20,000 bases of DNA from IMG/VR virus record IMGVR_UViG_3300047673_000475; one strand, given 5' to 3'. The notes beneath the pieces were generated by a model that was given only the letters and a program-made list of their open reading frames with translations, made no database searches and had not been told where the DNA came from. Origin of the DNA: an uncultured virus (IMG/VR IMGVR_UViG_3300047673_000475) (taxonomy: Duplodnaviria; Heunggongvirae; Uroviricota; Caudoviricetes). Of the stretch, positions 1 to 20,000 are shown piece by piece (positions within the stretch are counted from its first letter, which is position 1; every line of letters starts with the position of its first letter). The translations under genes were made by a program, and so were the position numbers.

Positions 1-2132
1 TGCTGGTACAGGTTCGAGGTCCTCACCTTATTGCGCTTGGTTTCCCGAGCACTGCGGATGAGTTCGTCCACCGAATAGATCTCATCCTGTTCGAGGATGA
101 TCTTCTTATCCAGCATACGCAGCTCCTGCTCCAGACGCGCGGCCACAAAGTCATCGTGCTCACCGGTGAGTGCGTTGTAGATCTCCTCGATGCGACTGCG
201 CACAGTCTGTTGCTCCATGCGCCGGAAGAAGTCCTCTTGCGACTCAGTCTGCTTGGTTTTGACTGCACACATAACCTGGCGGGGATCGATGCCATAGTGT
301 TGCAGGTTCTTGCCATGCATGAGGAACCAGTGACACAACAACCAGCCGATCACCAAGTCATCGTGTTCGCCATCTTCGTGGTCGATGCGACCATTCTTGT
401 ACACGAGACCGAGGATCTGCCCGGCGAGCATCTTGTCATGCACCTTCATGCCGCTGCGCTGGGCCGCAGCTTGAAGCACCTGACCATACAAGGCATTGCG
501 ACTGTTGGCCCCCGAACCGGAGGTGGCAAAGCCGAACGTGGTCTTGTAGCGCACGTAGATGTCAGTCGGACGACGACCGATTGGCACCTTGATTTCCTTG
601 AAGCGATCCGGATACTCGTCGTAATCCTGCACCACCTTGTTAAAGACGCGTTTAAACGGATCTTCGCCATAGTTGGGCAACATCAGGAGCAGGTAGTCCA
701 GCAACATCGCCCCAGTGGAGCGCCGCTCGATGACTGCTGTGATGTTCGAATACCTGACAAGCGTATCGCACACCCACTTGGAGAAGGTAATCAGGTTGGT
801 TTCGTTATACGAGCCCGCTGCGACCACCTCCAGGGTTTCCACATCCATCAAGACGAGGGAAATGTCATCGCCCCCGCCTGCTTCAGACGTATCCATGCCA
901 AGCACGAATTTGCCGGTCGCCATGCGCTCTTCAATCTCTTCCTGTGCAATGTACCAGCGCGTGATGTAGCCGTCCGGATCACTGATGGAAGTGTAGAGCT
1001 CGTCCAGACGCGACGAAGCGATCATCTCAGCCGTGCTGGTGGAGAGCGGGGAGCTTTCCGTACCCGAGGTCCACAGGTTAAAGTAATCTCGGTTCGCATC
1101 ATCACCGGTCTGCAGCGATTCTTCAATCTTCTGCTTGAGCCACTCATCGCTCTTACCCAACTGACGGTGACTGAAGGTGCCATTGATCCGGAACAGACCC
1201 GCGCGGCTATTACGACGGACCATGCGATCGAGTTCAGCCCAGTTCTGGCAGTCGAAGAACTTCTCAGTCCACGAAGCTGAGTCTTCCAGCAGCTTGTAGA
1301 TGAAGCGACCATCGCGGTCGTCCTTCTTGCCTGCGGTCGTCGTCAGGATCGTCCCGTACGGCGCGCCCGCGGCCTTGGCCCGTTCCACAGCGGCGCCGGT
1401 AGCAGCCAGAGCAGCAGGCAATGCAATCGCGATATTGGGCTGGAACGGCGGCTCGTCGATGTGGAAGATCGCGGTCGTGAGACCTCGACCCATGTTGTAC
1501 GCACGCTTCGGGCTCGATTGCGGCACGTGCGTGTTGTACGAATTCTTCAAGGCCTTCACGGTGATTTCTTCACCGTTCTGCGCATCGTCCTTCGAGCGTT
1601 GGCTCAGGTACGGTGGCAGCTCGGACATGATTTCCTTGATCCGCTCGATATTCTTGCGGCGCAGGTTATCGTCCTTCGTCAACAGGTTGATGCTGGTACC
1701 CGTACAGACGACGTTCATCAGGTAGCTCATCAGCGTATCAGTCGAGAACGACTTGCCGGTCTGACGTGGCTGAATGAGCGTAAAGAAGATGTGGTTAAAG
1801 AAGGACCAGTAGAGCGCAATGTTCGCCCGGTTGGCTTCCAAGGGCACCGCATCGGAACCGGAGTTACCCGGAGCCCGTGCGATTTCCCGGAAGAAGTACC
1901 AGGGGTTGATCTTGCACTCGACAGCGATCATGTACATCTGCTCAGGAGTGAGGTCCTTGCTGAAGGGGTCCACCCCTTGCAGTTTCGGATTCACCAGCGC
2001 GAGCAGGAAGGCGTGGTTCTTGATACCCATCGAGCGATACACCGCTGCCAGACGAATCCAACTTTTGTTGGTGGTCTTGGTGTCGATGATCGCGGTCGGA
2101 TAACGATACCAGTCCTGTTCGAAGAGTATGAT
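1..2132 (-). CDS. terL: Terminase large subunit (phiKZ gp25-like), 3' end truncated by the window edge; probable non-canonical ATC start
   Basis: Not in the ORF track because it has no stop in the window. Hand translation of the minus strand gives an open frame from 2141 to base 3: (I)ILFEQDWYRYPTAIIDTKTTNKSWIRLA...NPWYFFRE...LIQPRQTGKS (Walker A)...IFHIDE (Walker B)...TTTAG (motif III)...VLGMDTSEAGGGDD...EHDDLVIGW (RNase H-like nuclease acidic residues). Confidence 0.93.
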   Translation of the reverse strand, partial: MILFEQDWYRYPTAIIDTKTTNKSWIRLAAVYRSMGIKNHAFLLALVNPKLQGVDPFSKDLTPEQMYMIAVECKINPWYFFREIARAPGNSGSDAVPLEANRANIALYWSFFNHIFFTLIQPRQTGKSFSTDTLMSYLMNVVCTGTSINLLTKDDNLRRKNIERIKEIMSELPPYLSQRSKDDAQNGEEITVKALKNSYNTHVPQSSPKRAYNMGRGLTTAIFHIDEPPFQPNIAIALPAALAATGAAVERAKAAGAPYGTILTTTAGKKDDRDGRFIYKLLEDSASWTEKFFDCQNWAELDRMVRRNSRAGLFRINGTFSHRQLGKSDEWLKQKIEESLQTGDDANRDYFNLWTSGTESSPLSTSTAEMIASSRLDELYTSISDPDGYITRWYIAQEEIEERMATGKFVLGMDTSEAGGGDDISLVLMDVETLEVVAAGSYNETNLITFSKWVCDTLVRYSNITAVIERRSTGAMLLDYLLLMLPNYGEDPFKRVFNKVVQDYDEYPDRFKEIKVPIGRRPTDIYVRYKTTFGFATSGSGANSRNALYGQVLQAAAQRSGMKVHDKMLAGQILGLVYKNGRIDHEDGEHDDLVIGWLLCHWFLMHGKNLQHYGIDPRQVMCAVKTKQTESQEDFFRRMEQQTVRSRIEEIYNALTGEHDDFVAARLEQELRMLDKKIILEQDEIYSVDELIRSARETKRNKVRTSNLYQ

Positions 2133-2141
2133 AATGTCACC

Positions 2142-2960
2142 TCATTCGGTTAATGGAGAAAAGAGCCAACCCTTGTAGGGGGTAGCGGCTCCCTTTCGTG
2201 CCTTATGATTGCGATACCCGACGATGTCGAGCTTTAGCAATCGGCAAGCGTGTTTGACTGAACAAAAAAGTGTGCGTTCACCTGTTTCGATATTCTCTCC
2301 GACAATATCGCAGACCCTGCCTAGCGTGTACTCCTCGCTATCATCCGGAGCAAGGAATTCAGGCCATGGTTTTCCGTCATCGAACTTGTACACCCGGCCT
2401 AGGTGTTTGATTCGACCGGCTGCCACAGACCAGAGGTGGATGAACATGACCGACTGGGTCACACCGGCTTTTCGAGCACACTCGCTTACCGAGTAGTAGC
2501 TCTCCATTTCGCCAGTCTCTACGTCTTTGGACAAAACCTTGAGCTGGTTGCTAAACAACCCGTGCTCTCGGGCATGCTTCATGTTTTCTTCACCAGTGAC
2601 CCACTCGAGGTTATCCCAAACGTTGTTCAGCTTGTCACCGTCGATATGGTTCACTTGCAATTCATCGAAGCTGATCTCTTTGTGTCGTTCAGGTTTATCC
2701 ACGAACAGCAAAGCTACCAGCCGATGGACTAAGTAGTTTTTCCAAATCCCATCGTCACAGAGCGTGGTAATTACGTACCCTCTCCCGGCAATCCGCGTGA
2801 AGTGTTTCTCGCCTGTAATGAGATTGATGAGCTCGCCACGCTTGTTAATCACCACATGACTTTGACCAACTGGGACTTGGTAATACCCTTTGTAGTAGGG
2901 ATGCTCGCCCGTAAACGGGGGAACATAGCTGTCTACAACATTGTCTATTGTTTCGTTCAT
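2142..2960 (-). CDS. Free-standing HNH homing endonuclease with probable NUMOD-type DNA-binding modules
   Basis: HNH core VHRLVALLF...[29 protein letters not shown]. Two C-terminal repeats ([22 protein letters not shown] / [22 protein letters not shown]) resemble NUMOD1-like HTH modules. Visibly more AT-rich than the flanking genes. Confidence 0.9.
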
Positions 2961-3001
2961 TTACTTGCCCTGAGTCTTCTGTAAATGTAATCATACTGAT
3001 G

Positions 3002-3030
3002 CGGCATAGAGGGAGGCCGAAGCCTCCCCC
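3002..3030 (-). terminator. Hairpin GGGAGGC-TTCG-GCCTCCC followed by TATGCCG
   Basis: Inverted repeat with a UUCG loop just after the stop of the 3038-3448 gene. Confidence 0.65.
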
Positions 3031-3037
3031 ATACGCG

Positions 3038-3448
3038 CTAGATGAAGCTACTTTGCTTGAGCGCTCTTAATTTGTCCGTGATCAAATCCACGTACGCATC
3101 AATGGCGTAGAGCTTTTGCACTTCGTCTTCTACATAACCGGGACACAGGGCAGGCAATGTAACCGCTAAGTCACATGCCCGACGAATCAGTTCCGGTGCA
3201 TCATTGGTCGTCGTTGAAAACAACTGGTAAGCCAGGTGTTTCTTCTTCGGCCATTGCCAGAGCGAGTAGCCCGTCTCGAACTGCAAGCGCTGACAGTAGA
3301 TGGTGATGTCGTAACCCGAATGATGAATCACCCGAAGCGTATTACGGCGATTCGTCTGGATCACGATCTCTTGCTGGAACGACCTGTTACCCTTTACGTG
3401 CTCCAGCCACAGGAACCCTCGGGTAGCTAACCTCTTCAAAAGCGACAT
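3038..3448 (-). CDS. Hypothetical protein (~136 aa; ATG at 3448, alternative TTG at 3472)
   Basis: ORF fills the gap between the 413-aa gene and a terminator-like hairpin, same strand as its neighbours. No motif recognised. Confidence 0.6.
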   Translation of the reverse strand: MSLLKRLATRGFLWLEHVKGNRSFQQEIVIQTNRRNTLRVIHHSGYDITIYCQRLQFETGYSLWQWPKKKHLAYQLFSTTTNDAPELIRRACDLAVTLPALCPGYVEDEVQKLYAIDAYVDLITDKLRALKQSSFI

Positions 3449-3475
3449 GGTAGAACCTGGTCGTGCGACCAAGCC

Positions 3476-4717
3476 TTATGCAGCGGCGCTCTGGGAGTAA
3501 TACCGCATCGAATACGCGCGGGCGATCAAGTACAGCAGTATCCCGGTGCGCACAGCCGCAATCACACTGGAGTTCTTATTGTTAGTCGCGAGCTTCACGA
3601 TCTTTTCTGCTTTCTCCCGCAGCGAGAACAGAGCAGGGTCCGTGGACCGCGAACTCATGTACACACCACGCAAGCGTGTGAGTAGGCTGGCCAAGTCCGT
3701 AGAATTCCTCACCAAGTTCCGATTCTCCGCGAGGTAGTCAAAACTGTGGATCAGGGTTTCGTTAAGCAGCTCTTCGATCATGCTCGCGCCGGACTGGCGG
3801 TAATTGTCCGACATCCATTCGAGCGATTCGCGGAAAAGACGGGGCGGCATCGTCTTCATCTGCTTCTCGATAACAGTGAGAAGCTCTTCGCGAATAAAGG
3901 AGTTCCGGTCGGTGATGATCGAGTTGATGTACCTGGTGTAAGCCAGGAGGTTTTTCGACTTGTCCTTCAAGATCTCGACCCCGTCGTGTTCGACTAGCGA
4001 ACTCGTCGAGCTGATCTTGATACCCTGCCGATGCACTTGCAAGAAGACATCGTAAATGTTTTTCAACATGTCACGAATCCGGCCTTGCGTATCATTGAGC
4101 AAATAAATGACGGTGCTATCGGGGTCCATCAGTTCGATGGCTTTGCGGTGAAGACCGGTCGGGCTGATCACTTCTTCGGCGCGGGCATTGAGCACTGCGG
4201 CCCAAGAGCCGTACTGTTTAATCGCATACTTAAACGTCAGGGCTGCATACGTGGCTTCTGCCGTCGCACGATCCGCCGGGTACTTAAAGTGCCGGTACAG
4301 ACGGGATGTGAGGAACTTGTACTGCATCACCAGGACGACATCCAACATCGCCTGATGACGCTGAGCGTCGCTTAGCTTCTTGCTGTGGAGCAACGCATGC
4401 AAGAGCCAGGCACAGGAAAGATTGAGCGTGTCGGAGGACACCACCCAGTCACTGTTGACCGTGGGCAGCGCCACCAGCCGTGCTTCGAGTGTGCTTTCGT
4501 CCGCTTGGAGAATCTCGGTGAACCAGCGGTCTTTATCACTGTCAGTAAAGCGCACCACTTGCACACCGGTCAGGTTCCCGCCAAAGAACTCGATGTGGTC
4601 CTGGTTTTTATGGGCGAAACCGACTGTGTACAAATGGATGCGTTTGGCCAATTGCGCGTCCAGCGCGAGGTGGGCACACTCGCTCTCAAACACGCCCTTG
4701 ATAGAAACGTCTACCAT
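3476..4717 (-). CDS. Conserved jumbo-phage virion protein (probably phiKZ gp32-like), 413 aa
   Basis: Long ORF with phage-like codon usage and a GAGG SD upstream. The 'FFGGNLTGV..VRF' N-terminal motif and its position near terL recall this family; assignment is from memory. Confidence 0.65.
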   Translation of the reverse strand: MVDVSIKGVFESECAHLALDAQLAKRIHLYTVGFAHKNQDHIEFFGGNLTGVQVVRFTDSDKDRWFTEILQADESTLEARLVALPTVNSDWVVSSDTLNLSCAWLLHALLHSKKLSDAQRHQAMLDVVLVMQYKFLTSRLYRHFKYPADRATAEATYAALTFKYAIKQYGSWAAVLNARAEEVISPTGLHRKAIELMDPDSTVIYLLNDTQGRIRDMLKNIYDVFLQVHRQGIKISSTSSLVEHDGVEILKDKSKNLLAYTRYINSIITDRNSFIREELLTVIEKQMKTMPPRLFRESLEWMSDNYRQSGASMIEELLNETLIHSFDYLAENRNLVRNSTDLASLLTRLRGVYMSSRSTDPALFSLREKAEKIVKLATNNKNSSVIAAVRTGILLYLIARAYSMRYYSQSAAA

Positions 4718-4763
4718 TTAGCATCCTCTCAGATAGGGCAACGATACACAGAATTAGGATCAA

Positions 4764-4792
4764 CGGCATAAAGGCGAGGCCGAAGCCCCGCC
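4764..4792 (-). terminator. Hairpin GGCGGGGC-TTCG-GCCTCGCC followed by TTTATGCCG
   Basis: Inverted repeat with a UUCG loop downstream of the 4821-5897 gene. Confidence 0.65.
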
Positions 4793-4820
4793 GTTTACAC
4801 CATCCGTTCCAGGGATGAGA

Positions 4821-5897
4821 TTACTTACGTGCGCGCACGCGTTGGCGAGGCGCCAACGTAACGAGACGAACACGGAAGCTTTCGAGGGCAGCGTCACCAT
4901 TGGCCACGGGGACCGTCGGGTCTTCGCCGTTAGCCTGGTTCTGCGGGACTTCACCCTCCTTCTTGGGTGCGGGGACCTTGTCGTCACCCGCGCCGATGGC
5001 AGCTTGCGCTTCAGGGCTCAAAGCACCCGGATCGTTCGGCAAGGCCGAGACCGGTTGCACGACCGGTTGACCCGTGTCGGTATTGCCTTCTTCCAGCGCA
5101 GGCGCCACCCCGCTGTCTTCACCAGCCGGAGCTTCGGCAGCGGCAGCGGCTTCTTCAGCGGCGATCTTCGCGATCTCGACCACACGCGAGGTGATCGACG
5201 GATCTTGCGGGCAGGGATTGGTTGCCGGGTCACCTGCGACGCCTTCACCACCTTGTTGGGCCGTCACATCACCGGCCGTACCCACACCGTCCGCGCCGTC
5301 GTTGCCACCGTTACCGAGATCGGTTTCCGGATTCACCACGCCTTCGACGAATTCTTCGAACGAACGATAGAACTTGCCACCCAGCCGCTTGGTCAGGGCT
5401 TCCATCGCTTCGGACAGATATTCGACTTCTTCCTTGGGTGCGCCACCCAGACCGTTGACCGAGGGCAAAGTGCCGTCGACCACCACCACGAATTCCTTCG
5501 GGCGGCTTTCGCTGTCTTCGTTCATCAGCGCATCGGCCACATCGACCACGTCAGCGTCGGTGATGTCAGCTTTCGCCACACCGTACACTTGCAGGTCAGC
5601 ACCTTCGGCACCAGGGGCACCGATTTCGCCGTTGACTTCGCTCACCGGCTGGACCGACTGCTGTTGGTTGTTGCTGATGGATTCGACGATCTTTTGCATG
5701 ACCGTCACGTCTTGGGCTTGGCTTTCCGTGGCCACTACACCCTCACCTTGGCTCGGCTCTTTGGCGTAGGCCACATCCAGCGCCTTGGTGAAGATCTCGG
5801 ACAACGGACCGCTCATCACGATGGTCGGCTCGTTAGGACGCGAGGTCATCTCGACCGTCTCGCCTTCCAGCGCCATTCGGAACATGCTCTTGCTCAT
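4821..5897 (-). CDS. Acidic, low-complexity probable virion head protein with A-x-E protease sites (358 aa)
   Basis: Likely start is the ATG at 5897 (MSKSMFRMALE...), preceded by TAAGGAAAG; the ORF-track extension to 6221 crosses hairpin-rich non-coding DNA. Contains MALE, VATE, EAME, PALE, AALE. Confidence 0.75.
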   Translation of the reverse strand: MSKSMFRMALEGETVEMTSRPNEPTIVMSGPLSEIFTKALDVAYAKEPSQGEGVVATESQAQDVTVMQKIVESISNNQQQSVQPVSEVNGEIGAPGAEGADLQVYGVAKADITDADVVDVADALMNEDSESRPKEFVVVVDGTLPSVNGLGGAPKEEVEYLSEAMEALTKRLGGKFYRSFEEFVEGVVNPETDLGNGGNDGADGVGTAGDVTAQQGGEGVAGDPATNPCPQDPSITSRVVEIAKIAAEEAAAAAEAPAGEDSGVAPALEEGNTDTGQPVVQPVSALPNDPGALSPEAQAAIGAGDDKVPAPKKEGEVPQNQANGEDPTVPVANGDAALESFRVRLVTLAPRQRVRARK

Positions 5898-6490
5898 GGG
5901 TTCTTTCCTTAGGGAGTAGGAACGGAATTGGAGATTCACAGTATTGCTATCTACAGGATAAAAGATCCTGCTGCGTGCGGTGCATAACAAGATAGGGGAA
6001 CACGATAAAAACCCGCCCGCCGCGCCCCTAAGACGGGTTTGCAACGCTGGGCGGGTTTTCGACCATGCGGTGTCATTCATCAACAATACAATCCAATACC
6101 TATCCAAAACTATCTCTGTCGCTGCGCTCGTGCTTTGCTTCCTCTCCCTAGCGCGCCAGCGCTCACTCTCTAGGTTGACAAACCCCGGTCTAAACTTTTT
6201 AAAAAGGGGAAGGGGGACCAAGCCCCTTCCCCGATAAGTTAATATCGGGTTTAGAAGCTAAGTACTTGATTTATAAGGATAAAGTAAAAAAATACTGTGT
6301 AGGAACTTAGATATGTGTCAAGGAGCAGAGGCGACGCGGAGCGAAGCGGAGGAAGAGAATTAAGCGTAGAGAGGGGCGGAGCCCCTCTCTTTATTATTCC
6401 CTAGAAAGGAATACTCCCTGGAGTCATACTCTGTAAGAATAGAATATTTAATTACAAGACCAGACTGAGCCGGGCACAGTAGCCTGGCTC

Positions 6491-6560
6491 TTATGCCGCT
6501 GAGTCGTGATCCTAGAAAGATTCAACCATATATTCTCCCGGCGAGCACAAGCAAGTAAAG
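6491..6560 (+). promoter_or_regulatory. Putative phage early promoter, copy 1 (AAAGATTCAACCA-TATATTCT), in a ~70-bp imperfect direct repeat
   Basis: Strongly similar to 7218-7290. The TATATT core resembles the phiKZ early promoter motif TATATTAC. Confidence 0.7.
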
Positions 6561-6597
6561 ACTTGCAGCTCGTTCCTGTCACTACACGCCGAGACCT

Positions 6598-6828
6598 ATG
6601 CCTGAACGTTTTACAGCCATCCTGGCTAACTTTAAGAAGATCCATGAGGAAACTCAGGATCTCACGCGAGACCGTAGCTGTCGTCAACCGCCTCACGGCA
6701 TGCAGTGGCTGATACGAAATCGTAAACGGACTAACTGTGCGTCGTCGGATTGGTCGGCGATTCATGGTCATGGTGGTCCGTGCAATTGCGGCTTGATGGA
6801 TAGCCATCGTCGCTTGAAAACCCATTAA
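6598..6828 (+). CDS. Possible small hypothetical protein (76 aa)
   Basis: First ORF after the promoter repeat, ending 18 nt before the next gene. Weak SD (GAGA). Confidence 0.35.
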   Translation: MPERFTAILANFKKIHEETQDLTRDRSCRQPPHGMQWLIRNRKRTNCASSDWSAIHGHGGPCNCGLMDSHRRLKTH

Positions 6829-6846
6829 CCGTTCAAGGAGAACGAC

Positions 6847-7182
6847 ATGAGTGAAGAACGTTTCCAGTGTGCTGAAGACTTCTCCCGCGATCACCCCGCG
6901 GCCGTGAAGTATCTCGAGCGCCTCCCGTACGATCGGGACAAGGGTTCGACACTGGCCCAGTTCATGAAGACGCTCACGTGGGAGTTTCGCACGGAGCACA
7001 CGATCGAAGCACAGGTGAATGCCAATGCGACGATCGTGCATGAGCTCTCACCGGGGCGACTGCACAGCTTTCCGATCTGGGGCGAGTTGCTCTGGAAGGA
7101 CAGCAGTGGCAACCACCAGGAGCCCGAGCTCTTCGACTCGATGGAATGCTTCGCGGCATTCTGTTTGGCGAAGTGGTGGTAG
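6847..7182 (+). CDS. Hypothetical early protein (111 aa)
   Basis: AAGGAG SD, ATG, followed by a hairpin at 7197-7216. Confidence 0.8.
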   Translation: MSEERFQCAEDFSRDHPAAVKYLERLPYDRDKGSTLAQFMKTLTWEFRTEHTIEAQVNANATIVHELSPGRLHSFPIWGELLWKDSSGNHQEPELFDSMECFAAFCLAKWW

Positions 7183-7196
7183 TCGGGTAATATAGG

Positions 7197-7225
7197 GGCC
7201 TGGGGTAACCCAGGCCTTTATGCCG
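7197..7225 (+). terminator. Hairpin GGCCTGGG-GTAA-CCCAGGCC followed by TTTATGCCG
   Basis: Perfect 8-bp stem with a GNRA loop just after the stop codon. Confidence 0.65.
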
Positions 7226-7237
7226 TAGAGTCGTGGA

Positions 7238-7264
7238 TTGAAAAAGATTTCAACCATATATTCT
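7238..7264 (+). promoter_or_regulatory. Putative phage early promoter, copy 2 (TTGAAAAAGATTTCAACCATATATTCT)
   Basis: Aligns without gaps to 12904-12930 and with one gap to 6511-6536. Confidence 0.7.
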
Positions 7265-7339
7265 CCGGCTGAGTTAGAGCAAGTAACAAGTTCTAACCAC
7301 TTTCGTTGTTCAACCTCTTCTCAAGCAATTGGAGAAACC

Positions 7340-7603
7340 ATGTCGCAAAACAAGCCCTTTCGCTTCGTTCGTCCGGACCACCTCTTTCGCAAGTCTGAAG
7401 CGAAGGACCATACGCCGAAGCGCAGGCAACTCCTGGACATCTACGACATCGAAGAAATGTCAGTGTTCGAGGAGGTTCAGGAAGTCTCGCTGCGCCATGA
7501 GCTGAATCTGCCTGAGCAGTTCGGCTTAGCAGAGGAGACCTCCTTCGGCTACACTGAAGCCTGGTCGAGTGACGCCCTCGATGCACTCTTCGCAGCCGAG
7601 TAA
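7340..7603 (+). CDS. Hypothetical early protein (87 aa; basic N-terminus, acidic C-terminus)
   Basis: GGAG SD before the ATG at 7340 (MSQNKPFRF...); terminator-like hairpin follows. Confidence 0.75.
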   Translation: MSQNKPFRFVRPDHLFRKSEAKDHTPKRRQLLDIYDIEEMSVFEEVQEVSLRHELNLPEQFGLAEETSFGYTEAWSSDALDALFAAE

Positions 7604-7615
7604 GCTGTAGTACCG

Positions 7616-7645
7616 ACAGGGGAGAGAAGATGCTCCCCTGTTTTT
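7616..7645 (+). terminator. Rho-independent terminator
   Basis: ACAGGGGAG...CTCCCCTGT followed by TTTT. Confidence 0.7.
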
Positions 7646-7681
7646 GAATACCCCCTACATTTAAACAAGGAAGCAAAAGCC

Positions 7682-8107
7682 ATGTTCGCTCTGCACATCA
7701 ACGCCGCTCATCGTTCTAACGTCATCCGCGCTACGGTGCGCCGTACGCTGGAAGAAGATACCGTTACTGGCCATGTGAGCCGCAGCTGGTCGCAGGAAGA
7801 AGACATCGTCCTGGAAGCAGGTACAGTGTTGGGTAAGACCGAAGTCCTCTCGACGATCTTTGGCAAGAAGATCACCACGATGGTCGTCGAAGGCCTGGAC
7901 GGTCTGGGGCTGAATCTCACGACCGATACGTCGGCACGCGATTCGATCTTCGGTGAAAACAGCGTGACAGTGGTTCGCATCCAGTCGGACGTCGAATCCC
8001 TGCTGAGCGCCGCACGGGTGTCGCGCCCGATGCCGCGTCGCAATGTCGAAGAAGTGCGCATCTCGGTGCGCCGTGCAGAACGTCCGCGTACGCGCTTCGG
8101 CTTCTAA
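7682..8107 (+). CDS. Hypothetical early protein (141 aa)
   Basis: AAGGAAG SD, biased codon usage, hairpin at 8126-8144 downstream. Confidence 0.8.
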   Translation: MFALHINAAHRSNVIRATVRRTLEEDTVTGHVSRSWSQEEDIVLEAGTVLGKTEVLSTIFGKKITTMVVEGLDGLGLNLTTDTSARDSIFGENSVTVVRIQSDVESLLSAARVSRPMPRRNVEEVRISVRRAERPRTRFGF

Positions 8108-8173
8108 GCCCGCCCGACACATTCAGCCAGGGGTGACCCCTGGCGTACCTCATTCCTGACAAGGAGAATTACC

Positions 8174-8776
8174 ATGCTGAGCATCAACAACCTGCCTGAC
8201 TACGAGTATCGCGCTAACGAAACAGCAGCGGAGCGGGCTGAACGACGGCTGCGTGAACTGCGTGCGCGTCCGCAAGCCCTGAACGTGACGTACATCACGA
8301 ACGAAGATCGCTTCGGTGGTCGTCGTGAGTCGCAGGAGCACCGTCGCAACGAGCTCGTGCGTCTTTACGAAGGCGCGATCGTCGGTGTCGAGTACAACGA
8401 AGGCAGCTTCTACGGTCGCCGTATCAAGTCTTTCATGGTGGAAGGCATCGAGCATCTGCCGCTGACGCTGGAAGTCGTCGAGAAGAACCCGAACGGTATC
8501 TACGGTGCCACGACCATCAAGATCTACAAGATTGCTTCGATGCAGCCGACGATGTCGCACGCTCACACCGAAGTGCATCATGAGCATACGGCCTTCGGTA
8601 CCAAGACGACGACTGTGCACGTAGAAGAAACCTATGCGCCGCATCGCCCGACGGTCACGATGACAGTGGGTCGTCCGGCTCGTCGCGAAACCTACAGCAC
8701 GGAAGAAGCTGTGGGCACCCTCGCAGGCGCGCTGCTTGGCATGGCCATGGTTGGCCTAAGCCGTAGCCGTCGCTAG
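8174..8776 (+). CDS. Hypothetical early protein (200 aa) with a C-terminal glycine-zipper-like hydrophobic segment
   Basis: AAGGAG SD. C-terminus AVGTLAGALLGMAMVGLSRSRR. Confidence 0.8.
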   Translation: MLSINNLPDYEYRANETAAERAERRLRELRARPQALNVTYITNEDRFGGRRESQEHRRNELVRLYEGAIVGVEYNEGSFYGRRIKSFMVEGIEHLPLTLEVVEKNPNGIYGATTIKIYKIASMQPTMSHAHTEVHHEHTAFGTKTTTVHVEETYAPHRPTVTMTVGRPARRETYSTEEAVGTLAGALLGMAMVGLSRSRR

Positions 8777-8786
8777 ACGACATAGC

Positions 8787-8817
8787 GGCCTGGGGGCAAC
8801 CCCAGGCCAGTGTGCCG
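8787..8817 (+). terminator. Hairpin GGCCTGGGG-GCAA-CCCCAGGCC followed by TGTGCCG (variant tag)
   Basis: 9-bp perfect stem, nearly the same sequence as 7197-7216. Confidence 0.6.
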
Positions 8818-8869
8818 TTTAAATAATCTCAGTTTTTACATCCCTCTTTTCATCTCTTGGAGTATTACC

Positions 8870-9052
8870 ATGATCGATCACGCAAACAAAGACTACCTCG
8901 CTGACAGCGCCAAGCTCGTGAACACAGTGAAGAAGGTTGCCTTCGTCGTTCTGTGCTTCATGACCTTTGGTGGCGTCTTGGCTACCACCTGCGAAATGGG
9001 TCACTCGATGCAGATGGCGCGCATCGCTGAGATCCAATCTCAAGGCCAATAA
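8870..9052 (+). CDS. Small single-pass membrane protein (60 aa)
   Basis: GGAG SD before the ATG at 8870. KKVAFVVLCFMTFGGVLATT is a plausible transmembrane helix. Confidence 0.7.
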   Translation: MIDHANKDYLADSAKLVNTVKKVAFVVLCFMTFGGVLATTCEMGHSMQMARIAEIQSQGQ

Positions 9053-9062
9053 GGAGCTCTCA

Positions 9063-9389
9063 ATGTACGGAACCAGTATTGTCAGTCACTTGCTTACCTT
9101 GCGTTATCAGGATGCACAACAGTCGCAAGCGCAAGCCACGATCAACGAGCTCAAGAAAGCACTGCAACGCTATGTGTTGCCTGAAGGTCCGGGTAGCCAA
9201 CGTAAAGTGATCGCCCTGCCGAACCAAACGTTCCTGGCTGAGCTCTTTGGGTTTACCCTGCCGCGCGCCGGTGACGCACAGCACCCCGTATTGGGCAATA
9301 TCGAATGGCAAGACCATTGGTTGATCTTCGATCAGTTCAATGTCTGCATCGGTGAGACCAGCGTTAACCTGCTCGCCCCGTCGCACTGA
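9063..9389 (+). CDS. Hypothetical protein (108 aa)
   Basis: TAAGGAG SD overlapping the previous stop; ATG at 9063 (MYGTSIV...). Confidence 0.75.
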   Translation: MYGTSIVSHLLTLRYQDAQQSQAQATINELKKALQRYVLPEGPGSQRKVIALPNQTFLAELFGFTLPRAGDAQHPVLGNIEWQDHWLIFDQFNVCIGETSVNLLAPSH

Positions 9390-9427
9390 GTCGTTCGCAT
9401 AACCCCCTCGTAACAAGGAGAGCCAAA

Positions 9428-9961
9428 ATGGCCGAAACTAACACTACAGCAATTCCCGTCACCTCGCTGAAGGCTCACACGGAAGAGATCCGTAAGATTG
9501 CTAACCTGAGCCTCGATCAGCGCATCATCGGTAAGTTCAAGTTCGCCAGCGGTGATTTGGATACCACGCTGTGGGCAGGCAAGGTGCGTGACAGCCTGCG
9601 TGCCATGGCTGATCTCATCATCATGGCCGATCGTGCAGGGGTGAAGCCTGCGGATCTGCGCCGCAAACGCGCCTACAACGTCGTGGTCGATAATCTGCGG
9701 GTGCTCATGCAGAATGTCATCATGGTGAAGCTGGGCGAAGATGCTCAGTATGCTTTCGCGCTTGAGCGCGGTTTCGAGGAACTCCTCAAGCGCGAGTGCA
9801 AAGTGATTGACGATGAGTCGGCTGTCAAGTGCAAGATCCGCTTCGTCAAGCCCCGCGAACTCACGCATGACGGTGAGTATCCGGTTTACGAACGCGTGAC
9901 GATGCGCTTTGATGGCCAGTTCGAAGTGTCGTTCATTGACGGCGCGCGCTATGGCTCGTAA
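9428..9961 (+). CDS. Hypothetical protein (177 aa)
   Basis: AAGGAG SD, ATG, phage-like codon usage. Confidence 0.8.
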   Translation: MAETNTTAIPVTSLKAHTEEIRKIANLSLDQRIIGKFKFASGDLDTTLWAGKVRDSLRAMADLIIMADRAGVKPADLRRKRAYNVVVDNLRVLMQNVIMVKLGEDAQYAFALERGFEELLKRECKVIDDESAVKCKIRFVKPRELTHDGEYPVYERVTMRFDGQFEVSFIDGARYGS

Positions 9962-10145
9962 TAAGGCACTCCTGCTCAGGGAGATCAAGAACGATCTAGC
10001 TCAGGCAACCCATGTGCTAGAGTCTGCTGAGCTTCAGACACTGACCTTTCAGGAGATCAAGACGGCCGCGGCCTCGGCAACTCAAGCCGCTGCTGCCTTG
10101 CATCGCTTGGCTGGAATGCTGGATGTGGAAGCCGATCACACTTAA
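9951..10145 (+). CDS. Small alpha-helical hypothetical protein (64 aa)
   Basis: ATG at 9951 overlaps the end of the upstream gene (coupling); its stop overlaps the next SD. Confidence 0.6.
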   Translation: MARNKALLLREIKNDLAQATHVLESAELQTLTFQEIKTAAASATQAAAALHRLAGMLDVEADHT

Positions 10146-10155
10146 GGAGCCCGTG

Positions 10156-10410
10156 ATGCATGAGCAACGTCAAGGTACCATCAACGAATTCGGCGAGTCC
10201 GGTGGATTCACGATCACGCAAGGCGAAGGCGCACTCACGCCCGCTGATCCGGCTTACGATCCCTATGAAGCCGAGAAATACGCCCGCGCTGCGGCCATAG
10301 TCAAGATCAAGTTCTGTTCGGGCGGCCGCGCAAGCGACTTGGAAATCACGCGTTTTGAAGCCGAGGTACTGGTCGAAGCGCTTGACACTTTCATCGCCTC
10401 GACTAAATAA
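10156..10410 (+). CDS. Hypothetical protein (~84 aa; GTG 10153 or ATG 10156)
   Basis: TAAGGAG SD at 10143-10149. Confidence 0.75.
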   Translation: MHEQRQGTINEFGESGGFTITQGEGALTPADPAYDPYEAEKYARAAAIVKIKFCSGGRASDLEITRFEAEVLVEALDTFIASTK

Positions 10411-10457
10411 CGGTCTCTTAGCTACTCCCTTGCCCCTCGCCTGAGGGGTGAGTTAAT

Positions 10458-10484
10458 AGAGGGGCTTCGGCTCCTCTTTTTTTT
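10458..10484 (+). terminator. Rho-independent terminator
   Basis: AGAGGGGC-TTCG-GCTCCTCT followed by a T run. Confidence 0.85.
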
Positions 10485-10505
10485 GGTCTTTTCTCTAGGT
10501 TTGTG

Positions 10506-10694
10506 ATGGCAAAAAAGGAAGTAGGACTGGTGGAACTCCCCCACGGGCATATCGGTGCGTTCTTTAGCAAGAACTGCCTGTACAATCTGCACGCACTCCA
10601 GACGAGCCTGCCGCTTCACGAGAGTAAAGAGCTGGTGGTCGTCAAATGGCCCGGTCAAGTCGACCCTCCAGCGCCTCCTTCGAAGCAAAAATGA
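10506..10694 (+). CDS. Possible small hypothetical protein (62 aa)
   Basis: ORF fills the gap after the terminator; weak AGGT SD. Confidence 0.4.
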   Translation: MAKKEVGLVELPHGHIGAFFSKNCLYNLHALQTSLPLHESKELVVVKWPGQVDPPAPPSKQK

Positions 10695-10789
10695 TGGGAT
10701 GCTTTCTTGGTATGTCGGGATACCTAAATTACATGAGAGGGGACGAGAAGCCCTTCTTATTTTCCCAACCTACCCGCGTGAGAACTAGC

Positions 10790-11062
10790 ATGCCTAACGC
10801 GCGCTTTACCGAAGACGAGCTTCAGGCGATCCTGATTAAGCTCAAAGTTTCCTTGCATGGCAAACTGCGGGAATGCAAGGCTCTGACCTCTAACATCGGG
10901 CAACTCGTGCGCCTCGCTCAGATCGAGCAGACGCTCAAACACCCCGAAGCGTTGGGTGGCGACACGGTCCACAAACTGAACACCTACCAGACAATGCTCA
11001 ACGAGGTGAAGGCTTACATCAAGGCTATCGAAGACGGTAGCGCTACCCCACTTGCTGCGTAA
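10790..11062 (+). CDS. Hypothetical helical protein (90 aa)
   Basis: ATG at 10790 (MPNARFTEDEL...) with GAGA upstream; amphipathic helical pattern. Confidence 0.65.
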   Translation: MPNARFTEDELQAILIKLKVSLHGKLRECKALTSNIGQLVRLAQIEQTLKHPEALGGDTVHKLNTYQTMLNEVKAYIKAIEDGSATPLAA

Positions 11063-11070
11063 GGTCGACG

Positions 11071-11337
11071 ATGTACTCTATTTCCTCGACCCGCGAGAAT
11101 CAACCGCCTGCTTTTTGGACGGAAGAGCGACAGCGTTGCAGTGACATGTACGTGGCAGCAAAACGAGAACGTAAGCGTGTTGAGCGTGAGCACACCAAAA
11201 TGTTGCTTGACATGAATTCCGCTTACGGCCTGGCTACGGCCTACTTTCGCTCGGGGGTTGTGCTGCGAAGGATCAATCTCTTCTCGCTCGCCATCGAACA
11301 GTTCGATCGCGCGTACCAGTTGCTAGTACTCTTTTAA
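11071..11337 (+). CDS. Hypothetical protein (88 aa) containing an NSAYG motif
   Basis: TAAGG SD overlapping the previous stop. Confidence 0.65.
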   Translation: MYSISSTRENQPPAFWTEERQRCSDMYVAAKRERKRVEREHTKMLLDMNSAYGLATAYFRSGVVLRRINLFSLAIEQFDRAYQLLVLF

Positions 11338-11395
11338 TAAACACCAGGGGCGACGCCAGGCTTGCCCAAGTACCACACAGACCACTGAGATTCAC

Positions 11396-11995
11396 ATGAA
11401 CCAGAAAGCTCTTTCCTTCTTCTTCGCCAACTACGACTTCAAGAATTTCGAAGCGACAAACGCAGATGAAGGGTTTATCGAAAACCATATCAACTCGCTG
11501 TATACGCCCGACGAGCAACCCGTGATGCGGCTCGTGCGTCGCACGGTGCGCGAACTGAGTGCTCACCCGGCGCTCGCCACCGACTTCGTGTTCGATGCGG
11601 GCTCCCACCAGGGCATGTACCGTCGCCTGGAAGGCTATCGCGTGAATGTCGACGAGCAACTCGTCATGAAGATCACGATCGAGATGGGCGAAGATGCCGG
11701 AACCTACGTCGCGGCCAAGGTCATCTACCCGAAGCTCGAGAAAGCGGCGAAGCGCGAATTCGGCAAGCGCTGGCAGAAAGCGGCCGGAGTCGACTTCGAC
11801 TATGCGGCGGCCTTCAGCCAGATGCGCAATCTCGTGAGCCAGCTCTCCAACAGCTGCGTCTTCAAGGTCGATGAGAACGGCGTGGGCTTCACGCTCACCA
11901 TCATGCCGCTCACCAAGGGCCTGGTAGACTTCGCTAAGGGGCAGGAAGCCGCCGCGGGAACCTTCGTGAAGATCCAGTTGCGCAACGCTGCATAA
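11396..11995 (+). CDS. Hypothetical protein (199 aa)
   Basis: Long ORF with strong GC3 codon bias, ending at the convergent hairpin. Confidence 0.8.
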   Translation: MNQKALSFFFANYDFKNFEATNADEGFIENHINSLYTPDEQPVMRLVRRTVRELSAHPALATDFVFDAGSHQGMYRRLEGYRVNVDEQLVMKITIEMGEDAGTYVAAKVIYPKLEKAAKREFGKRWQKAAGVDFDYAAAFSQMRNLVSQLSNSCVFKVDENGVGFTLTIMPLTKGLVDFAKGQEAAAGTFVKIQLRNAA

Positions 11996-12005
11996 GCCGC
12001 TACAG

Positions 12006-12043
12006 CGGCATACGGGCAGCCCTAGGGCTGCCCGCTATGACCG
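12006..12043. terminator. Hairpin between convergent genes, TATGCCG on the minus strand and TATGACCG on the plus strand
   Basis: The palindrome CGGGCAGCCCTAGGGCTGCCCG (12013-12034) lies between the stops at 11995 and 12046. Confidence 0.7.
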
Positions 12044-12045
12044 TG

Positions 12046-12849
12046 TTACCGATAGCCACCAATCAAACTGCGTACAAAGCGGTTAAACGTTTCGTTGTCG
12101 TTCATGTACGCCACCTTCTGCCAGGTGGTGGCGAGGAACTCCTGATACTGTTCTTCCGCGTCCTTGTACTCCTCGACGATTTCCTTGAACTTACCGATTT
12201 CCTGACCACCCCGGATCTTGCCGATGTCCACCTCGATGACTTGGTCATTGTAGATGTAGGCTTTCACCGCGAGTTCCACCAGCCGACAGAACGGCCGGTA
12301 GCTGCGCATCTGGATGTGCGACATGTTCTCGTCATTGGCGAGAATACAGCGCAGATACACATCAGGGGGCAGCACTATGGTGTCGCGCACCATGATCGTG
12401 TTTTCCCCGATCAACTGCACGCGATGCGTTGAGGTCACGGGCAAGGCCCCGTAGGCGTCCATCACGGCCTGTCCGGCTTGCAGCATGGTCGTGTTCTGCG
12501 CACCCGCGGCCACCCCGTAGCTTGAGACTTTGGTGGGGTCGGCGAACGTGATGTTCAGCACCGACAGAATCGAGCGCCCCTGCGTCTTGGTCTTCGGGAT
12601 GCGATACACCGACGTATAGTCGTTCATCCGCTCGTACGGAATATCGTCCAGATAGACGAATGCTTCCGTGCCACCCACGAGATTGCAGTCCACCAGGACA
12701 CGAGGGCGGACCACTTGTTCCAAAATACATTCGTCGATCGAACGCGGGGCTGTGCGCCAACGGGCCGTGCGCTCGACAAACACCTCTTCCAATACACGCC
12801 GTGGAATCCGGAACTTCAGATCATCCACAGCTCGGGTGATAGGATTCAC
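12046..12849 (-). CDS. Conserved jumbo-phage protein, probably virion structural (phiKZ gp42-like), 267 aa
   Basis: GTG start with a GGAGG SD. The N-terminus (NPITRAVDDLKFRIPRRVLE...VRPRVLVDCNLVGG), C-terminus (AVKAYIYN...GG.EIGKFKEIVEEY.DAEEQY) and location near phuZ recall this family; from memory. Confidence 0.65.
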   Translation of the reverse strand: MNPITRAVDDLKFRIPRRVLEEVFVERTARWRTAPRSIDECILEQVVRPRVLVDCNLVGGTEAFVYLDDIPYERMNDYTSVYRIPKTKTQGRSILSVLNITFADPTKVSSYGVAAGAQNTTMLQAGQAVMDAYGALPVTSTHRVQLIGENTIMVRDTIVLPPDVYLRCILANDENMSHIQMRSYRPFCRLVELAVKAYIYNDQVIEVDIGKIRGGQEIGKFKEIVEEYKDAEEQYQEFLATTWQKVAYMNDNETFNRFVRSLIGGYR

Positions 12850-12903
12850 TCTAGGCCTCCGCTCAAAAAAAGAATCTACATAGGATCGCGTGTTAAAAGT
12901 CGA

Positions 12904-12930
12904 TTGAAAACAATTTCAGACCTATATTAC
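12904..12930 (+). promoter_or_regulatory. Putative phage early promoter, copy 3 (TTGAAAACAATTTCAGACC-TATATTAC)
   Basis: Exact TATATTAC (the phiKZ early consensus) at 12923-12930; upstream part matches 7238-7256. Confidence 0.75.
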
Positions 12931-12986
12931 GCACGTAGACAGAAGCAGAAGCTTCTAAGATTATCTAACCTATCAGGAGCATTACC

Positions 12987-13397
12987 ATGAACAACGTTGC
13001 TAACATCAAGGCTTACGCAGCTAACCTCTCCGCTCTCGTGTACATGAACAAGCACTATGTGGTGGACGAAGTGTCCACCGATGGCGCTACTATCCTGTAC
13101 CGTGTGTCGCAAAACGCCAACGGTGACTTCGTGATTGAAGGATTTCGCGCATCGATGGCTGATGGCGCAAACAAGACTTTCAAGGGCGAACTCGAAGCTG
13201 GCGTGCTGTGGGCCGGTTCCAAGCGCAAGGTGTTTGACTACCTGAACGCGAAGGATCGCCAATCGACGGAACTCACCCCGCTCGAAATGCACTTCCATGA
13301 ATCGAAGTTTGAAGAGTTCTTCATCGCTGAACACAAGCCGATGTCGACCCTCATCATCACGGCTGACGTCCTGAGCTCGGAAGCGGTTGCAGTCTAA
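12987..13397 (+). CDS. Hypothetical early protein (136 aa), monocistronic
   Basis: AGGAG SD; has its own promoter and terminator. Confidence 0.8.
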   Translation: MNNVANIKAYAANLSALVYMNKHYVVDEVSTDGATILYRVSQNANGDFVIEGFRASMADGANKTFKGELEAGVLWAGSKRKVFDYLNAKDRQSTELTPLEMHFHESKFEEFFIAEHKPMSTLIITADVLSSEAVAV

Positions 13398-13398
13398 G

Positions 13399-13425
13399 GT
13401 GCCCGTTTCACCACGGGCATTTTTT
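13399..13425 (+). terminator. Rho-independent terminator
   Basis: GTGCCCGT-TTCACC-ACGGGCAT followed by TTTTT. Confidence 0.8.
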
Positions 13426-13483
13426 ACGAGCACATCCCCTACTATGTAGGAGTGCTTCAATTTGAAAAAACTAGGAAAGAAAC

Positions 13484-14488
13484 ATGTCCGAAATCATCGA
13501 GAAAGTCAAAGGTCGTATCAGCATCTACGCAGCGGGCGGAGCTGGCACGAACATTGCGACGCGCTTCGAGAAGTACCGCGGTAAAGCACAAGCTGGCATG
13601 GCTGTCGTCGAGCCGACGTATATCGACACCAGCAAGTCGAACATGCTCAACGCGAACATCGATGCGAACGCGATCTACCACTTCCAGGGCCTCGACGGTT
13701 CTGGACAAGTGCGCCGCGAACATGCCGCTGTCGTGAAGGAACGCGTCAAGGAAATCCTGCACGCGCACAAGCCGGGTAACCTGGCACTGGTGTTGCATTC
13801 GGCGTCGGGTGGTTCGGGTTCGGTGATCGGCCCGATTCTTACGCAAGAGCTGCTCGCACGTGACGTGCCGGTGGTGGTGGTCATGGTGGGCGATGCCTCG
13901 ACCCGGCTGTACGCGGAGAACACGCTCAACACGATCAAGTCCTACGAAGCCATCGCCAAGGCCGCGGGCGCCCCGATCGTCATCGCCTATCTGCAGAACA
14001 CGCAAGACACCCCGCGCGCTGCGGTGGACGCTGAAATCGAAACCGTCGTGGTCGGCCTCGCTGCGCTCTTTAGCCGCGAGAACACCGAGCTCGATACACG
14101 TGACCTCTACAACTGGTTGCGCTTCGACAAGGTCACCACCTTCAAGCAGCCGATGCTCGCAGGCCTGCACATCGTCAAGAACGGCGAATCGCACGCTCAC
14201 GTGGGCAATGTCATCAGCGTTGCGACGCTGGCGAAAGCGGGCGCTGATGCGACGCTACCGTTCATGCCCGAAGTGCGCTTTCTCGGACTGTTCCCGGCCG
14301 ACATGCCCGAGAACATCGCCAAGGAATCGCCGGTGCATTACATCACGGGCGACCGGGTGATCCACGAAGCCGTGGCCAACGTGCAAAAGGTGCTCTCGCA
14401 CCTGAGCGAGGAACAGCAGTCGCGCGTCGCGCACAAGTCCATTCTGGGCGCAGGCGACCGTGCGGATGAAACGGGGCTGATCCTCTAA
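13484..14488 (+). CDS. phuZ: Phage tubulin PhuZ (tubulin/FtsZ-family GTPase), 334 aa
   Basis: AAGGAGTNIA (T1 loop), YIDTSKSN, GLDGSGQVRRE, SASGGSGSVIGP (tubulin signature), ELDTRDLYNW (T7-like loop), and a short acidic-hydrophobic tail ADETGLIL typical of PhuZ. AGGA SD. Confidence 0.93.
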   Translation: MSEIIEKVKGRISIYAAGGAGTNIATRFEKYRGKAQAGMAVVEPTYIDTSKSNMLNANIDANAIYHFQGLDGSGQVRREHAAVVKERVKEILHAHKPGNLALVLHSASGGSGSVIGPILTQELLARDVPVVVVMVGDASTRLYAENTLNTIKSYEAIAKAAGAPIVIAYLQNTQDTPRAAVDAEIETVVVGLAALFSRENTELDTRDLYNWLRFDKVTTFKQPMLAGLHIVKNGESHAHVGNVISVATLAKAGADATLPFMPEVRFLGLFPADMPENIAKESPVHYITGDRVIHEAVANVQKVLSHLSEEQQSRVAHKSILGAGDRADETGLIL

Positions 14489-14524
14489 CAACAACGCTGG
14501 ACGACACGATAAGGAAAGCAATAA

Positions 14525-15170
14525 GAACCGATGTTTAGCCAGATCAGCTCTCTGGCCCGGTGGTGGTGGTCTGACTTTGGACGGTTTATCTATCACGATT
14601 TTTCGTGGTTCCCGTCCATTCAGGCCGCCGCCACTCGTAAAGTTCATCGGTCCTCACCCTTGCAGGCGCATGCGAGGGTGAATAGACATCATGCGCGACG
14701 TCCCCAGCTGGGGAAGGCAACGCGAGCTAAGGGTGCTCGTAGTACCTTCAGCCATTGAGGCGATGCGCTTGGCCCGTTGACTCGGACCGATGATTTGGCC
14801 ATGCGCAGACTTTAGTCCCATTCCAGCCGAACCGCGCATCAGGCGCAGGGGGTGCATCGGGGGCTAGGGTCTTTTACATTCCGTGAGTAATGGCCTGCCG
14901 CCTACTGGTGCGCAGGAGGCAATAAGTGCGACAGTTTTCAAGGGAGTACCCGAAGCAATTGTTTAGAGGTCCATGGACTGTCTAAAAATTAGCACTAGGG
15001 CCTAACACTTGGCTCGCAGCTTGAGATGTCCAGACCGCCTCAGTTCCGACCGCAACAATACCACAGTCCGTTTTACGGGTAGCTGTTTGGGTGAGCATCG
15101 GACGAGGCGAGTCCCTTTTATGCCTTCCTACGGGAGGGTGCAAAAGGGACTGATTATTTTTTTATGCCGC
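14525..15170 (+). ncRNA. Candidate large structured non-coding RNA 1 (family unknown)
   Basis: Nested stems found by eye: 14527-33/14645-51, 14560-74/14620-34 (15 bp, 3 G-U), 14578-84/14612-18, 14654-64/14671-81, 14685-90/15025-30, 14762-68/14834-40, 15036-41/15104-09, 15110-19/15142-51. No convincing CDS. Confidence 0.6.
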
Positions 15171-15228
15171 AGTTACACAAATAGTCAAAACAAACGTAGC
15201 CGCTGGATACTGTGTATAAGGAGCCGCC

Positions 15229-15636
15229 ATGAACCTCTTAACCGTCGAACCTAGGGCGCTATTGATCCAGGAGATCCATGACTTCCTGAGCGTCTTAAAG
15301 GGCGCTACGAGGGCAGTTGCGAGTCAACTGATCTTCTCCGGGTTGACTGAAGAGCGCTTAATCGAATGGATCGTCAAAGAACAGATTGAGCAGGTGTATC
15401 ATTTGTTCTCGGTGAACCACGACCCGCAGGACTGGCGCTTTGCCCGACTGCATGCCCAGATCCGCTCCGAGTTGGACCTGGATTACTACACCGGCCAATA
15501 CATCAAGGTGCCGCAGCTGTACGGCGACAACTGCTTCATCGACTTAGAAATCCGCGGGATTGACTTGTACATGTGGTACTACGTGCACAATCGCCCTGCC
15601 AATACGAACTACGACTACCAAAGAAAATGGAACTGA
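15229..15636 (+). CDS. Hypothetical protein, array member A (135 aa)
   Basis: TAAGGAG SD; overlaps the next gene. Confidence 0.8.
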   Translation: MNLLTVEPRALLIQEIHDFLSVLKGATRAVASQLIFSGLTEERLIEWIVKEQIEQVYHLFSVNHDPQDWRFARLHAQIRSELDLDYYTGQYIKVPQLYGDNCFIDLEIRGIDLYMWYYVHNRPANTNYDYQRKWN

Positions 15637-16436
15637 AAATCACTGGAACGCTGGTGCTGGATCTGGGAGACTGGGTCGACGCGGTGGAAGCTGCCGCAGG
15701 TCCCTACATGTTGCCCAATCCGGAAGGCTTGTACCTGCCGACTCAGTGTGAGCCGGTGATGGTCGCGGGACAGCCGTATTTCTACGCAGGTGAAGCGGTC
15801 AACAATGTCGCCACACCGATCCCGATTACGTCTTTCGAGTTGCCGTTGCGCGACGAAGTCTACGATGCGAAAGCCGATCTGGTCGTACCCAAGGTGCATC
15901 TGCCGTATCTGAAGCCGCAGTCACGCTTTTCACTGCGCGCACGCAATTTGCTCATCGAGCTGATTGACCACATGGTGATCAACCATGCGAAGTGGTCCAG
16001 CCAAGGCCGGATTCGTCGCGGCCACAAGAAGCTGAATTTCGACGCGGTGATCCGTCCGTTTCTTTTCGAGCAGTTCCAGCGCTCGGGCATCACGGTCGAT
16101 TCGGTGTTCCAGTATCCGAAAGATCCGAATGACGCCAATTTTAGCTGGGGGGAAACCGGCAACATCGTCGCCGTGGAGCATGAACCCACGGATGACCTGG
16201 GCCGCGCGCGCATCTCGGAACAGGACAAGCAACTTTTTTACGCGTCGCAGGAGATCTGTGAGAGCATCACGCTGCAATTGAGCGACATGCTACATCAGTT
16301 GACAGACTTCTTGGGACAAGATCGCTGGATCATGCACTTCATGAAAGTGGATAACACGGTGGTGCGGGTGGAAAAGACCATCGACTATCGGATCTATTCG
16401 TGGATGATGGAGCACGGCCGCGATTTTGAAGATTAA
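15627..16436 (+). CDS. Hypothetical protein, array member B (269 aa)
   Basis: ATG at 15627 (MELKITG...) overlaps the end of A; C-terminal EKTIDYRIYSW. Confidence 0.8.
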   Translation: MELKITGTLVLDLGDWVDAVEAAAGPYMLPNPEGLYLPTQCEPVMVAGQPYFYAGEAVNNVATPIPITSFELPLRDEVYDAKADLVVPKVHLPYLKPQSRFSLRARNLLIELIDHMVINHAKWSSQGRIRRGHKKLNFDAVIRPFLFEQFQRSGITVDSVFQYPKDPNDANFSWGETGNIVAVEHEPTDDLGRARISEQDKQLFYASQEICESITLQLSDMLHQLTDFLGQDRWIMHFMKVDNTVVRVEKTIDYRIYSWMMEHGRDFED

Positions 16437-16463
16437 CAGAGCGCGTGGCGGGGATGAGTAGAG

Positions 16464-16931
16464 ATGAAAAGCAGTACGGTGATTTCGCTGCTGGATGTGG
16501 GCATGTTCGTGCAACGCGAGCTGGCTCTGTATCAAGCACGCAAGCGTAACCCACGCAATCCGGAAGCCGCACTTGATCCGAACTGGAGAAGCTACGACAG
16601 TGGCCCGCTCCTGGAAGCCTTGCTCAAGGACGTGTTTGACAACACGTGTGAGGCGCATCCTTCCGAATACCTGGTCGCGGCCAAAGCCCTGTTGCAGAAT
16701 TCGGGCATGAATCATAATGCCGCGCACCAGTTATGCAACCGTGCGTTTGACATGATCGTCGATTACATCGGCGCGGTGTTGCCGCACCTGAAAATAAACG
16801 ATACGTCGACCCAGGCGTACGCTGATCTTACGGGCTCGTGGGATGTGGTGGTGACGGAATTCCCGAACTACATGGACACGATTGAACGCCTCCCGATGGA
16901 AGATCTCATCAACGCGCCCGTACGACTATAA
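16464..16931 (+). CDS. Hypothetical protein, array member C (155 aa)
   Basis: Packed in the operon; purine-rich SD-like leader. Confidence 0.75.
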   Translation: MKSSTVISLLDVGMFVQRELALYQARKRNPRNPEAALDPNWRSYDSGPLLEALLKDVFDNTCEAHPSEYLVAAKALLQNSGMNHNAAHQLCNRAFDMIVDYIGAVLPHLKINDTSTQAYADLTGSWDVVVTEFPNYMDTIERLPMEDLINAPVRL

Positions 16932-16969
16932 GTAACAGGTCATTACAATCGAAACAAGGAATAGCAACC

Positions 16970-17455
16970 ATGTCCGTTTTCATATTGCCGACGTGTGATC
17001 TGATCACGGAATCCATGGTGTACGATGAGTTGTTCAAGCTCTTTCTGAAGGGCGGTGTGCATTCCGTCGTGAAGAATGCAGTCTTGGGTACGTCGTTTCA
17101 GGAAACCTCGCCGTACACTGAGTACCAGCGCTCGCTGCAGCATCACCACAGTGAGTTGGTGGATTTCGTGTTGAAGAAGTTTGACAGTTACGTTAACCGG
17201 CGTCATGAACAGTTCGATGAGCGTACGGGCCGTATCAAACATACGTCCGTGGACTTAAGCGAATACATGAGCCGGGTGGGTGAGCTGGAGATGATCACGC
17301 AATCCATTGAAGAGCAAGTATTGCTCATCATGCAAGATCTCTTTAGCACTCGACCTTACCAGATCGATGACCAAAGTCCGCGCTGGATCGGTCGAGATCT
17401 GGTGGTGGGTATCGAGGTCCTCACCAACAATTGGGGAAAACGCCGTGTATACTGA
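16970..17455 (+). CDS. Hypothetical protein, array member D (161 aa)
   Basis: AAGGA SD, ATG. Confidence 0.8.
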   Translation: MSVFILPTCDLITESMVYDELFKLFLKGGVHSVVKNAVLGTSFQETSPYTEYQRSLQHHHSELVDFVLKKFDSYVNRRHEQFDERTGRIKHTSVDLSEYMSRVGELEMITQSIEEQVLLIMQDLFSTRPYQIDDQSPRWIGRDLVVGIEVLTNNWGKRRVY

Positions 17456-17900
17456 AAACCTATTGATCGACTTCACGCAAGAGATCCATGGGTTTCTGCG
17501 CGTGGCGACCCAGCCTTTTCGTCCGCCCTTTGATTTGAGCGAAGTGCTGGCGAGCGTGTTTGGCGCAATTAGCGTGTATGATTGTGCAGAGTCTGAGCTC
17601 ACGGAAGTGGCGATCGTACTGGCATACGACTGCGGCTACCAGGAGTTCCGCATCGAGGAAGCCGATATTCCCCGTGGTCCTCATCGCGATATGTTTGAAG
17701 CCGTGATGAAGATGGGACTCGCCATGCGAGATCGGTTGCGCTTTGAGTACAACGCTTATCTGCCGCCTGACGGCTATTTTCCCTATCTTTTTGCGGAGGT
17801 CCACAGTGACCATCTTGTCCGGTTTGCCAAGGCCGATTTTGAGGAGTTCGGTCAACCGCCAGCCTCCTTCGACCTTTTTGGTTCTGGATACCGACTCTGA
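17445..17900 (+). CDS. Hypothetical protein, array member E (151 aa, GTG start)
   Basis: GGGGA SD; GTG at 17445 overlaps the end of D. Confidence 0.75.
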   Translation: MYTENLLIDFTQEIHGFLRVATQPFRPPFDLSEVLASVFGAISVYDCAESELTEVAIVLAYDCGYQEFRIEEADIPRGPHRDMFEAVMKMGLAMRDRLRFEYNAYLPPDGYFPYLFAEVHSDHLVRFAKADFEEFGQPPASFDLFGSGYRL

Positions 17901-18282
17901 GTTGGCCACGCTGCTGTGGAAAGCTCGAGATCTGGAGTCATTGATTCCGGATACGCCCGTCATGCTGGTGGATAAGTTTCCCCACACGGTGATGGACATG
18001 GTCGCCCAGATCGTGATGGAGTCGATCCACTACGAGCGCACAGCCCGTGATGAGTTGAACTTCGCCTGTGCCGAGATGTTCCTGAATGAATTGGGTTCCT
18101 CGTGCGAGGACTCGTATCGGCGTTTTGCCGGGCTCTTGAATCGCTTTGGCGAAGAGGTGCTCGAGAAGCTGCGCATGATGCGGGCCTACCAGAACGGTTA
18201 CCTGTATTATCAGTTCCACGACTGGCTCGGTCGTGACATGGTGCTGCGACACCTGCATGCTGAGCACATCCCTAACCTGTGA
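17878..18282 (+). CDS. Hypothetical protein, array member F (~134 aa; start uncertain)
   Basis: Open frame overlapping the end of E, with TTG at 17878 or 17902. Clear similarity to the C-termini of E and G. Confidence 0.7.
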   Translation: MVLDTDSELATLLWKARDLESLIPDTPVMLVDKFPHTVMDMVAQIVMESIHYERTARDELNFACAEMFLNELGSSCEDSYRRFAGLLNRFGEEVLEKLRMMRAYQNGYLYYQFHDWLGRDMVLRHLHAEHIPNL

Positions 18283-18289
18283 ATTGACT

Positions 18290-18691
18290 ATGGCAAACGA
18301 GCATTACAGCAGACTCATGATCGTTGAGACGGCGGATCTCTGGGCGCAGTTTCTGTTTGAAGTGCAAGGTTTGCCTATTCACTTCAACGATAAGCGCGAA
18401 ATCATCACGCAGATCTTCGAAGTGTTTTTGGACTATTCAGCAAACGGTCCTGCCCGACTCGAGGCGCTGCCCATTACCAATCGTATAGTAGACCCGGTTT
18501 ATGAAAACACGGCGTCTAGCGAGTATCAGCGATTGCGGGCAGCGGTTCAAAATCTGGCACAGAGTGTGTACGCGCGTCTCGAGGGATTGCGTGGACTACG
18601 TACAGGAGCGGCCGGTAGCGGCTACGGCTTCCCGTACTACGTCCACCAGTTTCTCGGTGACGACGTGATTTTGGATCACCTGCCCTTCTGA
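18290..18691 (+). CDS. Hypothetical protein, array member G (133 aa)
   Basis: ATG at 18290, 7 nt after the stop of F. Confidence 0.75.
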   Translation: MANEHYSRLMIVETADLWAQFLFEVQGLPIHFNDKREIITQIFEVFLDYSANGPARLEALPITNRIVDPVYENTASSEYQRLRAAVQNLAQSVYARLEGLRGLRTGAAGSGYGFPYYVHQFLGDDVILDHLPF

Positions 18692-18725
18692 TCTTTTTTT
18701 TTTGTTCATTTGGGCACGGGAAACC

Positions 18726-19127
18726 ATGGCTTACAATTTTGCTATCGGGCAGACGTACTCGTTTAACGTCTATCCGCCTCTGCTGGGCAGCGACTGGCAG
18801 AACGTCAAGGTCACCTCGGTGATGTCGTACGAAGACGCGATGAAGGACGAAGACATGACGTCCTTGCACGTGCAGTTCTATCCGTTCTTCGGTCCGCAGA
18901 CCCACACGCCGAACGATCCGGCCGCGTACCTGTACATCAAGGTCAAGACGCAAAACGGCAACACCCAAATTCTGGGTGTGGCATGGATTGACGACTCGTC
19001 CGTGACGCTCGTCACAGCGCAGACCATCACGGCGACCATCGCCCAGGTGACCCCGCAGGACATTCCGAAGGTTCAGGCTATTTTGGCCGCCAACGGTTAC
19101 AACTTCGTTACGGTAGCGATCAAGTAA
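18726..19127 (+). CDS. Conserved jumbo-phage beta-rich protein (probably phiKZ gp49-like), 133 aa
   Basis: ATG at 18726 (MAYNFAIGQTYSFNVYPPLLG...ILGVAWIDDSSV) with a GGGA SD and strong codon bias. Its position before the polymerase matches my recollection of phiKZ-family synteny. Confidence 0.65.
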   Translation: MAYNFAIGQTYSFNVYPPLLGSDWQNVKVTSVMSYEDAMKDEDMTSLHVQFYPFFGPQTHTPNDPAAYLYIKVKTQNGNTQILGVAWIDDSSVTLVTAQTITATIAQVTPQDIPKVQAILAANGYNFVTVAIK

Positions 19128-19219
19128 ACGTGGGTTTACCCTAGTTAATTTATATCGCCCATCCGTAATGTTCTGAAGAGAAAGGCCCGGCAAGCCTGTA
19201 CCCTCATCGACAGCAGACC

Positions 19220-19640
19220 TCCTCCTGACTGGTGCCGATAAGGACTCTCGCGCGAGCCCTCCCGCGGGCTACCGCGCCGTATGCCTAGACGCGGGGCTGG
19301 CTTATTCACGCTGCTGGGGTTTCCTCCTTGTTTCCCCTGGCACCAGCGTTTCCTCGTACATCGATCCTACTCCTATCGCTGCTCTGCGCCTCCGCAAGCG
19401 CTCTTTGGCGAATATAGGAGTCTCCTGTGGAAGTTGGTCGATCGCGTGGATTAAGAGTAAGCTGGCCCCTGTCTATCTCGATTTTGGTTGAAGTGGTAGT
19501 GGTAGTAGAGTCTCTGTGGCTCCGAATTGATCGGGCATGTTCAGTGACTGGTTTTCCTTTTCGGTACTTGTAACGACCTGTATTTAGGCGAGGTGGCGGC
19601 CCGAAACCGCTCCTCGCCCTTTTTTCCTTTTTATGCCGCT
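19220..19640 (+). ncRNA. Candidate structured non-coding RNA 2 (family unknown)
   Basis: Nested stems: 19243-48/19507-12, 19268-75/19493-500, 19286-90/19471-75, 19293-307/19455-69 (15 bp, 3 G-U), 19308-13/19344-49, 19369-76/19414-21. Ends in a terminator-like hairpin 19587-19618, a U tract and TATGCCG. The ORF track shows no ORF inside it. Confidence 0.6.
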
Positions 19641-19694
19641 GATTCGTTTTTATTGGGCTCCTTGATCATGTAGGTCGACAAGGAGTAAAACAAA

Positions 19695-20000
19695 GTGTCA
19701 GAAGCGAACAACCCATTTGTACTGGCGCCTTCCCAGTACAAGCGCGATCTAAACGTCCTCGGCTATTATGTCCAGGACTGCGCGACCTATTTGCATCAAA
19801 TGACGGGGGCACCGATCGAGGACTGCACGACCTTTGTGAAAACGGAGATGCGTCCCGGCGGACAGTTTGAATTCAAGGACCCGAAGATCGTCTACCTCGA
19901 GCGTCAGGACAACGGTGACCGGGTCCAGATGGAAGGCACGCTGCAGGCCTACCTGAATGATTCGATCCGTAACAAAGAACTGATTGCGCCGACGCTCACC
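19695..20000 (+). CDS. N-terminus of a probable phiKZ gp50-like DNA polymerase subunit (truncated by the window edge)
   Basis: AAGGAG SD, GTG at 19695, open to the end: MSEANNPFVLAPSQYKRDLNVLGYYVQDCATYL...ERQDNGDR...LIAPTLT. The NPF...YKRDL start and synteny recall this family; no catalytic motif lies within the window. Confidence 0.6.
   Translation, partial: MSEANNPFVLAPSQYKRDLNVLGYYVQDCATYLHQMTGAPIEDCTTFVKTEMRPGGQFEFKDPKIVYLERQDNGDRVQMEGTLQAYLNDSIRNKELIAPTLT

Follow-up and report, generated by a model that had tools for sequence, protein, structure and literature searches.

What links the small genes and the two long folded gaps that lie between the phage tubulin gene phuZ and the DNA polymerase gene, and do they form a single RNA-protein system? 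The question is raised by a stretch of 20,000 nucleotides (the window) from an uncultured virus. The window comes from a jumbo phage of the phiKZ-like, nucleus-forming kind, a near relative of Burkholderia phage FLC9. The phiKZ-like order of phuZ, gp42-like, gp49-like and split-polymerase genes is present (PHROG matches, tblastn), and the synteny of the window is shared with FLC9, RP12, RAY and Goslar. All features given here are on the + strand. phuZ (13484..14488; 334 aa) matches phrog_4733 (E 1e-82) and is 61% identical to FLC9 gp11. It is followed by a gap (segment 1), seven genes (A to G), gene H, a second gap (segment 2) and the 5′ part of the DNA polymerase gene, truncated by the end of the window (19695..20000; phrog_2927, E 2e-23). 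This is the order that a sequence-only reading of the DNA had given. Gene H (18726..19127; 133 aa; phrog_3235, E 3e-32) belongs to the phiKZ gp49 family, with tblastn matches to PHIKZ049 and 146 phage records; it is the small gene adjoining the polymerase and lies outside the paralogue family described below. B (gp43) and H (gp49) anchor the synteny with phiKZ. No tRNA or tmRNA was found in the window (ARAGORN), and a sigma-70 promoter scan of it was uninformative. A tRNA cluster is found at this site in one relative. Assemblies of Paraburkholderia and Caballeronia isolates also contain relatives.

Genes A to G had been read as seven divergent, tightly coupled paralogues. The tight coupling is confirmed; paralogy is retained for E, F and G, is probable for D and is supported by predicted fold only for A; for B and C it is not shown. 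E (17445..17900; GTG start inferred), F (17839..18282; TTG start inferred) and G (18290..18691; 133 aa) are linked by hhalign (E-F 98%, E-G 98%, F-G 98.5%), and D (16970..17455; 161 aa) is a probable member (D-G 82%, D-F 46%). C (16464..16931; 155 aa) has orthologues in relatives and reaches only 2% probability over 109 aligned columns against a deep profile of E, F and G (EFG profile). B (15627..16436; 269 aa) is a relative of phiKZ gp43 (PHIKZ043: jackhmmer E 1.4e-11; hmmsearch E 1e-4; hhalign 26%). A (15229..15636; 135 aa), the first gene of the array, has the predicted fold of G: beta-alpha4-beta-beta for A (AF2 pLDDT 81.8), beta-alpha-rich-beta-beta for G (pLDDT 88.4), with 15 of the best 50 BFVD targets in common. 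The BFVD matches of model A are mostly phiKZ-like phage proteins whose lengths fit array genes, matches being assigned to array genes by phage name and length; at E<=0.001, there are only 2 matches for A and 1 for G. A PDB fold search gave no clear match (best Z 5.5 for A, 5.9 for G), which speaks neither for nor against a new fold. The EFG profile retrieves 763 representatives at E<=0.001. Among 113 array proteins, 13 score above the best reversed decoy and 71 score higher forward than reversed (p 3e-5). All of A to G are acidic (pI 4.5-5.7, net charge -5 to -13); pI is below 6 for 91 of the 110 array proteins from named phages and for 138 of 150 EFG profile matches. Prediction of an F+G complex (score 0.00, mark 0.32) is uninformative either way. 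Searches of the published literature, partly off-topic and hence weak, found no paper treating this block as paralogues.

The array fills the place of phiKZ gp43-48, before gp49, a block that includes Imp2 (gp47) and Imp4 (gp48). These are phiKZ import factors, called confined to Pseudomonas phages in the available part of bioRxiv 10.1101/2024.03.27.586873, which does not describe the phiKZ block as paralogues. The two blocks share their position before gp49 and the polymerase, the number and size of their small acidic genes, and the kinship of B with gp43 and of H with gp49. In addition, the proteins from PhiPA3, Psa21, Noxifer and 201phi2-1 that match model A have lengths fitting the gp43-gp49 block; among the listed BFVD matches of A and G, none is identifiable as gp47 or gp48. 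They differ in that no sequence link joins A-G to Imp2/Imp4 and in that the phiKZ gp49-polymerase gap is only 201 nt. Comparison of A-G with Imp2/Imp4 gave no homology by hhalign (probability <=1.7%) and HMM scores of 2.7 and 0.0 bits vs 5.5 for the best decoy; both methods lack the reach for this homology, because most phiKZ array genes are also left unlinked by them. Some genes of the phiKZ array tolerate transposon insertions and others do not: one supplementary table of PMC12676376 gives 11 for gp45, 9 for gp46 and none for gp43, gp47 and gp49; the other gives 22, 19, 10, 3 and 3, respectively. The link to nucleus function proposed from the sequence may hold for the proteins, through the position of Imp2 and Imp4 in phiKZ.

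Every chimallivirus examined has the array between phuZ and gp49-polymerase, and many of them lack the long gaps. The array is found in the annotation of 16 named phages (RP12, phiKZ, FLC1-1B, Goslar, SNUABM_37, RAY, RSL2, PhiPA3, Eowyn, DT01, PA1C, Noxifer, Psa21, Moabite, Xoo-sp14 and RTH11), and the gp49-polymerase gap is <=210 nt in 10 of them. In the wider clade, this array is often bordered by long structured gaps. The RNA families at these sites vary between sub-clades; the array is kept.

Both gaps carry RNA structure. Among 6 sequences of segment 1, 42 of its 197 predicted pairs show two-sided changes (20.9 in column shuffles, 0/500 reaching 42); among 7 sequences of segment 2, 27 of 103 do so (18.9, 0/500 reaching 27). 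Slid controls give 3-8. These counts lean towards the structures, because the structures came from the same alignments. Folding energy z is -6.9 for segment 1; for its 3′ part, it is -2.0 in the window and, with the terminator included, -5.2 and -6.1 in two homologues. For segment 2, it is -1.5 with flanks and -3.7 when trimmed. Folding energy alone is not decisive, because coding gene G gave z -3.3. Each segment ends in a hairpin, a T-run and TATGCCG (15110..15169 and 19587..19638), as had been noticed, but these ends are not peculiar to them: of the window's 12 TATGCC sites, 7 come after a hairpin of this kind (by eye). A stem-loop then TTAT is the phiKZ terminator pattern published in PMC10914365, as far as the available text goes; both ends fit this intrinsic terminator without difference and are the ordinary terminator of these phages. 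Rfam 15 covariance models, including GOLLD, ROOL, OLE, tmRNA, RNase P, SRP, 6S, group I/II introns and CsrB, gave 0 matches at E<=5 in window positions 12000-20000, 3 chance-level matches elsewhere in 4 relatives, and tRNAs only in 4 more. Likenesses seen by eye to tmRNA, RNase P, 6S, hammerhead, group I/II intron and c-di-GMP elements were dropped, being unconserved and without Rfam match. No paper on these RNAs was found in published literature (searches partly off-topic, hence weak). The available parts of PMC13282480, PMC7824862, 10.64898/2026.09.21.753271 and 10.64898/2026.10.21.760668 mention neither the RNAs nor the paralogue block.

Segment 1 had been described as about 650 nt of non-coding DNA. 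Its folding and conservation stand; its wholly non-coding nature does not, since 14531-14758 is a conserved ORF with a codon signal. This ORF of 75 codons (14531..14758) stays open in all 6 homologues (74-81 aa) and, judging from codon-level comparison, is under purifying selection: pN/pS is 0.06-0.69 in frame vs 0.73-1.92 in the other two. By codon position, variable columns number 24/21/38 overall and 4/7/6 in the last third, which has no codon signal. The peptide (pI 12) has a Trp-rich amphipathic N-terminus and a basic C-terminus, with a hydrophobic moment of 0.56 and a mean hydrophobicity near zero; its hydrophobicity profile shows no transmembrane segment, the peptide being amphipathic, not hydrophobic. 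The ORF has a weak RBS and overlaps RNA helices of the segment. It has no homologue in the protein collection and no usable Atlas match; Trp-rich ORFs lie directly 3′ of phuZ in further relatives. This small peptide gene is absent from the FLC9 annotation. The non-coding 3′ part (14759..15109; multi-helix, with covariation) belongs to a structured RNA of about 400 nt found only in this clade; its sole distant homologue is in L029 (nhmmer E 9e-6). The core of the segment is near-invariant among homologues. Run on 33 loci, a covariance model of this core matched L029 alone, which had been among its training sequences. A hairpin pattern scan of viral contigs retained 101 stretches, of which those homologous by nhmmer were already known contigs and L193, a near-identical 621-nt locus. 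By blastn against 50,697 phage records, segment 1 matches FLC9 only.

Segment 2 (19160..19638), noticed as a folded segment of about 420 nt, is a real covarying non-coding structure of about 470 nt; its 5′ end is inferred from a conserved block at 19162-19178. G-U pairs in its stems favour the + strand (by eye). Minus-strand ORFs behind reverse-strand SD-like words were rejected (frame not kept, by eye). A hairpin (19310..19347) exposes an anti-Shine-Dalgarno (anti-SD) loop at about 19320-19333, which costs 0.8 kcal/mol to open, less than in any of 12 shuffles. More CU-rich stretches are found at 19218-19225, 19349-19359 and 19548-19564, and U-rich CC words like that of the loop are also present in terminator tails. 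In relatives, 17 of 21 gaps beat their own shuffle mean for loop accessibility and 10 of 21 beat all 12 shuffles. In distant relatives, an anti-SD loop is found at this position in 8 of 19 gaps (11 fail) vs 0 of 110 control gap-strands, the probe and cut-off having been picked after the sequences were seen. A similar motif occurs in E. coli phage Goslar. The loop is complementary to the polymerase RBS (19678..19689; duplex -13.4 kcal/mol), which ranks 3 of 23 RBS regions in the window. Ranked among RBS regions within the loci examined, the polymerase RBS is not preferred (mean relative rank 0.48, 25 phages) and is top in 2 of 25 phages, 1.2 being expected. A promoter-like pattern follows gp49 in 8 of 21 phages; since it was not found in the window, segment 2 may be a 3′ UTR. 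By blastn against 50,697 phage records, segment 2 matches FLC9 only.

The sequence-only reading had proposed that A-G form a hetero-oligomer binding or processing both RNAs as one system. Adjacency, the covariation of both RNAs, the single tightly coupled run containing the E-G paralogues and the long structured gaps that often flank the same array in the wider clade would suit it. It is nevertheless very improbable: relatives keep the array without the long segments, an outcome that the sequence-only reading had itself named as refuting, the RNA families differ between sub-clades, all seven proteins are acidic, and the phiKZ insertions (PMC12676376) fit one obligate complex poorly. Large ornate RNAs of the GOLLD, ROOL or OLE kind, acting as RNA-only scaffolds, would account for the size, dense pairing and near-invariant segment 1 core, and the tRNA cluster at this site in one relative would suit them; with no Rfam match at E<=5, a narrow distribution and one third of segment 1 coding, both segments being such RNAs is quite improbable.

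For segment 1, a type I toxin-antitoxin-like or lysis/superinfection-exclusion module, in which a folded mRNA silences a membrane-active peptide, is doubtful: a small amphipathic Trp-rich ORF is buried in helices, and a maintenance module would be useful in the Paraburkholderia and Caballeronia isolates whose assemblies hold relatives, but the peptide has no transmembrane segment or database relative. Segment 2 could be a cis leader of the polymerase, its loop pairing with the RBS on terminator read-through and gating synthesis. This is unlikely. The fixed place of the loop before the polymerase, the rank of its duplex with the RBS in the window, L007 (1/12) and L057 (4/17), and a few loop/RBS pairs that look co-varied by eye (L057, L061, L037) agree with it, but a terminator separates loop from RBS, extra genes are inserted between them in several relatives (gaps 850-3160 nt), and the preference is absent across the 25 phages. 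About equally unlikely is that the CU-rich loops are bound by an RNA-binding protein of phage or host, as a sponge or as an export/stability signal, and resemble an anti-SD incidentally: each RNA has several CU-rich single-stranded words, similar words occur in terminator tails and there is no target specificity, but the loops keep strong SD complementarity across genomes of 31-59% GC.

The array and the two segments are best read as protein adaptors and independent regulatory RNAs, and appear to be neighbours rather than one RNA-protein machine. There is about an even chance that three independent things (adaptor array, segment 2 RNA, segment 1 unit) share one conserved neighbourhood. Gene order and folded gaps survive from the earlier observation; a wholly non-coding segment 1 and special ends do not, and paralogy is shown for only some of the seven genes. 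A-G would be small acidic proteins that share one fold and make up a tandem family; the evidence is sequence for E-G and D, and predicted fold for A. By analogy of genome position, there is slightly below an even chance that they act through contacts with other proteins, serving as cargo-specific adaptors or as chaperones for entry into the phage nucleus, like Imp2/Imp4. The segment 2 RNA (about 470 nt) would end at its own terminator and hold its anti-SD open in a hairpin loop. There is a nearly even chance that it lowers translation by pairing with RBSs in several mRNAs, among which that of the polymerase is a possible target; structure and loop come from comparison, the mechanism from inference. 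More tentatively, segment 1, with its coding signal and structure, may be a dual-function unit: a gene for a small amphipathic peptide with a heavily folded mRNA, and a clade-specific structured 3′ RNA controlling translation or stability of the peptide. A bolder combination, though unlikely, is that the fast-evolving pre-polymerase RNA mimics the 16S rRNA 3′ end in an open loop and so re-ranks translation among SD-led mRNAs of the host or of early phage genes, and that the array is an expanded import-adaptor family with one paralogue per cargo, phiKZ Imp2 and Imp4 being two members. If true, an importin-like gene family would exist in every lineage, together with a new mode of phage translational control. 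This bears on how the phage nucleus selects its cargo. Imp2/Imp4 have been regarded as limited to Pseudomonas phages; if the whole phuZ-gp49 block shares one fold, a few candidate adaptors can be named in every nucleus-forming phage. Phage ncRNAs on record are few, and a position-conserved anti-SD loop RNA can be tested directly in laboratory strains.

Staphylococcal RNAIII and RsaE-type sRNAs carry C-rich anti-SD loops. RNAIII is long and structured, its exposed CU-rich loops can pair with RBSs, and it encodes an amphipathic peptide. Segment 2 resembles them by its exposed CU-rich loop and segment 1 by its amphipathic peptide; an accessible anti-SD sequence in a conserved loop, characteristic of the anti-SD sRNA mode, is found in segment 2. 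They differ in that there is no sequence or Rfam similarity, that the elements are phage-encoded, that peptide and loops are in two separate elements and that the target is only conjectural. GOLLD, ROOL and OLE, as far as the available descriptions go, are likewise several hundred nt long and densely paired; the segments differ from them by the lack of Rfam match, clade restriction and a partly coding segment 1. The available text of PMC8545117 reports UTR-derived ncRNAs of phiKZ (100 and 180 nt; PHIKZ298 3′ UTR, p40 5′ UTR; Northern blot). These come from other loci, are much shorter and were demonstrated by Northern blot; like the segments here, they are structured ncRNAs from the intergenic space of a nucleus-forming phage.

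The window encodes PhuZ (13484-14488), gene H (18726-19127; a phrog_3235 protein of 133 aa that matches PHIKZ049 and 146 phage records) and a DNA polymerase (phrog_2927) starting at 19695. Between PhuZ and H lie seven small coupled genes, A-G (15229-18691), for which the best PHROG match of any has an E-value of 0.059. What the sequence-only reading observed was right for the most part: the order that it gave (phuZ, gap, seven small genes, 133-aa gene, gap, polymerase) is present, and likewise in Burkholderia phage FLC9, the nearest named phage (PhuZ 61% identical), with a 770-nt gap, seven small genes, a 133-aa gene, a 536-nt gap and the polymerase. A passage of Iyer et al. (PMC7824862) notes a small gene with an SH3 fold that lies upstream of such polymerases. 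Elsewhere in the window, a 272-aa ORF (2142-2960, minus strand) carries an HNH-endonuclease-like motif (by eye). Further intergenic stretches are found at 5913-6450 and 7600-7680; the first (about 500 nt) is AT-richer, with a terminator at 6492, and in FLC9 a gap of 720 nt occupies a similar position. Among the related loci, L102, L103 and L104 are phiKZ-like core genes on contigs of 144-286 kb from assemblies of Paraburkholderia and Caballeronia isolates; nucleus-forming phages may exist there as prophages, in a plasmid-like form or in a carrier state.

Segment 1 (the gap between phuZ and gene A) and segment 2 (19160-19638, plus strand, between H and the polymerase) had been described as heavily paired, and covariation above shuffled and slid controls bears this out. 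Homologues were drawn from IMG/VR and FLC9. Two-sided changes were found in 42 of 197 predicted pairs of segment 1 (6 sequences; shuffles 20.9, none of 500 as high; slid 4-7) and in 27 of 103 of segment 2 (7 sequences; shuffles 18.9, none of 500 as high; slid 3-8), counts that lean upward because these alignments also supplied the structures and only three or four lineages are represented. Identity of the window to FLC9 and to the related locus L007 is 76% and 69% for segment 1 and 66% and 69% for segment 2; the comparison genes give 68% and 70% (phuZ) and 63% and 62% (gene A). The folding z-score is -6.9 for segment 1 and, for segment 2, -1.5 with flanks and -3.7 when trimmed; coding controls give -3.3 (gene G) and -0.6 to +1.4 (three others). 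Neither segment has an Rfam match at E<=5. From this comparison, both are taken as real conserved RNA structures, presumably transcribed. The hairpin, U-tract and TATGCCG end noted on both segments is present but not special: the window has 12 TATGCC sites, of which 7 come after a hairpin and T-run (by eye), where unrelated genes end on either strand. The 3' end common to the two segments is thus ordinary. A stem-loop followed by TTAT is given as the phiKZ terminator motif in a passage of PMC10914365.

Segment 1 is a structured RNA, as proposed, but its start is not non-coding. In all six homologues, a reading frame of 74-81 codons begins at an ATG 43 nt past the phuZ stop (14531-14758, plus strand, in the window). 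The pN/pS of this small ORF is 0.06-0.69 in frame (15 pairs) versus 0.73-1.92 in the two other frames, similar to phuZ and gene A (0.38-0.46). Variable columns per codon position number 24/21/38 over the ORF and only 4/7/6 in its last third, where constraint on the RNA dominates. In L029, a distant homologue (nhmmer E 9e-6), an ORF of 86 codons also ends in this frame (by eye). The only match of segment 1 by blastn in 50,697 phages is FLC9, and the only match of its covariance model in 33 loci is L029, a training member; as far as these searches reach, the segment-1 RNA is clade-restricted. Trp-rich amphipathic ORFs lie at the same place in other relatives (likeness by eye). They begin after the phuZ stop in L075 and L076 and cross it in the +1 frame at L009:10997, L030:4743, L031:4796, L033:4780, L036:4453 and L037:1010. 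The stop-crossing ORFs have only a GTG/TTG within phuZ as a start; they may be translationally coupled to phuZ, or a +1 frameshift may add an amphipathic tail to PhuZ.

Sister clades hold different covarying RNAs at the segment-1 site and one locus holds 7 tRNA genes, clustered between phuZ and gene A (L037:4222-5879), which marks this site as a hot spot for RNA elements. The conserved sister-clade RNA after phuZ (L009:11130-11560, L030:4880-5375, L031, L033, L036:4590-5070, L037:1160-1680) shows two-sided change in 23 of 64 pairs (rough alignment), and Rfam matched nothing in those loci that were scanned. Before gene A lies a third long element, structured, non-coding and of 600-900 nt (L030:5630-6400, L031, L033, L036:5780-6700, L009:13130-13710); it adjoins ORFs labelled by eye as acyl-carrier-like and phosphatase-like.

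Segment 2 contains a hairpin (19310-19347) whose exposed CU-rich loop is complementary to a Shine-Dalgarno (SD) sequence, with an opening cost of 0.8 kcal/mol. Of the 44 gp49-polymerase gaps mapped, 21 were scored, with a lower length bound near 300 nt; near-duplicates and gaps that were short or gene-filled were omitted. Anti-SD accessibility beats the gap's own shuffle mean in 17/21 gaps and all 12 shuffles in 10/21. The loop recurs: among 19 of these gaps, 8 hold within a hairpin loop a site that reaches -10 kcal/mol or stronger, versus 0/110 strands of other gaps from the same loci (Fisher p 5e-8), the loop probe and cut-off having been picked after the motif was seen, the window and FLC9 being related and 11/19 gaps failing. 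Loop-positive genomes include ones of 31-47% GC (L008, L034, L035, L057, L060, L061). In Goslar a site is accessible (-12.1) but falls outside the hairpin-loop class. The polymerase ribosome-binding site (RBS) is a good pairing partner for the window loop and ranks 3 of 23. Over 25 phages, this RBS is not preferred by the loop (its mean relative rank is 0.48, and it comes first in 2 phages where 1.2 are expected), in a ranking that is conservative in that the starts of other genes were chosen for best SD. The loop is therefore described as a general anti-SD rather than as polymerase-specific; it would act by translational repression. A promoter-like pattern is found after gp49 in 8/21 phages and before the polymerase in 8/21, and has no match in the window.

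The seven genes had been read as paralogues. Position-matched profiles uphold this for E, F and G (E-F, E-G and F-G, 98% each) and make it probable for D (D-G, 82%); A-B reaches 22% and every pair involving C is below 2%. B is related to phiKZ gp43 (E 1.4e-11). The EFG profile finds 763 representatives at E<=0.001; with a deeper one, 13/113 array proteins score above the best reversed decoy (from RSL2, Xoo-sp14, RP12, DT01, RTH11 and Moabite, and window D; phiKZ gp45 is marginal). AlphaFold2 models of A and G (pLDDT 81.8 and 88.4) are alike: a strand at the N-terminus, a helical body, and a beta-hairpin at the C-terminus. Where named, the BFVD matches of both are nearly all uncharacterised phiKZ-like phage proteins, whose lengths fit the arrays in RP12, Psa21, Noxifer, PhiPA3, Eowyn and RSL2. 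The two models share 15 of their top 50 matches, and E<=0.001 is reached by only 2 (A) and 1 (G). Model G also matches RP12 (L011) proteins of 193, 216 and 148 aa, outside array lengths; the fold family may therefore have members elsewhere in these genomes. In phiKZ, an unannotated ORF of about 142 aa between PHIKZ042 and PHIKZ043 (L012:8858-9325) looks like the gene that opens the array in PhiPA3, PA1C, Noxifer and Psa21 (judged by eye).

The phiKZ block includes two nuclear import factors, described in 10.1101/2024.03.27.586873: Imp2 (gp47), required for import of RecA-like gp152, and Imp4 (gp48), required for TopA. Transposon data in PMC12676376 give gp45 and gp46 as disrupted, and gp43, gp47 and gp49 with zero or few insertions. 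Direct homology of the array proteins to Imp2 or Imp4 was sought and not found.

The sequence-only reading had A-G bind or process both RNAs as one system. This is very unlikely: a run of small genes precedes the gp49 relative in all 16 named phages examined, whereas the gp49-polymerase gap is 210 nt or less in 10 of them, so that array and RNAs are independent. On the best reading, A-G (pI 4.5-5.7) are acidic, adaptor-like proteins of an ancient family that diverges fast, and may act in import; the two flanking RNA elements are unrelated and younger or faster-evolving, segment 1 being a peptide-coding folded RNA and segment 2 an anti-SD-loop RNA. The comparison systems for these RNA elements are RNAIII, RsaE and type I toxin-antitoxin modules.

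Follow-up and report, generated by a model that had tools for sequence, protein, structure and literature searches.

The DNA analysed here (hereafter the window) is a stretch of 20,000 nt from the IMG/VR record IMGVR_UViG_3300047673_000475, assigned to an uncultured Caudoviricetes virus. Its source proved to be a virus related to Burkholderia phage FLC9, a phage of the giant (jumbo) type. On the plus strand, positions 13484–14488 carry phuZ, the gene of a phage tubulin (PHROG 4733 'tubulin PhuZ', E = 1.4e-82; Pfam Tubulin and TubZ_C_2). The window PhuZ aligns end to end with FLC9 gp11, with 61% amino acid identity, and the PhuZ profile covers residues 9–333 of its 334. Between the end of phuZ and the start of the next plus-strand gene (15229–15636, encoding 135 aa) lies a gap of 740 nt, most of which is filled by the element described in this study. 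A relative of the 135-aa gene was not detectable beside phuZ in RP12 or RTH11, and the limits of the element can therefore not be drawn as those of a clean insertion. On the minus strand, two genes ahead of phuZ, the window carries a DUF7484/PHROG 3179 gene (12046–12849), and an ORF of that size was observed at the matching place in FLC9, RP12 and RTH11.

Promoter-like motifs were present on the plus strand upstream of phuZ (TACTATGTA, at 13440) and 12 nt ahead of the 135-aa gene (TACTGTGTA, 15208–15216). With one mismatch allowed, the motif TACTRTGTA had nine matches where 2.8 were expected, a number reached in none of 200 shuffles. The matches include those at 13440, 15208 and 6293 on the plus strand and at 12877 and 4745 on the minus strand, and several lie about 10–35 nt upstream of start codons. 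Our inference is that TACTRTGTA may mark promoters or leaders in this phage. Neither a terminator nor a promoter-like motif was seen in the interval between phuZ and the element. At the far end of the element, positions 15110–15163 of the plus strand hold an intrinsic-terminator-like hairpin, AGUCCCUUUU...AAAAGGGACU, with a C-UACG-G loop (the hairpin itself spans 15110–15151), followed by GAUUA and U7; the G+C-rich hairpin and the U run of an intrinsic terminator are therefore both found there. The hairpin has 18 pairs, one of which covaries (UA/AU), and it is conserved in nine of nine homologous sequences. A rule-based terminator scan of 12800–16000 listed no terminator, this hairpin included, so that it was recognised by reading the sequence and from its fold.

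The sequence TTTTATGCCG had six matches against about one expected, among them 15160–15169, 19629–19638, 4764–4773 (minus strand) and 15116–15125; two are placed directly 3′ of terminator hairpins and one within a terminator stem. A second ORF-poor gap was noticed at 19128–19694, ahead of the gene starting at 19695. It contains a terminator-like hairpin at about 19588–19622, then TTTTATGCCG, as is the case after the phuZ-linked element. Its folding z-score was only −1.26. Over 97% of its length it shares 68% identity with FLC9, in which a hypothetical protein is annotated at this place.

The stretch after phuZ is a real, conserved, strand-specific multi-domain RNA fold that begins near 14527 and ends with the terminator at 15163. 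All of its parts lie on the plus strand. The 5′ part is a Y-shaped rod (14527–14651), whose closing helix, ACCGATG (14527–14533) with CATCGGT (14645–14651), holds an AUG when written as RNA (ACCGAUG/CAUCGGU). One branch is a side hairpin at 14538–14556, formed by GCCAGA (14538–14543) and TCTGGC (14551–14556). The other is a long arm, made of the helices GTGGTGGTGGTCTGA (14560–14574)/TCAGGCCGCCGCCAC (14620–14634) and TGGACGG (14578–14584)/CCGTCCA (14612–14618), with the cap helix ATCACGA/TCGTGGT; the hairpin that caps the arm lies at 14592–14609. The rod is followed by a conserved multi-hairpin core (14652–15035), which includes a hairpin at 14654–14681, and by a variable peripheral stem-loop domain (15036–15109) closed by CGCCTC (15036–15041) and GAGGCG (15104–15109). 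A preliminary description of this stretch, made by eye, had proposed eight helices, seven of which, those listed above, were present at the places that it gave and recurred in minimum free energy (MFE) or consensus folds. The eighth, the closure of a domain of about 340 nt by GACATC (14685–14690) and GATGTC (15025–15030), was rejected: both segments pair elsewhere in the consensus fold, and two of the six pairs would be lost in the homologue L030 (alignment A3, read by eye).

Folding was compared with that of shuffled sequences. The 740-nt gap gave z = −7.17 on the plus strand and −3.37 on the minus strand, while ten stretches of neighbouring genes, used as controls, ranged from −1.8 to +1.3 on the plus strand. 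By part, z was −8.4 for the rod, −3.0 for the core and −6.4 for the terminator. Selection on plus-strand RNA had been proposed from the G·U pairs in the main helices, and this proposal was upheld: 21 of the 184 consensus pairs are G·U in the window and would become A·C mismatches on the other strand. When six homologues were folded separately, the rod adopted the same Y architecture in each of them (z from −3.3 to −8.4). In the middle of the arm, the sequences of the window and L004 are wholly different and the pairing is still kept. The window rod contains an uninterrupted 17-bp helix; in the other homologues the long helix is broken by bulges.

The position directly downstream of phuZ, pointed out in the preliminary description, is shared by all copies of the element that were identified: it was found directly after phuZ and before the same 135-aa gene in nine of nine distinct sequences. 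These are FLC9 and uncultured relatives, L007 having been dropped because it is identical to L005. The phage collection returned one match, FLC9, with 75% identity over 97% of the gap, and FLC9 carries no annotated feature beneath it. Exact-pattern scans of IMG/VR led to six contigs with the element; three of the nine hits of a 17-mer scan were discarded as chance matches. A scan based on PhuZ added L030 (PhuZ 66% and RNA 70% identical), and an 18-mer scan of metagenomes added L035, the single real hit among 17; the other 16, as well as all 14 hits to genomes, were chance matches. The nearest record, G001, comes from a virus; it is 313 kb long and bears terminal repeats.

The range of the family was assessed with a model, R1, of the best-conserved 158 nt of the element. 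One copy was detected in G001 and one in FLC9, and no match was obtained in RP12, RTH11, G002/L032, L031 or 19 more distant PhuZ loci. Searching those 19 loci by blastn and tblastn recovered only a contig that was already known. In RP12 and RTH11, merely 124–186 nt follow phuZ. Given these negative results with R1, the family is, over the loci searched, confined to a narrow phage clade in which PhuZ is at least 61% identical to the window PhuZ. Six distant contigs (L076, L077, L079, L080, L081 and L089) have 320–600 nt without a plus-strand ORF of at least 70 aa after phuZ. Some of them carry minus-strand ORFs there and none matches R1; these gaps may hold other, unrelated elements.

Compensatory change among the homologues was evaluated with RNAalifold, the covariation expected of a structured RNA being found: the nine sequences gave a consensus of 184 pairs, 41 of which show compensatory double changes. 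Shuffled alignments gave 21.4 ± 2.6 such pairs, and none of 500 shuffles reached 41; sliding the partners by 1–3 columns left 2–9. Over the nine sequences, 97.1% of cells are paired on the consensus structure. The nine sequences represent one narrow clade with a handful of lineages, so that several of the compensatory changes are single inherited events. In the core, the covarying helices occupy alignment columns 145–172, 213–231, 255–301, 375–392, 394–416, 423–435/542–553, 463–511 and 492–503. Compensatory changes pass through G·U intermediates. Loops and junctions contain invariant stretches of 15–30 nt. In the first part of the core (core1, 14652–14809), identity between the window and FLC9 reaches 86%, compared with 68.5% in phuZ DNA and 65% in the gene that follows.

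The peripheral domain behaves differently from the core: its two sequence forms are only 41% identical to each other, and its closing and inner pairs are kept by two-sided changes (CG/GC, UA/CG, AU/GC and AU/UA). The distribution of the two forms (alignment A4, columns 561–639) is out of step with the similarity of the remaining RNA. Since L035 combines an FLC9-type peripheral form with a window-like core, this mixed pattern suggests recombination among these phages.

An unannotated small ORF lies within the element on the plus strand (14531–14758). It would encode a protein of 75 aa with a pI of 12, containing 13 Lys and Arg, six His and four Trp residues and no hydrophobic segment. The ORF is open from the same ATG in nine of nine sequences, has a common stop in eight (in L030 it is six residues longer) and contains an in-frame 3-nt indel among the homologues. 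The rod thus also forms the first 41 of its 75 codons, and codons 42–75 overlap the first 105 nt of the core, where the stop codon sits in a hairpin loop. The structured core runs about 280 nt beyond the stop. A weak Shine-Dalgarno-like AAGAA precedes the start codon; a GGA further upstream is missing in L030.

The two halves of the ORF vary in different ways. In codons 21–41, third positions account for 15 of the 19 variable columns (P = 6e-5), while in codons 42–75 the variable columns are split 9/14/12 among the three positions, with 12 of 35 in third position. The pN/pS ratio of the N-terminal half was 0.28 in the ORF frame, the other two giving 1.02 and 3.28; for the C-terminal half it was 0.82. 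These sums were taken over 10 overlapping sequence pairs from about six lineages, so that the events are not independent. In sliding windows, ratios of 0.17–0.32 were confined, in the ORF frame, to about 14546–14665 (codons ~6–45), and the other two plus-strand frames gave 0.86–6.2. Residues 8–12 (LARWW) and 21–41 (YHDFSWFPS.QAAA.RKVHRS) are kept despite many synonymous changes. Arg codons vary synonymously, with CGG, CGT, CGA and AGG at one site and CGT, CGC and AGA at another. Judged by these substitution patterns, the N-terminal 41 codons are selected as protein. From codon 42 onwards, third positions are invariant and the changes that compensate within hairpins alter amino acids (VNRH to AAMR in L030, for example), which indicates that the constraint there is on RNA and not on protein.

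These results divide the element into two parts. The non-coding reading of the preliminary description does not hold for 14531–14758, occupied by the selected ORF, and holds for the remaining ~400 nt. That description had named real coding sequences across the element as evidence against its own reading; by sequence, one is present at 14531–14758, whereas no coherent reading frame was found in the ~400 nt that follow the ORF. A low pN/pS blip in another frame at 14787–14846 was rejected as coding, being broken by 1-nt indels and stops. Two further candidates were discarded on account of three in-frame stops separating phuZ from the ORF. The first is read-through or hopping: the ORF shares the frame of phuZ, but the stops intervene. 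The second is a group I or II intron, against which it also counts that phuZ is complete without the element.

Comparisons of the small protein gave neither a relative nor a family. A word-indexed search of protein collections returned no homologue, and HMMER over 1.84 billion representatives returned two hits, neither of which was accepted, as both were judged to be translated tandem-repeat artefacts. There were no matches in Pfam and PHROGs and no usable hit in Atlas. AlphaFold2 predicted three helices with a pLDDT of 59.1, a model too poor for a fold search. The protein is hydrophilic in six of six sequences, with a maximum Kyte-Doolittle mean over 19 residues of 0.27 or lower and a GRAVY of −0.6 to −0.9.

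The 3′ strand of the rod's closing helix has a second possible partner. The shared strand UCAUCGGUCC (14644–14653, plus strand) is invariant in nine of nine sequences, third codon positions included, and so is the downstream segment GGACCGAUGA (14784–14793, plus strand), located in the loop of a covariation-supported core hairpin. UCAUCGGUCC can form either 7 bp with the AUG-bearing ACCGAUG (14527–14533) or a perfect 10-bp helix with GGACCGAUGA, and the two options are mutually exclusive. Matches to GRACCGATG in the 20-kb window are limited to the three segments. When each pairing was forced, the two folds differed by 0–4.6 kcal/mol in six of six homologues, and the downstream 10-bp helix is part of the unconstrained MFE fold in FLC9, L030 and L008. 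All three segments are invariant, and covariation therefore favours neither pairing. On the basis of these modelled folds, it is plausible that the three segments act as a switch gating translation of the small ORF; a static pseudoknot or a contact between molecules would explain the downstream pairing equally well.

The preliminary description could not match the stretch by eye to tRNA, tmRNA, RNase P or group I/II intron cores, and the searches agree. None of the 4227 Rfam 15 models, which cover GOLLD, ROOL, OLE, group I/II introns, RNase P, tmRNA and riboswitches among others, matched at gathering score in the 20-kb window, ARAGORN predicted no tRNA or tmRNA gene there, and within 14300–15400 no Rfam 15 match was obtained even at E values up to 10. 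Four homologous loci gave seven Rfam hits, with E values of 0.15–3.9 and all far below gathering score; two of them fall inside the element, where the mir-6644 model hits the terminator hairpin. In the literature, we found no RNA described after phuZ or in FLC9. UTR-derived ncRNA candidates of 89–210 nt are reported from phiKZ and other Pseudomonas phages, and the available portion of that study describes none after phuZ (PMC10914365). As judged from the same portion, the element resembles them as a conserved jumbo-phage RNA from an mRNA 5′ or 3′ UTR, but it is unrelated in sequence, about three times larger and supported by covariation. The element is an undescribed structured RNA that is not simply non-coding.

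Protein-level selection on an ORF and RNA conservation beyond coding need, the two marks of a dual-function RNA, were both found here. With moderate confidence, we propose that the element forms the 3′ end of the phuZ transcript and is a dual-function RNA, in which a gene for a small basic protein is combined with a structured core of about 400 nt ending in a terminator, and in which a switch plausibly gates the gene. Transcription that starts at the phuZ promoter and reads through would produce the RNA, which may then be processed. The rod would fold first and conceal the AUG until the core loop captures the shared strand, so that the state of the folded core would gate synthesis of the small protein. 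What sets that state might be the order of folding, the binding of a factor or the Arg/His-rich protein itself. A translating ribosome would have to melt the first third of the core, and the coding and RNA functions would alternate on one molecule. It is the 105-nt overlap of ORF and core, together with the AUG inside the fold, that argues for such coupling.

Bacterial dual-function RNAs such as RNAIII/hld, SgrS/SgrT, SR1/SR1P and VcdRP, as presented in the available parts of two reviews (PMC12612679, PMC12310071), likewise combine a selected small ORF and an independently conserved RNA structure on one transcript. Measured against what those parts contain, the element differs in its size (~650 nt, where most of the bacterial examples have 100–500 nt), in being phage-encoded and apparently an mRNA 3′ extension, and in having its ORF embedded in and overlapped by the structure instead of beside it.

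An unlikely but still appreciable alternative is that the element, once released from the phuZ transcript, works on its own and in trans as a large ornate RNA which, like GOLLD or ROOL, serves as a scaffold or forms an assembly of RNA only. The two complementary, invariant 10-mers would then be head-to-tail intermolecular contacts, and the ORF would be uncoupled from the RNA function. GOLLD, ROOL and OLE form homo-oligomers, according to the accessible part of PMC12286853, and provide a precedent. GOLLD and ROOL share with the element a length of hundreds of nt, phage-borne occurrence, a multi-hairpin architecture, strongly conserved loops and junctions (here the invariant segments of 15–30 nt, more conserved than the flanking genes) and a function that is not assigned. 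The element, however, gives no match to their or any other Rfam covariance model; its 5′ domain contains an ORF under selection, its place is the 3′ end of a protein gene, and it belongs to one narrow jumbo-phage clade. The 105-nt ORF/core overlap and the AUG in the fold speak for coupling.

It is rather unlikely that the element is an ordinary small gene with a long structured 3′ UTR serving mRNA stability or processing, in which the rod would be an RNase III-type site that sets the fate of phuZ mRNA and the remainder would shield against exonucleases. Retroregulation by lambda sib is a precedent for such a site, and the strong terminator, the uninterrupted 17-bp helix of the window's rod and the placement of the element last in the unit would all fit. 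Such a stabiliser needs neither invariant single-stranded segments of 30 nt nor a core that is more conserved than genes, though, and the bulges in the long helix of other homologues do not suit it; an RNase III cut in the rod would, moreover, destroy the conserved ORF.

More doubtful is a further reading, in which the element would give rise to a self-contained phage RNP, the Arg/His-rich tail of the protein binding its own core, or to RNA oligomers joined through the two invariant 10-mers, and would act in nucleus-and-spindle biology. If true, a particle would be derived from the 3′ end of a tubulin mRNA, and it might, for example, help to localise mRNA or feed back on the synthesis of PhuZ.

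That the RNA is purely non-coding and the ORF fortuitous is improbable. The lack of a convincing ribosome-binding site, the absence of the ORF from public protein sets, where it was never called, and a C-terminal half free of protein-level constraint would be expected in that case, but not the three-base periodicity of substitutions (P = 6e-5), the multi-step synonymous changes at Arg codons, the in-frame indel or an ORF open in all nine sequences.

Just as improbable, by analogy with hok, is a type I toxin-antitoxin-like system, with an inert, folded toxin mRNA that would be activated by refolding. In hok-type mRNAs a long-range helix, one strand of which has a second, competing partner, covers the start codon, and that of the element lies in a similar arrangement. 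The hydrophobic membrane peptide of type I toxins was found in none of the six sequences, however: the peptide is basic and hydrophilic, without a membrane segment. An antisense RNA is not evident, no promoter-like motif being found on the minus strand within 14489–15228 (a result based on the candidate motif), and post-segregational killing would be of no obvious use to a lytic jumbo phage. Finally, an element acting as DNA (an origin, a packaging site or protein-binding palindromes, against which the preliminary description had already argued) has nothing specific in its favour and can practically be dismissed in view of the strand-asymmetric folding with its 21 G·U pairs, the compensatory changes via G·U intermediates and the plus-strand terminator.

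To our knowledge, only a few large structured RNAs have been described from phages, and a function has been assigned to none of them. The element offers a tractable handle on this class, as it is present in single copy in a cultured phage, FLC9, and its selected small ORF is woven into a fold whose choice of pairing is open to compensatory mutants. It also indicates that ORF-free gaps in jumbo-phage annotation can hide RNA genes and small protein genes together, so that such gaps should be examined for covariation and for codon periodicity at the same time. As its place behind the tubulin gene is fixed, one may ask whether the expression of spindle proteins in nucleus-forming phages is controlled at the RNA level.

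Follow-up and report, generated by a model that had tools for sequence, protein, structure and literature searches.

A conserved structured RNA predicted beside the DNA polymerase gene of a nucleus-forming jumbo phage carries loops complementary to the phage's commonest leader motif

Between a homologue of phiKZ gp49 and the DNA polymerase gene, the DNA analysed here (the window, a stretch of 20,000 nucleotides forming the end of a 71.9-kb virus contig) contains a gap, which raises the question of what this gap encodes. The window also encodes the PhuZ tubulin, at 13484, and the phiKZ gp50-type DNA polymerase begins at 19695. The genes bordering the gap are as follows.

18726..19127, + strand: gene 5′ of the gap, phiKZ gp49 homologue (phrog_3235), aligning with a PhiPA3 gene annotated as phiKZ gp049-like
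19695..20000, + strand: start of the DNA polymerase gene (phrog_2927, phiKZ gp50 homologue), extending beyond the window

The gene for the gp49 homologue marks the locus in all relatives. The nearest named phage is Burkholderia phage FLC9 (70% over 18700–20000), and the gap before the polymerase is kept in FLC9 and in IMG/VR contigs at 68–100% identity. The complete relative G001 is 100% identical over the gap and carries the gene for the nuclear shell protein; the virus is a nucleus-forming jumbo phage, which we take, from its gene set, to belong to the Chimalliviridae. Elsewhere, the window holds a free-standing HNH endonuclease gene (phrog_59; 2142–2960, − strand), and in G001 (296600–302900) and FLC9 (316750–320644) a run of small genes lies between the polymerase region and the chimallin gene, most relatives being different there.

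A first-pass annotation of the letters had proposed a structured RNA with a long nested architecture at 19130–19640, either an independent non-coding RNA or an attenuator-type leader, and had noted no likeness to another candidate, ncRNA 1. The latter (14489–15228), which fills a long gap after PhuZ, is 75% identical in FLC9 and 70–89% identical in IMG/VR relatives and has no Rfam match; just chance matches of 12–16 nt connect the two elements, in agreement with the annotation. All 14 quoted motifs are present where they had been placed (GACTCT at 19243 with AGAGTC at 19507; GCTACCGC at 19268 with GTGGTAGT at 19493; TAGAC at 19286 with GTCTA at 19471; a 15-bp helix at 19293–19307 and 19455–19469; arms at 19308/19344, 19361/19436 and 19369/19414), and the base skew is also as described, with C at 0.37 in the 5′ half and G at 0.31 in the 3′ half. 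The proposed interval held up in part. The fold of its core, 19284–19476, was better than those of 100 of 100 shuffled sequences (z −5.3, with boundaries chosen after the helix was seen), but that of the whole of 19130–19640 was marginal (z −1.55, matched by 7 of 100 shuffles; z −1.85 in a second run). The minus strand of the whole interval gave a z of −2.0. The elements of the predicted RNA are listed here.

19170..19632, + strand: predicted non-coding RNA of about 455–460 nt, from conservation and covariation, both ends predicted
19183..19197, + strand: 5′ hairpin, one pair with both sides changed
19250..19277, + strand: hairpin with invariant GCGCG/CGCGC and a covarying upper stem in the alignment of relatives
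19286..19475, + strand: core domain, formed by TAGAC/GTCTA and the 15-bp helix (19293–19307 / 19455–19469) with two arms; covariation, also in the distant locus L056
19361..19441, + strand: second arm, with covarying stems, carrying loop C (CTCCGCAA, 19390–19397)

Two of the checks that the annotation had suggested, covariation in related phages and a search of Rfam, were carried out. In a MAFFT alignment of eight related sequences, with the structure taken from the window, 94.6% of 536 cells were paired and 17 of 67 pairs had changed on both sides, counts that are inflated, since the eight rows represent some five sequence types from two subclades and include the very sequence that supplied the structure. 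None of 500 shuffles reached the observed pairing, and slid controls gave 39–48%. Every cell of the 15-bp helix and of TAGAC/GTCTA was paired in all eight relatives, and the distant locus L056 retains the 15-bp helix with different letters. The nested architecture was therefore borne out for the inner helices, which are conserved in eight sequences, but less so towards the outside: GACTCT/AGAGTC holds in only three of the eight rows (the window and two 98% relatives), and GCTACCGC/GTGGTAGT, partly broken in four of eight, competes with the invariant GCGCG/CGCGC helix. At the columns of ACGCTG/CAGCGT the pairing holds in four of eight rows; the other four, folded singly, form a stem with other letters. 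Across five sequences, the four core helices contained 139 Watson–Crick, 16 G-U and 0 A-C cells, and the presence of G-U cells with zero A-C cells indicates that the RNA lies on the + strand.

Rfam holds families for RNAIII, 6C, GcvB, GOLLD, ROOL, OLE, tmRNA, RNase P, SRP, introns and riboswitches. A search with Rfam 15 at gathering thresholds yielded no match over the 20 kb, and at E values up to 10 the segment 19050–19750 yielded one chance match (PVT1_3, E 8.6), so that no family matched at either threshold. A covariance model, R1, was built from six sequences and run over 31 sources. Apart from the two training sequences present there, it gave one weak match, at E 0.012 in L077's syntenic gap, and three that lay outside the core; it did not find the RNA in FLC6 or phiKZ. 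Nor did it find the RP12-type RNAs among these sources, so that common descent of all syntenic RNAs is conjectural. No second copy of the RNA was found elsewhere in the genome.

Signals compatible with a discrete transcript flank the structure.

19141..19175, + strand: predicted middle-type promoter in conserved columns, comprising an A/T-rich run, TATC (19153–19156), TAATG (19166–19170) and TCTG (19172–19175)
19587..19632, + strand: terminator-like hairpin (19587–19618) followed by a U-tract; stem letters differ among relatives and the hairpin is kept

TATC lies 22 nt 5′ of the G in TCTG (19175), which is the spacing of the phiKZ middle promoter motif described in PMC8244752, and the transcription start is accordingly predicted at 19170–19176. 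A middle-class phiKZ start, P023, ends in TAATG and is located between gp49 and gp50; terminator T022 is mapped 61 nt downstream of it, with read-through into the PHIKZ050 polymerase gene (as reported in PMC10914365). A sigma-70 promoter scan returned 0 sites, and a simple terminator scan left the + strand hairpin at 19587–19618 uncalled and returned one minus-strand site, which is chance level. A TTTATGCCG-like motif follows terminator-like hairpins at 19628–19638 and in many relatives; it includes TATG and may also act as a promoter. From each of three rhizosphere RNA runs came one contig of 150–151 nt at 19207–19370, with two other letters and a depth of 2–3.9, and one of them also yielded a contig on ncRNA 1, whereas no contig from these runs, over 13400–20000, lay on the genes adjoining the element. 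The runs, each with a share of 0.05–0.06, were picked using 18700–20000, may belong to one campaign and may represent DNA, and their contigs are without ends or strand; they are at most a weak hint of transcription. Taken together, the conservation, the compensatory changes, the asymmetry between strands and the signals on either side give good support to the independent structured non-coding RNA of the first-pass annotation.

We compared 51 loci, many of them duplicates, in 50 of which both flanking genes were present. Gaps of 370–580 nt with no + strand ORF of 60 aa were found in the group of the window and in L051, L055, L056, L058, L059, L060, L063, L070 and L080, and short gaps of 97–205 nt in L062, L065, FLC6, PhiPA3, PhiEaH1, Xoo-sp14 and pEa_SNUABM_54. 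In RP12, FLC1-1B, L052, L054, L067 and L069, further genes intervene before the polymerase, with a gap of about 430 nt alongside where examined. Long gaps near the polymerase in PhiEaH1, Xoo-sp14 and pEa_SNUABM_54 were rejected, since by eye they resembled unannotated genes or unrelated elements. Short structured elements occur in the interval between the gp49 homologue and the polymerase in PhiPA3 (L023:7796-7979), phiKZ (L082:12442-12503), Xoo-sp14 (L025:7827-7991) and pEa_SNUABM_54 (L026:7833-8012); that of PhiPA3 has a G/U-rich segment pairing with the leader of the polymerase, which parallels the prediction for the window.

The first-pass annotation had missed the central feature of the RNA, namely that its loops, which are predicted to be exposed, complement the ribosome-binding motif of the phage itself. 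Variation is lowest in the parts predicted to be single-stranded, i.e. loops A, B and C, all C/U-rich, and a 3′ segment.

19218..19225, + strand: loop A, CCTCCTCC, nearly invariant, predicted unpaired, resembling an anti-ribosome-site sequence
19316..19337, + strand: loop B hairpin with its loop at 19321–19334; the seed TCCTTGTTT (19325–19333) is the complement of AAACAAGGA
16952..16960, + strand: candidate target site AAACAAGGA before the gene at 16970–17455

Loop B is predicted to be unpaired and has one variable letter in eight rows. Leaders were analysed in ten phage records, with genes called by a simple codon model; a 9-mer was counted if it lay 3–22 nt upstream of any candidate start that was no more than 45 codons away from the best start, and the same rule was applied to every 9-mer. 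AAACAAGGA, the exact complement of the loop, was the top-ranked leader 9-mer in G001 (19 of 356 genes), FLC9 (28 of 357) and G006 (11 of 141). It is present in 24 copies in the G001 genome, against 2.9 expected, and in 34 copies in that of FLC9, and its GGA lies mostly 6–9 nt before the start, which is the spacing of a ribosome site. In the contig that contains the window, three copies on the + strand each precede a start, and one further copy is the loop itself. RP12 has another loop, whose complement, TAAAGGAAA, is its top leader 9-mer (10 of 258 genes), and the top 9-mer of G003, AAAGGAAAG (7 of 277 genes), is the exact complement of G003's own loop. The top 9-mer thus equals the exact loop complement in five of eight long-gap genomes, belonging to two groups; in G005, G004 and G007 it does not, but lineage-leaning 7-mers do match.

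The motif swap is reciprocal. AAACAAGGA leaders number 0 in RP12 (0/258) and in G003, and TAAAGGAAA leaders number two in G001 and one in FLC9. FLC6, which shares the host of FLC9 and has a short gap, carries AAACAAGGA in one of 214 leaders and is without a dominant purine-rich motif; its leaders share TTTTAAAATG. In phiKZ, AAACAAGGA was found in none of 325 leaders. A loop-to-leader match was sought in the phiKZ 61-nt RNA and in the FLC6 gap and was not found. G003 has a second frequent leader motif, AAATCAGGA (six genes), which is without a complement in its gap RNA. As in base-pairing small RNAs, a conserved structure leaves a C/U-rich loop unpaired, and this loop complements several ribosome sites.

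We then considered which genes are matched. Candidate target genes, chosen by relaxed motifs and named via PHROGs, numbered 30 in G001 and 13 in RP12. In G001 they include chimallin, three RNA polymerase subunits, the polymerase (weakly), a dCTP deaminase, a transposase-like protein and one doubtful virion protein, and in RP12 chimallin, PhuZ, two RNA polymerase subunits, an ATPase-like protein and an endolysin-family protein; the remaining matched genes of both are mostly without an assigned PHROGs function. For six orthologous leaders, assigning each lineage's RNA to its own leaders was the best of 120 permutations in three of three sets of five lineages, a comparison in which five starts had been hand-corrected, some with the motif in view (the third set contained none of them), the RNA spans had been set by eye, and G006 and G007 contributed five and four of the six genes, respectively. 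The longest perfect match to these six leaders was 8.1–8.8 nt for the own RNA and 6.8–7.1 nt for the other RNAs. The matrix of whole RNAs against all leaders was just partly diagonal: the RNA of the window matched 7.3% of its own leaders and 5.4–9.2% of those in RP12, G003, G005, G004 and G007, and that of RP12 matched G005 leaders (6.2%) better than its own (3.9%). In the PhuZ leader of the window (13455–13484), AAACTAGGA stands where FLC9 and G006 keep AAACAAGGA, and the match is down to 6 nt; judging from these letters, PhuZ seems to have been lost as a predicted target in the lineage of the window. An RNA polymerase subunit leader in G003 (start 101042, − strand) and the DNA polymerase leader in RP12 (start 3358, − strand) are without an AGGA/GGAG/GAGG core, and both have A/C-rich elements that complement the own RNA.

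A second site is predicted in the 3′ part of the RNA.

19568..19582, + strand: 3′ single-stranded segment TTGTAACGACCTGTA, 14 of 15 letters and the first T invariant in eight rows; complements TTACAA / GTCGTTACAA elements and the polymerase leader
19669..19685, + strand: polymerase leader TGTAGGTCGACAAGGAG, invariant in eight rows; complements the 3′ segment and, over 8 nt, loop B

The 3′ segment is predicted to form a 12-nt duplex with the gp71-73-type subunit's leader and one of 10 nt with the leader of the gp68 orthologue. In G001, TTACAA was found in 9 of 39 leaders with the motif and in 10 of 317 without it; the corresponding counts for FLC9 were 16 of 56 and 14 of 301. For RP12, where the G/U loop of the RNA matches TCACCA instead, this element was found in 9 of 17 motif leaders against 7 of 241 others; all these counts come from start choices that favoured motif-bearing starts. 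With an early or late class borrowed crudely from phiKZ (that of the orthologue's nearest classified start), early orthologues carried the motif more often than late ones in four of five genomes: 3/10 vs 1/33 in G001, 6/10 vs 2/27 in G006, 5/9 vs 0/34 in RP12 and 4/9 vs 0/37 in G003. In FLC9 the early bias was not significant (4/11 vs 5/36).

Considering these matches, we favour, with somewhat better than even confidence, a separately transcribed middle-phase antisense RNA that covers ribosome sites and represses the translation of early genes. Transcription would run from the middle-type promoter at 19170–19176 as far as the hairpin near 19630, occasionally continuing into the polymerase gene, and the RNA would be exported from the phage nucleus. 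Loop B would then pair over 9–13 nt with AAACAAGGA(G) in the leaders, the 3′ segment would pair with a TTACAA element slightly upstream in a subset of them, and the duplex would block ribosome entry at the matched leaders. Since the middle promoter would require the non-virion RNA polymerase, this arrangement could constitute negative feedback, in which that polymerase makes an RNA that damps the polymerase itself, the shell and other early proteins. The proposal starts from what was observed, namely the conserved structure, the + strand, the complementarity, the lineage match and the early-orthologue bias of the matched genes; every step past complementarity is one that we infer, and complementarity alone fits repression or activation. 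As described in PMC12571901, chimallin synthesis in phiKZ ceases when an 11-mer antisense oligomer is directed at the ribosome site of chmA, and such messages are therefore reachable. The repression reading sits awkwardly with the fact that phiKZ chimallin is also expressed from a middle promoter (reported in PMC8244752).

The same loop/leader matches would also serve if the RNA aided these leaders, as an adaptor able to bring in ribosomes, shield the messages or deliver them to the surface of the nucleus. The convergence of 19–28 genes on one 9-mer is unusually tight, the RNA is far bigger than a repressor requires, and the G/U-rich segments of the RNA match some essential genes without an AGGA/GGAG/GAGG core, such as the gp55-type subunit in G003 and the polymerase in RP12. 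However, about half of the called genes are without this core (by crude start calls), so that core-less leaders are not special; loop B covers the very core needed for ribosome pairing; FLC6 and phiKZ cope with a short gap; and an RNA from a middle-type promoter whose matched genes lean early would arrive after the need for an adaptor. We consider this role unlikely. Rather unlikely, too, is its extension to a private translation code evolved by a clade of nucleus-forming phages, in which each lineage's own extended leader motif would label shell, RNA polymerase and replication messages, and the RNA would be the reader, a phage-made stand-in for the anti-Shine–Dalgarno end of the ribosome that recruits ribosomes or ferries messages at the nucleus instead of silencing them. 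Activation, if true, would add a previously unseen means by which a virus gives preference to its own messages.

The attenuator-type leader of the first-pass annotation corresponds to a mainly cis-acting role, in which transcription would either terminate at the hairpin or read through, and the 3′ segment or loop B would fold back on the ribosome site of the polymerase. Part of this claim stands. A terminator-like hairpin with a U-tract does precede the gene; in phiKZ, according to PMC10914365, one start gives both a terminated 61-nt RNA and read-through into PHIKZ050; and the consensus fold pairs 19568–19582 with the invariant polymerase leader, the duplex energies being −11.6 and −14.6 kcal/mol. 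However, the pairs between the 3′ segment and the polymerase leader never vary and thus give no covariation evidence, and the lowest-energy read-through fold, computed on a single sequence, keeps the terminator. The claim also leaves unexplained the 19–28 matches to other, distant leaders, as well as the separation of RNA and polymerase by other genes in the RP12 type (whose homology to the RNA of the window is conjectural). A pure attenuator fits less well than the antisense RNA and is quite improbable, although that RNA may act in cis on the polymerase as well, in which case the two readings would not be alternatives.

The C/U-rich loops A, B and C, and the matches of the window's RNA to 5–9% of the leaders of other phages, would also be expected of generic anti-ribosome-site loops directed against host messages (host shut-off) or of sites for a pyrimidine-binding protein, the phage match being incidental. 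The match spans AAACAA beyond the usual core, it swaps among lineages with related hosts, and the second, non-core element swaps too, which makes these readings very improbable. Scarcely credible is a small protein gene (19281–19454, 57 aa), whose ORF is open in the window and, with another end, in L047 but is without a start or closed after five codons in FLC9 and L051 and lies in another frame in L048/L049, or a minus-strand RNA with GGA loops for a CsrA/RsmA-type protein, which AAACAAGGAGGAAA in a loop and a fold z of about −2 to −4 would suit but which the 16 G-U against 0 A-C cells and the + strand U-tract oppose. Sponges of the CsrB/RsmZ type carry GGA in their loops, and here the GGA loops occur only on the minus strand; both this candidate, from the G-U and A-C counts, and the small ORF, as not conserved, were rejected.

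The proposed antisense RNA would bear on how nucleus-forming phages time their genes post-transcriptionally. The role of non-coding RNAs in lytic phages is, per a review, still to be resolved (PMC10884466), and phiKZ candidate RNAs are reported without a known function in PMC10914365, whereas the present RNA comes with a predicted target list in which both the non-virion RNA polymerase and the shell appear. Nature has provided a compensatory experiment, in that two lineages whose hosts are related carry different loops and different leader motifs on orthologous genes. An early-to-middle switch by RNA thereby becomes directly testable with reporter swaps, and the element is present in the isolated phage FLC9. 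The RNA is not described in the open papers and preprints searched; the motif files of PMC10690425 (8,495 short viral motifs of 29–151 nt from IMG/VR) may hold a piece of it. The present analysis contributes the rank of the motif across whole genomes, its reciprocal swap together with a control from the same host, a second site that covaries and the bias towards early genes.

Among known systems, RNAIII has a length of about 500 nt. In Staphylococcus aureus it masks the Shine–Dalgarno sequence of several messages by pairing, with two contact regions per target (as outlined in PMC2837412), and the mycobacterial 6C sRNA uses C-rich loops on many targets (as outlined in PMC6486639). The RNA of the window resembles both in that its loops are predicted to pair over many ribosome sites. 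Unlike them, it is without an Rfam match, is a lytic-phage RNA aimed at the phage's own genes, and has as its target the genome's commonest leader 9-mer, which changes with the loop between lineages; moreover, repression has been demonstrated for RNAIII and is proposed here by inference. The enteric multi-target RNA GcvB pairs with A/C-rich enhancer elements just 5′ of the Shine–Dalgarno sequence, as described in PMC3879156. The G/U-rich second segment of the window's RNA is similarly predicted to act on TTACAA and TCACCAC elements, but there is no sequence or Rfam match to GcvB, and this second site is joined with a loop covering the core itself. The phiKZ 61-nt RNA in the PHIKZ050 5′ UTR shares the position, the TAATG start, the terminator before the polymerase and the read-through form, whereas it has one seventh of the length, was missed by the covariance model and has no enriched match in phiKZ leaders. 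Finally, among the synthetic antisense oligomers against phiKZ chmA and PHIKZ055 (PMC12571901), 11 nt of duplex on the chimallin ribosome site suffice to stop the shell being made, and loop B offers 10–13 nt on the equivalent leaders; these oligomers were added PNA of higher affinity, whereas that of the window would be a natural RNA.
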